A DNA stretch of 64,000 nucleotides, from positions 192,001 through 256,000 of the forward strand of contig CAWJGT010000023.1 of assembly GCA_963842525.1 (NCBI GenBank). Reading direction: 5' to 3'. This document shows, piece after piece, positions 1-64,000 of the stretch. The notes below the pieces were generated by a model, which was not told the DNA's origin, ran no database searches, and was given only the letters and a program-made list of their open reading frames with translations. Position numbers and translations under genes: made by a program. Source of the DNA: an uncultured Holophagales bacterium (GTDB lineage: Bacteria > Acidobacteriota > Thermoanaerobaculia > Multivoradales > UBA5704). Numbering within the stretch: the first letter of the stretch is position 1; every line of letters starts with the position of its first letter.

Positions 1-10
1 CGGGGAAGTC

Positions 11-601
11 TTGCCGTGTTTGCGCTTCTGGCTTTTCTTGTCGCCTTTGTCCCGCCCAGGTCTACCTCCTCGACCATCGGCTGGAGAGCCCGGTCTGAGG
101 CGTGGGGCCGGGCGCGTCATCACCTTCTTGATTCCCGGAGCCCGCGCGAGCCGACCACTTCGAGGTTACCTGGCTTTCACCCTGCTCGTCCTGGCAGCCG
201 GCCCGATCGCTTGGCTTTGCGTAGGAGGCATCAATCTCCCCTATCCTGGGGCCTATAGTGCGTCCATCGGATATACTCCAGCGGAAGACGCTCTGGTGCC
301 GGTCCCGGTAGGAATGACAGACCCTGGTGACATCGAAGAACACTTCTATTGGGCCTTCTTCTGGTCCTTTCCATTTGCCAAGGAATTCTGGACGCTGATC
401 GCGTTGTCACTGCTGACCTCTCTTGCCCTACACCTGGCGTCGTTTCGGGCCGGGGCGCGTCTCGTGAAGGAGACAATCCTCCTTGATTCAGTGCATGAAG
501 GAACCGCGGGGGTTGGTGGGGAGGATAGGACTGCAAGGACAGCAGGGACAGCCAAGGACGAGAGGAAGGCCCCTGGTGTGCTTACTCCTGAAAAGGGTTG
601 A
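11..601 (+). CDS. Hypothetical membrane protein (start uncertain)
   Basis: ORF with hydrophobic segments (GYLAFTLLVLAAGPIAWLCVGG; FWTLIALSLLTSLALHLA); no recognisable family motif; the C-terminus runs into a 9-bp repeat tract. Confidence 0.4.
   Translation: MPCLRFWLFLSPLSRPGLPPRPSAGEPGLRRGAGRVITFLIPGARASRPLRGYLAFTLLVLAAGPIAWLCVGGINLPYPGAYSASIGYTPAEDALVPVPVGMTDPGDIEEHFYWAFFWSFPFAKEFWTLIALSLLTSLALHLASFRAGARLVKETILLDSVHEGTAGVGGEDRTARTAGTAKDERKAPGVLTPEKG
523..560 (+). repeat. Short tandem ~9-bp AGGAC-core repeats
   Basis: ggatagga ctgcaaggac agcagggac agccaaggac; the same core recurs at 1125-1157. Confidence 0.55.
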
Positions 602-879
602 GGAGGGGATCCGGCACTCCTCAAAGTGCCGGACGTTGCGGGTGACGAGGGCCAGATCTTGCTCCTGAGCTGTCGCGGCGATGATCAGGTCGGCAGGGGA
701 TCGCGTCTGGCCGTGCGCCTGGAGCTGTCCTCTGGTCTCGCAAGCACGTTTCGCTGTGTTCTGCTTGCGGTATCATTTGCCTCGTGGCATGACGCACCAG
801 CAACAGAAGATACACTCTTCCGATATGGCCTTGCAACGCTTCAACGGCAGCGAATATTGGATGGGCTCGCACCGCTACT

Positions 880-1093
880 TTCGAAGCTGCCCTGGCTGAT
901 CGACCACTCCCGGCGCACGCTGGCCATCATCCGCCAGAACATCGGCTTCTCGCTCCTGGTCAAGGCCGTGTTCGTCGTCCTGACCTTCGCCGGCCATGCC
1001 TCTCTCTGGGCGACCATTGCCGCTGCTATGGGGCGTCTCTACTGGTCATCTTCAACGGGCTCCGGCCTGCTGGGGCGGGAGGAGACGAGATGA
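880..1093 (+). pseudogene. C-terminal remnant of a heavy-metal P1B-type ATPase (CadA/ZntA-like)
   Basis: Reads KLPWLIDHSRRTLAIIRQNIGFSLLVKAVFVVLTFAGHASLWATIAAAMG, then after a frameshift SLLVIFNGLR, the typical P1B-ATPase last helices; the rest of the gene is absent. Confidence 0.8.
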
Positions 1094-1124
1094 AGCGGGG
1101 CGGATCAGCGGCAGGTCTGGAGGC

Positions 1125-1207
1125 AAGGACAACAAGGACGACAAGGACGATAAGGACCGCGGGGACGAACACGACGGGCAGGGACGGGCAGGGACGGGAC
1201 ACGGACA
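1125..1207 (+). repeat. Tandem 9-bp (AAGGAC-NAY) x4 and GGGAC/GGCAG short repeats
   Basis: aaggacaac aaggacgac aaggacgat aaggac, followed by gggcagggac gggcagggac gggacacggac. Confidence 0.7.
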
Positions 1208-1226
1208 GCGGCGCCGAATTTTGCTT

Positions 1227-1256
1227 GCTCCTGATCGCTCCTGACCGCTTCTGACC
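1227..1256 (+). repeat. Three 10-bp direct repeats upstream of the recombinase
   Basis: GCTCCTGATC GCTCCTGACC GCTTCTGACC, with helical-turn periodicity. Confidence 0.6.
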
Positions 1257-1392
1257 TGGCCCACTTGACAGACTCTGGCCTCACCAGACAGGGTTTTTCT
1301 ATGGACACAAAAGCTCAATCCACCATTTCCAGTAGCAGAGGCGTGACGGCACGGAAGAGTGGACGGATGATCTGGCCATTCTTGATGCTTGG

Positions 1393-2334
1393 ATGTCGGC
1401 TCTGGTCAGCGTTCGGGGGCGATCGCAAGCGACCGCGTGGAGATACCGGCGGCTTGTGGAGCGGCTGCTCAAGGACGTGGCGCAGCCGATTGCGCAACTC
1501 GACCAACGGTTGATCGAGAAGCATCTGCGGCGCCTGCACGTGGCGGGGCGTGGGGAGAGTGTTCGCCGAGGGTTGGTCGTGGCGATCCGGAGCCTGGGCG
1601 AATGGTGCCTGGCGCACGGGATCATCGAGAGCAACCCGGGCGCTTCGCTGGCGGGACCGCGGCCCTACCGGCGGGAAATCAAGGTGCTGACGGTTGCAGA
1701 GGTGAGCCGTCTGCTCTGGGGGGACGCGCCCGGGACGCTGCCGAAGAATCCTGTGGAGATGCGGAACCGGGTGCTGCTGGGGGTGACGTATGTGGCGGGG
1801 CTGCGGGCGTCGGAGATCGGTCCTCTGGAGGCAGAGGGGGTGGTATGGCACGAGGCCGGCCTGATCTTCAGCATTCTGGTGCGGCGCGGGAAGGGCTCGG
1901 GCCAGGACGTCCGGCTGCCGCTTGACCGGCCGGTGTCTCGGATGCTCGGAGTGTGGCTGGCGTCCAGGCCGGCGGGGCGGTTCCTGTGGGGGCGCCCGCT
2001 GACCCGGGGGGCGGTGCGCAATATTTTTCTCGATCGCTGCGCGGAGGTGGGAATCGCGGCGGCGGGCCGGAGGCTTTCGCCACACATCCTTCGACATAGC
2101 CTAGCGACGCATTTGCTTCAGGAAGGTGTGGACATTCGTCAGGTTCAGCTCTTTCTGCGGCATCGGTCGATCGCGACGACGGAGATGTATCTGCATGCGG
2201 ATGTGGACCGTCTGGGGTCGGTGTTGATCCGCAAGAGTCCTCTGGAGCGGGGGCGGCGGAAGAAGGTGGCCCCGCTACGCCAGGCGCTGGAGCAGCTCCT
2301 GGGGAAGCTCGGAGGGTTGGCGCGTCCCACCTGA
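1393..2334 (+). CDS. Tyrosine recombinase/integrase, XerC/XerD-like
   Basis: Full catalytic set: GLRASEI (R), GKG (K), HILRHSLATHLL (HxxR), LRHRSIATTEMY (H, Y). N-terminal SAM-like region. No IntI-specific insertion seen. Confidence 0.93.
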   Translation: MSALVSVRGRSQATAWRYRRLVERLLKDVAQPIAQLDQRLIEKHLRRLHVAGRGESVRRGLVVAIRSLGEWCLAHGIIESNPGASLAGPRPYRREIKVLTVAEVSRLLWGDAPGTLPKNPVEMRNRVLLGVTYVAGLRASEIGPLEAEGVVWHEAGLIFSILVRRGKGSGQDVRLPLDRPVSRMLGVWLASRPAGRFLWGRPLTRGAVRNIFLDRCAEVGIAAAGRRLSPHILRHSLATHLLQEGVDIRQVQLFLRHRSIATTEMYLHADVDRLGSVLIRKSPLERGRRKKVAPLRQALEQLLGKLGGLARPT

Positions 2335-2370
2335 GCGGAAGGACGAACACGGACGGACACCCCGCCCGGA

Positions 2371-2420
2371 CCCTCACCCCAACCCTCTCCCACCCGCACT
2401 CCCTTCCCTCCGGGAGAGGG
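2371..2420 (+). repeat. REP-like palindrome (CCCTCACCCCAACCCTCTCCC...GGGAGAGGG type)
   Basis: CCCTCTCCC/GGGAGAGGG stem; a related copy lies inverted at 7867-7920. Confidence 0.7.
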
Positions 2421-2569
2421 CGCCACCGCCCAAAAAGCTGGACTGACCAAAACTCATGTTCTGATCAGTGGTTTTCCACACCGGACGGCAGCGAGGAAAT
2501 GCCCGTCCGGCTTGAGTTTTCTCGCACTGAACCGTCGCCCAGACCCCCCCGCAGCCGGCTCTACCACGG

Positions 2570-2592
2570 AAAACGAAACCCAGTTTCGTTTT
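2570..2592. other. AT-rich perfect inverted repeat (terminator or protein-binding site)
   Basis: AAAACGAAAC-CCA-GTTTCGTTTT followed by TT. Confidence 0.5.
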
Positions 2593-2989
2593 TTGCGGCA
2601 CGGAAAGGCCCGCCGGGATTGGGTTTTCCGCGATTTTGAGGGGGCGAAAAAGTTGGTTCTAACCCCTGTAGAAAGGCAACCGTAGGAAGGTGGTTTGAAC
2701 CGACCGCCGAAGGCGGCGGAGGGGGGCGGGTGGGCGGGGATGAGATCGGCTCGGATTGGGTGGGCCCGCTGGAGGTTCGGAGGCCGGCTTTCCACGGCCG
2801 CAGGCTCCGGCGGGCCCACCCGGCCTTAGGCCGAGGCCCCTTGCAGGGGCCGGAGGGGGATGGGCGGGGCGGGGTGGTCGAATAAACCCGGCAGGTTGGC
2901 GGAGCGCTTCGAAGGCATGGCTCCAGCGGCCTGCGGAGACAAGCTGCCGGACCTTGTTGCGGGGGGAGGCCCGGGTAGGTGCCCCCCCT

Positions 2990-3020
2990 GGTTAACATAG
3001 TGCAGTTCATTATGTTAAGG
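2990..3020. other. dif-like palindromic site, candidate tyrosine-recombinase core site
   Basis: GGTTAACATAG-TGCAGTTCA-TTATGTTAAGG; TTATGTTAA matches the XerD arm of dif; perfect TTAACATA/TATGTTAA inverted repeat. Confidence 0.55.
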
Positions 3021-3902
3021 CGAAGCCCGTAGGCGGGGAGTGGCGCAGGGCGAGGGTCGGATAAAGTCGTTCATTTATCGGACCCTCGCCCGGTGGGAGG
3101 GGGGAGCCGCCCCCGCCGGAGCCAGGGGCGGGCAGCTCCCGGGCCGGAGGGTGGGGGAAATCAAAATGGGGTGGGCGGCCGGGGATTGGGTGGGCGCACC
3201 GGCGGATCGACGACAGGCTTTCCACGACCACAGTCTCCGGGGGGGCCACCCGGCCTTGTTGAAACACGGCCGCCATCCCCACGGCGGAATGGACCTTGAG
3301 AGGGTTGGGTGGCGGGGCGCTGCCATCCCACGGCGGTGCCCGGCGCGCGGGGGGAGGGCTTTGCGCCAGCGTCTTGTGGGGGCGCGCCTTCCAGGAAAGA
3401 TCCGGGGACGCGGGTGGGTGGAGGGACGTTGTCATCCCCACGGCTGGTTGGACCTTGCGCGGGTGGCGGGACGCTGCCATCGCCGCGGCGGCTGTCCGGC
3501 GCGCGGGGTGGTGGGTTTTGCGCCAGCGTCTTTGTGGGGGCGCGCCTTCTCGGGCAGCTCCGCATGGAGACGTTGCCCTCCCCCACCTTCGAATGGAGCT
3601 CGAGCGGGTGGGAGCAGGTTGCGGAGCGTCAGCGAAGTCAAGCTGCGGCGGCGGGGGGAAATCGAAATGCGGGCGGCCGGGAGATTGGGCGGGCGCGCCG
3701 GAGGACCGGAGGACGGCTCTTCACGGCCGCAGGCTTCGGCGTGGCCACCCGGCCTTATGGGTCGAGGCCCCTTGAGGGACCGGAGGTGGATGGGCGGGGC
3801 GGGGTGATCGAATAAACCCGGCAGGTTGGCGCAGCGGTCTTCGAAGGCATGGCTTCAGCGGCCAGCGGAGCCAATCTGCCGGACCTTGCTTGATGGGTGG
3901 AG

Positions 3903-3968
3903 CGGGTCGCGCACTGTGCACGTGAGTGGTCGGCCTGGGTGGTGGTCACGTGCACTGTGCCGATCCCG
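3903..3968. repeat. Long imperfect hairpin inside an array spacer
   Basis: GCACTGTGCACGTGA ... TCACGTGCACTGTGC (14/15 complementary) flanked by CGGGTCG/CGATCCCG. Confidence 0.6.
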
Positions 3969-4951
3969 CGCGCGGGGGAAATCAAGATGGGTGGGCGGCC
4001 GGGAGATTGGGTGGGCGCGCCGGAGGACCGGAGGACGGCAGTTCACGGCCGCAGGCTTCGGGGCGGCCACCCGGCCTTGTAGGGTGGAGGCTCCGACTGC
4101 GAAGAGGCTGAGCGGAGCGCGGGTGGGAGCAGTTCGGCGAGCAGCTTGCGCGGAGCCGATCTGCGGGGCGGAAAGCTGCGGGGACCACGATGGCTGAGCC
4201 GACAGAGGAGCGGAGGGCGGCGAACCGGACGGGCCGGGGGTGGTTCGCCGACCCGGAGCTGCTCTGTCGGGGCAAGACGGCTCGCAGGTCCTCCCCATCA
4301 AATGGGTGGGCGGCCGGGGATTGGGTGGGCGCACCGGAGGACCGGAGGCCGGCTTTTCACGGCCGCAGGCTTCGGCGCGGCCACCCGGCCTTGCAGGATG
4401 GAGGCTCCGACGGCGAAGAGGCTGAACGGAGAGAGGGCGGGAGCAGTTCGGCGAGCAGCTTGCGCGGAGCCGATCTGCGGGGCGGAAAGGTGGGAGGCCA
4501 CGATGGCCCTACCGCCGATGGAGCGAGTACGTCCCCGCACGGAGCTGCATCGGCGGGGCACGGCGGCTCGCAGATCCTTCCCATCAAATGGGTGGGCGGG
4601 TGTGGAATTGGGTGGGCGCGCCGAAGGACCGGAGGACGGCTGATCACGGCCGTAGGCTTCGGCGCGGCCACCCGGCCTTTTCAAAAGACGGCCGCCGTCC
4701 CCGCCCGTGGGTGGAGCTCGCGCGGGTGGCGGGTGGAAGGTTGCCATCCCCACGGCCAGGTGGATCTCGCGTGGATGGGAGCAGGTTGGCGGAGCGGATG
4801 GCCGGATGGCCGCCCCGAAGGCCGCGGCCGTGAAAAGCCGGCCTCCGGTCCGCCCGCGGGGCGGCGCTGAGTGGGGCCGGTGTGGCAGCATGGTCTCAAC
4901 TGCCCTCCTGGATGATCCACTACAGCCATGGTAAGCTTTCCTTCGATAGCC

Positions 4952-5230
4952 ATGGAAAATCTTAAGATCTGGCTTCTTGTTGCAGCTCTGGTTGCAGTCG
5001 GCGTGCTCGGAGCGACAGTGTCGCATCAGGTGCAGACTATCGCCCATCTTGAAAAGGGCCTCTCCTCACCTCAACCGGCCTCAGCGCCTATAACGGCAGT
5101 AGGAGGCGGCCGTGTATCGAATGAAAGCGGCGGTGCCTACGGCCGAACCGCTGAGGCGCCAACAGAGAGTACGACGACGGAGTTGCTGGTCATAATCCAG
5201 GGCCGCGATCGCTATAAGGCCGGTCTCTAA
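4952..5230 (+). CDS. Small exported/membrane-anchored hypothetical protein (AT-richer island)
   Basis: MENLKIWLLVAALVAVGVLGA signal/anchor followed by a Ser/Thr/Pro-rich linker; may be the detached N-terminus of the next gene. Confidence 0.5.
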   Translation: MENLKIWLLVAALVAVGVLGATVSHQVQTIAHLEKGLSSPQPASAPITAVGGGRVSNESGGAYGRTAEAPTESTTTELLVIIQGRDRYKAGL

Positions 5231-5349
5231 CGGTGTGTCGCTGAGTTGAATGGTAAAGTAGCCACCGCCGAAGCCCTGGAATCTAGCTGCATGATTAGGC
5301 GTGCTCGAACATCTTGATTATTATCTGAGCCCCTGGGGCCTAAAAGTCG

Positions 5350-6198
5350 ATGACTGAAGAAGAATTGCGGGGAGCTATAAAGGCACGGACAAACGAGAAA
5401 TGGTTGATCTATATTCACGGATTCGCTTCGTCGGCCATGAAATCCCTGGAACGGGTAAACAAAATTGCCGAAGGTGAAAGATTTAATGTTCTTCTCCTAG
5501 ATTGGCCAAGCGGCATTATGTTGGCGGGGTTATGGCCTCGTTATGCTCACGGTAAATACTTGAAGGCAGGAGAGTCAGGGGATATATTTTCTCCATTGCT
5601 TAGAAGGCTATTTTGGACTACCGAATCGAACGCGCCTCAGGTTCGTGAACTTGACTTGGTGTCTCACAGCATGGGCGCTGAAGTTTCACAGAGGATCTTG
5701 CGATCTGTTCCAGGAGGTATTCAAGAAAATATTCTCATTGCTCCGTGTACTTACGCGAAGTACTTCGAGCAGGATCTCAAAGGGCTAGCGTCCAAAGTTG
5801 TGCGCGTTACAGCCTATGGCTCCACAATAGACAAAGTATTGGCCGCTGGTCACGCAGGCAATCAAGGGTACGTGGATGACTCGCGTTCATTGGGGACTCT
5901 TTATCGACATAGATATAACGACGATTACGACCTTATCAATGTAACTTGCCAGTATCCCAACTGGTCTATTTCAAATCTCGTCTACGCACATTTCCCAAAA
6001 ACAGACGATTTCTACGAAGACTTGCATGAGGTGCTGCAGCACAGTGCCATAGAGGAGCGAGCCAACATCATTTGGGTTGAGTTTAAGTACCGCACGCCTC
6101 TGGGGTTTGAAGAGTTCAGATATAGCCTTTGGAACATGGGTGACTGGGCATGCTCTAAAGCGAAGCAGGGTACGATGCGGCCTATACCTAGGCGTTAG
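5350..6198 (+). CDS. Alpha/beta hydrolase, DUF900-like
   Basis: LIYIHGF, LLDWPS and nucleophile elbow SHSMG, then ILIAP; visibly lower GC than the host genes. Confidence 0.8.
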   Translation: MTEEELRGAIKARTNEKWLIYIHGFASSAMKSLERVNKIAEGERFNVLLLDWPSGIMLAGLWPRYAHGKYLKAGESGDIFSPLLRRLFWTTESNAPQVRELDLVSHSMGAEVSQRILRSVPGGIQENILIAPCTYAKYFEQDLKGLASKVVRVTAYGSTIDKVLAAGHAGNQGYVDDSRSLGTLYRHRYNDDYDLINVTCQYPNWSISNLVYAHFPKTDDFYEDLHEVLQHSAIEERANIIWVEFKYRTPLGFEEFRYSLWNMGDWACSKAKQGTMRPIPRR

Positions 6199-6204
6199 CC
6201 ACCT

Positions 6205-6670
6205 CACACCTCACCTGCCGAGGGCGTCCTCTCCGCGTCTCCGCTCAGGGATGGAGTTCGCGCGGGGTTGGCGCCGCCGTCCCGCCTGGATGCTTGTGCG
6301 CGGGGCGGCGGCGATTGTGTCAACGCTCAAGTGGAGACGCCTGCGAGGGAGCTCCAGGGACGCGGGTGGGGGGCGGGGCGGTTGCAGTCGCCGCAGCGGG
6401 AGCGACCTCGTGCGGTGGTCAGGCGGCGCTGTCATCCCTCGCGGAGGCTGCGGGGGTCGATAACGTTTCCGGAAACGAAACCCAGCCGGCGGTCGTCGCT
6501 GCGAGGGCTGTCTAGTAAGAGGTGGTCGGGTGGCGTTGTCCTCGCCGCGGCAGGTGCCCGGCGCGCAGAGCGGTGGGGTGCGTCAGCGAGATCATGGTGG
6601 CGCGCCTTCGCGAGTGGCTCCGGGACGGGGGTGGGTGGCGGAGAGACCGCCGCCACCTCGGGAGCTGACC
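6205..6670 (+). repeat. Degenerate copies of the array spacer module C
   Basis: ggtgcccggcgcgc...gcgtcagcg...ggcgcgccttc...ctccgggacgggggtgggtg (6553-6640) matches 3336-3420 and 3495-3550. Confidence 0.55.
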
Positions 6671-7866
6671 GGAGAGGGTTGGGCGAATGGCGTGGTCCTC
6701 CCCCACCACCCTGGAACAGCGATCGGTCCGGATCTGCGGGCGGAGGGCTTCTTCTTTTCCCACGGACGGTGAGTCCCGCGAGGGTGGGCGGATGGGGGGG
6801 CGTGCTCGTGGAATGCGCATAGACAAACCTAAGTTCTTCTTTCCGGGCTTGCCAGAGCCGCCCGGGCCGCCTCCAGGCCTGCGTGCGGGCCTGCGTAGCC
6901 GCGTGCGGACTTGCGTGCGGCTCGCGCGGCAAATTCTGCGGCCCCCACCCCCCTCCGCCCCCTTCGGTTCAGCTCTCTCGCGGATGGAAATTTCAGAGGA
7001 ACGGAACGAAACCTCAGGGAATCTCGGTATGACGATCTGAAATTTTCTCACTAGATCTCAAATGGAGCTCGGAGCCTGCTTTCGGGACCCAGGGATGAAA
7101 AAGCGTGCCGCTGCCACCCGCCGTCCACTCTCGTCTAGAACCGGGGTCAAGGTGCCGTGGCGACCGGACCCTAGATGGTAGGCTGCCGATGTTGGCCGCT
7201 GGAGTGCCCAGCGCGAACCGACTGGCGAGCCAAGCAGCTGGGCCACTCGATGGCCGTGGGGACTGCTGGGCCGCTTGGCGATCCAGGCGGCTCCAGTGTG
7301 CCTCTGCAAGGCGCTCTGCGGCGTTTCCCGGCCGGCGGCAGTAGCAGCAGGGGGGGCCGCACAGCCAAACGGGTTCACAGGCTCAGGGTAGCTGTCAGAG
7401 AGGCTTGGCTTTGATCGGACCGCTGGAGCACGATCGCGAGCAACGGGCGAGAGGTGAGGGACCCTGCCCACCGGCCGGCGATGACGCAGACGCCTTGCTC
7501 ACAGGAGTGCAGGGTCGAGGCGAGCCGACCAAGCCAGCCAGCGGCATGCTGGGGAGGGCCTCGGGTTCCGCCTTCATGAGGACCGGGACCCCGAGCGGCT
7601 CAACGGCCGGCGCCGCACTCCCGGCCAGTCGTCCATGTTGACACTTTGTTACCCCCAAGTGACCCGGGAGCACTCGTGGAAAATGAAGCCACTGAAAACA
7701 AACCACTTACACGCAGTGACCGGGTCTGGGGGGACGTAGATGAGGCTATGTACCGTATAGGAAGCGGAGAGCGGTACAGCCAGGTCGGCTGGCGCAGCAC
7801 GCTGCGCCCCTACAGCCTTTCCGGAAAGATATCGGATGGACCTGGCTACGAACGCTCCGCCTGCGT

Positions 7867-7920
7867 CCCCCCTCTCCCGGCGGAAGGGGGGGCGATGGGA
7901 GAGGGGGACAGGGGGTGAGG
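7867..7920 (-). repeat. REP-like palindrome directly after the recN stop
   Basis: Minus strand CCTCACCCCCTGTCCCCCTCTCCCAT...GGGAGAGGGGG. Confidence 0.7.
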
Positions 7921-9652
7921 TCACCGTCCCTTGGCCGCCCCGGCGATCAGCTCCCGGGCGTGGGAGAGGGAGAGCTGGGTGACCTTCTTGCCGGCGAGCA
8001 TGCGGGCGACCTCTTCGATGCGGGTTTCGGCGTCCAGCGCCTCGACCCGCACGCTGGTCCGCCCCTCCTCGACCTGCTTGCTGACCTTGAAGTGGAGGTC
8101 TGCATGCGAGGCCACCTGCGGCAGGTGGGTGACGGCGAGGATCTGCCCCAGCTTTCCCCGGGGCGCCCTGGCCAGGCGCTGGAGCTTCTTGCCCAGGGCC
8201 GCGGCCTCGGCGCCGCCGATCCCGGTGTCCACCTCGTCGAAGACCAGGGTTGGCCGCGCTTTCTCCTCGCGGGAGGCGAGCTGCAGGGCGAGATGGATGC
8301 GCGACAGCTCGCCGCCCGAGGCGATGCGCGCCAGCGGACGCGGCTCCTCGCCCGGATTCGGAGCGAAGAGGAAGACGACCTGGTCGACCCCGTCGCGGCC
8401 GAAGTCGACCGCCTCACCGTCCATCAACAGCGGGCTGTCGGACCGGCGCCGCCGCTCCAGGCCGACCGTGAGGCGGGCCCGGCCGAGCCCCAGGTCGCTG
8501 AGCTCTCCTTCGACCCGCTCGACGAGGGCCTTCCCCCACTCCTCTCTCTTCTTCGAAAGGACGAGGGCTGCCTGCCGGTAGTCCGCCAGGGCCGCGGCCA
8601 CCCGCACCTCCAGCTCGTCGCGGTTCTCGGCGTCTCCTTCGAGCTCGGCGAGCTCGGCCTCGATCTCCTGGCGGCGCGCGAGGACGGCCGCGCTGTCGGC
8701 GCCATGCTTGCGGAAAAGACGTTCCAGGAGGGCCAGCCGGTCCTCGATCGCGTCGAGCCGTGCCGGATCGGCTTCGAGGCCGTCGAGCCGCCGGCCGAGC
8801 GCCGCGGCCAGCTCGGCCAGCCGGATGTGCACCTCCTCGAGCTTCCGCAGCCCAGCCGGTCGCCAGCGGCTCCCAGGTCTTGACATCCGCCAGGAGGTCC
8901 TGGCTCTTCCCGATCCTCTCCAGGGCTGAGCCCTCGTCCTCGGAAAGGAGCGAGAAGCAGGTACCGAGGGCGCGGACGATCGACTCGACATTGCGCAGCA
9001 CCGCGCGCTCGGCGTGCAGCTCGGCGTCCTCCCCGGCCCGCAGCTTCGCCGCGTCGATCTCGCCTGCCTGGAACCGGAGGAGGTCCAGCCGCTCGCGGCG
9101 CGCCCGGTCGTCGCCGGTCAGCCGCTCCAGCCGCTCGGCGAGCCTGGCGTGCTCGTCGAACACCGCGGCCACGCGAGCGAGGAGCGGCTCGGCCTCGGGG
9201 CCGCCGCTGCGGTCGAGCAGCCCCTTCTGCAGCTCGGGCTCGACCAGCCCCAGCTCGTCGCGCTGGCCGTGGATGCGCAGGAGATAAGGAGCGAGATCCG
9301 TCAACAGCCGAAGGGTCGTGGGCTGATCGTTGACGAAGACCCGGTTCCGGCCGCTCCGGGCGATCTCGCGGCGGACCAGAACCTCTCCGTCCTCTACCGC
9401 GAGCCCCGCCTCGTCGAGCACCCGTTGCCACTCCGTCCCGGACGGCTCGAAGACCCCGCTCACCGACAGCGTCTCCGCGCCGCTGCGGATCATCTCGCCG
9501 CTCGCCCGCGCTCCGGCGAGGAGGGACAGCGAATCGACGACGATCGACTTGCCCGCGCCCGTCTCGCCGGAAAGGACGTTCAGCCCCGGCCCGAACTCGA
9601 CCGATGCCTCGGCCAGGACGGCCAGGTTGCGGATGTGGATCTCGCGCAGCAC
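7921..9652 (-). CDS. recN: DNA repair protein RecN (+1 frameshift near 8844, probably a sequencing error)
   Basis: N-terminus LNVLSGETGAGKSIVVD (Walker A) in ORF 8414-9652; C-terminus ASGGELSR, VFDEVDTGIGG, VTHLPQVA in ORF 7921-8991; the frames join at GCGGA(A)GCTC. Confidence 0.93.
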
Positions 9653-9797
9653 GCGGGGTGTCTACTGGGACTTCGTCCACCGGGGGACGTTAGCGCCGGA
9701 GCATATCAAAAGAGGGGCGGGTACGAGCGGGATTCCCGGTTTCGGGAACGCGAGCTTGTCATGGGGCACCGCGTTTAGTGTATCATTCGCATCTGAC

Positions 9798-10039
9798 ATG
9801 GCTCCCCATACCGTAACTCTACAGCTCCCACCACCGCTTTATGAAGAGCTGGTTCAAAAGGCCGCTGAGGCCCAACGCAGCTTGGAGGCTGAGCCTTGGA
9901 GTTGCTGGTGGCTGTCATGCCCTCGAATGAGACGCTGCCTCCTGACCTTGCCCAGGCCATCGAGGGCCTTTCGGTCCTGGACGAGGACGCACTCTGGCAG
10001 GCGGCTCGCCATCGCTTGGCGACCGATGCCTGGCGCTGA
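9798..10039 (+). pseudogene. Small antitoxin-like hypothetical protein, frameshifted and probably truncated
   Basis: MAPHTVTLQLPPPLYEELVQKAAEAQRSLEAE continues in another frame as LELLVAVMPSNETLPPDLAQAIEGLSVLDEDALWQAAR. Confidence 0.5.
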
Positions 10040-10118
10040 GCCTCAATCGGCCCTCTCTGGTTACAGCGCGCCGTCTGTGGACGGCTGTAGGCTGGCATCC
10101 GCCTAAAGATTGATCCCC

Positions 10119-10514
10119 TCACCCCTTCTTCGGCCCGTTCCACGTCGTCGGCACGAACTCCGGATCCTCCTGCGCCCTTCGTTCGAAGGCGAGGAAGTCG
10201 TAATAGCCGCAGCGGTTCTGGCCCGGGTAGTTGCGGCAGATCTCGGGCCTCGCCTCGTAGACCGTGCAGCGGCGGGTCTTCCGGTCGAGGAAGCGGCAGG
10301 CGGTGCCGTAGACGGGATCGGGCAGGTGGCGCAGGACGATTTCGCCTGGCTCTTCGCTCTTCTTGGTAAACTTCCGGGCTGCGACCTCCAGGCTGACCCC
10401 GAAGTGCTGGGCCAGCCTGGCGACGTCGGAGGGCTCGACCGGGATGCGCGGGTAGGAGCAGCAGTACGCGGGGCACCGGTCGCAACAGTAGAAGATCGGC
10501 AGTGAAGCACCCAT
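10119..10514 (-). CDS. YkgJ-family cysteine-cluster (Zn/Fe-S) protein
   Basis: CDRCPAYCC...CRFLD...RCTVYEARPEICRNYP pattern. Confidence 0.85.
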   Translation of the reverse strand: MGASLPIFYCCDRCPAYCCSYPRIPVEPSDVARLAQHFGVSLEVAARKFTKKSEEPGEIVLRHLPDPVYGTACRFLDRKTRRCTVYEARPEICRNYPGQNRCGYYDFLAFERRAQEDPEFVPTTWNGPKKG

Positions 10515-10561
10515 TCATGGCATTGTAGCCGCAAAAGACCGACGGCAACGACGGAGATCTC

Positions 10562-12568
10562 ATGAGAGCCAAGACCCTGGCATCGATCCTCACCGCCCTC
10601 CTGCTCGCGCTCGCGAGCGGCACCGTCCGGGCCGCCGAGCCGGACACCGACGTCGTGCCTGTCCCGGACAGCATCGTCGTCAAGAACGTCCCCCCAATCC
10701 AGGGGCGGACCGACGACCTCCTGCCGTACGAGAACATCCGGACGGCGACCGTGGCGGACTGGTTCCCCAAGGAACGCCGGCTCCTCATCCGGACCCGGTT
10801 CGCCCAGTCGGTCCAGCTCCACGAGGTCGGGATGCCGATGGGCGCCCGCAAGCAGCTCACCTTCTACAACGATCCGGTCCTCGGCGGCTCGGTCCGCCCC
10901 AGCGATCCGAGCCAGGTCGTTTTCACCTTGAACGAAGGGGGCGCGGAGAACTTCCAGATCTTCCTGCTCGACCGCTCCACCGGCCAGGCACGCCGGTTCA
11001 CCGACGGCAAGAGCCGCCACCAGGGCGGGCGCTGGTCGCGCGACGGCAAGCTCATCGCCTATGTGAACAACGCGCGCAACGGCCGCGACCTCGACCTCTA
11101 TGTGGCCGATCCGGCGGTGCCGGGCAGCGAGCGGCGGGTGATCGAGCTGCAGGGCTCCTGGGGCACGCTCGACTGGAGCCACGACAACCAGCGCATCCTG
11201 CTCTCCGAGGACATCTCCGCCAACGAGGGGTACCTCCATTGGGTCGACATCGCGACCGGCAAGCTGCACACGATCACGCCGCGCGGCGAGAAGAGGGAGC
11301 CCACGGTCTCCTACCAGGGCGGCCTGTGGTCCAAGGACGACCGCGCGGTCTACACCACCACGGACCGTGATTCCGAGTTCCTCCGCCTCACCCGCCTCGG
11401 TGTGGACGGCAAGGCCACCGTCCTCTCCGGCGACATTCCCTGGGACGTGGACGGCTTCGACCTCTCGGACGACGGCAACCTCCTGGCCTTCTTCACGAAC
11501 GAGGACGGCTTCAGCAAGCTGCACTTCGTCAACCCCGAGACCGGCGCCTCTCTGCCGACGCCGGAGCTGCCGCCCGGCGTGGCCGGAGCCCCGCGCTTCC
11601 GCCCCGGCGCGCACGAGGTGGCCTTCGCCATCAGTTGGGCCCGCTCGCCCTCGGACGTGTACACCTACGATCCCGAGAGCCGGCGGCTCGAGCGCTGGAC
11701 GGCGAGCGAGGCCGGCGGCCTGAACACGGAGGTATTCGCCGTGCCGCAGCTCGTCCGCTATTCGACGTTCGACGAGGCCCGCCCTGGCGAGAAAAGAACG
11801 ATCCCGGCTTTCGTCTACCGGCCGCCGGCGGACCGCTTCCCGGGCCGCCGCCCGGTCTACATCAGCTTCCACGGCGGACCCGAGGGGCAGGCGCAGCCGG
11901 ACTTCCTCGGCAGCGCCAACTACTTCATCAACGAGCTGGGAGTCGTCCTCATCTACCCGAACGTCCGCGGCTCGACCGGCTATGGCAAGACCTACCTCAG
12001 CCTGGACAACGCCGAGAAGCGGGAGGACTCGGTCAAGGACGCCGGCGCGCTGCTCGACTGGATCGCCACCCAGCCCGACCTCGACGCGCAGCGGGTGATG
12101 GTCTCCGGCGGCTCGTACGGCGGCTACATGGTGCTCGCCTCGCTGGTGCACTACGGCGACCGCCTGTGCTGCGCCTATGACACCGTCGGCATCAGCAACT
12201 TCATCACCTTCCTCCAGAATACGAGCGACTACCGGCGGGACCTGCGGCGGGCCGAGTACGGCGACGAGCGCGACCCGAAGATGCGGGCGGTCTTCGAGCA
12301 GATCTCCCCGGCCCGCAAGGCCGACCGCATCCGCCGGCCGCTGCTGGTGGCCCAGGGCGCCAACGACCCGCGGGTGCCGCTGTCGGAGTCCGACCAGATC
12401 GTCGCCGCGGTCGAGAAGAACGGCGTACCGGTCTGGTACGTCATCGCCAAGAACGAGGGGCACGGGTTCCAGAAGAAGACGAATACGGACTACATGCGCC
12501 TGGTCCAGATCCAGTTCATGCGGCAGTACCTGCTGGGGGACGAGGCGGCGGCGAAGACCAGCCGCTGA
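10562..12568 (+). CDS. Secreted S9-family (prolyl oligopeptidase-like) peptidase
   Basis: Signal peptide, beta-propeller region, HGGPEGQ, PNVRGSTGYG, GGSYGG nucleophile, NDPRVP and EGHGF. Confidence 0.93.
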   Translation: MRAKTLASILTALLLALASGTVRAAEPDTDVVPVPDSIVVKNVPPIQGRTDDLLPYENIRTATVADWFPKERRLLIRTRFAQSVQLHEVGMPMGARKQLTFYNDPVLGGSVRPSDPSQVVFTLNEGGAENFQIFLLDRSTGQARRFTDGKSRHQGGRWSRDGKLIAYVNNARNGRDLDLYVADPAVPGSERRVIELQGSWGTLDWSHDNQRILLSEDISANEGYLHWVDIATGKLHTITPRGEKREPTVSYQGGLWSKDDRAVYTTTDRDSEFLRLTRLGVDGKATVLSGDIPWDVDGFDLSDDGNLLAFFTNEDGFSKLHFVNPETGASLPTPELPPGVAGAPRFRPGAHEVAFAISWARSPSDVYTYDPESRRLERWTASEAGGLNTEVFAVPQLVRYSTFDEARPGEKRTIPAFVYRPPADRFPGRRPVYISFHGGPEGQAQPDFLGSANYFINELGVVLIYPNVRGSTGYGKTYLSLDNAEKREDSVKDAGALLDWIATQPDLDAQRVMVSGGSYGGYMVLASLVHYGDRLCCAYDTVGISNFITFLQNTSDYRRDLRRAEYGDERDPKMRAVFEQISPARKADRIRRPLLVAQGANDPRVPLSESDQIVAAVEKNGVPVWYVIAKNEGHGFQKKTNTDYMRLVQIQFMRQYLLGDEAAAKTSR

Positions 12569-12571
12569 GGT

Positions 12572-13570
12572 CTACGGCGTAAAGATCGCCACGCGGTTGC
12601 GGCCGCTGCGCTTGGCCTTGAGAAGGGCGCTGTCGGCGGCGTGGTAGAGGTCCTGGGGGTTGGCCATGCCCTCGGCGAGCTCGGCGACGCCGAAGGAGCA
12701 GGTCATCGAGATCTTGAGATCACCGTAGCGGTGGTCCAGGCCCACGATCCGGTCGCGCAGCTTCGAGGCCAGGGTCTCTGCCCCCTCGGCGCTGGTCTCG
12801 GGCGCCAGGATCACGAACTCATCGCCCCCGACCCGGGCCAGCATCTGCTCGGGCCGCACCAGGTCGCGCGCCAGCGAGGCCACCTGCTTCAAGACGAAGT
12901 CGCCGCAGAGGTGGCCGTACGTGTCGTTGATCTGCTTGAACTCGTCGAGGTCGAAGATGACCAGCGACAACGGCCGGTTGTGGCGCAGGGCGCGGGCGAG
13001 CTCGCGTTGCACCTCTTCCTCGTACTTGCGCTTGTTGTAGACCTCGGTCAGGCCGTCGCGCGACACCAGCTCGTAGATCGCCAGGTGATAGGCGCTCTCG
13101 ACGTCCTGCTCGTGCAGGAACTTGAAATGCACGGCCGCGGTCTGGAACCGGTCGCCGCTGCGCAGCACGGTCCGGCCATGGATCGGATGGCCGTTGATAT
13201 AGGTGCCGTTGGTGCTCCCCAGGTCCTCGATCGTCACCGTGGAGCCGACGTAGCGCAGCCGCGCATGCTTGCGGGACAACGACATCACCTCGGGCAGGCT
13301 GATCCGGAGCGAGGCCGACCGCCCGATCTCCAGCGTGGTCGCCGGGGACAGGCGGTATCTCGTCCCGAGCCGCTGGCTCTCCGGATGGGCGATCAGGATG
13401 ATGTCGGCCTCCGACTCGAGGAGGGACGGATTCTCTTCGTCCGGAGCCCGGCTGACATTCTGGAAGGTATGGGTGAGCCCGCTCTCCTGCGAGATCGACA
13501 GCTCGTCCGTGTCCGAGCCCCCTCCCCAGGAGGGGCGGTCGCGGGAATCGGACATCTGCGGGTCGCTCAT
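12572..13570 (-). CDS. FHA-domain diguanylate cyclase
   Basis: FHA motifs IGRS, SRKHA, DLGSTNGTYING; GGDEF domain DLDEFKQINDTYGHLCGD, ARVGGDEF. Confidence 0.93.
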   Translation of the reverse strand: MSDPQMSDSRDRPSWGGGSDTDELSISQESGLTHTFQNVSRAPDEENPSLLESEADIILIAHPESQRLGTRYRLSPATTLEIGRSASLRISLPEVMSLSRKHARLRYVGSTVTIEDLGSTNGTYINGHPIHGRTVLRSGDRFQTAAVHFKFLHEQDVESAYHLAIYELVSRDGLTEVYNKRKYEEEVQRELARALRHNRPLSLVIFDLDEFKQINDTYGHLCGDFVLKQVASLARDLVRPEQMLARVGGDEFVILAPETSAEGAETLASKLRDRIVGLDHRYGDLKISMTCSFGVAELAEGMANPQDLYHAADSALLKAKRSGRNRVAIFTP

Positions 13571-13752
13571 TGGCCTGCGCTCCGGGCTCATGGGTGAAGA
13601 TAAGGCAGGAGTGATCCTACCATATCGGCGCGCCTTCTCCGGAAGGCCGGAGGGTGGGCTCACCCTGAGCGCCCCTGTCCTGGACACGCGGCGCGATTTG
13701 CGTAACAATATTGGCAATCATGCATCAGTGCGGACCTGTCCTGGCGAAAAGA

Positions 13753-15687
13753 ATGGCGATCCACTGGATCCGCGTCCTGCTCGCCGTTCTCTGCGTCCTC
13801 CCCGCTGCCGCGGCCCGCGCGCAGACCAACGCTCCGGCCCATCCCGGGTTTCCGGCCCCGCCCAATGGCAACAACCTAGGCCTCGTCACCAACAGCAAGG
13901 CCCTGGTCGTCGACCTGGACAACAACGGCAGCGCGCAGGAGATCGTGGTGGGCACCAACACCGGCCGGTTGCTCGTGCTCAACCACGACGGGACGGTCCG
14001 CACCGGCTGGACGGGCGGCAAGACCCTGCGCTCCGAGGTCGCCTCCAGCCCGGCGGCCGGCAACCTGGACGCGGACAGCCAGCTCGAGATCGTCGTGGGC
14101 TCGGGCTCGGCGGTCCCGGGCAATGAAGACGGCGAGGTCGTGGCGTTCAACGCCGACGGCTCGGTCCTCTGGCGTTTCTCACCTCTCGACCACTATCCGC
14201 TGGACGGCCTTCCCGACGCCGTGTTCGGCACCCCGGCGCTGGGGGACCTCGACGGCGACGGCAAGGACGACGTCGCCTTCGGCGCCTTCGACTTCCGGGT
14301 CTGGGCGTTGAAGGGGACGAACGGCGCGGTGCTGCCCGGCTGGCCGGTGTTCGTGCGCGACAGCATCTGGAGCTTCCCCGCTCTCGCCGACCTCGACGGG
14401 AACGGCAGCCTCGAGATCATCATCGGCTCGGACGTCCACCTGGAGGGCCCCCCCATCAACACGCCGCAGGGGGGCGCCCTGTGGGTCTTCCGCAGCAACG
14501 GCTCGAATCATCCGGGCTTCCCCCGCTTCCTGACCTATGCCGAGCAGGGGGTCGAGGTCGGCATCCAGGCCTCTCCGGTGGTGGGGGACGTCACGGGGGA
14601 CGGCTGCCCCGACATCGTCGTGGGCACCGGAATGCCCTGGCCCACAGGCACCACGGTCGGCCGCTTCCTGCACGTCTATCAGCGCGACGGCACGATCCCG
14701 CCGGGGTGGCCGAAGGCCCTCGCCGGACAGGTGGTCGGCTCCCCCGCGCTGGGCAACCTGGACGCCGACGCCGCGCTGGAAATCGTCGCGCCGGTGATCA
14801 AGTTCGTGAACGCCGGCGGCTTCGTGGCGCCGAACGAGGGCTACGTCTACGGCTTCAACGGCGACGGAACGCAGATCTTCCAGCTCCGGCCGAAGACCTA
14901 CACGGGAGCCAACGCCGACACGATCGGCGAGCCCATCATCGCCCAGGTCGGGGCCGACAACCCGGCCATCCTGGTCAGCTCGGTCGGCTTCGACGTCGCC
15001 CTGATCTCCAAGACGGGGACGCAGCTCTCCGAGGAAGGCCCGCCCTACGACAAGCTCATCTACACCACGCAGCGGCCGGTCGCCGGGCCGGCGGTCGCCA
15101 ACCTGGACGCCAACGGCACCCTCACGCTGGTCGCCGCGTCCGGGAAGAACGTGGCCGATGCGGACGATCTCGGGGTCTTCGCCTGGGACCTGGGCGCGGT
15201 CGGCGCCCTGCCCTGGCCCCAGTTCCGCCAGGGCCCGAAGCGCACGGGCACGGCGCCCGGGACCACGGGCTGCGCGCTCCCCTCCGAGTCGCTCAACTAC
15301 TTCACCTTGACGCCCTGCCGGGTCTCCGACTCGCGCCAGGCGGGCAACCTCACCTACGGCGGCCCCAAGCTGGTCGCCGGCGAGCAGCGGGAGATCACCT
15401 TCCACAGCAACCCACACACGAGCTGCGGCGTGCCGGGCACGGCCAAGGCGGTGGTCATCAACGTCTCGGTCACCGCGCCCACCCACGCCGGCTCGCTGCG
15501 CCTCTTCCCCGGCGGCGACGGCGTGCCGTCCAGCTCTACCGTCTCCTTTGGACCCAACCAGACGCGCGCCACCAGCGCGGTCATGCCCCTGTCCTTCGAC
15601 GACCGGGGCAACCTGGCCGTCTATGTGGACATGCCGGCCGGCGGGCAGGTGCACGTCATCCTCGACGTCTTCGGCTATTTCCAGTAG
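13753..15687 (+). CDS. Secreted FG-GAP/VCBS-repeat protein with C-terminal TPCR...GYFQ domain
   Basis: Signal peptide; repeats PALGDLDGDGKDD, PALADLDGNGSLEI, PVVGDVTGDGCPDI; C-terminal domain shared with 23770-24237. Confidence 0.88.
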   Translation: MAIHWIRVLLAVLCVLPAAAARAQTNAPAHPGFPAPPNGNNLGLVTNSKALVVDLDNNGSAQEIVVGTNTGRLLVLNHDGTVRTGWTGGKTLRSEVASSPAAGNLDADSQLEIVVGSGSAVPGNEDGEVVAFNADGSVLWRFSPLDHYPLDGLPDAVFGTPALGDLDGDGKDDVAFGAFDFRVWALKGTNGAVLPGWPVFVRDSIWSFPALADLDGNGSLEIIIGSDVHLEGPPINTPQGGALWVFRSNGSNHPGFPRFLTYAEQGVEVGIQASPVVGDVTGDGCPDIVVGTGMPWPTGTTVGRFLHVYQRDGTIPPGWPKALAGQVVGSPALGNLDADAALEIVAPVIKFVNAGGFVAPNEGYVYGFNGDGTQIFQLRPKTYTGANADTIGEPIIAQVGADNPAILVSSVGFDVALISKTGTQLSEEGPPYDKLIYTTQRPVAGPAVANLDANGTLTLVAASGKNVADADDLGVFAWDLGAVGALPWPQFRQGPKRTGTAPGTTGCALPSESLNYFTLTPCRVSDSRQAGNLTYGGPKLVAGEQREITFHSNPHTSCGVPGTAKAVVINVSVTAPTHAGSLRLFPGGDGVPSSSTVSFGPNQTRATSAVMPLSFDDRGNLAVYVDMPAGGQVHVILDVFGYFQ

Positions 15688-15767
15688 GTAGAAAAACAGC
15701 GACTTCATGTGATCAACTTGTCCTTGGGGTCGGCTTGCCGATCCGAGGACACGGGGGTCTTGTGGTC

Positions 15768-16451
15768 ATGCCGACGGCCGAACGCGAGCTGGACGTCTGG
15801 GACCGGCACTGGCGCGGGTTCCGCGGCGAGCGCTCGCTCTTCGGAACGGTGGCGTCGCTCGTGCGCCGGCTCGTGCTCTGCCGGGCGGTTCGCCACTACA
15901 CGGGGCGCTACTTCGCGCCGCAGGGCTGGTTCGCCGATGCGGGGTGCGGCACGGGCCAGGCCTCGGCGCAGATCGAGCCCGCCGCGCGGCGCCTCCTGGG
16001 GCTCGATTTCTCCTTCGAGGCTTTGCTCGAGGCCCGCCGGACCTCTTCCTACCGTGCGCTGGTGCAATGCGACATCCGTCATCTGCCCTTCCGCGACGGC
16101 TCCCTGGCAGGGGTGTGGAACCTGGGGGTCATGGAGCACTTCCATCCGCCGGAGGGCCAGGAGATCCTGCGGGAGCTTGCCCGCACCCTGCGCCCGGGCG
16201 GCACCGCCCTCCTCTTCTGGCCGCCCGAGATGGGCTCGTCGCGCCTGGTCGTCGCCCCCCTCGAGTGGGTCCGCACCCACGTGAGCGGCAGGAAGTTCGA
16301 GCTCTTCCCGGCGGAGGTCAACCGGCTCCGCTCCTTTCGCCACGCCCGGGCCATGCTGCGCGGCGGCGCCCTCGAGCCGGCAGCCGTCCACTTCTCCTTC
16401 CACGATCTCTTCATTCACTTCGTGGTGGTGGGTCGAAAGCTGCCGACGTGA
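15768..16451 (+). CDS. Class I SAM-dependent methyltransferase
   Basis: ADAGCGTG, LGLDFS, DIRHLPFRDGS, LRPGG. Confidence 0.88.
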   Translation: MPTAERELDVWDRHWRGFRGERSLFGTVASLVRRLVLCRAVRHYTGRYFAPQGWFADAGCGTGQASAQIEPAARRLLGLDFSFEALLEARRTSSYRALVQCDIRHLPFRDGSLAGVWNLGVMEHFHPPEGQEILRELARTLRPGGTALLFWPPEMGSSRLVVAPLEWVRTHVSGRKFELFPAEVNRLRSFRHARAMLRGGALEPAAVHFSFHDLFIHFVVVGRKLPT

Positions 16452-18720
16452 CCCGGATCGTCGCGGTCATCGCCGCCTACGACGAGGAGGAGACGATCGA
16501 GGCCCTGGCCCGGCGTCTCCACGTCACCTTCCAGGGTATGGAGGGCGTCGAGGGGGAGATGCTGTTCGTGGTGGAGGGCCGGGACCGGACGCGGGAGATC
16601 CTGGAGCGGCTCTCCGGCGAGATCCCCGGCATTCGCATCCTCTACAGCCCTGAGCCGGCCGGTCTGGGCGCCGCGTTCCGCCGCGGGTTCGCCGCGGTGC
16701 CCGCCGGCGCCGACCTCGTCGTCACCATGGACGCGGACCTCAACCACCAGCCGGAGGAGATCCCCCGCCTCCTCGCCCGCATGCGGGAGTCGGGCTGCGA
16801 CATCCTCGTAGGGTCGCGGCACCTGGACGCCAGCCGGGTCGAGGGGACTCCGATCTGGAAGAGGCTCCTGTCCGGGTCGGTCAACGTGCTGATGCGCTTC
16901 CTCTATGGCGTCAGCGTCCGGGACCAGACCTCCGGCTTCCGCCTCTACAAGGCCGCGGTGGTGCGCCGGGTCGAGATCCGGCGCACCGGCTTCGCCTTCC
17001 TGCCTGAGATCCTGATCCGCGCCTGCCGGATGGGCCTGCGGGTGGACGAAGAGCCGATCCATTTCATCTTCCGCCGCCAGGGCCGCTCCAAGATGGCCTT
17101 CTGGCGGACCAGCCTGAGCTACCTGGCCCTGCTGGGCGCCCGCATCGATGCCCGGACCGCAGCGGTCCTCTGCCTGCTCCTCGCCGGGCTCGCCCTGCGG
17201 CTCGCGCTCACGTTCCCGGCCCACAAGTACGTGGGAGATGCGGACTCGCTGCTGACCGGGATGCGGGCTTTTCATGTGCTGCGCGGCGAGACCCCGGTGT
17301 TCTTCTCCGGGGTGCGCATCGGCTCGATCGAGCCCCATGCCGCAGCGGCGGTCTTCCTGGTCGCGGGCGCCTCGCGCACCACGCTGGCGGCGGTCCCGCT
17401 CCTCTTCGGATTCGGCCTGCTGGCAGCTCTCTTCGGCCTCTACCGGGAGCTCTTCCCGCGCGACGTGGCCCTCTGGGCGCTGGTCTTCGCCGCCTTCCCC
17501 GCCCCTGCCTTCCTGGCCTGGACCTACATGCCGAACGGCTACGCCGCCACCCTGTTCCTGTGCGGGGTCCTCCTCTGGCTGGCCGCCCTGCTGGTGCGGC
17601 GCGGCCCGAGCCGCGCGCTGGTCGTCCTGTTCGGGGTCGCGGCCGGACTGGGCTGGTGGCAATCTTTCCAGACGCTGGGGGTGCTCGGCGCGGCCGGGGT
17701 CTGGCTGCTGTGGAGCCGTCGCGAGCTGTGGCGCCGCCCCCGCCTTTGGGCTCTCGGCCTGGCCGGCTTCGCCCTGGGCGCGTTCCCCTGGATTGCCTAC
17801 AACGTCGTCTGGCCCCTCCGGACCTTCCGCGGCAACTACGCGGCCCGGCCGGCCCAGGGGAGCGAGGCCATCCTCGACAACGCCCACTACTTCCTCACCT
17901 ACAGCCTCCCGGAGATCGTCACCCCCGTCCGAGAGAACTGGGCAGAGCCTTGAAGGATCCGGCCATCGTGCTGCACGACGGCCTGCGTGTCCCCATCCGG
18001 CTCCTCTTCGCCGCCGCGGCCCTGCTGTTCCTTGCTGCGCCCGCGCTGCCCGGACAGCCGGGCCGGGCGGTGCGGCAAAGGGTCGGCTCCTCGCCATGGC
18101 TCCTGTTCGTCCTGGCCATCCTCGCCTACGCGGTGCTCAACATCTTCTCGGAGGCCGGACAGACTAGAGTGACCTCGGTGCGCTACGTGCTGCCGCTTTA
18201 TCTCGTGGTTCCGGGAATGCTCGGGGCGCTCCTGTCGCTCGCCGCCGCGCGGAGCCGGGTGCTGGCCGGTCTGCTCGCCCTCGCGGTCATCCTCTTCAAC
18301 GTCACGGCCTACCACTGGCCCGGGCGGGCTTCGCGCGATGCCTGGCGCGACGGGGCCGAGAGCGACGATCGGCTGGTCGAGCTGCTCCGGCGCCGGGGCG
18401 TCACCGCGGCTGTGGGGGGCTATTGGACGGCCTATCCCATCAACTTCCTGAGCAACGAGCAGATCCTGGCCCTGCCCTGCAACTCGGACCAGTACGCTTA
18501 CCGGGACCGGCGGCCCCCTGATCGCCTCTACCGCTGGGCCCTGGTCTCGGCCTGGCCCGACGAGCTCGAGAGGTGGGCGGCAAGGGCCGGTGTGGCCGGC
18601 TCGCTCGAGCTCGCCGCGCCGCAGCGCGCCGTTCTCGTCCTCGCGGACAAACCCTCCAATCCCATGGCCCAGGAGCGGCTCCTGGGCAACCTCATCGCGA
18701 CCTGCAAGACCCAGGACTGA
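16448..18720 (+). CDS. GT2 (DPM1-like polyprenol-P-sugar synthase) fused to an ArnT/PMT-like GT-C membrane domain; +1 frameshift near 17948
   Basis: VIAAYDEEE, TMDADLNHQPEEIP, DQTSGFR, then a multi-TM domain; the C-terminal TMs continue in ORF 17560-18720 (YVLPLY, GYWTAYPINFLS). Confidence 0.8.
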
Positions 18721-18726
18721 GCTTTT

Positions 18727-19719
18727 TCAGCGGGGTTTCTCGGCGATCATCGACAGCGGCAGGCTCCAGTACCGGTAGAGCCAGTCTCCCGCGGCCCGGC
18801 TGCGCAGGAGCCGGCAGACCAGCGCGCGGCCCCAGGAGCTGGCGGACAGGCGCCGCAGGGGCCCGGGGGCGCCGGACAGGAAGTCTTTGTCCGGGTACAG
18901 GAGGCGATAGCGGACCGTGCGCGGAGTGAGGCGGCGGCAGCGGAAGCCGTGCTTGCGCAGCGCCGCCTGGTACTCCCGCAGGCTGTAGAAGTTCTCGTTG
19001 ATCCCGGCCTCCGTCTCGACGTTGTGCGGCTTGTTGCCCGGGATCGACTCCTTCTTGCAGGCCTCCGAAACGAACACCAGCCGCCCTCCGGGCCGCAGCA
19101 CGCGCCACACCTCGGCAAAGAGGCGGTCGATGTCCGAGGAGTGGTGGATCGCCGCGCAACTGAACACGGCGTCCGCCCAGCCGTCGGCGAGCGGCAGCCC
19201 GTGGGCGTCGCCGCGCAGCCGCTCGAAATGAATGCCGTCCATCTCCAGGAAGATGTCGGCGGTCTCCAGGCCGAGGAAGCGGGTGGCGAGGACGTCGACC
19301 GCGACGACCTCCGCGGCCCGGCCGAGGGTCTTGAGGAAGCGCGACGACCAGGTGCGGCCCGCGCCCAGGTCCACGACCCGCTGGCCCGCGAAGTCCACGT
19401 GCTCGAAGATCTGGAAGAAGTCGGGGGCCACGTGGGGCCAGGGCTCGTGCGGGAAGCACGGCAGCGCGGTCATGACCGGCACCAGCCCCTCGTGCAGGGG
19501 GCCGGCGAGCTGGATCCATCCCTTGATCTCGCTGGCCAGGACCTCGTCGTCGGGATCGAGGAAGTCCGGGATTCCCCGCTGGATGGTGAAGACGCGGCCG
19601 CAGGAGCAAAGCAGCTCCCCCTCGCGCACCTCCCGGCCGTCCTCCTCGTGCACGGAGAGCGACAGGCCGTTGCCGTGGCAGAAGGGACAGCGGATGCTGC
19701 CGACGAATTCCCGTTTCAC
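18727..19719 (-). CDS. Methyltransferase with N-terminal Trm112-like zinc-ribbon domain
   Basis: IRCPFCH...EGELLCSCGRVFTIQRGIPDF; VVDLGAG; VLRPGG. Confidence 0.85.
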   Translation of the reverse strand: MKREFVGSIRCPFCHGNGLSLSVHEEDGREVREGELLCSCGRVFTIQRGIPDFLDPDDEVLASEIKGWIQLAGPLHEGLVPVMTALPCFPHEPWPHVAPDFFQIFEHVDFAGQRVVDLGAGRTWSSRFLKTLGRAAEVVAVDVLATRFLGLETADIFLEMDGIHFERLRGDAHGLPLADGWADAVFSCAAIHHSSDIDRLFAEVWRVLRPGGRLVFVSEACKKESIPGNKPHNVETEAGINENFYSLREYQAALRKHGFRCRRLTPRTVRYRLLYPDKDFLSGAPGPLRRLSASSWGRALVCRLLRSRAAGDWLYRYWSLPLSMIAEKPR

Positions 19720-20753
19720 CCTTGACCTCGCCGCGGGGCGGATCGCGAGAGAGGCAACTTGGGAGTGTTCTGGATGTCGAGGCTCACCCCCTGCAGGAGG
19801 AGCTGGAAGCCGAGGATCAGGGGCACGACGGCGACCATCACCGTCCCCGTGGAGGCCGCGATCCCGGTCCTCGCCGACCGCACCCAGTGGACCACCCCCC
19901 AGAGGAACCCGAAGACGGCGAGGGGCAGGCCGGCGACCAGGAAGAGCGAGACCGGCGAGAACTCGCGGACGAAGTACTGCAGCCAGATGCGCCGGAACAG
20001 GGCGGCGAGGAGCTTGCGGGGGAAGCGCACGAGCGCGCTCGCCGCGGACAGGGAGCTGCGCTCGTCGGCATACCTGGCCGGGATCTGCACGTCGCGCACC
20101 ACGGCGCGCACCAGGTTGAGCTCGATCAGCATCGAGGTCTCGAAGAACCAGCGCCGGTCGATGTTCTGCCAGTCGAGCACCTCGAGCGCCCGCCGGTGGA
20201 TCGCCGTGTAGCCGTTGGTCGGGTCAAAGACGTCCCAGTATCCCGACGAGGCCTTGGTCAGGAACGAGAGCCCGAGATTGCCCACCCGGCGCAGCAGCGG
20301 CATCTGCCGGAGCTGCCGGGTATGAAAAAACCGGCTGCCCTTGGTATAGTCGGCCTCCCCCGCCAGGATCGGCTCGATCAGCGGGATCAGGTACCCAGGG
20401 TCCATCTGCTCGTCGCCGTCCATCTTGACGACCACGTCGGCCCCCAGCTCGAAGGCGTGGCGGTAGCCGGTGATCATGGCCGCGCCGACCCCGCCGTTGT
20501 GCTCGTGGCGCAGCAGATGGACCCGTGGATCCGCGAGGCCGCCGACGATCTGCCAGGTCTCGTCGGGGCTGGCGTCGTCGACGACGACGATGTCCGAGAC
20601 GAAGCCAGGAATCTCCCGGACGACGTTCTCGATGTGCCGGGCCACCCGGTAGGCCGGAATGACGACCGCCACCCGCACCGGATGATCTCCGAGCTCGAGG
20701 CGCGTCGGCGTGGCACGGATTTCGTTCAGAGGGCTCGCTGCCAAGGGTTTCAT
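19716..20753 (-). CDS. GT2 glycosyltransferase with C-terminal TM helices
   Basis: VVIPAY, VVVDDASPD, KMDGDEQMDP, DPTNGYTA. Confidence 0.9.
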   Translation of the reverse strand: MKPLAASPLNEIRATPTRLELGDHPVRVAVVIPAYRVARHIENVVREIPGFVSDIVVVDDASPDETWQIVGGLADPRVHLLRHEHNGGVGAAMITGYRHAFELGADVVVKMDGDEQMDPGYLIPLIEPILAGEADYTKGSRFFHTRQLRQMPLLRRVGNLGLSFLTKASSGYWDVFDPTNGYTAIHRRALEVLDWQNIDRRWFFETSMLIELNLVRAVVRDVQIPARYADERSSLSAASALVRFPRKLLAALFRRIWLQYFVREFSPVSLFLVAGLPLAVFGFLWGVVHWVRSARTGIAASTGTVMVAVVPLILGFQLLLQGVSLDIQNTPKLPLSRSAPRRGQG

Positions 20754-20798
20754 CGCTGGGAGACGAACGGAGTGATATCGTAAGAACAGGCCGTCCCC

Positions 20799-21683
20799 TT
20801 GTCAAACGAAACCACGACCTGCCCCGCCTGCAAGGGCGTCCTGGAGCAGCGGCTGGAGAGCTGGCTGCTGCTCTGCCCCGTGTGCGGGCTCTGGCGTTCG
20901 CGGCTCGGCACCGAGGACCGGCTCCACGAGAGCCAGGCCATCGACGAGTCGCGGCGGGTGGCGGGGCTCGCCGCGCTGCGGGACGAGAACTACCGGCGCA
21001 CTCTCGACACGCTGCGACGGCTCGGCCCCTTGGAGGGCAAGCGGCTCCTGGATGTGGGCTGCGCCTACGGCTGGTTCCTCCGCACCGCCCGGGAGGCGGG
21101 GATGGTCCCGGTCGGGCTCGAGCCGGACCCCGGGATCGCCGCCGCCGCGGCCGGCGACGGCCTGGAGGTCCTGGCCGGCTACTTTCCCGCGGCGGTCCCG
21201 GCCGGGGAGATGTTCGACGTCATCTCCTTCAACGACGTCCTGGAGCACCTGTACGACCTCGATGGCGCGCTCGCCGCGTGCCATCGCCTGCTGCGGCCGG
21301 GGGGGCTGCTGGTCGTCAGCGCGCCCGACAGCCGCGGCACCCTGTTCCGCGTCTCCAGGGCGCTGGCGCGGCTCGGCCGCAAGGACCTCCTCCATCGGCT
21401 GTGGCAGAAGGGGTATCCGAGCCCGCACCTCAGCTATTTCAACCACTCCAACCTGGCGATGTTGACAGGTCGGCACGGTTTCGTGCCGCAGGAACAGCGG
21501 GAGCTGCGCAGCCTGCAGGCCCGCGGTCTATGGTCCCGCCTGCACATGGACCGCCGGCCGTCCCTGCGCTCCGTCCTCTCCTACCTCGTGCTCGCCGCGA
21601 GCCTGCCGGCGCTGGTCCATCTCTTCCCCTCCGACCAGCTCTTGGGCGTCTATGGCCCCGCCGGAGACACGGCGGGCCCGTAG
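20799..21683 (+). CDS. Class I SAM-dependent methyltransferase (CxxC N-terminus)
   Basis: CPAC...CPVC; LLDVGCAYG; DVLEHL; LRPGG; PHLSYF. Confidence 0.88.
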   Translation: MSNETTTCPACKGVLEQRLESWLLLCPVCGLWRSRLGTEDRLHESQAIDESRRVAGLAALRDENYRRTLDTLRRLGPLEGKRLLDVGCAYGWFLRTAREAGMVPVGLEPDPGIAAAAAGDGLEVLAGYFPAAVPAGEMFDVISFNDVLEHLYDLDGALAACHRLLRPGGLLVVSAPDSRGTLFRVSRALARLGRKDLLHRLWQKGYPSPHLSYFNHSNLAMLTGRHGFVPQEQRELRSLQARGLWSRLHMDRRPSLRSVLSYLVLAASLPALVHLFPSDQLLGVYGPAGDTAGP

Positions 21684-21808
21684 GCCACCGCGACGCTTGA
21701 CGACCGCCGCCCCCGGGCCAAACGGGCCAAACGGGGTAACGGCTTGCCACCGGGCCGCCGCCGCCGTACCATCGAGCGCCCCGGCCCGCGAGACACCCCC
21801 GCTACGCC

Positions 21809-23713
21809 ATGGATGACAGAACACCTCCCGACACCGACGCACCGCGGCCTCTCGTGGTCACGGGCATGCACGGCTCCGCCACCTCCCTGGCCGCCTCCTT
21901 GGTGGCCGGCCTGGGCGTCAACCTGGGTGAGCGGCTCCTCGCCGCCGACGCCCACAACCCGGCCGGCTACTTCGAGGACCTGGACTTCGTCGAGCTCCAG
22001 AGCCGCATGATGCTTGCCGCGACTCCCGACGACGACGGCGGCCACCCCGACTGGGGATGGACCGAGCACCAGGCGATCGATCCCCGGGCCCTCGAGCCGT
22101 GGCGGGACGCGGCTCTCTCCCTGGTGGCGGCGCGCGCGAGCCGCGGCCGGCCCTGGGGCTGGAAGAATCCCCGTACGGCGGCCTCCCTCGACTTCTGGGA
22201 TTCCCTGCTGCCCGATGCCCGTTATCTGTTGATCTATCGCTATCCCTGGGAGGTGGCGGACTCGTTGCAGCGCCTGGGGGTCGAGGTCTTCCTCCGCAAC
22301 CCCCGGTATGCCTATGCCATCTGGGAGCTCTACAACCGCCGAATCCTGGAGATCCTGGAACGCGCCCGCGACCGCTGTCTCCTGGTGAGCGCCAACGCTT
22401 TGCTCTCCGACCCGGAGCGACTCGACGGCCTGCTGCGAGACCGCCTGGGGCTCGCCGCACCCGACGGTTACGTCCAATCCAAGGTCCGCCCCGACCTCTT
22501 CCGTTCCGGAGGGCGGGGGTGGGACCCCCTGGTGACCCTCCTGGAGGCGGTCCGCCCCGGGTGCCTGGACCTCCTCCGGGAGCTCGACCGGTGGGCCGAC
22601 CTGCCGTCCGCCGGCCTCTGGGGGGCGCCGCCCCGGGCCAGTTGGAGCGGCGGGCCTGGAGCCCCGCCTTCGGTCTCGGTTGTGGTGCCCTGCTACAACC
22701 ACGGCGAGCTTCTCCTGGAGGCGGTGGCCAGCGCCGAGCAGGCCTGCCGCGAGGAGCCCCTGGAGGTGGTGATCGTCGACGATGGCTCGGACGAGCCGTG
22801 GACCCTGGAGGTCCTGGAAAATCTGCGCCGCCTGGGCTACAGGGTCCTGCGTCAGCCGAACCGCGGCCTGGCGGCTGCGCGCAACGCCGGCGCGGCGGCG
22901 GCCAGCGGCGAGCTCCTCCTCCCCCTGGACGCCGATGATCGGCTGCGGCCGGATTTCCCGGCAGCGGCCCGGCGCGTCCTGGAAGCCGAGGCCGAGGTCG
23001 GGGTGGTCTATTGCGACCACTGGGAGTTCGGCCTGCGCACCGGCCACGTGCGCGCTCCCGACTTCAAGCTGGCGCGTCTGCTTCGCGGCAACTACGTGGC
23101 CGCCTGCGCCTGCCTGCGCCGCCGCGTCTGGGAGGAGTGCGGCGGATGGGACGAGGCCTTGTCCGCCTGGGAGGACTGGGAGCTTTGGATCGGAGCGGCG
23201 GGACGCGGTTGGCGGTTCCACCGCTTCCCCGGCATCGGTTTCGACTATCGCAAGCGGCCGGACTCGATGGCGACCGCCTGCCTCCGCGCCGAGGTGGGGA
23301 TGCCTCTCCAAGAACATATCGTTCGCAAGCACCAAGCGGTCTATCTCCTTCATCTACCGGAGCTTCTCGTCGAGGCCCAGGATGCGGTGCGGGAAGCCGA
23401 CGCCGCCCGCCAGGAGCTCGCCGAGATCCGCAAGGAAACTGATACTGTTCGCCGGGAGCTGGGCCAGGCCCTCCGCCGACTCGAGGAGGAGGAATCGCAG
23501 GGGGAGCAACTCGCCAGCCGGGAGGCACGGCTGGTGCGGGAGCGGGACCGCCTCTATCAGGAGCTCGAGGCCTGGCGCGAGCGGGTGGCCTTCATGGAGG
23601 GGACGTCCGCCTGGCGGATGCGCCGCTGGCTCCTCGCCCTCAAGCGGTCCCGGGGCGGCGCGAGCCGCGTGGGCGCGCCGGCTGGAAAAGATGGAAGAGG
23701 TAGGAAGGGATGA
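21809..23713 (+). CDS. Sulfotransferase-like domain + GT2 + C-terminal coiled coil
   Basis: VTGMHGSATS, NPAGYFED, WGWKNPRT (sulfotransferase fold); VSVVVPCYN, IVDDGS, PLDADD, EDWELW (GT2); heptad region ending TSAWRMR. Confidence 0.85.
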   Translation: MDDRTPPDTDAPRPLVVTGMHGSATSLAASLVAGLGVNLGERLLAADAHNPAGYFEDLDFVELQSRMMLAATPDDDGGHPDWGWTEHQAIDPRALEPWRDAALSLVAARASRGRPWGWKNPRTAASLDFWDSLLPDARYLLIYRYPWEVADSLQRLGVEVFLRNPRYAYAIWELYNRRILEILERARDRCLLVSANALLSDPERLDGLLRDRLGLAAPDGYVQSKVRPDLFRSGGRGWDPLVTLLEAVRPGCLDLLRELDRWADLPSAGLWGAPPRASWSGGPGAPPSVSVVVPCYNHGELLLEAVASAEQACREEPLEVVIVDDGSDEPWTLEVLENLRRLGYRVLRQPNRGLAAARNAGAAAASGELLLPLDADDRLRPDFPAAARRVLEAEAEVGVVYCDHWEFGLRTGHVRAPDFKLARLLRGNYVAACACLRRRVWEECGGWDEALSAWEDWELWIGAAGRGWRFHRFPGIGFDYRKRPDSMATACLRAEVGMPLQEHIVRKHQAVYLLHLPELLVEAQDAVREADAARQELAEIRKETDTVRRELGQALRRLEEEESQGEQLASREARLVRERDRLYQELEAWRERVAFMEGTSAWRMRRWLLALKRSRGGASRVGAPAGKDGRGRKG

Positions 23714-23769
23714 AGTCGGCAGCGATTCGTGCTATCCTTCGTGGAGAGACAAAAATGGAGGACGACATC

Positions 23770-24237
23770 GTGAAGCGGATCTCTATCGTGAAAGCAACTC
23801 TGCTTGCCTGTGCCACTCTCGCGGCGGTGCTGCCCGACAGCGCCTGGGCCGACGGGCCGTTCCAGTTCTTCGCCACGACCCCCTGCCGGGTGTACGACTC
23901 CCGGTCGGGTGGCGCACCGCCCCTGGCCAACGGTCTTCATTCGATCCGGGTCCAGGGTACCTGCGGCATCCCCGTGGGCGCCAAGGCGGTGGCCCTGAAC
24001 GTGACCGTCGTCGGCCCGAACAGGACCGGCCACATCACCCTCTGGCCGGTGGGAGTCTCGGAGCCCTTGGTGGCGACCCTGAACTTCGTGACCAACGAGC
24101 CAGCGCTGGCGAACGGGGCGATCGTTCCACTCGGCCCGGACAGCGGCGGGGCAAACGATTTGAATTTCCGGTATTCGATGCAGAGTCCTCCCGGCACGGG
24201 CCACATCGTCTTCGACGCCACCGGCTACTTCCAGTAG
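23770..24237 (+). CDS. Small secreted protein consisting only of the TPCR...GYFQ domain
   Basis: GGAGG RBS then GTG; signal peptide ending AWA; TPCRVYDSR, CGIPVGAKAVALNVTVV, HIVFDATGYFQ. Confidence 0.82.
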   Translation: MKRISIVKATLLACATLAAVLPDSAWADGPFQFFATTPCRVYDSRSGGAPPLANGLHSIRVQGTCGIPVGAKAVALNVTVVGPNRTGHITLWPVGVSEPLVATLNFVTNEPALANGAIVPLGPDSGGANDLNFRYSMQSPPGTGHIVFDATGYFQ

Positions 24238-24316
24238 TAGGGCCTCCATCCACCGGTTCGCCGCGCGCGAGGATCGCCTCCGTGCGCGTGCGACGAACCG
24301 TCCCGGCGGTCGCCAA

Positions 24317-25924
24317 TTGCACGTATTCTTCGGTTCCGAATCGGCCGGGCAACGCCAGCGGCTCGCCGCCACCGCGGCGTTGCTCGTCCTGCTGACCGCG
24401 GCCACCGCCGGCTGGCTCGCGGCAGCGGCCCGCATCCCGTTCACCTCCGACCAGAGCATCATCTCGCTGATGGCGCTCGACATCCTGCAGGAGGGGGTCC
24501 ATCCCGTCTTCTGCTACGGTGCGCAGTACGGCGGCACCCTGGAGCCGCACTACCTGGCTGCCGTCTTCTCCGTCCTGGAACCGTCGCCGCTCGCCTTCCG
24601 GCTCGCCATGGGTGTCCTGGTGATCGGCATCGTCCTCGTGGTCTGGGCCATCGCGCGCTCCTGCTACGGCGAACGGGCCGGTCTGCTCGCCGGCCTCTAT
24701 CTCGCCCTGGGGCCTTCGTTCTTCTTCTACAAGGGGCTCACCTCGGACGGCGCCTACGCCTCCCTGGTCCTGGTCTGCGGCCTGGGCCTCTGGCTGCTGC
24801 TCGTCATCGAGCGCCGGCTCGCCGAGGGCCGGCCCGCAATGCTCCATCAGGCCCTTTTGGGCTGGCTGCTGGGGCTGGCCTGGTGGATCCTCCCCATCTC
24901 GGCCTTCATGGCGGCCGTCGGCGCCGCGGCGGTTGGCGCCGGCGCGACCCGCGCCTGGTTGGCGCCACGCGGTGTGGCTGTCCTGCTGGCGGCGTTCCCG
25001 CTCGGCGGCCTGCCCTGGTGGTGGTACAACCTCCAGACCGGTTGGGCGAGCCTCAAGGCTCCGGAGCTCGCGGCGGCGCCGATCGACGGCATCGCGGCGC
25101 GGCTCGCCTCGCTGTTCCGCGACGGGTGGAGCATCCTCCTGGGTGCCAGCTCGGTCACCACCGGCGAGGTGACCTTCCCGGGCTCGCGCCCTCTCGCCTG
25201 GGCCGTGCTCGCAGCCCTGATCAGCTTCGGCCTCGTCTCGCTGCGGCGGGGTCCGACACCGGCCGCCCGCCATGGCTCGATCGTCTTCCTCGCCGTGCTC
25301 GTCGCCGTGCCCTGCCTTGCCCTCTTCGTCGCCAGGACCGACTTCGCGGAGCCACGCTACCTGCTTCCAGCGTACCTCGGGATCGCTCCTCTGGCGGGCG
25401 GCCTGATCGCGGAGCTGTGGGAGCGGCGGGCTGCCGGAGCCGTCCTGGTAACCGCCCTTCTGCTCGCGCTCAACCTCGGCAGTCAGATCGGGTCGCCCCG
25501 GCTCCAGGGCAGGCTGCGGATCGATGGCAAGATATGGGTCGATAGCAATCCCCGGGAGGTCGTCCGCCGGCTGCGTGAACGGGACGTGGACGCCGTCTAC
25601 GCCTCCTACTGGGTGGCCTACCGGACGACCTTCCTGTCTGGCGGCACGCTGATTGCCGCCCCCTTCGGCAGCGGGAATCGCGGCTTCGTGCGCCACCTCG
25701 AGCACCAGGCCTTCGTGGACCGGCACCCGGCGCCCGCATTCCTGTTGAATGGCGAGGACCGAAGCCGGTTCGAGTCATACCTCTCGCGCTTCGCGGTCCC
25801 GCACCGCCGCGAGTCGTTCGAGGGCTTGACGCTGTTTACCGGCCTGCCCCCGGAGGCGGTCGCCACGATACGGAGCTGCAAGTGCGTCCCGGAAAGCGTC
25901 AAGGCGGGCGACATCCAGCCCTAG
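24317..25924 (+). CDS. ArnT/PMT-like GT-C integral membrane glycosyltransferase
   Basis: Multi-TM; SDQSIISLMA..I..G.HPVF.YG.QY.G.LE; PRYLLP; YWVAYRTTFLSG; paralogous to the GT-C half of 16448-18720. Confidence 0.75.
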   Translation: MHVFFGSESAGQRQRLAATAALLVLLTAATAGWLAAAARIPFTSDQSIISLMALDILQEGVHPVFCYGAQYGGTLEPHYLAAVFSVLEPSPLAFRLAMGVLVIGIVLVVWAIARSCYGERAGLLAGLYLALGPSFFFYKGLTSDGAYASLVLVCGLGLWLLLVIERRLAEGRPAMLHQALLGWLLGLAWWILPISAFMAAVGAAAVGAGATRAWLAPRGVAVLLAAFPLGGLPWWWYNLQTGWASLKAPELAAAPIDGIAARLASLFRDGWSILLGASSVTTGEVTFPGSRPLAWAVLAALISFGLVSLRRGPTPAARHGSIVFLAVLVAVPCLALFVARTDFAEPRYLLPAYLGIAPLAGGLIAELWERRAAGAVLVTALLLALNLGSQIGSPRLQGRLRIDGKIWVDSNPREVVRRLRERDVDAVYASYWVAYRTTFLSGGTLIAAPFGSGNRGFVRHLEHQAFVDRHPAPAFLLNGEDRSRFESYLSRFAVPHRRESFEGLTLFTGLPPEAVATIRSCKCVPESVKAGDIQP

Positions 25925-25933
25925 GGGGATCGA

Positions 25934-26626
25934 ATGCGAACGACGCTGTTCAACCTGCTCAAGGCCCTGGACGGCTCCGTCGACTTCCCGGAGCCGGTCT
26001 ACGAGTTCGGAGCCTTCCGCGTCCCGGGGCAGGAGCACCTGCCCTACGTGCGCGACTTCTTCCCGGGCAAGAGGTTCGTTGGCTGCGACCTGCGGCCGGG
26101 GCCAGGGGTCGACGAGATCCAGGACCTCCATCGCCTGGCCCTGCCGGACCGATCGATCGGAACGGCGTTGATGTTCGACACCATCGAGCACGTCCGCGAG
26201 CCCTGGCGCGCCATGGCGGAGCTCCACCGGTGTCTCAAGCCAGGCGGCCTCCTGTTGATGAGCTCGGTCTGGTACTTCCCGATCCATGCCTATCCGGACG
26301 ACTACTGGCGCTTCACTGCGAGCGGCTTCTCGACCCTGCTCCAGGACTTCCACCCGCTCGCCGTCGGCATGTGCGGCTTGAAGCGCCTCCCGCACACGGT
26401 CTTCGGCATGGCGTCGCAAGGCCCGATCGACCCCGCCGCCGAGGAGGCGATCCGGGCCGCGTTCGAGAGCTGGAAACGCCACGGGGCGCGATCGTGGAAG
26501 GAGACCATGCTCGAAGTTGCGCCGCCGGTGCTCCTGATCCCGGCCTACGATCTGTTCCTGCGCGTGATGAAGCTGCTGCCCAGGCGTGGACGCGCGACGG
26601 GCAGAGAGCCAACCGGCAGGCCATGA
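25934..26626 (+). CDS. Class I SAM-dependent methyltransferase
   Basis: VGCDLRPGPGVD, DTIEHVREPW, LKPGG, HAYPDDYWRFT. Confidence 0.87.
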   Translation: MRTTLFNLLKALDGSVDFPEPVYEFGAFRVPGQEHLPYVRDFFPGKRFVGCDLRPGPGVDEIQDLHRLALPDRSIGTALMFDTIEHVREPWRAMAELHRCLKPGGLLLMSSVWYFPIHAYPDDYWRFTASGFSTLLQDFHPLAVGMCGLKRLPHTVFGMASQGPIDPAAEEAIRAAFESWKRHGARSWKETMLEVAPPVLLIPAYDLFLRVMKLLPRRGRATGREPTGRP

Positions 26627-26667
26627 GCCCGCCGCTCGAGCAGTCTGGTCCCTGTGCTTGTATCTGA

Positions 26668-27350
26668 TCACCTCGGCTGCTCACCCTCCCGCCGGGCGAT
26701 GGCGAGGAGCTGGTAGCCGAGGAGGGTCGGCATGAGGCGGGAGAGAGCGAAGAGGATCAGGGTTGCCGAGAGCAGGAGGAACCTGGGGAGGCGGGGAAAG
26801 GCAAGTTGGAGAGGGACGGTCGAGACCTCCTCGCGCACGATCTCGAAGCCGCTGCGCCGGAGCGCCTCGCGCAGCGAGCGCCGGGTGTAGAAATAGCGGT
26901 GCGTGCGGTCCAGGATCCCGCGCTCGGCATAGGGGAACCAGCCGAAGAGCAGGGCCAGCCGCACCGCGAGGTGCGCGATGTTGGGCACCGAGATGAACAG
27001 CAGGCCCCCGGGCGGCAGGGCATCCTTCATGAGGCGAAGCATCCGCGCCGGGTCGTTCAGGTGCTCCAGCACGTCGGCGGCCAGGATCGCGTTCCACCCG
27101 CGGGGCAGGCGCGGCAGGTCCTCGAGGTCCACCAGCGCGCCTCCCGAGAGCTCGCGGCTCAGGGACTCCAGGCAGCCGAGGTCGGATTCGAGACCGATCC
27201 AAAGCAGGTCCCGGCGCCGCACCAGGCGCGCCAGATTGGCGAGCCCGGGGCCCAGCTCGAGGAGGCGCGTCCCTGGAGGCAGGGTGTGCAGCCAGCTCGC
27301 CAGGATGCGGTGGCTGGAACCCGGGAAGTCCTTGAGGGCGTAGCGCTCAG
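26668..27350 (-). CDS. Methyltransferase domain, probably the C-terminal half of a GT2-methyltransferase fusion split by a +1 frameshift near 27351
   Basis: The frame is open from AERYALKDFPGSSHRIL, with no canonical start upstream of it; LLELGPG, ADVLEHL, ISVPNIAH, GILDRTH. Confidence 0.75.
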
Positions 27351-28117
27351 CCGAAGATTGCGAAATGGCGGATCCCCTTCTTGTGCAGCTTGTATTTCAG
27401 CAGCACCCAGAGGATCGAGAAGCCGTACCGGACGCTCCTCCAGAAGCCGATCTGGGAGGCCTCGTCGAAATAGCGGGTGGCGATCGGGGTCTCGCGGATG
27501 CGCATCCCCTTCCAGACCCCCTGCGCGATGATCTCGCTGTCGAAGACGAAGTCGTCCGAATTGGCCGCCAGGTTCACCGCCTCGAGATAGCGCCTGCTGT
27601 AGGCACGCAGACCCGAGTGGTACTCCGACAGGAAGACGTAGAACGCCGCGTTGGCCACCGCCGTGAGGAAGAGGTTCGCGAAGTACTTCCACTTCGGCAT
27701 GCCTCCTTCGATCGGCCGGCCGCCCAGCATCCGGCTGCCGAAGACCGCATCGCAGTCCCCCTGCAGCAGGGGCTTCACCAGCTCCGGGATGTACTTCGGA
27801 TCATACTGGTGGTCCGGATGGACCATGACGACGATGTCCGCCCCGCGCGCGAGCGCCTCGGCATAGCAGGTCTTTTGATTGCCGCCGTAGCCGCGGTTGC
27901 GCGGGTGGACCAGCGTGTGGAGCCCGAGCTGGCCCGCGACCTCGACCGTGCGGTCACGGCTGGCATCGTCGACCAGCACGATGTCGTCCACCCATGCGAG
28001 AGGCAGGTCGCGGTAGGTGCGCTCGAGAGTCTTTTCCGCGTTGTAGGCGGGCATCACCACGCAGACCTTCTGCGTACGAGGAAGAGCTTCCGGCTGCACG
28101 GCGCGAGAGTCTAGCAT
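27347..28117 (-). CDS. GT2 glycosyltransferase (DPM-like)
   Basis: VVMPAYNAE, LVDDASRD, GYGGNQKTCY, HPDHQYDP, SEYHSGLRAYSR. Confidence 0.9.
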   Translation of the reverse strand: MLDSRAVQPEALPRTQKVCVVMPAYNAEKTLERTYRDLPLAWVDDIVLVDDASRDRTVEVAGQLGLHTLVHPRNRGYGGNQKTCYAEALARGADIVVMVHPDHQYDPKYIPELVKPLLQGDCDAVFGSRMLGGRPIEGGMPKWKYFANLFLTAVANAAFYVFLSEYHSGLRAYSRRYLEAVNLAANSDDFVFDSEIIAQGVWKGMRIRETPIATRYFDEASQIGFWRSVRYGFSILWVLLKYKLHKKGIRHFAIFG

Positions 28118-28179
28118 CTGTTGCGGCCATCGATGGGCGCCGATATACTCGCGCCCTCGCGTAGGTATTCCCGCAGAGC

Positions 28180-28479
28180 ATGAGCGAATCGGACGAGACC
28201 ATTCAGGCGAAGCACCTGGGCCGCACGGAGGCCGAGGCCTTCGATCTGCGCCTGCGGGCGATCGAATCGCGCGAGCGCGAGGACCGTCTCGCCCGCCTCG
28301 TTGCGGAGCGCTCCGACCTCTCGGCCGTGGGCACCCCCGCCGGGCACAGCGACACCGCCGCGATCGAGCGGCTGCGGCGCGAGGTCGACCAGCTCGCCAC
28401 CTTCCAGCGCCTGGTCATGCGCTCCAGGGGCTGGCGCCTCGTCCAGACGGTCCGCCGCCTTTTCGGACGGGCCTGGTGA
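28180..28479 (+). CDS. Small coiled-coil protein ending in an SRGWRL amphipathic motif
   Basis: Host-like codon usage; AIERLRREVDQL...SRGWRLVQTVRRLFG. Confidence 0.65.
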   Translation: MSESDETIQAKHLGRTEAEAFDLRLRAIESREREDRLARLVAERSDLSAVGTPAGHSDTAAIERLRREVDQLATFQRLVMRSRGWRLVQTVRRLFGRAW

Positions 28480-28482
28480 GCC

Positions 28483-28773
28483 ATGGGGGTGACGCGAGAG
28501 TCGGAGCTCATCGCCCGTCTGGAAGCGCAGGTCGCCGCGCTGGAAGCCCTGCTCGAGCGCCGCTCGCGCGAGCTGAGGCTCTTCCAGGAGCACATGTGCC
28601 ACCGCGACCTGATCGTCCTCTCGCGCATCACCGCCGGGGCCGTTCCCCTCCCCTTCGGACCCTTCGAGCCCGAGTTCTGGCCCGAATCGACGGACCTCAC
28701 CCAGGCCGAAGTCGGAGACACGCTGGAAGCGCTCTGGAGCTCTCTGGCCCCCGACCTGCGCGGGCTGCGCTGA
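28483..28773 (+). CDS. Small coiled-coil hypothetical protein
   Basis: ELIARLEAQVAALEALLERRSRELR; tightly packed between its neighbours. Confidence 0.6.
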   Translation: MGVTRESELIARLEAQVAALEALLERRSRELRLFQEHMCHRDLIVLSRITAGAVPLPFGPFEPEFWPESTDLTQAEVGDTLEALWSSLAPDLRGLR

Positions 28774-28778
28774 GCCGC

Positions 28779-30623
28779 ATGCGAAAAGCCACGCTGATCA
28801 TCCTCGCCTGGAACCGCTGGGACCTCACCCGGCGCTGTCTGGAGACCTTGCGCGAGACCGACCTCACGGGGGCCGAGGTCGTCGTCGTCGACAACGGATC
28901 GACCGACGAGACGCCGCGGCGGCTGGCCGGGATCCCCTGGGTCCGCACCCTCACCCTGCCGCGCAACCTCGGCTTCGTGCGCGGCAACAACGCCGGCCTC
29001 GAGGTCGCCGATCCCGAATCGGACATCGTCCTGCTCAACAATGACCTCGAGCTCACCCAGCACGACTGGCTGCAGCGGCTGCGCGACTGCGCCCACTCGG
29101 CACCGGACCTGGGGATCGTCGGCTGCCGCCTGGTGCAACCGGGCGGCCTGCTGCTCCATGCCGGCACCTACATCCTGCCGGATACCGTATGGGGCCAGCA
29201 GATCGGGTCCCTCGAGCGGGACATCGGTCAGTACCCGGGCGTGCGCCGCGTCCAGGGGATCGTCTTCGCCTGCGCCTACATCCGGCGCGAGGTGATCAAC
29301 GCCATCGGCGGCCTCGCTCTCGACTTCGAATCGTACTTCGAGGACACCGACTACTGTCTGCGCGCCCGGCAGGCCGGCTTCGCGACCGCGGTCTGCGGCG
29401 AGGTCACCCTGGTCCACGACGAGCACGGCTCCACCCGCGAGCACGAGGGCGCTCTCATGCGCCTGTTCCGGCAGAGCCAGGAGATCTTCCGCAAGAAATG
29501 GAAGAAGGCGCTCTGTGGGAATTACCGGCACGAGCTGCTCTGGCAGTCGATCCTGAACTTCCCGACCGGTTACGCCATGAGCTGCCGGGAGATCCTCCGC
29601 TCCCTCGAACAGGAGGGGGTGCGCACCATCTACCGTTATGTCTACGGTCAGGGCTCCCCCTTCCCCGTGGCCGAGCCCGAGCAGAGCGGCGACTACCGCC
29701 TCAACGTGATCGCCAAGCGCGAGCCGCCGCGCCGCCCGAAGGTGGCCGTGGTCTACGGGCAGGGGGACGTCTTCCAGCGCAACCGGGGCCGCTACAAGGT
29801 CGGCTACACGATGCTGGAGGTCGACGGCTTCCCGCCCGAGTGGGTACGGCAGGCCAACGAGATGGACGAGGTCTGGGTGCCGACCGATTTCAACCGCCGG
29901 GGGCTCCTCGAGAGCGGCCTGAAGCGGCCGGTCCACGTCATCCAGCTCGGCATCGACACCGACTATTTCCATCCCCGCATCCAGGCCCATCCCAACCCCA
30001 TGGAAGAGCTCGTCTTCCTCTCGATCTTCGAGTGGGGCGAGCGCAAGGAGCCCTGGCTCCTCCTGCGGGCCTTCAACGAGACGTTCTCGGCCCGCGAGCC
30101 GGTGCGCCTGCTCTGCAAGGTGATCAACAAAGACGGCGGCCTGCGCCTCAAGGACGAGATCCGCAAGCTGAGGCTCAAGGAGAGCGGCGGCAGGATCTCC
30201 TGGCTGCTCAACTTCGAGTTCCCCCACTACCAGCTCGGCTCGCTCTACCGCTCCGCCGACTGCTTCCTCGCGGCCAGCCGCGGCGAGGGATGGGACATGC
30301 CCCTGATGGAAGCCATGGCGTGCGGCCTGCCGGCCATCGCCACCGACTGGGGGGCCCATACCGAGTTCGTCCACGAGGGGATCGCCTATCCATTGCGCAG
30401 CCGCCAGACGGTCCCGGCGGTCGCCAAGTGCCCCTACTACGCCGGCTTCTCCTGGGCCGACCCGGATCCCGAGCACCTCCGGCACCTGCTGCGCGAGGTC
30501 TACGAGAACCGGGACGAGGCGCGGCGGCGCGGCCAGGCGGCAGCGAAGGAGGTGGCGGCGCGCTGGAGCTGGCAGAGCACCGCACGTAAGATCGTCACCC
30601 GGCTGGAAGCAATTGGAGCGTGA
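28779..30623 (+). CDS. Bifunctional GT2 + GT4 glycosyltransferase
   Basis: IILAWN, VVDNGSTD, LLNND, YFEDTDYC; then WGERK, SRGEGWDMPLMEAMACGLP. Confidence 0.92.
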   Translation: MRKATLIILAWNRWDLTRRCLETLRETDLTGAEVVVVDNGSTDETPRRLAGIPWVRTLTLPRNLGFVRGNNAGLEVADPESDIVLLNNDLELTQHDWLQRLRDCAHSAPDLGIVGCRLVQPGGLLLHAGTYILPDTVWGQQIGSLERDIGQYPGVRRVQGIVFACAYIRREVINAIGGLALDFESYFEDTDYCLRARQAGFATAVCGEVTLVHDEHGSTREHEGALMRLFRQSQEIFRKKWKKALCGNYRHELLWQSILNFPTGYAMSCREILRSLEQEGVRTIYRYVYGQGSPFPVAEPEQSGDYRLNVIAKREPPRRPKVAVVYGQGDVFQRNRGRYKVGYTMLEVDGFPPEWVRQANEMDEVWVPTDFNRRGLLESGLKRPVHVIQLGIDTDYFHPRIQAHPNPMEELVFLSIFEWGERKEPWLLLRAFNETFSAREPVRLLCKVINKDGGLRLKDEIRKLRLKESGGRISWLLNFEFPHYQLGSLYRSADCFLAASRGEGWDMPLMEAMACGLPAIATDWGAHTEFVHEGIAYPLRSRQTVPAVAKCPYYAGFSWADPDPEHLRHLLREVYENRDEARRRGQAAAKEVAARWSWQSTARKIVTRLEAIGA

Positions 30624-31636
30624 CCCCCCAAACGCCCCTGATGCCGATCTCTCCTTCTCCCCGGCTCTCGGTCGTCGTCCCGACCCACGACACCCGCGAG
30701 CTGACCCTGCGCTGCCTGGAGTCGCTGGCTCGCGCGGCCCCTCCGGACGCGGAGGTGATCGTGGTCGACGATGGCAGCCGCGACGGCACCGCCGAAGCGG
30801 TCGCGGCGCGCTTCCCCACCGCGCTCGTCCTGCGCAACGACGCGCCGGCCGGCTTCACCCGGGCCGCCAACCGCGGCCTGGCCCGGACAGGGGGAGATAT
30901 CCTGCTGCTCCTCAACAGCGACACCGAAGTGGAGGGTCCTGCTCTCGCGGCGCTCACAGCGCGCTTCGCCGCGGAGCCGTCGCTCGGCGTGGTCGGGGCG
31001 GCGCTCCACTATCCGGACGGCAGCCCCCAGTGGAGCGGCGGGATGGAGCCATCCCTCGCCTGGCTCTTCGCGCTGTCCAGCGGCCTGCCGGTGCTGCTGG
31101 GACGGCTCCCGCTCTACCGGCGCGCCCGGCCCCTCGCGCCGGGGGATGCCCCAAGGCGCGTGAGCTGGGTCACCGGGGCGGCGCTGGCGATCCGGCGCGC
31201 GGCCTGGCAGCAGGCGGGGCCGCTCGACGAGAGCTTCCGCTTCTACGGCCAGGACCTCGACCTCTGCCTGCGCGTCCGGCAGGCCGGCTGGGAAGTGCAG
31301 ATCGCGCCAGGGTTCCGAGTCCTCCATCATCATGGAGCGACCATCGGCCGCAGTGTTGGAACGATGGACACGATGAGCACGATGGGAGCGGTGGGCCGTC
31401 AGCATCCGGAGCTCCTGTGGACCGACCTGCTGCGCTGGGCGCGGAAGCACCGGAGCGCGAGGTGGGTCGCGCGGGCGCGGAGTGCCCTGTTCTGGGGCGC
31501 CGCCCTGCGGCTCGCGGGACGGGGGCTCGCCCGCCCCTTCCTCCCCGCAGGGCAGCGGGAGGCGTGGCGGGCGGACAGCCGGGCGTTCCGCGAGGCGCTA
31601 CGGGCGCTCCGCCGCGAAAGGCTCAGTCGGGAATGA
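30620..31636 (+). CDS. GT2 glycosyltransferase (WbbL/rhamnosyltransferase-like)
   Basis: VVVPTH, VVDDGSRD, LLNSDT, WVTGAALAIRR, LDESFRFYGQDLDLC. Confidence 0.88.
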   Translation: MTPQTPLMPISPSPRLSVVVPTHDTRELTLRCLESLARAAPPDAEVIVVDDGSRDGTAEAVAARFPTALVLRNDAPAGFTRAANRGLARTGGDILLLLNSDTEVEGPALAALTARFAAEPSLGVVGAALHYPDGSPQWSGGMEPSLAWLFALSSGLPVLLGRLPLYRRARPLAPGDAPRRVSWVTGAALAIRRAAWQQAGPLDESFRFYGQDLDLCLRVRQAGWEVQIAPGFRVLHHHGATIGRSVGTMDTMSTMGAVGRQHPELLWTDLLRWARKHRSARWVARARSALFWGAALRLAGRGLARPFLPAGQREAWRADSRAFREALRALRRERLSRE

Positions 31637-32595
31637 AGGTGCAGATCAAGAAACCCGGGGTCTCTCGCTGGTTGGGCATCGTCCTGGGGGCGGCTCTTCT
31701 GGCGGTGTTGCTCCTCCTCGCGCACCCCGGCCGTCTCCTTGCTACCCTGCGAGCCGGCGATCCACTGCCTGCCGCTGCCGCCGTGGTGCCGTTCGCGGCC
31801 GTGCTCCTCCTGGAAGCCCTGCGGATCGCGCTGCTCTTCGAGCCCTACAACCTGGGCTATGGGACAGCGCTGCGTGTCACGTTGGCAAGCATGTTCTTCG
31901 GCAGCTTTACGCCAGGCACCCTGGGGGGAGAGGTCTACAAGGTCTACTTTGCACATCGCAGGGCACCCGGGCTGGCCCGTCCGATCGCGCTCACGGTCCT
32001 GCTCCGGCTCGCGGGAGTCGGCGCCACCCTCGTGCTCGCGGCGCTTTATTGCGCCGTGTATCCAGAGCGGATCTCCGGCGCCTGGGGAAAAGAGCTCCAG
32101 CAGGCCCGCTGGGGCGGGCCCTCGCCGGCGGTTCTCGCCGCGGCAGCGTTCCTCTTGGCGGCGGGCGCGGCTCTCGGGCTCGCAAGCCCTCGTGGCCGCG
32201 CGCTTTGGCGACGCGCCCGGGCCGCTCTGGCGGAGGCGGGCCGGGCCCTGCGCCGGATCCGCCCTGCCCAGATACCCGGCCTCACGCTCGTCAGCCTCCT
32301 GATCGCGGCGGCAAGGGTCGTCTACCTCTATCTCCTGGCGCGCAGCTTCGCGCCGGACGTGTTCCTTCCCGACCTCGCTCCGGTGGCCGCGGCCGGCGTC
32401 CTCGCCGGCGCGATCCCCCTGACTCTCGGCGGCCTTGGCATGCAAGAGGGAGCGCTCGCGGCCGGTCTCGTTCTCTTCGGCCTCCACTACCCCGAGGCGA
32501 TCGCGGCCTCCCTTCTCAACCGGGGTTTCCTCTGGGCCGCTGCCGCGGCCGGCTGGGTCGTGGTGGTGAGCGCGAGGAGGCGCACGGGCCCTTGA
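31633..32595 (+). CDS. Flippase-like LPG-synthase TM-domain protein (UPF0104/AglD-like)
   Basis: Multi-TM; FTPGTLGGEVYK; IPLTLGGLGMQEG. Confidence 0.82.
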   Translation: MKVQIKKPGVSRWLGIVLGAALLAVLLLLAHPGRLLATLRAGDPLPAAAAVVPFAAVLLLEALRIALLFEPYNLGYGTALRVTLASMFFGSFTPGTLGGEVYKVYFAHRRAPGLARPIALTVLLRLAGVGATLVLAALYCAVYPERISGAWGKELQQARWGGPSPAVLAAAAFLLAAGAALGLASPRGRALWRRARAALAEAGRALRRIRPAQIPGLTLVSLLIAAARVVYLYLLARSFAPDVFLPDLAPVAAAGVLAGAIPLTLGGLGMQEGALAAGLVLFGLHYPEAIAASLLNRGFLWAAAAAGWVVVVSARRRTGP

Positions 32596-32653
32596 GAGGT
32601 GCCGGCGAGTTGCGGCGCGCGAAAGAGTCCACTATGCTCCGCGGAGAACTCTG

Positions 32654-34450
32654 ATGGACCTTCAAAGCCTCCACGGCGGCGCGGCGCCGGCCCTCGCGGA
32701 TTCGAGCGGGAAGACCGGTGCGGCAAGCAAGCAGACGGGGAAGCAGGCGCTTTGGCTGCGGCTCCGGGGGCCGGGGCCCGCCTGGCTGGCCTTCCTCCCT
32801 CTGGGCCTGCTCGCGGTCAACTCGAACTGGATCTTCAGCGGCCCGCACCGCGACGCGTGGATCTATTACGGCTACTATCAGAATGCGATCTTCTACCTGA
32901 GACAATTCCCGGACCTCTATTACTCTTCCCGTCTCGCGGTGGCCCTCCCCGGCTTCCTGGCCCACCACATGCTGCCGACGATGGCAGCCAACTTGGTGCT
33001 CCACCTGGCGCTTTACTGGGCCGCGGTCCTGTCCTTCTATCTCGTCGTGAAGGATCTGTTCGGTGCCCGCGTCGCGCTGCTCGCCTCCCTCGCCCTGGGT
33101 TGCCACCCATTCTTTCTGCAGGCTGTGGGCTGGAATTACGTCGACGGCTTCGGTATCGCCTATTTCCTCGTCACACTGCTGCTCCTGACCCTCGCCAGCC
33201 GATCGCCGTTGTGGCGACCCTTGCTCTTGGCAGCGGGGGCCATGGTCACGGCCCTCGTCTCGACCAACGTCTTCTATGCGGTCTACCTGCCGGTGCTGGC
33301 CGGGCATTTCCTCGTGCTCAACCGGCAGCGCAGGCAGATCTCGCCGCTCGCCGCCGCCCTCTGGGCAGGCCTGGGCGCAGCGAGCCTCTTCGCCCTCTTC
33401 AGCTCATTCACCAGGGTCCTGGGCGGGAGCTCCTTCTACCTGCACGCCTCGCTGCAGTTCCTCGCGGGCTCCATCGGGACCGCAAACGTGTTCCGCGACG
33501 CCACCTACTCATGGCTCCCCAAGGCGGTCTGGCTCGTCTTTCCGGCGGCCACTCTCCTCGGCAGCGCCATCCTCTTCAAGCGCGCGCGGACCGATCCTTC
33601 CCTGCGGCGGGACCTCCCGCTCCTCTGGTCGCAAGTCCAGCTCGTTTTCCTGGTCCTGGTGGCCCTCTACTTCCAGGTCGCCGGAGATGCCGCGGTTCTG
33701 CAGCATTTCTACTATGCGAGCCTGCTCATTCCCGCTGCCTTCCTGGCTTTCGCCGGCCAGATCGCGACGCTTGTCGCAAAGCTCTCCGACCAGCGGTTCG
33801 GCGTCCTCGCAGCGGTGGTCACTCTGCTTCAGGTCATACCTCTGTTCCTGCCGCACTTTCAGGTCTTCTCGCCCACTGATGAGCCCTCGTCCGCTCCGGC
33901 GCTCCTCGCTCTCCTTGCCGGGATCGGCGCCGCGATCGCCCTCGGATGGAGGCGGGCCGGCACGCGCGTGGTTCTGGCGGTCTTCCTGTGTCTCGCCGTG
34001 TCGCAGGGCCTTGTGCGGCAGGAGGCCTCCATCTTCTGGAGCTCCGAGCGCCATGGCGGCGACGGCCCCGGCATCTTCCGGCAGCTCAGCCAGGCCGTGG
34101 CCGACATCGAGGCCTTCGACCCTTCCCAGGACGTGCGCCTCTGGTACGACCAGGACGCGGAGGACGGGATCCTCTACGATGCCGTCGCCTCGGCGTTCCT
34201 GCTCTGCCCCCGCATGATCAATCTCGACTTTCCGGACCTCTCCGGCGGCAGGATGTGTGACGGCTCCCCGCTCGCGCCGGGCGTCATGATCGCCGTTCTC
34301 TCGGCGGACCCGTCCGCCTTCGACCAGGCCGCCGCAGCCATCCGGAGCGTCGGGCTCTCCGCCCGCCTGGTCAAGCGCGACGAAATCGAGGGACCGTCTC
34401 GCGAGTTCACCATCACCTACCTGCGGACCGAAGCGGGAGCCGTTCCATGA
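32654..34450 (+). CDS. GT-C-like integral membrane protein (putative oligosaccharyl/glycosyl transferase or ligase)
   Basis: About 12 hydrophobic segments, N-terminal DAWIYYG and a soluble C-terminal domain, inside the glycan locus. Confidence 0.6.
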   Translation: MDLQSLHGGAAPALADSSGKTGAASKQTGKQALWLRLRGPGPAWLAFLPLGLLAVNSNWIFSGPHRDAWIYYGYYQNAIFYLRQFPDLYYSSRLAVALPGFLAHHMLPTMAANLVLHLALYWAAVLSFYLVVKDLFGARVALLASLALGCHPFFLQAVGWNYVDGFGIAYFLVTLLLLTLASRSPLWRPLLLAAGAMVTALVSTNVFYAVYLPVLAGHFLVLNRQRRQISPLAAALWAGLGAASLFALFSSFTRVLGGSSFYLHASLQFLAGSIGTANVFRDATYSWLPKAVWLVFPAATLLGSAILFKRARTDPSLRRDLPLLWSQVQLVFLVLVALYFQVAGDAAVLQHFYYASLLIPAAFLAFAGQIATLVAKLSDQRFGVLAAVVTLLQVIPLFLPHFQVFSPTDEPSSAPALLALLAGIGAAIALGWRRAGTRVVLAVFLCLAVSQGLVRQEASIFWSSERHGGDGPGIFRQLSQAVADIEAFDPSQDVRLWYDQDAEDGILYDAVASAFLLCPRMINLDFPDLSGGRMCDGSPLAPGVMIAVLSADPSAFDQAAAAIRSVGLSARLVKRDEIEGPSREFTITYLRTEAGAVP

Positions 34451-35625
34451 GCGTGCAGCCGGTGCACGCCCGGGCGCTTCCTCAGGCAGAGGCAGTCAAA
34501 GCCCCGATCCCGTTCAACCGGCCGGAGCTCACCGGCCACGAGCTCGACTACCTGCGCGACGCCGTCGGCCGGGGGCACCTGTCAGGTGACGGCTTCTACA
34601 CCCGCCAATGCCAGGATCTCCTCGCCAGGATTCTGGGCGGCGCGCGCGTCCTGCTGACGACCTCCTGCACGCACGCCCTGGAGATGGCGGCGCTTCTGCT
34701 CGACATCGGGCCCGGAGACGAGGTGATCGTACCCTCGTTCACCTTCGTCTCGACCGCCAACGCCTTCGTGCTGCGCGGGGCTCGCCCCGTCTTCGTCGAC
34801 ATCCGCCCGGACACGCTCAACCTCGACGAGAATCTGCTCGCTTCTCGCGTTACACCGCAGACGCGGGCGATCGTCCCAGTCCACTACGCCGGGGTCCCCT
34901 GCGAGATGGACCACATCCTCGAAGGAGCGCGCGCCGCAGGAGCTGCCGTGGTCGAGGACAACGCTCACGGCCTCTTCGCCTCCTACCGAGGCCGCCCCCT
35001 GGGGACCTTCGGTGCCCTGAGCACGCTGAGCTTCCACGAAACCAAGAACGTGTTCTGCGGCGAGGGGGGAGCCCTGGTGATCAACGACCGCACCCTGGCA
35101 GACCGCGCCGAGATCCTGCGCGAGAAGGGCACCGACCGGAGCCGCTTCTTCCGCGGCGAGGTCGACCGCTACACCTGGGTCGACCTGGGCTCCAGCTACG
35201 TGCCCTCGGATCTTCTGGCCGCCTTCCTCCTGGCCCAGCTCGAAGGGAGGGAGCAGATCCAGGCGCGGCGGCGCCGGATCTGGGAGCGCTACCAAGAAGG
35301 GCTCGCCGGCTGGGCCGCCGCGCGCGGAGCCCGCCTGCCGATGGTTCCCAGTCACTGCCGGCAGCCCTGGCACCTCTTCTACGTCCTCCTCCCGTCACTC
35401 CAGGAGCGCCAAGACCTCATCGCCCATCTCAAGAAGGCTGGGGTTCAGGCGGTCTTCCATTACCTCCCTCTCCACCTGTCCGAGGTGGGACGGCGGCTCG
35501 GCGGCCGGCCGGGCGACTGCCCCGTCGCGGAGAGCGTCAGCGATCGGCTCCTCCGCCTCCCTCTCTTCCCGGGGTTGACCGAGCCCGAGCAGGAGCGGAT
35601 CCTGGAGGCGATCCACGCTTTCTGA
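34447..35625 (+). CDS. wecE: dTDP-4-amino-4,6-dideoxygalactose transaminase
   Basis: LTTSCTHALEMAALL, SFHETKN, EKGTDRSRFFRGEVDRYTWVDLGSSY, AVFHYLPLH. Confidence 0.92.
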   Translation: MSVQPVHARALPQAEAVKAPIPFNRPELTGHELDYLRDAVGRGHLSGDGFYTRQCQDLLARILGGARVLLTTSCTHALEMAALLLDIGPGDEVIVPSFTFVSTANAFVLRGARPVFVDIRPDTLNLDENLLASRVTPQTRAIVPVHYAGVPCEMDHILEGARAAGAAVVEDNAHGLFASYRGRPLGTFGALSTLSFHETKNVFCGEGGALVINDRTLADRAEILREKGTDRSRFFRGEVDRYTWVDLGSSYVPSDLLAAFLLAQLEGREQIQARRRRIWERYQEGLAGWAAARGARLPMVPSHCRQPWHLFYVLLPSLQERQDLIAHLKKAGVQAVFHYLPLHLSEVGRRLGGRPGDCPVAESVSDRLLRLPLFPGLTEPEQERILEAIHAF

Positions 35626-35628
35626 GCG

Positions 35629-36249
35629 TCAGCTCCTCCGTGCCCGCATCAGGAAATGGCTGTAGGGAATGGCGAGCCGGTCCGTCACCAGGCTCGTTTC
35701 GATCTCGGAGAAATAGGGCGCAACGAGCGCGCGGTATCCTTCAGGCGAGCGGACCTGGCGGCCCCGGTCCCGCGAGACGAGGAAGCGGGCGATCCGGGAT
35801 TGCCCGGGATGGAGGACGGGATCCGCGGTGACGAGCCAGCCGCCCTCCCGCAGATGCGCGCGCGCATTGCGGACCAGGCGGTCCGCGTCGGCATCGCTCA
35901 GGTGGTGCAGGACGCCCTTGGCGACCACGAGGTCGAAGCCGCCCGCCAGTGGCGGCTCGTCTCCCACCCGGGCACAGAAGAACTGGCCGCGGCTTCCGTA
36001 GCGCCGCTCGGCCGCGGCGATATAGCTGGGGTTGGGATCGTAGCCGGCGTAGTCCACGTCCGGCGGCAGGTGATCGAGCAGCGAGCCCGTGCCGCAGCCG
36101 ATGTCGAGGAGCCTGGCTCCAGGAAATGGGCGCAGCCGCTCCTCGACGAACCGCTGCCGCACGGCCTGGGCCCCCAGAAGACGCTGGAACCACTCGTAGA
36201 GGCCCGCCCTCTCGAGGAGCCGGTAGATTCCGTGCGAGACCTGATCCAT
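35629..36249 (-). CDS. Class I SAM-dependent methyltransferase
   Basis: LLDIGCGTG, GVLHHLSD, DRGRQVR. Confidence 0.88.
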   Translation of the reverse strand: MDQVSHGIYRLLERAGLYEWFQRLLGAQAVRQRFVEERLRPFPGARLLDIGCGTGSLLDHLPPDVDYAGYDPNPSYIAAAERRYGSRGQFFCARVGDEPPLAGGFDLVVAKGVLHHLSDADADRLVRNARAHLREGGWLVTADPVLHPGQSRIARFLVSRDRGRQVRSPEGYRALVAPYFSEIETSLVTDRLAIPYSHFLMRARRS

Positions 36250-37187
36250 CAGCGGTGCTCTTCGCCTGCGGGAAGGCCGACTCGGCGGCGGACGAAGTAG
36301 GTGGGCCGGTTCTCGCTGCTCTCGATGATCCGGAGGAGATACTCCCCCACTACGCCCAGGCTGACGAGGAGCAGGCCGCCGATGAGCAGCAGGGCCGAGA
36401 ACAGGGAGGCCCAGCCCTGGACGGCCACACCGTACATGATCTTCTTGTAGATCACCAGCGCCGCGAGAAGGAAGCTGATCGCGGCAAAGGAGATGCCCAC
36501 CGCGCCCACCAGCCGAAGCACCAGCGAGGAGTTGCTGATGAGCAGGTTGCTGAACACACGGACCAGCTTCCGCAGGGTGTAGCCGCTCTGGCCCCCCCGC
36601 CGGGCGCCGTGGCCCACGGGGACGCTGACGACGTCCTTGCTCACATGGAACATCAGGGCCGGCAAGAAGGGGTGCGGCGTGCGGATCGAGAGGATGCCGT
36701 CCACGACCGTGCGGCCGAGCAGGCGGAACGAGCTGAGCTGAATGCTCTTGGGCTTGCCGATGAGGATCTGGTCGAAGTAGCCCTTGACGCGGCTCGCGAC
36801 GCGCCGGAAAAGACTGTGCCGTTTGCGCCTGAGCTGGGCGATGACAATATCCCGGTCGGCATGGGCCAGCAGCTTCGGAATGTCCTGCGGGTCGTGCTGC
36901 AGGTCGTCGTCCAGGGTGACGACCACCTCGCCGCGGGCCTCGCGCAGGCCGCAGAGCGTCGCCGCCTGCTGGCCAAAGTTGCGCGTCAACTGGACTGCCT
37001 TCACCTGCTCCCGCTGGCGCGCGAGCCGCTCGAGGGTTGGCCAGACATCGGTGGCCGGGGAACGGTCGTCGACGAAGATGACCTCGTAGTCGTCCTCGGG
37101 ACGGTCCCGGAACACGGCGTCGATCCGGTCGGCGAGCTCCTCCAGGACCGGGCTGCCGTAGACAGGGATCACGATGGAGACGCGCAT
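36249..37187 (-). CDS. ArnC/GtrB-like undecaprenyl-phosphate glycosyltransferase (GT2)
   Basis: VIPVY, LTRNFGQQAA, TLDDDLQHDP, two C-terminal TMs, GEYLLRI. Confidence 0.9.
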   Translation of the reverse strand: MRVSIVIPVYGSPVLEELADRIDAVFRDRPEDDYEVIFVDDRSPATDVWPTLERLARQREQVKAVQLTRNFGQQAATLCGLREARGEVVVTLDDDLQHDPQDIPKLLAHADRDIVIAQLRRKRHSLFRRVASRVKGYFDQILIGKPKSIQLSSFRLLGRTVVDGILSIRTPHPFLPALMFHVSKDVVSVPVGHGARRGGQSGYTLRKLVRVFSNLLISNSSLVLRLVGAVGISFAAISFLLAALVIYKKIMYGVAVQGWASLFSALLLIGGLLLVSLGVVGEYLLRIIESSENRPTYFVRRRVGLPAGEEHR

Positions 37188-37891
37188 GCCTCCTCCGTGC
37201 GGAGAAGATGGCTCCGTGCCCCTTGCGGTCCTTCGTTGAGCAGCAGGTCCAGAATGCTCACCTCGTGAATGAAAGGGGGGGAGAAAAGCTGCTGGTACTC
37301 CGGGTAGCCGGAGTAGTCCATCCAGCGCACGGCGATGCCCTTCTCGGCAAATCGGCTCTCTTCCAGGTAGGCCCTGGCCGCCGGCCCCGAAAAGTACTCT
37401 CCGGCCCCGGTCTGCTCGCAGAGATCGACCAGGCGATCGACCCGGTCACCCTGCAGGCAGTAGTCCGTGGAGCGGGTGATGCGAGTGCCGACTCCCAGGA
37501 GCCCGCAGATCTCCCGCAGAAACATCTCGTTGACACGGGTCAGGAGCAGCTCGCCGGCGGCGCGCTCGTACAGCCCGCCGAGGATTGGCGCGAGCGCTGG
37601 AAACCAGGGCGCCCGGGCGTAATGGGTCTGGATGGACGTCCAGTGTCTCGCCGCCCAACGTGGATCGCGGATCTCGACCTCCCGGATCAACTGTCCAAAG
37701 CGGCCTGTCTGGAGCACCGGGATGGTGATCCAGGCCGTTCCTTCACGGGTCTTGATGCGGTTGCGATTTCGCCAGCCGTTCTTGCTGTATTGGACATCGT
37801 CGTAGAGGATGAACTCGTCCACGGCGCCGATGATGTCGAAGTACCCCTTCCAGGGGACGTAGGACGACTGGAGGATAGCGACGCGTTTCAT
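37169..37891 (-). CDS. WbqC-family protein
   Basis: ILQSSYVPWKGYFD, YDDVQY...WRNRNRIKT, YFSGPAARAY, SILDLL. Confidence 0.92.
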   Translation of the reverse strand: MKRVAILQSSYVPWKGYFDIIGAVDEFILYDDVQYSKNGWRNRNRIKTREGTAWITIPVLQTGRFGQLIREVEIRDPRWAARHWTSIQTHYARAPWFPALAPILGGLYERAAGELLLTRVNEMFLREICGLLGVGTRITRSTDYCLQGDRVDRLVDLCEQTGAGEYFSGPAARAYLEESRFAEKGIAVRWMDYSGYPEYQQLFSPPFIHEVSILDLLLNEGPQGARSHLLRTEEACASPS

Positions 37892-37962
37892 CCGGGCGGT
37901 GCTGGCTGTCGCGGATTCTAACGCAATCTGTTACCGTTCCGGGCGCTTCCCCGCCACGCCTC

Positions 37963-39097
37963 ATGAATGGCTTCACTGTCTTCCTCACCGGCATGCAGCG
38001 CTCGGGCACGACGTTGCTCGAAAGGCTGGTCGATCTCAACCCCGACGCGTCAATGCTTGCGCAGCCGTTCCCCCTGCTCTTCGTAGAGGCGAAAAGGGAC
38101 TTTCTGCGCGGGCTCGGCAGGAGCGATCTCCGCTATCCTCTGGGCCACCTCTTCCGCGAGGACGGGTATCGGCAGGAGGACTTCGACCGCCACCTGACAG
38201 AGCTGCGGATCGACGGCGCGCGCCTCGAACGGATCTTTGAGGAGATGCAGGGTTTCTCCGGCCAATACACACGCTTCAACCGCTCCGTCTTGAAGCGGGC
38301 CATCCGGCAGCTTCCTCCCGTCGGCTTCGCCGAGCTCCTCGCTGGGCTCTACCGCGCCCTCTCGCCCGAGCCGAAGGCCCCTGTAGCGGGTGGCAAGGAG
38401 ACGATCTGCGAGGAGCTGCCTCCCCTACCTCCTAACCCGCGGATGGCGATGCGTGCTCATCCTCCGCGACCCGCGCGACGTGGTGGCGTCGCTCAACCAC
38501 GGCCGGGGCCCCGAGTACGGGGGCCGGCTCAAGCCGACTCTCTTCAACATCCGCAACTGGAGGAAGAGCGTCGCATACGCCCTCCACCTGGAGGGCTGTC
38601 CAGGGTTCCTCTGGCTGCGCTATGAAGACCTGGTCGACGATCCTCCGAAGGCCCTTCGCCGGATCACGCAGGCTCTCGGGCTCGGACCCCCGAGCTTCGC
38701 TGCCGGCGAGATCCGCGACCGCTCCGGCCATGTCTGGACCGGCAATTCCTCCCATGGCGAGCGCCCCGGCGTGAGCGGCGCGTCGGTGGGCGCCTATCGG
38801 CAGATCCTCGAGCCCACGGTCGCCCGGTTCATCGAGGCCTCCTGCTTGCCGGAGATGCGGCTCCTCGGCTACCCCATCAGCCTGGACGCCGAGGAAGCAC
38901 ACGGCGTCCTCCGCGCCTTCGAGGAGCCTTACGAGATCACGCGCGAAGGCCTGGAAGGCGACGCCGCCGGCCCCGCAAACGCGAGCCTGGAAGTCCGGCG
39001 CCTGGAGCTCCTCGCCGGCCCTCCGGACGCCGCAACACTCCCCTGGTTCCTCTTCGAGCGCGCCCACGCACGGCTCCGGGAGGCCCTCCGACCATGA
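37963..39097 (+). CDS. Sulfotransferase-family protein (+1 frameshift near 38420)
   Basis: FLTGMQRSGTTLL and GGKET in ORF 37963; continues LPYLL...ILRDPRDVVAS...LRYEDLV in ORF 38390-39097. Confidence 0.85.
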
Positions 39098-40074
39098 TCG
39101 TCTTCGCGGCCCGGGCCTGCTCCATTCTGTACGACCTCCTGCGCTCGCGCGGGGAGGAGCGACCTTTTCTGATACCGGCCAACGTCTGCCCTATCGTCCC
39201 GGTAACCTTCCTGGAGGCGAGGCGCCGCTTCGAACTGATCGACATCGCCGAGCCCACGCTCGGGATGGACCCCGACGCCTGCCTTGACCGCCTACGGCGG
39301 GAGCCGGGGAGGATCGGAGGAGGCCTGTTCGTCAGACCGTACGGCAGCGAGCGGGATGCGGACCCCTTCTTCCGCCAGCTCAAGGAACTGCAGCCGGACC
39401 TGCTCCTGATCGACGACAAGTGTCTCTGCCGCCCGGATTGCGAAGGCGTCAAAATCTCGCCCTGGGCCGATGTGACCCTATTCAGCACAGGGCAGCGCAA
39501 GCACGTCGACCTGGGGTATGGCGGCTTCGCGCATATCCGGGAGGGCGTTCCCTACCGTCGCGGCAATGGGCCACCGTACCGCGAGACCGCGCTGGACGAG
39601 GTGACCCGCCGATACGAGAAAGCTATCGCCGAGAGGTTTCCCTTCGGAGGGATCTGCGAGGGCTGGCTCGATTTCCGGGTGCCGGAGGTCCCCTGGGAGG
39701 AGCACCGCCGGCGCACGATCGAAGCGCTGCGCCTGGTCGACGAGCACAAGCGCCGCCTCAACGCCCTCTACACGGACGCGTTGCCGCGGGAGATCCAGAT
39801 GGCACCCGAGTTCCAGTCCTGGCGCTTCAATATCCGGGTACCGGCACCGGAGAGGCTGGTCGAGCGCCTATTCGCGGCGGGACTCTTCGCCAGCCGGCAC
39901 TACGCCCCGCTGGCGGGCTCTTTCGGAGAGGGCGGTTTCCCGGTCGCCGAACGCCTCCACAGTGAAGTGGTGAACCTCTTCAACGACTGGTACTTCGACA
40001 AGGATAGAGCGGCGCGAGCCATCGACCTCGTGCTGCGGCATCATGGGGCAGAGCGGCCCGGCCTACTGAAATAG
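39094..40074 (+). CDS. Divergent DegT/DnrJ-like PLP-dependent protein
   Basis: PANVCPIVP, IDDKCL, LFSTGQRKHVDLGYGG, GLFASRHY. Confidence 0.6.
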   Translation: MIVFAARACSILYDLLRSRGEERPFLIPANVCPIVPVTFLEARRRFELIDIAEPTLGMDPDACLDRLRREPGRIGGGLFVRPYGSERDADPFFRQLKELQPDLLLIDDKCLCRPDCEGVKISPWADVTLFSTGQRKHVDLGYGGFAHIREGVPYRRGNGPPYRETALDEVTRRYEKAIAERFPFGGICEGWLDFRVPEVPWEEHRRRTIEALRLVDEHKRRLNALYTDALPREIQMAPEFQSWRFNIRVPAPERLVERLFAAGLFASRHYAPLAGSFGEGGFPVAERLHSEVVNLFNDWYFDKDRAARAIDLVLRHHGAERPGLLK

Positions 40075-40079
40075 AAAGC

Positions 40080-40105
40080 GGAGACCCAGCGAGCACTGGG
40101 TCTCC
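40080..40105. terminator. Hairpin between convergent genes
   Basis: GGAGACCCAG-CGAGCA-CTGGGTCTCC. Confidence 0.65.
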
Positions 40106-40133
40106 ACTCCAACAGGGAACAAACTACCGAGAT

Positions 40134-41927
40134 CTACTGATTGGGAAGGTCGTTCGCCCGCTCCACCTCGAAATCGAGGTAGCCCTTGCGGACACCCTGC
40201 ACGAGGTAGTCGAACTCCAGGTCGGACGTGCCCGGAGCCGCGCGGATGACGAGCCGCTCGGGCGACTTCTCGGCGACGAAGAGCTGGCCCCAGCCGCCGA
40301 CAGGCGTGAGCTGCACTGTCATCCGTTCCCGCTCGGTGATGCGGGAGAAATAGCCCGGGAGCTCGATCACGGCCTCGCCGTTCTTCGTCTTCGTCGTGCC
40401 ACGGAAGTAGGTGCCGGCCTCGGGGCCCTCGAGCGCGGCATAATAGATGGCGCGGTGGGAATCCGCCGGATCCACCATGGCGAACGCCTTGGTGCCCGTT
40501 ACCGTGAAGTTGCCGCTGACCGTCACTGCCCCGGTGGCGCCGTCGATATTCAGACGGTTCACGTTGTTGGTGCCCAGGATGATGGTGTCGGGGCCCGACG
40601 TCCCTATCGCGAGGCCGTTGCCCGCGGGCAGGAGAACCTCGCCCCAGCTCGCAAGGTTCTGGCCGAACCGGTTGATCGAGTGGCCGCTGCCGTGGGCCTG
40701 GAAGTTAAAGGTTGCGCCATTGGACAGGGCGCGCACAACGGCCACGACGTCACTTCCGGTGTTCGGGTTCTCCATCAGGATGAACGAGTTCGCATTCACG
40801 TTCTCGAAAACGTGCAACTTCTCGTCCGGTGCCCCCGTGCCAATTCCCACATCGCCGTCGGAGGAGATGTCGAGGCTGCTCGTGGGCGCGCCGGGCCGGA
40901 TGCGGAAAGGCAGGAGCGAGCCGCCGGTGACATCGCGGACAAAGAAGTTCGCCTCGTTGGCGCCGATGTCCCAGGTCTGGGCGGTGAAACCGCCGGAGTT
41001 GTTCTGCTCGAGGCGGATCGACGGCGTGTTGCTGGTGTTGATATGCAGGTCGAGGACCGGCGTGGAGGTGCGGAGGCCCACCCGGCCGGTGCTGTCGACG
41101 AAGATCGAGTTGGTCGCGGCACCGGCCGTGACGGTGAAGGGGGTCCTGGCGCCGGTGCTGTCCTCGATCGAGAACTTGCTGGACCCGCCGCTCGCCGAGT
41201 CGTTGGCGACGAGACGCCAGTCGTTGGCCGGGAACCCGACTTGCGTCGAGGTATCGTCGAAGTGGATCCGCAGGTTGTTCTCCTTGAGGCGGATCGTGTC
41301 GAAACCGAAGTTCTCGTTGTTGACACAGTCGAGGCCGACACAGGCGCTCCCCTGGACGATCAGGTCGTCCGGGATCACTTGATCGGCGGCGGTGGTGTTG
41401 CGGATTCCGCCGCTGCTCCCGGCGGCCGTGCGGGGCCGTGGCTGGCGCCCCTTCGGCTCTTCCGTCTGGCCTGGGGTGACGAAGCTTCCGTTCGCAATCG
41501 CGAAGCTGCCGGACTGGACCGGCTCTTCGGGCAGCTTGCCCTCTGCACGCATCTGTCGTACAGCCTCATCGTCACCGGTCCGCCGGGCCGCCGCGAGCCG
41601 CTGCTGGACCTCGCGGTTCAGCGATGGGACCGCACGCAGCTCCCAGGTGTAGCTGCCTTCCGGGAGACGCTGGCCCTTCTCGTCGAACAGACCGAGAGTC
41701 GGCGTCTTGGCTCCTTCGAACTCGCGGCGGATGTTCAGACCGTCCGGACCCGACACCGTCAGGACCAGGCGCTCGTAGCTCGCCAGGGGCTGCCATTCGA
41801 CCGCGGCGGGCCCCGCGTTCAGCTCGGCAACCGGCCCTGCTGCCTGGGCTGCGGCCACCGAAATCAAGGGCAGGGCTCCCATCAACAGCACCACCACCCA
41901 CAAGTTTCGTCGTGCGCTGCTCATCAT
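40134..41927 (-). CDS. Secreted fibre/beta-rich protein with S74-chaperone-like C-terminal region
   Basis: GGAGGAGG RBS, signal peptide; DLIVQGSACVGLDC, DTIRLKENNLRI, GRVGLRT/GDVGIGT repeats; KAFAMVDP...EGPE...RG...GEAVIELP tail. Confidence 0.75.
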   Translation of the reverse strand: MMSSARRNLWVVVLLMGALPLISVAAAQAAGPVAELNAGPAAVEWQPLASYERLVLTVSGPDGLNIRREFEGAKTPTLGLFDEKGQRLPEGSYTWELRAVPSLNREVQQRLAAARRTGDDEAVRQMRAEGKLPEEPVQSGSFAIANGSFVTPGQTEEPKGRQPRPRTAAGSSGGIRNTTAADQVIPDDLIVQGSACVGLDCVNNENFGFDTIRLKENNLRIHFDDTSTQVGFPANDWRLVANDSASGGSSKFSIEDSTGARTPFTVTAGAATNSIFVDSTGRVGLRTSTPVLDLHINTSNTPSIRLEQNNSGGFTAQTWDIGANEANFFVRDVTGGSLLPFRIRPGAPTSSLDISSDGDVGIGTGAPDEKLHVFENVNANSFILMENPNTGSDVVAVVRALSNGATFNFQAHGSGHSINRFGQNLASWGEVLLPAGNGLAIGTSGPDTIILGTNNVNRLNIDGATGAVTVSGNFTVTGTKAFAMVDPADSHRAIYYAALEGPEAGTYFRGTTKTKNGEAVIELPGYFSRITERERMTVQLTPVGGWGQLFVAEKSPERLVIRAAPGTSDLEFDYLVQGVRKGYLDFEVERANDLPNQ

Positions 41928-42301
41928 GCTTCCTCCTCCTTCATGTGTTCGCGTTGTCCCCGCACAGGGGGGTTGGGACGCTGCGGAACGCTGGGAGCGT
42001 TCCGACCCGGAAGTAGAAATGAATGCATTGCCATGTGCCACCCGTCTCGCCAAGGTCGGCAGGGCCGCAAGGAATAAGGACAATCATACCTCAATCGGTC
42101 CGCCCTTTTTCGTCCTTTCCACGAGCGGACATCTTTTGGGACTTAGGAGAATGCCGATCCGCTCGGAAGGGAGCACATCTCCTCAGGCGGCCGGCAGCGC
42201 CCTTTCGTTACGGTGTCGCGGTTGATCGGCTCACGCGGGATGGGGTGCAGCCGCGGGGAACCCGGCCGGAGACGCGGACCGGAATTCCCCACGGACTCCT
42301 C

Positions 42302-43201
42302 TTACTGGACTGGGATCGCGGTGAACGGGCCCGGCGCTGTCGAAATATTGCCGGCAACGCGGTTGTTCCCGGCCGACTCGATAGTCCCGGCGGCGGTAAT
42401 ACCAGCGTTGTTGTTGAAGATGTCGTTGTTGGAGAGGCGGATGATTGCGCCACCCAGGGAAGCGTTGATGCCGGCGACGTCGTTGAACGACACCTGGGAG
42501 CTATTCACGTTGATGCGGCTGGTCGCGGCACTGGCGAGGACCCCGTTCGAGGCGTTGCCAGCGATGACTGAATTGCTGATCGTGACCCGGCTGTTGTTGG
42601 CGCCCTCGATTCCGTTGGTCGTGCCCTCGAGGTGGACCCCGTCGAGCATGGCGCGGGCCAGACCACCGGTGGTGTTGACGAAGACGCCGGTGGGAACCTT
42701 GGTGATGTGGGTGTTCCTGACGAACAGTTCGGCGTTGGTCGTCACAGACATGTCGATGCCGCGCGTCGTGAAGCCGCTGATGGTGCAGTTGTCGACGACG
42801 AGGCTCTTGCCGGCAAGGAAGCGGATGCCGCTGATGCCATTCCCGGTACCATTGATCGAGATGTTGCGCAGGACGACCCTGTCGTTGACGCCGGCGTTGA
42901 CGATGACCCCGGTGGTGAGAGAGGCGAGGATGCCGGCGAGCGTGCCGTCGCCGTTGATGGTGATGGACTTGGTGATCGTGATGGCGCCGAAGCCGCCCGG
43001 ATCGAGAGTGGAGATCTCGCCTCCGGCCGCGGTCTTCGAAATGGCGCCTGCGAAAGTCTTGCAGGGAGCAGTGCGGCTGCACGGATTGGCGTCGTTGCCG
43101 ACGCCGGAGACCCAGGTGCGGGTGGCCTGCGCATTGGCGGCCGGCGCCGCCAGCAGGGCGAAGAGGGCGACGAACACAAACGCGGTCGCAAGTGGCTTCA
43201 T
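42302..43201 (-). CDS. Secreted right-handed beta-helix protein (copy 1)
   Basis: Signal peptide; QATRTWVSGVGNDANPCSRTAPCKTFAGAI; Asn/Gly-rich beta-helix coils. Confidence 0.85.
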   Translation of the reverse strand: MKPLATAFVFVALFALLAAPAANAQATRTWVSGVGNDANPCSRTAPCKTFAGAISKTAAGGEISTLDPGGFGAITITKSITINGDGTLAGILASLTTGVIVNAGVNDRVVLRNISINGTGNGISGIRFLAGKSLVVDNCTISGFTTRGIDMSVTTNAELFVRNTHITKVPTGVFVNTTGGLARAMLDGVHLEGTTNGIEGANNSRVTISNSVIAGNASNGVLASAATSRINVNSSQVSFNDVAGINASLGGAIIRLSNNDIFNNNAGITAAGTIESAGNNRVAGNISTAPGPFTAIPVQ

Positions 43202-43564
43202 GAGCGGTTTTCCTCCTGTACCAGAACAACGTTAAATTCGCACTCGATGACCGGACACTAACCGGAAAGGACCGGCTGGAAAAGAGGCGTTCTATGGAGC
43301 TCCAGCGTTACAAACGGGAAATCTTACACTCAGCAAATATTTTAGCACACGAGGCGGAAAGCGACTCCACTGGCTGCGAGGCGTCTCGTACGAGAGGCTC
43401 TGGGGCCCTGCGGGAGGTCTCCCCCACCGTCCGGCAGGGGAGATGATCGGCATCGTGGGCCCAACGGCGCAGTAAGAGCATGCTGCTCACCTACGTTTGA
43501 GCGGCCTCATAAGCCGCCAGTGCCGGGCCGGGAAGACCCGGACCAGAATTCCCCGCGAGTTCTC

Positions 43565-44473
43565 TTACTGGACAGGGATGACGCCGTTGGGCGGCGTTGA
43601 CGCAGTATTGCCGCCAACGCGGTTATTTCCGGCCGACTCGACGGTCGCGCCGGCGGCGATGGTGATGCCCGAGACGGGGTGGTTGAAGATGTCGGTGTCG
43701 GAGATGCGGATGATTGAGCCGCTGACGGAAGCGTTGAGACCGGCGACGTCGTTGAACGACACCTGGGAGCTATTCACGTTGATGCGACTGAATGCCGAGC
43801 TGGTGAGGACCCCGTTCGAGGAGTTGCCAGCGATGACCGAATTGCTGATCGTGATCCGGCTGTTGAGGGCCCCCTCGACTCCGTTTGTCGTGCCCTCGAT
43901 GTGAACCCCGTCGAGCATGGCGCGGGCCAGACCCGTGGTCGTATTGACGAAGACGCCGGTGCCGACCTTGGTGATACGGGTATCCCTGACGAACAGATCG
44001 GCGTTGGTGGTCACAGACATGTCGATGCCGCGGGTGGTGAAGCCGCTGATGGTGCAGTTGTCGACGAGGACGCTCTTGCCGGCAAGGAAGCGGATGCCGT
44101 TGATGCCATTCCCGATACCGTTGATCGCGATGTTGCGCAGGACGACCCTGTCGCTGGCACCGGCGTTGACGATGACCGCGTTGGTGAGGGAGGCGATGAT
44201 GCCGGCGAGCGTGCCATCGCCGTTGATCGTAATGGATTTGGTGATCGTGACGGCGCCGAAGCTGCCCGGATCGAGGACGGAGATCTCGCCTCCCGCCGCG
44301 GTCTTTGAAATGGCGCCTGCGAAAGTCTTGCAGGGAGCGGTGCGGCTGCACGGGTTGGCGTCGTCGCCGACGCCGGAGACCCAGGTGCGGGTGGCCTGCG
44401 CGTGGGCGGCCGGGGCCGCCGCCAGAGCGAAGAGGGCGAGGCACACAACAAAGGCGGTGGTGAGCGACTTCAT
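43565..44473 (-). CDS. Secreted right-handed beta-helix protein (copy 2, tandem paralogue)
   Basis: Highly similar to 42302-43201, including flanking DNA. Confidence 0.85.
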   Translation of the reverse strand: MKSLTTAFVVCLALFALAAAPAAHAQATRTWVSGVGDDANPCSRTAPCKTFAGAISKTAAGGEISVLDPGSFGAVTITKSITINGDGTLAGIIASLTNAVIVNAGASDRVVLRNIAINGIGNGINGIRFLAGKSVLVDNCTISGFTTRGIDMSVTTNADLFVRDTRITKVGTGVFVNTTTGLARAMLDGVHIEGTTNGVEGALNSRITISNSVIAGNSSNGVLTSSAFSRINVNSSQVSFNDVAGLNASVSGSIIRISDTDIFNHPVSGITIAAGATVESAGNNRVGGNTASTPPNGVIPVQ

Positions 44474-44693
44474 GAGCGGTTTCCTCCTGTACCAAGGACA
44501 ACGTTAAATTCGCACTCGATCACCGGACACTAACCGGAGAACCGGCTAGAAGTGAGGCGTTTCTATGGACCTCCAGCGTTAAAACGGGAAATCTACAGTC
44601 AACGTGTAGTTTAACACAGCGCCGCGGCAAGCGGCCCTGGATGCCGCGGCCCAACTTGCCATCCCGGACCAGGCGTTGTAGAAAGCAACCCGC

Positions 44694-45464
44694 ATGACGG
44701 ACGTCTTCCGCTACCGCGACCTGGTGCGCGCCCTGGTGGCGCGCGACCTCAAGGTGCGCTACCGGCGCTCGGCCATCGGCTTCCTCTGGACGATGCTCCA
44801 GCCGCTGCTGACGATGCTGGTGCTGCAGCTCGTCTTCAGCCAGATCTTCGCCATCCGCCTCGACTACGGCAATTACCCGATCTTCGCGTTGTCGGGCGTC
44901 CTCTTCTGGAACTTCTTCAGCCAGAGCATCGTAGCTTCGATGAACAGCCTCAAGGGCAACGCCATGCTCCTCCAGAAGCTGCCGGTGCCCAAGGCGGTGT
45001 TCCCGCTGGCCACCGTCATCTCCGGCGTCGTGAACCTGGTCTTCGCCCTGGTCCCCCTGCTGCTGATCCTGCTCATTACTGAGCACCACCTCCCGCCGAC
45101 CCTGCTCTTCCTGCCGGTGTCAATCCTGCTGGTGGCGCTCTTCACCCTGGGAGCGGGGCTCCTGCTGGCGCCGCTGGCCGTCTTCTTCAGCGATGTGGTG
45201 GAGCTGGTGGGCGTGCTCCTCATGCTGCTGATGTACCTGACGCCGGTCATCTACCCGAAGGAGATCGTGCCCGAGCACCTGCGCTGGATCATCCGCTTCA
45301 ATCCGGTGCGCTCGATCCTGGAAGTCTTCCGGGACCCCATCTACCAGCGCGAGATCCCGCCGCTCTCGCACCTGACAGTCTCGGTGGTCATCACCGCGCT
45401 CGTCCTCCTGCTCGGCATCTGGGTTTTCCGCCGCAGCAGCGACCGCATCCCGTTCTACGTGTGA
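44694..45464 (+). CDS. wzm: Polysaccharide ABC exporter permease
   Basis: RDLKVRYRRSAIGFLWTMLQPL, six TMs, YLTPVIYP, NPV. Confidence 0.92.
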   Translation: MTDVFRYRDLVRALVARDLKVRYRRSAIGFLWTMLQPLLTMLVLQLVFSQIFAIRLDYGNYPIFALSGVLFWNFFSQSIVASMNSLKGNAMLLQKLPVPKAVFPLATVISGVVNLVFALVPLLLILLITEHHLPPTLLFLPVSILLVALFTLGAGLLLAPLAVFFSDVVELVGVLLMLLMYLTPVIYPKEIVPEHLRWIIRFNPVRSILEVFRDPIYQREIPPLSHLTVSVVITALVLLLGIWVFRRSSDRIPFYV

Positions 45465-46264
45465 GCGTCCGAGACCTGGAGATGACCGAACCCGAGCTGC
45501 GCGTCCACCTCCAAGAGGTCTCGCTCTGTTATCGCCTGGCGAAGCAAAGAATCCCGTCGCTCAAGGAGTACGCCATCCACTGGCTGCGGGGGGCGCTCTC
45601 GTACGAGAAGCTCTGGGCCCTGCGAGAGGTCTCCCTCACCGTCCGGCAGGGCGAGACAATCGGCATCGTGGGGCGCAACGGCGCGGGCAAGAGTACGCTG
45701 CTCAAGGTGATCTCCCGGGTGCTCAAGCCGACGGCCGGCCAGGCGGAGGTCCGCGGCAGCCTCTCCCCGATCCTCGAGCTCGGGACCGGCTTCGACCACG
45801 AGCTGACCGGCCTCGAGAACATCTTCCTGAACGCTCTCCTCCTGGGCCGCACGCGGCGCGAGATCGATGCCAGGGTCGAGGAGATCGTCGAGTTCAGCGG
45901 CCTGGGGGACTTCATCCGGACGCCGATCCGCAACTACTCGTCCGGCATGCTGGCGCGCCTCGGCTTCTCCGTCGCCACCGCCTGGGTGCCCGAGATCCTG
46001 ATCCTCGACGAGGTCCTGGCCGTGGGAGACGCCGCCTTCACCCAGAAGTGCGAAGAGCGGATCCGCCAGTTCCACGACGCCGGCACGACGGTCTTGATGG
46101 TCTCGCACAGCGCGAAGGCCGTGCGCGACAACTGCAGCCGGTGCGTCTGGCTCGACGCCGGACGGCTGCGTGCCGACGGTCCCACCGAGGAGGTTCTCCG
46201 CCTCTACGCTCACGCAGGCACCGAGCCGGACCAGCGGCCGGCCGGTCAGCTCCACCTGGGGTGA
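45461..46264 (+). CDS. wzt: Polysaccharide ABC exporter ATPase (no C-terminal CBM)
   Basis: GRNGAGKST, YSSGMLARLGFS, LDEVLAVGD, VSH; 267 aa. Confidence 0.92.
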   Translation: MSVRDLEMTEPELRVHLQEVSLCYRLAKQRIPSLKEYAIHWLRGALSYEKLWALREVSLTVRQGETIGIVGRNGAGKSTLLKVISRVLKPTAGQAEVRGSLSPILELGTGFDHELTGLENIFLNALLLGRTRREIDARVEEIVEFSGLGDFIRTPIRNYSSGMLARLGFSVATAWVPEILILDEVLAVGDAAFTQKCEERIRQFHDAGTTVLMVSHSAKAVRDNCSRCVWLDAGRLRADGPTEEVLRLYAHAGTEPDQRPAGQLHLG

Positions 46265-47430
46265 GCGGCCTCATAGGCGGCCAGCAGGTCCGCCGCCACG
46301 CGGCCCGGGTCGTGGCGCTCCAGCAGGGCTCGCCTCCCTTCCTCGACCAGCCGCACGACCAGCTCCGGCTCGCCCTGGAGGCGGCCGATCGCGCGGGCGA
46401 AACCCGCTGCATCGCGAGCGACCAGCGCCTCCCGGCCGTCCACCGCCTCCAGGCCGGCCAGGGCCTCCGGAGTCCCGACGACCGGCACGCCGCGCGCCCA
46501 AGCCTCGAGGACTTTCATCCGCACGCCGGAGGCGATGCGGAGCGGCACGGCCAGGATCGAGCCGGGAGCGAAGGCTTCGTCGCTGTCGCGCGGCGCCGGG
46601 CGGACCGCGATGCTCTCCGGAAGCCCCCTCCCGGGACCGGCGCCGAAGAGGTGGAGCCGCGCGCCGGGAAGCCCGGCCGCGACGGCCGGCCAGACCTCGG
46701 CGAGGAACCAGTCCGTCGCGTCCTCGTTCGGCAGCCATCCCCGGCTGCCGAGGACGACGACCGGCGGCTCTCCGGGCAGGGGCGGGACCGCTGCGGCGGG
46801 AAGCCCTGGGAAGGGCGCGCGGACCACACGGACCTCGCCGCTCCCGTGGGCCAGCTCCTGCAGTCGCGAGGCGTCCTCGGTCGTCAGCGCGAGCGTGAGG
46901 GCCACGCGCCGCACCGACTCCCCCTCCCAGCGGGCCAGGCGCCGCGCCTCGACGGCGAGCAGTAATCCCCGCCAGCCCCGCCAGCCGCCACGCCTCCGGG
47001 CGGTCGCCGCCCAGAGGTCGCTCTCCACGTTCTGGGCGCGCAGCACCACCGGCACGCCACGGGCGAACGCGGAGGCGGCCTGCGGCAGGGCCTGGAGCTG
47101 CTCGGCGTGCATTACGTTGAACCGTTCCGCCGCGAGCCGCCTCTCCACTTCCCGGCGCACAGCCGGCAGCGCATGGCGGGCCACCGACCAGGGAGCACGC
47201 AGGAACCGGAGCGGCGCCCAGGCAGGCCGGGCTGGCACCAGGAACGGCTCGCAAAAAGCCGCCAGCTCCTTCCGGACCCGCTCCAGATCGAAGGCCGCCG
47301 GGTCCACGGGCGCTACCAGGGTCGGCCGGACCCCGACGACGGCGAGCGCCCGCAGGGTGTTCCCGAGCAGGAGCCGGCCGCCGTCGACGGGGGGCCAGGG
47401 GGCCTTGGTGGCGACGATCAGGACCTTCAA
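46246..47430 (-). CDS. GT4 glycosyltransferase
   Basis: PWPPVDGG, QNVES, WLPNED, SGVRMKVLEAWARGVPVVGT. Confidence 0.88.
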   Translation of the reverse strand: MKVLIVATKAPWPPVDGGRLLLGNTLRALAVVGVRPTLVAPVDPAAFDLERVRKELAAFCEPFLVPARPAWAPLRFLRAPWSVARHALPAVRREVERRLAAERFNVMHAEQLQALPQAASAFARGVPVVLRAQNVESDLWAATARRRGGWRGWRGLLLAVEARRLARWEGESVRRVALTLALTTEDASRLQELAHGSGEVRVVRAPFPGLPAAAVPPLPGEPPVVVLGSRGWLPNEDATDWFLAEVWPAVAAGLPGARLHLFGAGPGRGLPESIAVRPAPRDSDEAFAPGSILAVPLRIASGVRMKVLEAWARGVPVVGTPEALAGLEAVDGREALVARDAAGFARAIGRLQGEPELVVRLVEEGRRALLERHDPGRVAADLLAAYEAAHPRWS

Positions 47431-47674
47431 GCGAGGCCGATGCTAGCATCCGCCGCCATGGAAGCCTCCCGACGCCAGATCCTGGCCGGCGGTGCTCAGG
47501 ACGCCGAGGCGGTCACCTTCGAGAACTTGAAGGAGATCGGCGAAGACGACCTCACCGTGGTCGAGAACCGCGTCCAGACTCTGACCCCGGGGGTAGCCCG
47601 CGGCCGGCTGAGGTCGAGGTCGACGCGACTGCCGGCACCATCCGGATGCTCGAGCCGGCGGTCGTCTAGGGGCG

Positions 47675-48082
47675 CCCCCATAGGAGCTAACTTAGCCATC
47701 CCGCGGCGGGGAGCCACAAAGCCTGCGGGCGGATGTGCGAAAGGCGTGATCGGGACCGCGGTCCGCGTGACCGGGACCACGAAACGCCGACTGCGGACCA
47801 TGGTCCGTGTGACCGGACTCGCGAATCCGGACCGAGCTTCGCGGTCCGCGCTCCTGGGAGCGCGGTCCCTGTCACAGGGACCACACCTCCAGTCACAGGG
47901 ACCACGGTCCGCGTCACGCCTTTGGCGGTCCCCGCAATACGGACCGCGAAACCCGGACGCGTTTTGTGGTCCCAGCGACAGGGAGCACGGAACCAGTGGC
48001 AGGGACCGCGGCCCCGATGGCGGACTGTGCCATTCTCCGTCCCCAGGATTCCCTCCAACACAAAGTTAGCGCCTATGAGGGG
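47675..48082. mobile_element. MITE-like element with terminal inverted repeats enclosing 21-bp periodic repeats
   Basis: CATAGGAGCTAACTT (47679-47693) / AAGTTAGCGCCTATG (48063-48077), 14/15; internal GGGACCAC/GGTCCG 21-nt units. Confidence 0.5.
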
Positions 48083-48172
48083 CGGCCCCCCACCCCCGGA
48101 ATCCGTTCGCCCGAAAAAAGTCGGACGAGTTATGCAAGATTCGGGGTGCGTTTTACGTCTTTTATAAGGGTG

Positions 48173-49696
48173 ATGCTAGCCAGAGCCATCACCGCCACGC
48201 CCTGGGGTATCGACGCCCGCCCAGTCCAGGTCGAAGTCGACGTCCACAATGGACTGCCGCAGGTTCAAATCGTCGGGCTCGCCGACGCCGCGGTTCGCGA
48301 GAGCCGTGAGCGGGTGCGCGCCGCGATCAAGAACTGCGGCTACGACCTGGCCCCGAAGTCCGTCATCATCAACCTCGCCCCCGCCGACCTCCGCAAGGAG
48401 GGCAACCACCTCGACCTGGCCATCGCCCTGGCCCTGCTCGCCGCACACGAGGAGATCCCGCTGGAGATTCTCCAGGGCCGCCTCCTCTGCGGCGAGCTCG
48501 GTCTGGACGGCACGATCCGCTCCGTCCGCGGCGGCCTCGCGCTCGCCGACCTGGGGCAGCGTCTCGGCGTCGAGGAAGTCCTGCTGCCGGCCGCCAACGC
48601 CGCCGAAGCCGCGGCGCTCGGCGTCGCCAGGGTGATCGGTGTCGCCAGCCTGTCCGAGGCGCTCGGGCACCTTCTGGGACGAGCCCCGCTGCCGGCCGTC
48701 GAGCCGCTCCCGATCTCCATCCAGGTGGCGGAGACAGCACCGGACCTCTCCGAGGTGCGCGGCCAGGAGGCCGCCAAGCGCGCCCTGGAGGTGGCCGCTG
48801 CGGGAGGACACAACCTCATCTTCATCGGTCCGCCGGGGTCGGGCAAGACCATGCTCGCCCGGCGCCTGCCCGGTCTGCTGCCGCCCCTCACCCTGGCGGA
48901 GTCGATCGAGGTCACCAAGGTCCACTCCCTGGTCGCCGAAGAGCCGCCGGCCGGGCTGATCCACCGCCGCCCCTTCCGCAGCCCCCATACCGGAATCAGC
49001 ACAGCCGGCCTGGTCGGAGGCGGCAGCTCGCCGCGCCCTGGCGAGGCGAGCCTGGCGCACAACGGCGTCCTCTTCCTCGACGAGCTGCCGGAGTTCCGGC
49101 GCGACACCCTGGAGGCGCTGCGCCAGCCGCTCGAAGAAGGGCACGTCACGGTGGTCCGCGTCCGCGCCCACCTGGTCTTCCCCGCCCGTTTTTCTTTATT
49201 GGCCGCCCTTAACCCATGTCCTTGCGGCCATTTAGGGGATCCTCGGCACGACTGTCGATGTCCGCCACCGCTCATCGAGCGCTATCGCAGCCGCATCTCC
49301 GGTCCCCTGCTCGACCGCATCGACCTGCACGTCGAGGTGCCGGCCGTGAGCCTGCGGGAACTGCGTTCGGGACCCGGAGAGCCGACCGCCACCGTCGCAG
49401 CCCGGGTGGAGGCCGCCCGGGCCATTCAGCGCGAGCGCTTCGGTCCGGCCGCCTCGACACCGGTCAACGCCACCATGGGGACAGAGGCACTGCGGCACTT
49501 CTGCGCCGTCGACCCAGCCGGCCGTGCCCTGCTCGATCGTGCCTTCGAAAAACTCGGCCTCTCCGCCCGCGCCCTCGATCGCATCCTCAAGGTGGCCCGC
49601 ACCATCGCCGACCTCGCCGGCAGCGACGAAGTCCGCGCCGCGCACTTGGCCGAGGCCATCCAGTACAGGACTCTCGACCGGAGGGTGACGGTATGA
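48173..49696 (+). CDS. comM: YifB/ComM Mg-chelatase-like AAA+ ATPase
   Basis: VRESRERVRAA, NLAPADLRKEG, GPPGSGKTMLA, PFRSPH, LAHNGVLFLDE, NPCPCG, SGPLLDRID. Confidence 0.93.
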   Translation: MLARAITATPWGIDARPVQVEVDVHNGLPQVQIVGLADAAVRESRERVRAAIKNCGYDLAPKSVIINLAPADLRKEGNHLDLAIALALLAAHEEIPLEILQGRLLCGELGLDGTIRSVRGGLALADLGQRLGVEEVLLPAANAAEAAALGVARVIGVASLSEALGHLLGRAPLPAVEPLPISIQVAETAPDLSEVRGQEAAKRALEVAAAGGHNLIFIGPPGSGKTMLARRLPGLLPPLTLAESIEVTKVHSLVAEEPPAGLIHRRPFRSPHTGISTAGLVGGGSSPRPGEASLAHNGVLFLDELPEFRRDTLEALRQPLEEGHVTVVRVRAHLVFPARFSLLAALNPCPCGHLGDPRHDCRCPPPLIERYRSRISGPLLDRIDLHVEVPAVSLRELRSGPGEPTATVAARVEAARAIQRERFGPAASTPVNATMGTEALRHFCAVDPAGRALLDRAFEKLGLSARALDRILKVARTIADLAGSDEVRAAHLAEAIQYRTLDRRVTV

Positions 49697-49812
49697 GAGG
49701 AGGCGGAGTCTTCCGTCGACTATTGGGTTGACGGCCCGATCACCGAGTTCATCGAGGATGTCTGGCGTCTCATGGAGGAACAGAAGGTCTCCCGGGCCGA
49801 GCTCGCGCGGCG
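49696..49812 (+). pseudogene. Fragment of an XRE-type HTH regulator/antitoxin
   Basis: EEAESSVDYWVDGPITEFIEDVWRLMEEQKVSRAELARR stops mid-HTH. Confidence 0.5.
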
Positions 49813-50138
49813 GCCGCGGCGGCGCGGTCATCGTGAAGCTGCGAGAAGGGGCGCCTTCGAGGCAGCCACTCCCGAGCCCCTCTCTCTAGGAGCGGTTGGC
49901 TCCCCAGCGGCAAGCTCCTGCCTCTTGTCCCAGGGCATACCTCGCGGAGCACCCTGTTGAGTGGGGGGCGGATGGATTGTGCCGTCAGCCAGACGTTGTC
50001 CCGGCTGCTCTGACGATCCTCGCAGGCAAGTGAGCTTGAAACATGCGGTCGTTGCCGCTACACTTCGATCGCTGAACATAAGCGTCCAAGTTGTCTGACG
50101 AACGATCGGTGGGAAACTCCACCAGGCGAGAACCTGCC

Positions 50139-50744
50139 ATGCGGCTCGGTCGAGCACATACGACGATCTTGGCGGCGGCCCCGCTTCTGCTGCTGCTCGT
50201 TGGCTGCAGGCCCTCTCAGAAGTTCAACGGCGAGGTGGTGGAGCCCGCTCAGCCGGCGCCGGAGCTCACCGGCGTCAACTGGGACGGCAAGCCCTTCCGC
50301 CTGAGCGAGCACAGCGGCAAGGTGACGGTGGTCTTTTTTGGTTACACCTACTGCCCTGACGTCTGCCCGTTCACGCTCGCCAAGATGAAGCAGATCTACA
50401 GCAAGCTCGGGGACCAGGCCGCGGGCATGCAGGTGGTCTTCGCCTCTGTCGATCCGCAGCGGGACACGGTCGAGAAGCTGTCGCGCTACGTGCCAAGCTT
50501 CGACCGCCGCTTCTACGGCCTGCGCCTCGAGCCGAAGGACATCGAGGCGGCGACCAAGGGCTTCGGCCTGACCGTCCAGTACGGGCAGCCGAAGAACGGC
50601 CCGGAGTCGAAGAGCTACTACTACGTGGACCACACCGGCACTTTCTTCGTCCTCGACCGTGCAGGGCGGCTACGGCTCAAGTTCCCGCCCAATGCCACGG
50701 TCGAGCAGATGCTGCCGGACCTCGAGAAGCTGCTCGCGACCTGA
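50139..50744 (+). CDS. SCO1/SenC-family copper chaperone lipoprotein
   Basis: Lipobox LVGC; FGYTYCPDVCP; SVDPQRDT; YVDHT. Confidence 0.93.
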   Translation: MRLGRAHTTILAAAPLLLLLVGCRPSQKFNGEVVEPAQPAPELTGVNWDGKPFRLSEHSGKVTVVFFGYTYCPDVCPFTLAKMKQIYSKLGDQAAGMQVVFASVDPQRDTVEKLSRYVPSFDRRFYGLRLEPKDIEAATKGFGLTVQYGQPKNGPESKSYYYVDHTGTFFVLDRAGRLRLKFPPNATVEQMLPDLEKLLAT

Positions 50745-50781
50745 CCGGCGGGCGCGCCTGCCGGCCCGAGAAGGAGGGTGG

Positions 50782-51372
50782 ATGCCGAGCCGAGACATTG
50801 GAGCCCTCAACCTGCTGCCGGGCCTGTGCCTCGGCATCGCTCTCTTCGCAGCGACGGGCGGCTGCGGCGGACCGGCGGCCGAAACCGGGCAGACCGTGGC
50901 GGACCGGCTGGAGGTCCGCGACCCGCGGGTCACCATGACACCGGACGCCGGGGCCGTCTATCTGACCGTGGTCAATCCGGGCCCGCGGGAGGACCGCCTG
51001 CTGCGCGTCGAGACCGCCGCGGCGCGCGGCGCCCAGATCCATGAAAGCATCGAGGAAAACGGCGTGATGCGCATGGTGGCGCACCCGGAAGGCTTGACGG
51101 TCCCTGCCGCCGGCAAGCTGGAGCTGCAACCCGGGGGCAAGCACATCATGCTGATCGGGCCGCACGTGCCGGCGGGAGTGGGGGGCACGATGGGGTTGAC
51201 CCTGCACTTCGAGCACGCCGGGGCGATCGAGGTGCAGGCGGTCCTCGCGGGAGTGGAGGACATGGATCACAGCGGGCACGCCATGGACCACGGCGCCATG
51301 GGTCACGAGGGGATGAATCACGAGGGCATGGACCACGGCGAGCACGCCGGGAAACCCGGCGGAGGGAGCTGA
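50782..51372 (+). CDS. PCu(A)C copper chaperone with His/Met-rich tail
   Basis: QIHES...VMRM...LQPGGKHIML; tail MDHSGHAMDHGAMGHEGMNHEGMDHGEH. Confidence 0.92.
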   Translation: MPSRDIGALNLLPGLCLGIALFAATGGCGGPAAETGQTVADRLEVRDPRVTMTPDAGAVYLTVVNPGPREDRLLRVETAAARGAQIHESIEENGVMRMVAHPEGLTVPAAGKLELQPGGKHIMLIGPHVPAGVGGTMGLTLHFEHAGAIEVQAVLAGVEDMDHSGHAMDHGAMGHEGMNHEGMDHGEHAGKPGGGS

Positions 51373-51378
51373 GCCGCG

Positions 51379-52356
51379 ATGAGCAAGACCGACGAGCCGG
51401 ACGTCGCCGGACGCGGCGCCTCGCGGCGCCGCACCCTGCGCGAGCAGAAGAGTCAAGAGGAGGCCCTGCGCTGGTTCCGGAAACCGGGAGTTCTCGTCTT
51501 CTTCGGTGCCCTCGCCCTCGCCGCCGCCGGATGGTGGCTCCTGATCCACGCCGCCCGGCGCCTGCCGGTCCAGGAGGCAACGATCGAAGGCGTCCACACG
51601 CGCCTCGACGATGCGCGCTGGGTCCTCGACCAGATGGACCATGGCGAGAACTTCAGGCAGCCGGCGGCGATGATGCCCGACATGCCGCAGCTCGGCCAGC
51701 AGCGCGTCACCATGTACCTGGCGCTCCAGAACCGCGCCGACGAGCTCCGGGAGTACCGCGGCGAGGAGTTCTTCCTCGTCCCCGAGATCGGCGACGAGCT
51801 GCCGCCGTACGGCGCGGTGATCGGGCAGGCCAGCCTGGAGCCCGGGCAGACCATCAACACCGCGATCCATTTCGACGTCGAGACCAGCAAGCCCCACGGC
51901 AGGCTGCTCATGGAGTGGCGCCGCGCGGGCAAGACGGCATACTTCCCCGTCCCCGAGCCTGCCGAGCACTTCCACCTGCGGCCGCGGGGCGGCGCCGACC
52001 TGCCGCCCGACGCGCGGCTGCTGCTGCCGATCGGCAAGGCGGGCCGGGGAGCGCGGCTCTACGCCGGGACCTACGGCTGCGCCGCCTGCCACGGCGACCC
52101 CGAGGTGCCCGACAGCAACAACATCGGCCCTCACCTGGGGCAGATCGGCGCCGTGGCCGCCGGCCGGGTCAAGGACCTTCGGCCCGAGCAGTACATCTAC
52201 GAGTCGATCATCGAACCCGGCGCCTTCATCGCTCCCGATTGCAAGGACGGCATACCCTGCGAGGCGCCCACCGCGATGCCCGAGTACTCCAGCCTGGTGA
52301 CCGTGCAGGACGCCGCGGACCTGCTGGCCTATCTGCTCGAGCTGCGAGGGAGCTGA
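51379..52356 (+). CDS. Membrane-anchored monoheme cytochrome c with N-terminal beta-sandwich domain
   Basis: One TM; CAACH heme motif, IGPHL, YIYESIIEPGA, axial Met in TAMP. Confidence 0.82.
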   Translation: MSKTDEPDVAGRGASRRRTLREQKSQEEALRWFRKPGVLVFFGALALAAAGWWLLIHAARRLPVQEATIEGVHTRLDDARWVLDQMDHGENFRQPAAMMPDMPQLGQQRVTMYLALQNRADELREYRGEEFFLVPEIGDELPPYGAVIGQASLEPGQTINTAIHFDVETSKPHGRLLMEWRRAGKTAYFPVPEPAEHFHLRPRGGADLPPDARLLLPIGKAGRGARLYAGTYGCAACHGDPEVPDSNNIGPHLGQIGAVAAGRVKDLRPEQYIYESIIEPGAFIAPDCKDGIPCEAPTAMPEYSSLVTVQDAADLLAYLLELRGS

Positions 52357-52393
52357 GCCGCAATGTGATCGATTCCTGGAGAGGAGCTGTCTG

Positions 52394-55249
52394 ATGCGTG
52401 CCGGAAGCTCGTTCCTGCTGGCCCTCACCCTGCTCGGCCCCGCACCTTCCCTGGGGCTCACGCCGCGCCTCGTCAAGGACATCAACACGATCCCGGTTCC
52501 CCAGGGCTCCTTTCCGCAGGGATACGCGAGGGTCGGCGGGCTGGCGTTCTTTGCCGCGGATGACGGGGTCAGCGGGACCGAGATGTGGCGCACGGACGGC
52601 ACCGTGGCCGGGACGTTCCAGGTCGCCGACGCCTGCCCGGGGGACTGCAGCAGCCGGCCCGTCATCGTGGCGCGCACCGAGGGGGCCGTGTTCTTTCGGG
52701 CCTTCGGACGCGGCTTCGGCCCTGTGGACCTGTGGGTGACGGACGGCTCGCCGGCGGGCACGCTCCGCCTCGCCGGGCCTCTCCTCCTTCCTGATTCCGG
52801 CCGCCGCAGCCTCTGGATCGCCAGCCGGGGCCTGTTCTATTTCACCGCCAACGACCTCGGCCTCGGCCAGGGCCTGGAGCTCTGGCGGTCCGACGGGACT
52901 CCCGCCGGAACGTTCCAGGTGGAGGATCTGGCACCGGGGCCCGCTGGCTCCGATCCTGACGAGCTGACCGAGCTCGAAGGCCGCCTCTTCTTCCGCGCCA
53001 ACGACGGCGAGCACGGGCCCGCGCTTTGGACGAGCGACGGCACGGCCCAGGGCACGCGGCTGGTGCGCGACCCGCGGCCGGGCACGGCTTCGCACCTCGG
53101 GCCGTTCCTGCTCCGCGCCGTGGGCAAGACCCTCTTCTTCGTCGCTCCGGTGGCGCGGCGCCGCGATGCGCTGTGGACGAGCGACGGCACCCCCGCCGGG
53201 ACCTCGCCGCTGATCGACTTCCCCACCTCCCCGGCGGCGCCGGCCTTCCTCGACGCCGCCGTCCTCGGAAACCGGCTCCTGTTCGTGGCGCTCGATCCGG
53301 GAAGAGGGCACGAGCTGTGGGCGTCGAACGGAACGAAGAACGGCACCCGGCCGCTGACCCGTTTCACCCTCACCTCCCCGTTCTTGCCCCTCAGCAGCTC
53401 CAACAGCCGGCTGCTGCCCCAGACACCCCTCGGAAGCACCATGATCTTCCGCGCCAATGACGGCGTGCACGGCGTGGAGCCCTGGATCACGAACGGCCTG
53501 CCCGGCGGCACCCGCCTGCTCCGCGACATCTGCCCCGGCCCCTGCCTCGGCGCGATCTCGACGGACGACGCCGGCGTCGCCAGCACCGCGGCCGGCAACC
53601 GCCTCTTCTTCTCCGGCAGAAATGTCGGGCGGGGCACCGAGCTCTGGGCGACCGACGGTACGGCACCCGGCACCCGCCTGGTTCGCGATCTCTGCCGGGG
53701 GAGCTGCAGCTCCGAGCCCGTCGCCCTGCATGCCGGAGACGGAGCGGTGTTCCTGCTGGGCCGCAGCGGCCAGAACGTCCTCCAGCTCTGGCGCTCGGAC
53801 GGCACCTCGCAGGGCACGGTCCGGCTCACGGGCTTCCAGCAGTCCACCGCCCTCGCCGGCCCTTCCCAGGGTGTTCCCCTGGGAGGCGCCTTCCTGTTCA
53901 GCGCCGCTGACGAAGACCATGGCCGGGAGCTGTGGAGGAGCGACGGCACGCCCCAGGGCACCGGGCTTTTCCTGGACTTGAACCCGGAGGACTTCGGCGG
54001 CTCGTTCCCCACGCAGATGCGCGTGGCCGCGGGCAAGGCCTGGTTCTTCGCCGATGACGGCATCCACGGCTTCGAGCTGTGGACGAGCGACGGCACCGAA
54101 GCGGGAACGGTCCTGGTCGATGAGCTCACCCCGGGAGAAGGGCCGGAGGCTCCCCCGGACTTCGCAAGCGCCACCGAGCTCGCGGGCAGGGTTTTCTTCC
54201 TGGTCCGCCTCTCCGAGCCGAGCTTCTCGCTGTGGCGATCGGAAGGCATCCCGGGCAGCGCTGTGCGGCTGACGCCTCCGGATCTGCAGATCCTCGCCCT
54301 CGAGCCCCTCCGTGCCGCCGCCGGCCGGGTGTTCTTCGTCGCCGCCGGCGCGGAGCACGGCGAAGAGCTGTGGACGAGCGACGGCACCGTCGAAGGCACC
54401 CGGCCGGCGGCGGACCTCGAGCCGGGGGGTCAGGGGTCGCAGCCGCGGAGCCTGGCGGTGTTCGAGGACCGGCTCTACTTCACCGCCACCGTGGGAGAGA
54501 CCGGCCGCGAGCTGTGGGCGAGCGACGGCACCGAGGCAGGGACCGTCCTCGTCAAGGACATCGATCCGCGGCCGGCCCTCGGGTCCGAGCCCCAGCTCCT
54601 GACGCCGCACGCCGGCCGGCTCTATTTCCCCGCCGCCGACCAGGAGCACGGCCGGGAGCTGTGGAGCACCGACGGCACGGAGGCCGGCACCACCCTCGCC
54701 GCCGAGATCACGCCGGGGCCCAACGGCGTCCTGATGACCCACCTCGTCTCAACCGGCCCCCACCTCTTCTTCTCCGGCGGCCCCGCCGGCATCTCGCAAC
54801 AGGGCCTGTGGGTCAGCGACGGCACCGCCGCCGGCACCCACCGGCTCAGCCAGAAGCCGATCCATATCGACACCCGGGAGATCGGAGCCCCGAGCGCATT
54901 CGACGGCCAGTTCTACTTCGCATCCGACAGCGACGAGATCCTCTGGAGCAGCGACGGCACCGAGGACGGGACCGGGCCGCTCCTCGACGCCGAGGGCTTC
55001 GAGATCGACGAGCCCGAGGCCTTCCATGCCTTTGACGGCCGCCTCTTCTTCACCACCGGCCTCACCAGCCTTCTCTACCAGACCGATGGCACGCCGGAGG
55101 GGACGGCCGTGGTCCACGGGCTGGCGTCGCCTTTCGAGCTCGGCGGCGAGTCCGCTTCGTTCGAGCTGGTCACCATCGGTGGCCGCCTGCTCTTCCGCGC
55201 CTGGCAGCGGGCGACGGGCTCGGAGCTGTGGGCGCTGGACGCCGAGTAG
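52394..55249 (+). CDS. Secreted ELWxxDGT-repeat beta-propeller protein
   Basis: Signal peptide; many GxELWxSDGTxxGT repeats. Confidence 0.93.
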   Translation: MRAGSSFLLALTLLGPAPSLGLTPRLVKDINTIPVPQGSFPQGYARVGGLAFFAADDGVSGTEMWRTDGTVAGTFQVADACPGDCSSRPVIVARTEGAVFFRAFGRGFGPVDLWVTDGSPAGTLRLAGPLLLPDSGRRSLWIASRGLFYFTANDLGLGQGLELWRSDGTPAGTFQVEDLAPGPAGSDPDELTELEGRLFFRANDGEHGPALWTSDGTAQGTRLVRDPRPGTASHLGPFLLRAVGKTLFFVAPVARRRDALWTSDGTPAGTSPLIDFPTSPAAPAFLDAAVLGNRLLFVALDPGRGHELWASNGTKNGTRPLTRFTLTSPFLPLSSSNSRLLPQTPLGSTMIFRANDGVHGVEPWITNGLPGGTRLLRDICPGPCLGAISTDDAGVASTAAGNRLFFSGRNVGRGTELWATDGTAPGTRLVRDLCRGSCSSEPVALHAGDGAVFLLGRSGQNVLQLWRSDGTSQGTVRLTGFQQSTALAGPSQGVPLGGAFLFSAADEDHGRELWRSDGTPQGTGLFLDLNPEDFGGSFPTQMRVAAGKAWFFADDGIHGFELWTSDGTEAGTVLVDELTPGEGPEAPPDFASATELAGRVFFLVRLSEPSFSLWRSEGIPGSAVRLTPPDLQILALEPLRAAAGRVFFVAAGAEHGEELWTSDGTVEGTRPAADLEPGGQGSQPRSLAVFEDRLYFTATVGETGRELWASDGTEAGTVLVKDIDPRPALGSEPQLLTPHAGRLYFPAADQEHGRELWSTDGTEAGTTLAAEITPGPNGVLMTHLVSTGPHLFFSGGPAGISQQGLWVSDGTAAGTHRLSQKPIHIDTREIGAPSAFDGQFYFASDSDEILWSSDGTEDGTGPLLDAEGFEIDEPEAFHAFDGRLFFTTGLTSLLYQTDGTPEGTAVVHGLASPFELGGESASFELVTIGGRLLFRAWQRATGSELWALDAE

Positions 55250-55289
55250 CGCAGACGCCTACCCGGCCCGAGTCATGTAGAATGGAAAC

Positions 55290-55610
55290 ATGGAAGAGAG
55301 ACAAGTTATCCATCTCTTGGTCGACGAGCTCCCTGATGACGAACTGGCAGCGGCTAAGCGCTTCCTTGAGTACCTTCGATTCCGCAGTACGGATCCCCTA
55401 CGCGTGTTCCTCGATGAGGCCCCCTTAGACGACGAGCCGGTGACTGAGGAGGATCGGGCCGTGATCCGCGAAGGCCTTGCCGAGAAGGCGAGAGGGGAAG
55501 TTGTTTCCCAGGAGGAAGCCGAACGTCTCCTCCTGCAGAGTGGACCAAGCGAGCCCTCAAAGAGGCCGCACGCTTGGATTCCACAACTCGGCAAAGGGTT
55601 CTCGCTCGCC
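55290..55610 (+). pseudogene. Degraded type II TA pair: antitoxin run into a truncated RelE/ParE-like toxin
   Basis: LVDELPDDEL...DDEPVTEEDRAVIREGLAE...GEVVS, followed in another frame by EWTKRALKEAARLDSTTRQRVLA; antitoxin stop and toxin start/end are missing. Confidence 0.6.
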
Positions 55611-55702
55611 CCAGAGGGGACGCTTACAAGGAGTAGATCTCCTGCCGCAGCATCAACCTTGCGATCCACAATCATTCACTCCCACCATCCTGAGTCCTTG
55701 CC

Positions 55703-55833
55703 GCCGAACGGAGTATGAGTTCAGCGGCGACACCCTGCTGGGCCGCCAAACGAAGCCACAGATGGTGGACGCCAGACGCGACGACGCCACAAGATCTCAC
55801 CAGGGTGTTGTCCGCTGCAACGAGGGGTTAGGC
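55703..55833 (-). other. Integron attC site
   Basis: Minus strand: R'' GCCTAAC, L'' GTTGCAGC, stem ACACCCTG/CAGGGTGT, L' GCTGAAC, R' GTTCGGC; extrahelical G in L''. Confidence 0.85.
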
Positions 55834-56343
55834 GTCGCACCGATAGCGTTGGAAATGGATTCTGCGCGAGCGGGCCCGCGGTGGCGAGGACTACTGCAGC
55901 GCGAGTGCAGCAACCAGAATGAACGAGCCGAGCGCAATCGAGGCTATCGCGATGACCTTGAGGTAGCGAAGAGCCTGAGGGACTGTACGTTGGGCGAAGC
56001 GATGATGCCAACGCCAAGGCACAGCCAAGAGGACGACGGTCGTGGCTACCAGAACCCAACCGAAGGAATTGAAGATGAAGGAGTACTGCATCTGCGGCGC
56101 GCGAAGGATGAATGCTGTTCCAACCGTCAGGCGAATGAAGAGCTCGAGGTAGTGGAGAGAGGGACTGGCTGCGTGCCCCAGTAGAAAGCGAGAGCCCAGA
56201 ACGGGTGAGGCCAGGGACACCACGGCGAGCGCGAGGAAGTAGCAGCCTGTTATGACGACAACGAGAAGTGCGGCAGAGTCAACCATCTTGCCTTTCCTAA
56301 AAGCGATGTCTGGGGTGCAGCGGCCGTACCGAGCGACGCCTAA
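55709..56343 (-). mobile_element. Orphan integron gene cassette
   Basis: Starts G^TTAGGCGTCGC (56344) and carries GCGACGCCTAAC at the attC start, so the circular form restores a perfect R box; one promoterless-looking lower-GC gene. Confidence 0.8.
55891..56286 (-). CDS. Small multi-TM membrane protein (cassette cargo)
   Basis: RBS-like AGGAAAGG before ATG; about four hydrophobic helices; PWRWHHRFA motif. Confidence 0.8.
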   Translation of the reverse strand: MVDSAALLVVVITGCYFLALAVVSLASPVLGSRFLLGHAASPSLHYLELFIRLTVGTAFILRAPQMQYSFIFNSFGWVLVATTVVLLAVPWRWHHRFAQRTVPQALRYLKVIAIASIALGSFILVAALALQ

Positions 56344-56454
56344 CTGTAGGCTTCTCCGTAGCCGAAGAGCGTCGTATAAGCTCTCCAGGGTTGTCGCAAA
56401 AGCATCGGCAGGAGCCAGGCCTTGACTCTCGAAGCCCCTGGGCGAAGAGTTTCT

Positions 56455-56569
56455 CCCTGGGACCGCGGGCGTCTCGCCCGCTCTCTCCTCACGCTCGGGC
56501 CGCGTCGGGTTAGCGGCAACGCCGCGGTCGATGAAAGTTTGTGCGGGCGAGACGCCCGCGGTCCCAGGG
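56455..56569. repeat. REP-like 27-bp perfect inverted repeat
   Basis: CCCTGGGACCGCGGGCGTCTCGCCCGC ... GCGGGCGAGACGCCCGCGGTCCCAGGG. Confidence 0.8.
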
Positions 56570-56670
56570 GGCCCCCACCACGCCCAGAATACCCCTGGCC
56601 TGATACGATGCATGATTCGTCAACACGAAAACCTGCCGCCTGCCTTTTCTCGATCCTGGCGATTTCGGGC

Positions 56671-56700
56671 TTGACAGCCGGGAGCGAGCCTCTCTACAAT
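56671..56700 (+). promoter_or_regulatory. Sigma70-type promoter
   Basis: TTGACA-N18-TACAAT about 180 nt upstream of ORF 56881. Confidence 0.65.
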
Positions 56701-56880
56701 GTAGGCGGTATCAAGGCAGTAACTCGGAAGGGAGGTGGCCGGACAGGAAAGCCAAGAGAGCGTGAAGCGGTGCCGTCGTGTTCTCGCCGGCCGTGCGGTA
56801 TCACGGCTATCCCAAAAAGCGGCCCGGAGGTGAGTGGGAAGCTCACTCCCCGGACCTGACCCAACAAGGAGCGTCACTCC

Positions 56881-57423
56881 ATGAAGGGCTCTGAGAAGGA
56901 TAACACTCCGTCTGTCCCCGAAGTTTCGTCTTCGCAGTACATTCCCAATCCCCCCAATGCGTTCACCCCTGAGTTTCTGAAGCGGGTGGGCGAACGCGAT
57001 GAGCCTCTTACGGCGGGCGAGGCCGATATGGCCGGGCCGTGGCAGATCGAGGAGGTCCCCGGCTCCGGCTGGGGTTTGTTCCGCCTCGGCGAGAGCTCGG
57101 CCCGGCGGTTCCGGCCTTTTGCGGTGTTCCGCCGGCGGTCGGTGGCTCTGCTCGCCGCGGCCATCCTCCCCGGCACGGGCCGGGATGCGGCTTTCCGGCT
57201 GCAGGTCGATCCGGAGCTGGCCGGCTATGCCGTGGTCGGCAGCGGCGAGCTCGTCGGTCATCTGGCCCTCTTTGACGACCAGGTGATCGCCGGGCTGCAT
57301 GTGGCCGAGATGCTGGTGCGGTCGCCCGATTCCCTGGCCCGGCTGCTGGAGGCTGCCGGCGCGATTGCTCTGGAACGGGCCGGAGCGATTCTCGACCGGC
57401 AGGTTACCGGACCGGAAGGTTGA
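56881..57423 (+). CDS. Hypothetical protein
   Basis: AAGGAG RBS, promoter and terminator in place; globular-looking sequence with no recognised family. Confidence 0.75.
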   Translation: MKGSEKDNTPSVPEVSSSQYIPNPPNAFTPEFLKRVGERDEPLTAGEADMAGPWQIEEVPGSGWGLFRLGESSARRFRPFAVFRRRSVALLAAAILPGTGRDAAFRLQVDPELAGYAVVGSGELVGHLALFDDQVIAGLHVAEMLVRSPDSLARLLEAAGAIALERAGAILDRQVTGPEG

Positions 57424-57436
57424 CCTTATTTAGATA

Positions 57437-57461
57437 GGGGAGCGCGCAACCCGCGCTCCCC
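57437..57461. terminator. Hairpin after ORF 56881 (convergent gap)
   Basis: GGGGAGCGCG-CAACC-CGCGCTCCCC followed by a pyrimidine tract. Confidence 0.6.
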
Positions 57462-57584
57462 CCTCTCTCTTCTCCCGCTCCGGCGGCCGACCAGCGCCAG
57501 CTCCGCAGAGCCAGTGCTCACGGCCATTTCTCCCGTCCCGGGACAACGGCGCCGTGCGGGCCGTTCAGTCGTCGCGATAGCCGG

Positions 57585-58484
57585 CTATTGCCCGCTGTTG
57601 AGCCCGGAGTGCGGCACCCCGTTCACCACCGTACGGAAGCCGATGTCCGAGATCCGGTCGATCTCCAGGAGCCAGTAGCGGTGGTAGGTGCGCAGGTAGG
57701 CGGGCTGCAACTGAAAGGCGCCGCCGCGCAGGATCTTTTCCCTGCTCTTTCCCAGGTTGACGGGATTCTTTTTCGGCGAGCTCGCGTAGAAGCCGGGGAG
57801 GTAGCTGTCCTCGCACCACTCCCAGACGTTGCCGGCCATGTTCATGGCGCCATAGGGTGAGGCGCCCTCCTGGCAGCAGTTCACCGGCGCGGTGGAGGTC
57901 AGCGACAGCGGGTGGCCTTCAAACATGGCGCGGTGAGGGGTCGGCTGATCGTTGCCCCACGGGAATTCGCGGCCGTCGGTGCCGCGGGCCGCTTTTTCCC
58001 ACTCCGCCTCGGTGGGCAGCCGCTTGCCGGCCCAGGCCGCGTACTTCTTCGCCTCGATCCAGGTGACGTGGACCACCGGGTGGGCGTTGCGCAGGCCCCA
58101 GTCCGGAGGATGGACGACGGGCTCGCGGACGTTGGGCACCGTGCGATAGGGCAGGCCCGAGGCTTTCCACTTGCGCCAGGAGACCTCGTACTTGTCGATG
58201 TAGAAACCGTCGAGCTCGACCGTGTGTGCCGGCTTCTCCCACTCCTGGCCCTGGTCGCTGCCCATGGTGAACGGCCCCGGCGGGACGTAGACCATGATCG
58301 AGCTGTCTTTCTGCCACACGTACTCGCCGGTCGTCGCGCCGCGTTCGAGCCCTTCCGGCAAAGCCTCTCCATACCAGCCCTTGCGCGGGGTTTGAGCCGG
58401 TGTTTGAGCCATAAGGGCCGGCGCGAAGACGGCGCAGAGGACGGCGGCGGCCAGGATCGACTTCAGACCCGATGCCTTGCACAT
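57585..58484 (-). CDS. Secreted FGE-sulfatase (SUMF1/EgtB/PvdO) domain protein
   Basis: Signal peptide; GPFTMGS, FYIDKYEV, HPVVHVTW, RLPTEAEWEKAARG, MAGNVWEW, RGG, GFR. Confidence 0.92.
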   Translation of the reverse strand: MCKASGLKSILAAAVLCAVFAPALMAQTPAQTPRKGWYGEALPEGLERGATTGEYVWQKDSSIMVYVPPGPFTMGSDQGQEWEKPAHTVELDGFYIDKYEVSWRKWKASGLPYRTVPNVREPVVHPPDWGLRNAHPVVHVTWIEAKKYAAWAGKRLPTEAEWEKAARGTDGREFPWGNDQPTPHRAMFEGHPLSLTSTAPVNCCQEGASPYGAMNMAGNVWEWCEDSYLPGFYASSPKKNPVNLGKSREKILRGGAFQLQPAYLRTYHRYWLLEIDRISDIGFRTVVNGVPHSGLNSGQ

Positions 58485-58628
58485 CTCGGCTTCTCCTGCT
58501 GGTCAAACGGTGAAAACCCCCGCCGGGCTTGCCCGGCGGAGGCAGTGATCGAGAATCGAAATCGATAACCGAGGCCCGGGTGCCGGAGCACCCGGGTCGT
58601 ACGGCTGCAACAACGGACGATCGGGCGT

Positions 58629-61600
58629 CTACTGCCGCTCGTTCTCGTCCGCCTCCATCTCCTCGAGCTCCGCGAACTCCTGCTCGAACTGCACCTTCAG
58701 GTCGCGCCCGCGCAGGATCTCCTGCGCCGCTTCCTGCAGCCTCTGCGTCCGTTCGGTCACCAGGCCCGCGGTGGGACCGCTCGCCACGCCGCCGCCCGGC
58801 GACTGGAAGCAGACCTGCCTCGGGGCCGTGGCGCCGAGGTCGAACTGCCAACGGCCGTTGCCACGGTTGACCTGGGCATTGCCCAGGCGCTGGCCGGTGC
58901 ACCTGCCTTTGGCTGCGGCGCCGCCGAACACCGCGAGGCGCCCGACGGTGTCGCCGGCGGGCTTGGGGCTGACGACGCCGCGCACAGTCGTCCTGCCGCC
59001 CTTGGCCTCGACGGCGGTGACGGTGATGACGTCGGTTGCGACGAGGGCGCCGCCGGCACCCGGGTCGGTCACCCGCAGGATGTTCCACAGGCCGGTCTGG
59101 AGGAAGTTCTGCGAGCGTTCCAGGAACAGGTAGTCCCCGGGCGCCTGCAGGTCACCCCCGGCGCCGCCGATGTACTCCATGTTGAGCGTCATGCCCGGAG
59201 CCAGCACGTCGTTCCACAGCACCTCCGAGCCGGGCATGCCGGGCTCCTGGAGGTAGCGGTGGCCTTCGACGGTCGGCAGGTGGGGCGTCTCGGCCCAGGG
59301 TACACCGGCGCGGTAGATGAGGGACGCCCCCTTCGGCACGGTGACGACGTGCCGCGGGTCGCCAAAGAGTGCGGTGCGGAAGACGTTGGCCGGGTCTGCG
59401 ATGAAGTTGCGCAGGGACCACGGCTCGTTGCTGTAGCTGACCGAGTTGGTGAACTCGGGTTGGGGTGGATAGGGCATGCGGTCCTGGTTCATCTCGTCCT
59501 CGGCGTCCATGAACAAGGCCACGAACTCGCGGGTGGCGAGCCCGTCCTTGACGATGTCCGCCTGGATGCCGACGCCGCCGCCCGGCAGCGGATTGAGCGT
59601 GCCCGGGCTGCGGTAGGTCGAGCCTTCCGGCTCGACCACGACGCCGCCCCAGGCGCCCACGGCGAGCGAGTCGGAGTCCGCCAGGTTGAGCGCCAGGGTG
59701 AGGCCGAGGTCCTTGTCGGCGTAGTACTCGTAGGTCCGCGTCGAGCCCGGCCCCACCGTCGAGTCGTAGTTGAGCCCGATGGCGGCGCCATAGGAACGCT
59801 GCGGATCGAAGAGCAGCTCGCCGACGCTGAACCCCGACCGCCTGCTGGTGCGCAGGTTGGTCAGGTTGACTTGCAGGCACTGGCCCTTGTTGACGCGCAC
59901 GACGATCGGCGTACGGGTGTTGGTGATCGGATCGCCATTGAGGAAGTAGGCGACGCCGGCCTGGCCGGGCAGCGCGTCGTTGTAGATGATCGAGGTGTCG
60001 GCGATGGACAGGTTGTAGGTCTTCCTGGTCGCACCTGCCGGGCAGGCGTCGCCCGGTCCGTCGGCCAGCGACGTCGGAGGCGGACCAGGCGGGTCAGGCG
60101 CGCCGGCTGCCGCGGTGAACGCCGGGAACCCCGACGAGCCGTTGGGGTATCCGAACCCCGGCAGCGGCTTCAGGTCTCCCTTCTGCTGGTCGTAGACCCG
60201 CAGCAGGCCCCAGGCTCCGGCCTCGAAGTCCCTTGCGAGGGTGGAGTAGTACATGTAGTCGCCGGGGTACTTCTTGGGCCCGCCGGCGCCTCCCTCGAGC
60301 GAGAAGTCGTAGCGTTCGGAGATGCCGAGGAAGGTGGTGTCGCGCAGGTCCGAATTCGCGTTGTAGCGTTCGATGTTGAAGCGGTGCCCGGTCACCCGGA
60401 TGCCGCCCACCTTCTCGATCAGGCCCATGCCGCGGAAGACCACCGGGTCGCCCGCGTAGGCCCTCACCTCCTGGGTGAACGGATCCCCGTGCGTGACCGA
60501 CGAGAACCGGTAGGCCGCGTCGCCCGGACGCAGCGACCAGGGCTCGGCGCGCAGGTTGATGGTGCCGCCGCCGAGGTCGAAGCCGCCGACGACGGGGTTC
60601 TGGTTGTGGACGAAGGCCATGAACTCGCGGAACGAGCCGTTGACGCCCGCGGCCACCGGCTTGCCGCCGAAGAACGGGTTGACGTGGATGTCGGCGAGAG
60701 TCCCGGCACGGATCTCGTCACCGGTGACCGGGTCGTGATAGGTCGAGCCCTTCGGCTCCACGATGTGGGCCCCGAACAGGCCGTGATCCCAGTCCTTGCT
60801 CTCGACGTGGGTGTGGAAGAAGACCGTGCCGAAGTCGACGTCCGAATACCAGTTGTAGCGGACGAACTCGACGCCCACCGCCTCGCCGATGTCGTGGTCC
60901 AGCAGCAACGGCAGGTTGAGCGTAATGGTATCTGTCCCCGTGATCCCGGTGATCTTGCGGATCTCGGTACAGGGGAACGGCTGGCCCAGGATGCTGCCGC
61001 AGGTGCCTTCGCCGAGGCCGATGCCGATCCAGATGCCCACCCGCAGGTTGGTGACGTTGGTCACCTTGAGGGTCGAGCTGAACTGGTCCGCATCCTGGGT
61101 CAGCGTGCGGTTCTCGGTCGCGTACGGGCGCACCGACTGCTCGTAGGAGAAGCCGGTGATCACGCCGTCCGAGGCCTGCGTGTCGAACTGCACGAAGTGG
61201 CTGTGGATGTTGACCTTCGACCAGTTGTTGTTGAGGCCCGAGTCGGCGATCTCGTTGGTGAAGATGATCTCCACGCAGTCCCCGACGTTCGAGCGGATGG
61301 CCAGCGGCTCCCGGGGCTTCGTGGGAGGATTGGCCAGGATGGCGTCCTTGTGCTCGTTGAGCACGAAGAGCATGCCGTCCGGGTCCGTCTTCGACGGCCT
61401 GCCTGGAGGCGTCGCCTTCGTCACGTCGATGTCCAGCTTGACGGCGCTCACCGGATAGAACCGCTGCGCCTTCAAGCCGACGAACACATTGGGATGGACG
61501 AGGTTGTTGGCGCACAGGCCGTCGTAGCGGCCCGGGATCATCTGCTCGCCGAGCCAGGGGGACCCGGAGTGGCGCGCCGTGAAGGGAGGTCGCTGGGCCG

Positions 61601-64000
61601 CATGAGGCCGGAACAGCGGCCAGGCATAGCGGCCGTTCTTCGGGTTGAACTTGACCTCGGGCCTCACTCCCGGGGTGGGCGACTTCCAGTTGGCCATCGC
61701 CAAGGTCTCTTCCGGCTCGCCGAAGGCCTTGTAGGTGGCGTTGGGGGACCCGGTGGTGGTCCAATTCCACACCGTCGCGTCGTTGGCGTCGATGCGCACG
61801 CCCGGCGGCGGAAGCTGGTCCGCGATCCAGTCGGAGAGCTTCACCTGGGTAAAGGGGTTCGAGAAGCTGCTGTCGGCGACGATCGTGCGGCCCCAATCCA
61901 CGCTCAGGCCGATGAGCTGGCCGGCCGAGACCGCCGCTGCCGGCGGCGTGTTGGACGGCGCCTGGCTGTCGGAGAACACGTTGTCGGACTGGAACAGGTC
62001 CGGGTCCGCGAACAGCGCATGGCCGTGGATCTCGTTCTCCGCCGTCTGCTGGGTGGCATAGACGCGCCAGAACGACCACATGCCGGCGACGTAGTGATGG
62101 CCGATGTGGCAGTGGAAGAGGAACTCGCCCTCGCCCTGCTGGCAGCCGCCCGCACCGCACTCGTGCTCGAGGTTGTAGCTGCTGCCGGGTCCGATCGACT
62201 GCGAGTCGAGATGGACCGACTTGAGGGTCTGGTTCGGGACCTTGGTCAGGCCCTTCCAGAAGTTGCTGTTGGGATCGGCGTCGGGATTGCGCCGCCAGCG
62301 GTCACCGCCGCCGTGCAGATGGTGCACGTGGAAGATCTCGGTGCCGGCGTGGAGCACCCGCGTCTTGGTCGCCTCACCCAGGTAGGAGCGCGGCATCGGC
62401 GTCGGCGGATCGCCGAACGGGTACGAGGCGTAGCTCAGGTTCTTGCCGTGCCGGATGCTGCCTACGGCATTGCCGAGGATCAGGTCGTTCAGCTCGATGC
62501 GGCGGCGGAACGGCTCGCTCCGGTAGTTGATGGCACGGCCCACGATCTTGTAGGCGCCGGACAAGGCATTGTTGTCCAGGTGGGGCAGGATCGCGCCCTT
62601 GAAATCGAAGAGGCCGCGGAAGTTCTCGGCGCCGAACTCGTGATACAGGACCACGAACTCGCGGAAGCTCTTGCCGTCCGGCCGGTCGTGCACATTGGGG
62701 TCTTTGATGATCGCTTCCCAGGTGCTGCCGGTCACGGTGTCGAGCGGCTGGCCGGTCTCGACGTCAAGGTAGGTCGAGCCCTCCGGCTCGGCCACCAGGG
62801 CGCCGAACAACCCCAGGCCCTGGCGCAGGCGCCAGTCGAAGCGGCCCGGAGCCGGCGGGTTCATTCCCACGACAGTGCCGGCGCCATGATCGTGGAAGTG
62901 ATAGGCGCGCTCGGCGGCGGGGTCCTTGGGGATCGGGATCTCGTAGGTGACGGTCTGCCCGGCAGCGGCATAGCTGGGGGCGTTCTGGCCGACCGCGCTG
63001 CCCGCGTTCTGGACCGTGTGCGACAGGCCCAGGATGTGCAGCGACGTCGGGTGCCCGTCGACGAGGTCGTTGGTGAAGTGGATCCGCACGCAGTCGCCCA
63101 GGTTGGCGCGGATCACCAGCGGCTGGATCGGGTCCTTGCGCAGGCCCGGGGTCACGCGGGTGATGCCAGGCAGGTCTGCGTTGACGTTGTTGGCGGCGAC
63201 CAGGGCCGCCCGGCTGTTGATCAGGTCCTGCTCGAAGGCCCGAATCGCCGGGATGTTGGCCTCCAGGGCGTACATGAACCCAGGCACGAAGTCGAAATAG
63301 CGGTTGACGGTGTGGACCACGTTGATCGCGTGGACCCTGTACTCCTTGACCGGCCCGCCGGCGGTGCAGGCGTTGTACGGCGCGCCGCCGCCGGTGGGAG
63401 CCACGACCTGCCCGGCATAGGACTGGCCCACGCCGTTGCCGTAGCAGAACCCCAGCAGGCCCACGACGGCGATGGCGCCGAGGCGTACCGGCCGGGCCCA
63501 CCAGCGCAGGAAGGCGAGAGTCTGCTCGCGGTCCGCCCGCGGCAGCCCGGCGCGGTGCCTGAGGAACAGGCCGAGCAGCAGCAGGGGCAGCAGCGCCGCA
63601 AACTGGATCAGCAGGGCGCTGGCGCCGGCCTCGATCCGGTACATGAGCGGCATCCCGGGGGCGTCGGGATCGCCGACGAGGCCCGGATTGCGCACCGAGG
63701 CGAAGGAGCAGAGCTGCTTCGGCTGCTGCACCGTGAGCTCGGTGCTCTGCACCTGGGTGACCTGCACCTCGGCCAGCGACAGGCCATAGGTGTTGCCCAT
63801 CCATTCATGGGCCAGGTCCCGGGTGCCGGCCACCGGCACCATCAGGACGAGGAACACGAGGGAGACCAGGCCGGCGATACCCAGCAGGCCGGACCACTCC
63901 CCCGCTTCCATGTGGAACCTGCGGGCCAGCCGGGTGCCCGCCCACAGGGCGAGCCCCACGAGGGGCAGCACCATGGCGAGGTCCAGAGCCATGTGCGCGC
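58629..64000 (-). CDS. Very large multicopper oxidase, MnxG-like, with N-terminal TM segments (reading frame open to the window edge)
   Basis: Copper motifs HFHDH, HVHHLHG, HCHIGHHYVAGM, NIHSHFVQFD, FFHTH in the C-D-A-B order of MnxG; more than 1780 aa. Confidence 0.85.
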   Translation of the reverse strand, partial: AHMALDLAMVLPLVGLALWAGTRLARRFHMEAGEWSGLLGIAGLVSLVFLVLMVPVAGTRDLAHEWMGNTYGLSLAEVQVTQVQSTELTVQQPKQLCSFASVRNPGLVGDPDAPGMPLMYRIEAGASALLIQFAALLPLLLLGLFLRHRAGLPRADREQTLAFLRWWARPVRLGAIAVVGLLGFCYGNGVGQSYAGQVVAPTGGGAPYNACTAGGPVKEYRVHAINVVHTVNRYFDFVPGFMYALEANIPAIRAFEQDLINSRAALVAANNVNADLPGITRVTPGLRKDPIQPLVIRANLGDCVRIHFTNDLVDGHPTSLHILGLSHTVQNAGSAVGQNAPSYAAAGQTVTYEIPIPKDPAAERAYHFHDHGAGTVVGMNPPAPGRFDWRLRQGLGLFGALVAEPEGSTYLDVETGQPLDTVTGSTWEAIIKDPNVHDRPDGKSFREFVVLYHEFGAENFRGLFDFKGAILPHLDNNALSGAYKIVGRAINYRSEPFRRRIELNDLILGNAVGSIRHGKNLSYASYPFGDPPTPMPRSYLGEATKTRVLHAGTEIFHVHHLHGGGDRWRRNPDADPNSNFWKGLTKVPNQTLKSVHLDSQSIGPGSSYNLEHECGAGGCQQGEGEFLFHCHIGHHYVAGMWSFWRVYATQQTAENEIHGHALFADPDLFQSDNVFSDSQAPSNTPPAAAVSAGQLIGLSVDWGRTIVADSSFSNPFTQVKLSDWIADQLPPPGVRIDANDATVWNWTTTGSPNATYKAFGEPEETLAMANWKSPTPGVRPEVKFNPKNGRYAWPLFRPHAAQRPPFTARHSGSPWLGEQMIPGRYDGLCANNLVHPNVFVGLKAQRFYPVSAVKLDIDVTKATPPGRPSKTDPDGMLFVLNEHKDAILANPPTKPREPLAIRSNVGDCVEIIFTNEIADSGLNNNWSKVNIHSHFVQFDTQASDGVITGFSYEQSVRPYATENRTLTQDADQFSSTLKVTNVTNLRVGIWIGIGLGEGTCGSILGQPFPCTEIRKITGITGTDTITLNLPLLLDHDIGEAVGVEFVRYNWYSDVDFGTVFFHTHVESKDWDHGLFGAHIVEPKGSTYHDPVTGDEIRAGTLADIHVNPFFGGKPVAAGVNGSFREFMAFVHNQNPVVGGFDLGGGTINLRAEPWSLRPGDAAYRFSSVTHGDPFTQEVRAYAGDPVVFRGMGLIEKVGGIRVTGHRFNIERYNANSDLRDTTFLGISERYDFSLEGGAGGPKKYPGDYMYYSTLARDFEAGAWGLLRVYDQQKGDLKPLPGFGYPNGSSGFPAFTAAAGAPDPPGPPPTSLADGPGDACPAGATRKTYNLSIADTSIIYNDALPGQAGVAYFLNGDPITNTRTPIVVRVNKGQCLQVNLTNLRTSRRSGFSVGELLFDPQRSYGAAIGLNYDSTVGPGSTRTYEYYADKDLGLTLALNLADSDSLAVGAWGGVVVEPEGSTYRSPGTLNPLPGGGVGIQADIVKDGLATREFVALFMDAEDEMNQDRMPYPPQPEFTNSVSYSNEPWSLRNFIADPANVFRTALFGDPRHVVTVPKGASLIYRAGVPWAETPHLPTVEGHRYLQEPGMPGSEVLWNDVLAPGMTLNMEYIGGAGGDLQAPGDYLFLERSQNFLQTGLWNILRVTDPGAGGALVATDVITVTAVEAKGGRTTVRGVVSPKPAGDTVGRLAVFGGAAAKGRCTGQRLGNAQVNRGNGRWQFDLGATAPRQVCFQSPGGGVASGPTAGLVTERTQRLQEAAQEILRGRDLKVQFEQEFAELEEMEADENERQ

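Follow-up and report, generated by a model that had tools for sequence, protein, structure and literature searches.

Several described systems resemble the locus analyzed here in one respect or another. In the single-recombinase systems XerS-difSL and XerH-difH the gene lies beside its site. In phage lambda the integrase gene int is followed by the crossover site attP and, on the far side of the latter, by RNA hairpin and terminator elements (sib/tI), an order by which recombination alters what follows the gene. Large structured non-coding RNAs such as GOLLD and ROOL have been found in prophages.

The locus lies near the start of a window of 64,000 nucleotides (the whole stretch of DNA that was analyzed). 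As in integrons, a tyrosine recombinase is found beside imperfect, structure-defined, strand-specific hairpins with conserved mismatches, and there is a double-strand site by the gene; unlike in integrons, there is no IntI-specific domain, RYYYAAC/GTTRRRY boxes are missing, the repeated modules are non-coding and in fixed order, gene and array share direction, and relatives bear one or two hairpins. With Xer/dif systems it has in common a Xer-like protein and a core site of 11-6-11 layout right beside the gene, but here each genome has 5-9 copies, carried by mobile elements and patchily distributed, the scores are far under the XerC/D cut-offs, and the site is always accompanied by a structured region of 1-3.5 kb. 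The order gene, candidate crossover site and folded RNA-type elements is that of lambda int-attP-sib/tI, although the folded region is far larger here, includes a near-invariant domain (E domain) and is repeated, and the site, which we call X, is a candidate proposed from its sequence. GOLLD and ROOL are likewise multi-helix, conserved, non-coding and around 1 kb long, on phage-like or mobile DNA; the region described here differs in matching no Rfam family, in its tie to a recombinase and a site, and in its tandemly amplified modules. Finally, REP/BIME elements associated with RAYT are also imperfect palindromes of a few dozen bases, in mosaic clusters with other short motifs, whereas the unit found here is longer (~80 nt), is present only at 11 loci with no dispersed copies, and has no Y1 transposase nearby.

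We propose, with about even confidence, that the window contains a mobile module, one of several copies in the genome, that consists of a Xer-like tyrosine recombinase, the recombinase's own 28-bp site X just 3' of the gene, and a strongly folded, G-rich, ORF-free region of 1-3.5 kb comprising a leader, the E domain, hairpin and A-type modules and a repeat tail. Strand exchange would take place at X and not at the hairpins, and the folded region would act as a single strand of + polarity, most likely as RNA. The 64-nt hairpin would be one stem-loop domain of this region, present in one or two copies in relatives, and the modules that contain it would have multiplied in tandem in this genome. 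The features of the locus are as follows.

1393-2334, + strand: Xer-like tyrosine recombinase, 313-aa core open reading frame (PF00589, E 6e-24; NCBIfam scores; aligned catalytic residues)
2340-2441, + strand: variable stretch from the stop codon to X, with short GGAC/CACGGAC direct repeats and a REP-like CCCTCTCCC...GGGAGAGGG hairpin (2369-2420), recognized by sequence reading
2442-2469, + strand: candidate site X, 28-bp inverted-repeat core site ACTGACCAAAA / CTCATG / TTCTGATCAGT, recognized by the start of homology and its 11-6-11 layout
2470-2710, + strand: leader, with hairpin H1 (2481-2510), a terminator-like stem-loop with T-run (2568-2595) and a stem-loop (2655-2701), from 12 aligned loci
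2758-2821, + strand: hairpin copy 1, CCCGCTGGAG/CTCCGGCGGG variant
2955-3165, + strand: E domain, near-invariant multi-helix core of ~200 nt, one per locus, defined by its copies, helices and folding energy
3188-3251, + strand: hairpin copy 2, 746 nt after X, the place of the single hairpin in relatives
3687-3750, + strand: hairpin copy 3
4009-4072, + strand: hairpin copy 4
4323-4386, + strand: hairpin copy 5
4610-4673, + strand: hairpin copy 6
~4800-4867, - strand: hairpin copy 7, inverted and partial (model positions 21-80); inner hairpin and right arm kept, left arm different
4868-6230, + strand: foreign insert of 47% GC in the array tail (GC profile; no other copy in the genome)
4928-5230: small membrane-type ORF in the insert
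5350-6198: DUF900 alpha/beta hydrolase in the insert (PF05990)
6236-6644, + strand: tail module T, G-rich degenerate sub-repeats of ~45-50 nt
6850-7746, + strand: distal conserved non-coding segments R1 (6850-7050) and R2 (7040-7746)

Recombinase gene

The best NCBIfam match of the recombinase was XerD, and its closest solved structure was that of E. coli XerD (PDB 1a0p). The scores were nevertheless far under the cut-offs, both for the XerD model (129.3 bits, cut-off 329.6) and for XerC (125.6 bits, cut-off 335.2). An identity as XerC or XerD of chromosome dimer resolution was rejected, since the scores are under these equivalog cut-offs and there are several paralogues per genome, patchily distributed among relatives, instead of a single conserved gene and site. 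With the IntI model TIGR02249 the protein reached 56.8 bits against a cut-off of 265, with only residues 226-270 matched, and with PRK15417 42.9 bits against 435. The preliminary description of this locus had considered the recombinase to be devoid of the IntI insertion, and indeed none was present in an alignment of 10 homologues. As judged from these comparisons, the recombinase is Xer-like and not IntI. In the same alignment, homologue P0119 showed one unrelated insert of 25 aa.

The gene had also been described as intact and XerD-like. The Xer-like character holds, and the alignment showed a complete catalytic R-K-H-R-H-Y set, but the reading frame is intact only from the ATG at 1393; the N-terminal extension of ~40 aa present in homologues of 355 aa is out of frame here (MDTKAQST from 1301, with a stop in the recombinase frame at 1333).

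Five full-length paralogues, with identities of 60-100%, and one fragment were found in this genome, and each of the five full-length genes has an array 0.4-4.1 kb downstream on the same strand. This co-location of hairpins and recombinase, already pointed out in the preliminary description, recurs in other genomes. One relative, G001, has four full-length recombinase genes plus disrupted or partial copies. The recombinase clade is confined to some soil Acidobacteriota.

Candidate site X downstream of the gene

Homology among the 12 leader copies of this genome begins at X, which is located between the recombinase gene and the hairpin array. The stretch before it is variable, with GGAC repeats that precede X also in loci without recombinase. 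In metagenome contigs from four soil runs, which are short pieces of relatives and were compared over 1300-2760, the stretch from the stop codon to X is replaced by other sequence ending at ~2429-2440, and in one soil metagenome contig likeness to the window begins at 2438. Many short-read contigs stop 250-500 nt past the recombinase gene; the repeats of this locus break assemblies there.

Between 8 and 10 of the 11 arm positions of X are symmetric, and its 11-6-11 layout next to the gene has the architecture of dif/lox/FRT-type core sites (arms of 10-13 bp, spacer of 6-8 bp, proximity to the gene). X follows the recombinase in 46 of 56 eligible related loci. Four arm/spacer types could be distinguished, which match the identity classes of the recombinase; the first four spacer bases are type-specific, and an inner AAAA/TTCT asymmetry (A.C) is preserved in 57/57 sites. 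Loci L004 and L051 have a hybrid X, in which a type-1 recombinase, left arm and spacer are joined to a type-2 right arm and leader. In G001, a long-read genome, the X pattern occurred 10 times, versus 0 for the reversed control; this relative has nine X sites, one per module, all of them followed by a hairpin (at 743-772 nt in 8/9), and a recombinase or its remnant is present at seven of the nine. X is thus the putative site at which the recombinase acts. The layout of the site, arm and spacer types that follow the recombinase clade, the breakpoints in homology and the one hybrid site suggest that X, rather than the hairpins, is most likely where strands are exchanged.

Some observations count against the module as proposed above, namely the two X-leader-hairpin modules of G001 that have no recombinase remnant, and five loci (L004, L051, L059, L062 and L074) with at least 1 kb after X and no hairpin. 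In addition, a second X was absent from the distal ends of the G001 elements, and none flanks the cargo genes between recombinase and X in contigs C1 or C9. Integration by X x X is not visible, because the elements lack two flanking X sites, with one X per module in G001. A single X per element would also be expected if X were merely the terminator of the recombinase gene and the enzyme acted at some other site, a possibility that we consider rather unlikely. X is followed by TTTT(T)CC, so that stem-loop and short T-run could form a weak intrinsic terminator, and a terminator scan scored the - strand as one; an RNA stem would likewise give covariation of the arms. Such a role would not call for the invariant A.C asymmetry within the 11-6-11 layout or the type-specific spacer bases, and it is at odds with the better, second terminator 100 nt further on, with the presence of X without any upstream gene at two G001 loci, and with the hybrid site, where flanking homology is switched. 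A protelomerase site was also considered and rejected, as the enzyme is too small and contigs run through X.

Structure of the 64-nt hairpin

The six direct copies that had been placed at 2758, 3188, 3687, 4009, 4323 and 4610 were all recovered at those positions. The preliminary description spoke of seven copies of exactly 64 nt; this applies to the six direct cores, but the inverted copy is partial, and the true conserved paired unit is of ~79-83 nt, in which the 64-nt core is enclosed by an outer stem, CGGGG/CCTTG and TTGGGTGG/CCACCCGG. Structure statistics were obtained with 78 distinct copies from this genome and its relatives. Paired cells in the alignment amounted to 86.4%, versus 83.2% in shuffles, and 15 of 31 pairs showed double changes, versus 8.5 +/- 1.5 in shuffles (none of 500 reached 15) and 3-7 in slid controls. 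The hairpin is structure-defined and its covariation is real, which bears out the compensatory changes first noticed between copies. The + strand has the more stable fold in 78/78 copies, with either RNA or DNA parameters, in line with the G-T wobbles previously seen on the + strand. The consensus of the 78 copies begins with GATTGGGTGGG and finishes with CCACCCGGCCTTG; as anticipated, it contains no RYYYAAC/GTTRRRY (R''/L''...L'/R') boxes. The base of the hairpin does not resemble X.

It had been stated beforehand that a unit scattered genome-wide would be an ordinary REP. Searches with blastn-short and nhmmer located all 70 hairpin copies of the genome in 11 arrays, with none solitary, whereas REP/BIME units are dispersed between genes in hundreds of copies; the hairpin is not a scattered REP. 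The hairpins could still be a selfish or neutral satellite comparable to BIME/REP clusters, i.e. structural junk that spreads by unequal crossing-over and travels with the recombinase by adjacency alone. The mosaic of several repeat families would fit, a true REP-like family is also present in the genome, and tandem expansion is peculiar to this genome (70 hairpins, versus 10-12 in G001). We regard this as distinctly unlikely, given that compensatory changes are kept across genomes, the E domain is near-invariant while the recombinases of the same loci are only 58-90% identical, the distance from X to the hairpin is nearly constant in G001, and no hairpin copy lies outside the module. Moreover, none of the 20 matches to Y1 (PF01797, the RAYT-type transposase) in the genome is at an array locus, the nearest on record being ~50 kb away.

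Organization and expansion of the arrays

The arrays of this genome hold 3-11 hairpins and align with each other at 88-90% over 1.2-1.9 kb. The pieces between hairpins add up to 59 spacers of 15 types, 49 of them belonging to seven repeated types of 147-563 nt (A, ~210/235 nt; B, ~147; C, ~419; D, ~242; E, ~352; G, ~562 among them). Different arrays have a common proximal order, E-C-D or E-G, after which A or B is repeated in tandem. Spacers contain no genes, their sole ORFs being Arg/Gly/Pro/Ala-rich read-throughs, and their lengths are not multiples of 3. Hairpin variants keep to their neighbouring module, and therefore there is no shuffling. From these alignments, the arrays are paralogous loci with tandem duplication. 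Relatives have X, leader and E domain with only one or two hairpins, and therefore the long arrays of this genome result from local tandem expansion. With respect to close homologues of the recombinase, for which presence of the array was the point in question, hairpins do recur next to them, mostly as one or two and not as arrays.

These data bear on the initial suggestion of an integron-like system, in which the hairpins would fold in single-stranded DNA as attC-like sites and the recombinase would insert or excise the pieces between them. Structure-defined and strand-specific hairpins with conserved mismatches, in arrays downstream of a tyrosine recombinase, agree with it, and the site adjacent to the gene might serve as attI. 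Partial hairpins also appear at rearrangement points: copy 7 borders the foreign insert of 47% GC, two partial copies begin at a shared model position (21/22), and in contig C9 convergent arrays flank a VapBC pair and a Rpn-like gene (identified by eye; the Pfam scan was blank for the Rpn-like gene). Cassettes are nonetheless hard to reconcile with spacers that are few in type, ORF-free, repeated and in fixed order, with hairpin variants that stay with their neighbour, and with the one or two hairpins of relatives; to this must be added the lack of R''/R' boxes and of an IntI domain, and a hairpin base unlike X, the conventional site by the gene. The proposal of attC-like sites in a cassette array was consequently abandoned as improbable. 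A CRISPR-like array was rejected too, the spacers being repeated and not unique, as were centromere-like repeats, because par genes are lacking and the compensatory changes point to base pairing.

Leader, E domain and the predicted RNA

The leader is conserved with compensatory changes in 12 loci, its helices being at alignment columns 179-204, 210-243 and 264-317. No sigma-70 promoter was found by scanning 2300-4900, the interval between terminator and E domain included. There are 10 copies of the E domain in this genome, one per array locus, and nine in G001. In this domain, long closing helices surround hairpins that show compensatory changes. The + strand is predicted to fold at -123.9 kcal/mol (z -5.9) and the - strand at -106.5, so that the former is more stable by 17 kcal/mol. 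Over the folded region, 35 of 187 predicted pairs showed compensatory changes (12 loci), and the long-range helices span 160-290 alignment columns. Rfam 15 gave 0 matches at gathering score over the 64 kb, and relaxed scans (2300-7200 and 6700-8000; E up to 1-5) gave only chance-level matches, R1/R2 included.

The modelled fold suggests that the region probably works as RNA. It may be a large structured non-coding RNA, or else a 3' region that exerts retro-regulation from the far side of the crossover site, in the way that sib is placed past attP. Processed structured RNA units had been the second option of the preliminary description, and structured non-coding RNA is the reading that we prefer. 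Single-stranded DNA would yield the same strand asymmetry as RNA, strand-specific folding being obtained with DNA parameters too, and single-strand promoters are known from plasmid leading regions. The folded + strand might then provide a priming site or a single-strand promoter while the element is replicated or transferred. In this regard, the module is found at the ends of elements with replication-type features, such as the 33-nt iterons of L003-type loci or the helicase-like gene (by eye) of L112, and defence-type cargo genes are nearby. However, genes for conjugation or of rolling-circle type did not turn up in the loci examined, and helices of such span in a fold of ~1 kb would be expected of a stable RNA rather than of a fold that DNA adopts transiently, which makes this role very improbable in our opinion.

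Within the RNA interpretation, a more specific and, on balance, unlikely proposal is that the X-leader-E-hairpin region encodes a large structured RNA of a new class, acting jointly with the tyrosine recombinase. Such an RNA might serve as scaffold, guide or gate for recombination at X, or control a lysogeny-like state of the element, and the tandem hairpin modules would be repeated protein-binding or multimerization domains. If true, this would be the first described case of a Xer-type recombinase with an RNA partner.

If the broader reading of a multicopy mobile module is right, it would offer a previously undescribed recombinase-site pair, whose four natural arm/spacer specificity types co-vary with the enzyme and would provide a series for studying or borrowing tyrosine-recombinase specificity. 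This pair would be tied to a conserved folded non-coding region of ~1 kb with a near-invariant core, a candidate new large non-coding RNA of mobile elements in soil bacteria that have received little study. The locus is as well a warning that a hairpin array beside a recombinase may mimic an integron.

Distribution and genomic context

The module, traced by its E domain, is present in 6 of 31 related genomes, this one counted, with 9-10 copies per genome. A phylum-wide search yielded matches in 0 of 300 other genomes (two candidates per genome scored). In IMG/VR only one contig has the recombinase; it also bears the hairpin and is the only match to the E-domain pattern. A literature search over main texts returned nothing describing the element. 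Upstream contexts vary, with Mu-like head genes or a large serine recombinase beside a tRNA, and together with the patchy distribution and the copy number they speak for mobility. No tRNA was found at the arrays or within the first 20 kb of the window, nor was a direct repeat of a tRNA end found beyond the tail; the only tRNAs seen are those of L003 and L030, at the distal end, where the serine recombinase lies.

As for the sequences downstream of the hairpins, in other arrays the last hairpin and the start of tail module T are ~15 nt apart, while here T resumes at 6236, past the foreign insert. The distal segment R2 has five further copies in the genome, and R1 has 15 genome copies, all of them inside an array or 0.3-3.7 kb downstream of one.

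Hairpin arrays and recombinase genes in the genome

The window corresponds to G000:C23:192001-256000, in a genome of 9.95 Mb (67% GC, 34 contigs). Its relevant features are listed here; X denotes a 28-bp inverted-repeat core site, the leader is the segment right after it, the E domain is a multi-helix segment and R1 is a distal conserved non-coding segment.

Features of the recombinase and array region in the window
1393-2334: tyrosine recombinase gene (PF00589), upstream of the array
2442-2469: site X, 28-bp inverted repeat, ACTGACCAAAA CTCATG TTCTGATCAGT
2481-2510: leader hairpin
2568-2595: leader stem with T-run, resembling a good intrinsic terminator
2655-2701: third leader element, a stem-loop
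2758, 3188, 3687, 4009, 4323 and 4610 (starts), + strand: six direct 64-nt hairpin copies, 3' of the recombinase
2955-3165: E domain, about 200 nt, coming after a G-rich stretch
about 4800-4867, - strand: inverted partial hairpin
6850-7050: R1, with 15 occurrences, always within or just downstream of an array

All six direct copies of the preliminary description were found again, while the seventh, inverted one is present but partial, retaining only the inner hairpin and the right arm. The recombinase, described as intact, has kept its conserved core and catalytic residues but has lost the reading frame of a variable N-terminal extension of about 40 aa found in 355-aa homologues, one of which is the intact paralogue on C9.

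Both blastn-short and an nhmmer profile detected 70 hairpin copies in the genome, all of them within 11 clusters of 3-11 copies each and none solitary. Confinement to these clusters rules out a dispersed repeat, that is, an ordinary REP scattered genome-wide. A search for co-location of hairpins with recombinase homologues placed all five full-length paralogues detected by tblastn (60-100% identity) upstream of arrays, which lie 0.4-4.1 kb downstream on the same strand; a 61-aa recombinase fragment (C23:167359-167541) has no array nearby. Five arrays lack a full recombinase gene: those on C19 and C25 retain the last few bases of one, from a C8-type gene, those on C4 and at C9-728k retain some 60 nt of the 3' end, and the one at C9-40k is short and convergent. 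A further array, on C12, is truncated by the contig end. Y1/RAYT-type genes gave 20 matches in the genome, none of them at an array.

At locus L036, on C25, - strand ORFs that we take from their N-terminal sequence to be IS transposase-like stand upstream of the leader (approximately 5250-6580), and may account for the loss of the recombinase there. At locus L039, on C9, two hairpin arrays converge across 4.4 kb (9500-13900), and between them lie three R1 copies, a VapC(PIN)/Phd pair and a frameshifted gene that reads as Rpn-like, although a Pfam scan of it was blank.

The arrays as tandem expansions

The 59 pieces between hairpins could be sorted into a few types.

Types of inter-hairpin pieces
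Type A: about 210/235 nt, 22 pieces
Type B: about 147 nt, 9 pieces
Type C: about 419 nt, 5 pieces
Type D: about 242 nt, 5 pieces
Type E: about 352 nt, 4 pieces
Types F and G: 2 pieces each
Singletons: 8 pieces

The types follow a common order from array to array: E-C-D or E-G comes first, and then A or B repeated in tandem. Alignments between arrays extend over 1.2-1.9 kb at 88-90%. Their periods (e.g. 227, 290 and 314 nt) are not divisible by three, and the only ORFs in the pieces are Arg/Gly/Pro/Ala-rich read-throughs. This makes the arrays of this genome paralogues of a single locus, expanded by tandem duplication. An integron-like system had been proposed, but collections of captured genes are ruled out by the repeated, ordered non-coding pieces; the likeness to integrons is superficial, none of the integron membership features tested here having been found.

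Structural constraint on the hairpin

The conserved paired unit proved to be wider than 64 nt, reaching about 80 nt. In an alignment of 78 distinct copies from G000 and other genomes, with the structure specified by us, 86.4% of the cells pair, and two-sided changes occur at 15 of the 31 pairs (8.5 +/- 1.5 in shuffles, 15 being reached in 0/500; 3-7 in slid controls), which bears out the compensatory changes initially noticed between copies. Clear cases are seen at columns 27/72 and 23/75, where U-A replaces C-G (in 15 and 7 copies, respectively), and at columns 21/76, where C-G replaces G-C (in 4 copies). The G-T wobbles reported on the + strand were likewise confirmed: with either RNA or DNA parameters this strand folds better in 78/78 copies, because of conserved G.U pairs. 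A covariance model of the hairpin gave one extra match, in the sole IMG/VR contig carrying the recombinase. The data show the hairpin to be one domain of a conserved non-coding module, strand-specific and under structural constraint; repeated binding or multimerisation domains are candidates for its role.

Site X and its relation to the recombinase

When 12 leader copies of G000 were aligned, similarity started abruptly at X, the sequences to its left being unrelated except within subfamilies. Related loci were collected from genome, viral and metagenome collections, and X was surveyed in the 56 that retained the 3' end of the gene and at least 230 nt downstream. An X-type site was present in 46 of them, 2-134 nt downstream of the gene in 30 and 160-2727 nt away in the remaining ones. 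Four types of arm and spacer track the identity of the recombinase to the window protein.

Types of site X (left arm / spacer; recombinase identity)
Type 1: ACTGACC / CTCAxx; 83% or more
Type 2: AGT(G/A)ACC / GCGTxx; 77-79%
Type 3: AGTC(C/A)CC / (A/C/G)CGTxx; 72-76%
Type 4: A(G/T)TCAAC / GTCCxx; 57-60%

All 57 of 57 sites retain the inner AAAA...TTCT asymmetry. A hybrid site was found in L004 and L051, where the recombinase, the left arm and the spacer are of type 1 but the right arm and the leader of type 2; these two loci, one MAG and one metagenome being their sources, probably represent a single element. In the long-read relative genome G001, a scan for CAAAA-N6-TTCTG returned 10 occurrences (0 for the reversed control), of which nine are X sites; each is followed by a hairpin, eight of these at 743-772 nt, and seven are preceded by a recombinase or its remnant, the other two having neither.

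The layout of X is that of a simple tyrosine-recombinase site adjoining its gene, circumstantial evidence that strand exchange takes place at X. We consider action of the recombinase at X to be reasonably probable. Two observations speak against it: together with the downstream T-run, X also resembles a weak transcription terminator, and no element with X on both sides was seen among those checked.

Short direct-repeat runs (AAGGAC / CACGGAC), which may be accessory binding sites, are located ahead of the recombinase gene (1100-1215) and again in the stretch from its stop codon to X (2340-2365); repeats of this type also stand ahead of X at gene-less loci. A different 11-6-11 palindrome with the inner AAAA/TTCT motif, TGTAACAAAAA CATACC TTCTTGTTACG, occurs in G000 at C26:10924-10951 and C12:307-334. 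On C26 a distant tyrosine recombinase (26% identity) lies 1.5 kb upstream of one copy, and this could be a sister system.

The conserved module downstream of X

Across 12 aligned loci the three leader elements are all retained, with compensatory changes, and over the folded region double changes affect 35 of 187 predicted pairs. The E domain is near-invariant across loci whose recombinases are only 58-90% identical, and occurs once per locus (10 copies in G000, 9 in G001). Its fold consists of long closing helices that enclose variable, co-varying hairpins, with -123.9 kcal/mol (z -5.9) for the + strand vs -106.5 for the - strand. In relatives the first hairpin stands after this domain, its counterpart in the window being copy 2, 746 nt after X. 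An A-type module comes next, and then a tail in which G-rich, degenerate sub-repeats measure 45-50 nt each. The hairpin is present in 13 of the 18 related loci judged long enough after X and absent at L004, L051, L059, L062 and L074; L011 and L012, whose sequence ends inside the E domain, were left out of this scoring. Rfam returned no family match for the folded region. These data define a conserved non-coding module whose first element is X and which is associated with one particular recombinase clade.

Between leader and E domain, G3-5 runs fitting a G-quadruplex pattern were observed in the window (2855-2877) and in the related locus L003 (11300-11345), conserved in position and not in sequence.

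Comparison with known systems

In part the element works like a Xer/dif or lox-type system borne on mobile DNA, and we place it among the mobile tyrosine recombinases that have simple sites. The folded region, an unexplained structured partner of the recombinase, is possibly new; no description of the recombinase-X-hairpin element was found in the portion of the full-text literature covered by the search. Its size and G.U bias, the long-range helices, the conservation of unpaired stretches and a position beyond X and the terminator suggest that the folded region may function as RNA. Lambda sib is likewise positioned beyond site and terminator.

Distribution and genomic neighbourhood

The module was found in 6 of 31 relatives (G000 counted), in 3 of 23 genera, and in none of 300 other genomes of the phylum, with two candidates scored per genome; its distribution is patchy. 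Database records label the carriers as MAGs of Holophagales, Thermoanaerobaculia or Acidobacteriota, obtained from metagenomes of soil type. Many short-read contigs stop 250-500 nt after the recombinase, which fits a repeat that breaks assemblies.

Upstream contexts vary: five related loci (L009, L019, L022, L025, L026) carry Mu-like portal/F and gpT head genes, and three others (L003, L004, L030) a large serine recombinase adjoining a tRNA, plus putative 33-nt iterons. In these three the iteron-like array consists of 3-6 tandem repeats of about 31-34 nt (AAAGGTGCAACCTGCTTCACCCTTT...) and lies just 5' of the tyrosine recombinase (9360-9524, 9425-9516 and 9349-9524, respectively). Cargo of the defence type surrounds the folded region: TIR-NB-ARC and AAA-TPR proteins are encoded between recombinase and X, a TOTE AEP-helicase ahead of an extra X, and a VapBC pair between convergent arrays. 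In the window, a unique island of 47% GC (4868-6230; 67% in the genome) is inserted into the tail of the array, next to the inverted partial copy; it encodes a DUF900 alpha/beta hydrolase and has a membrane-type ORF of 100 aa.

Gene fragments occupy 583-1093 of the window, 5' of the recombinase: 675-834 matches the beginning of the TOTE AEP-helicase gene on C4 at 84% identity, and ORF 626-1093 is presumably, by its appearance, P-type ATPase C-terminus-like. A REP-like element (CCCTCTCCC...GGGAGAGGG type) at 7800-7920 gives approximately 84-158 BLAST hits per 100-nt bin genome-wide; a shorter relative is located at 2369-2420, and L019, L022, L026 and L027 have one 2-5.5 kb 5' of the recombinase. 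On the - strand of the window at 7921-9652, two ORFs (8414-9652 and 7921-8991) overlap in different frames and, judged by their translations, look like a single recN-type gene, the split suggesting a frameshift or a sequencing error.
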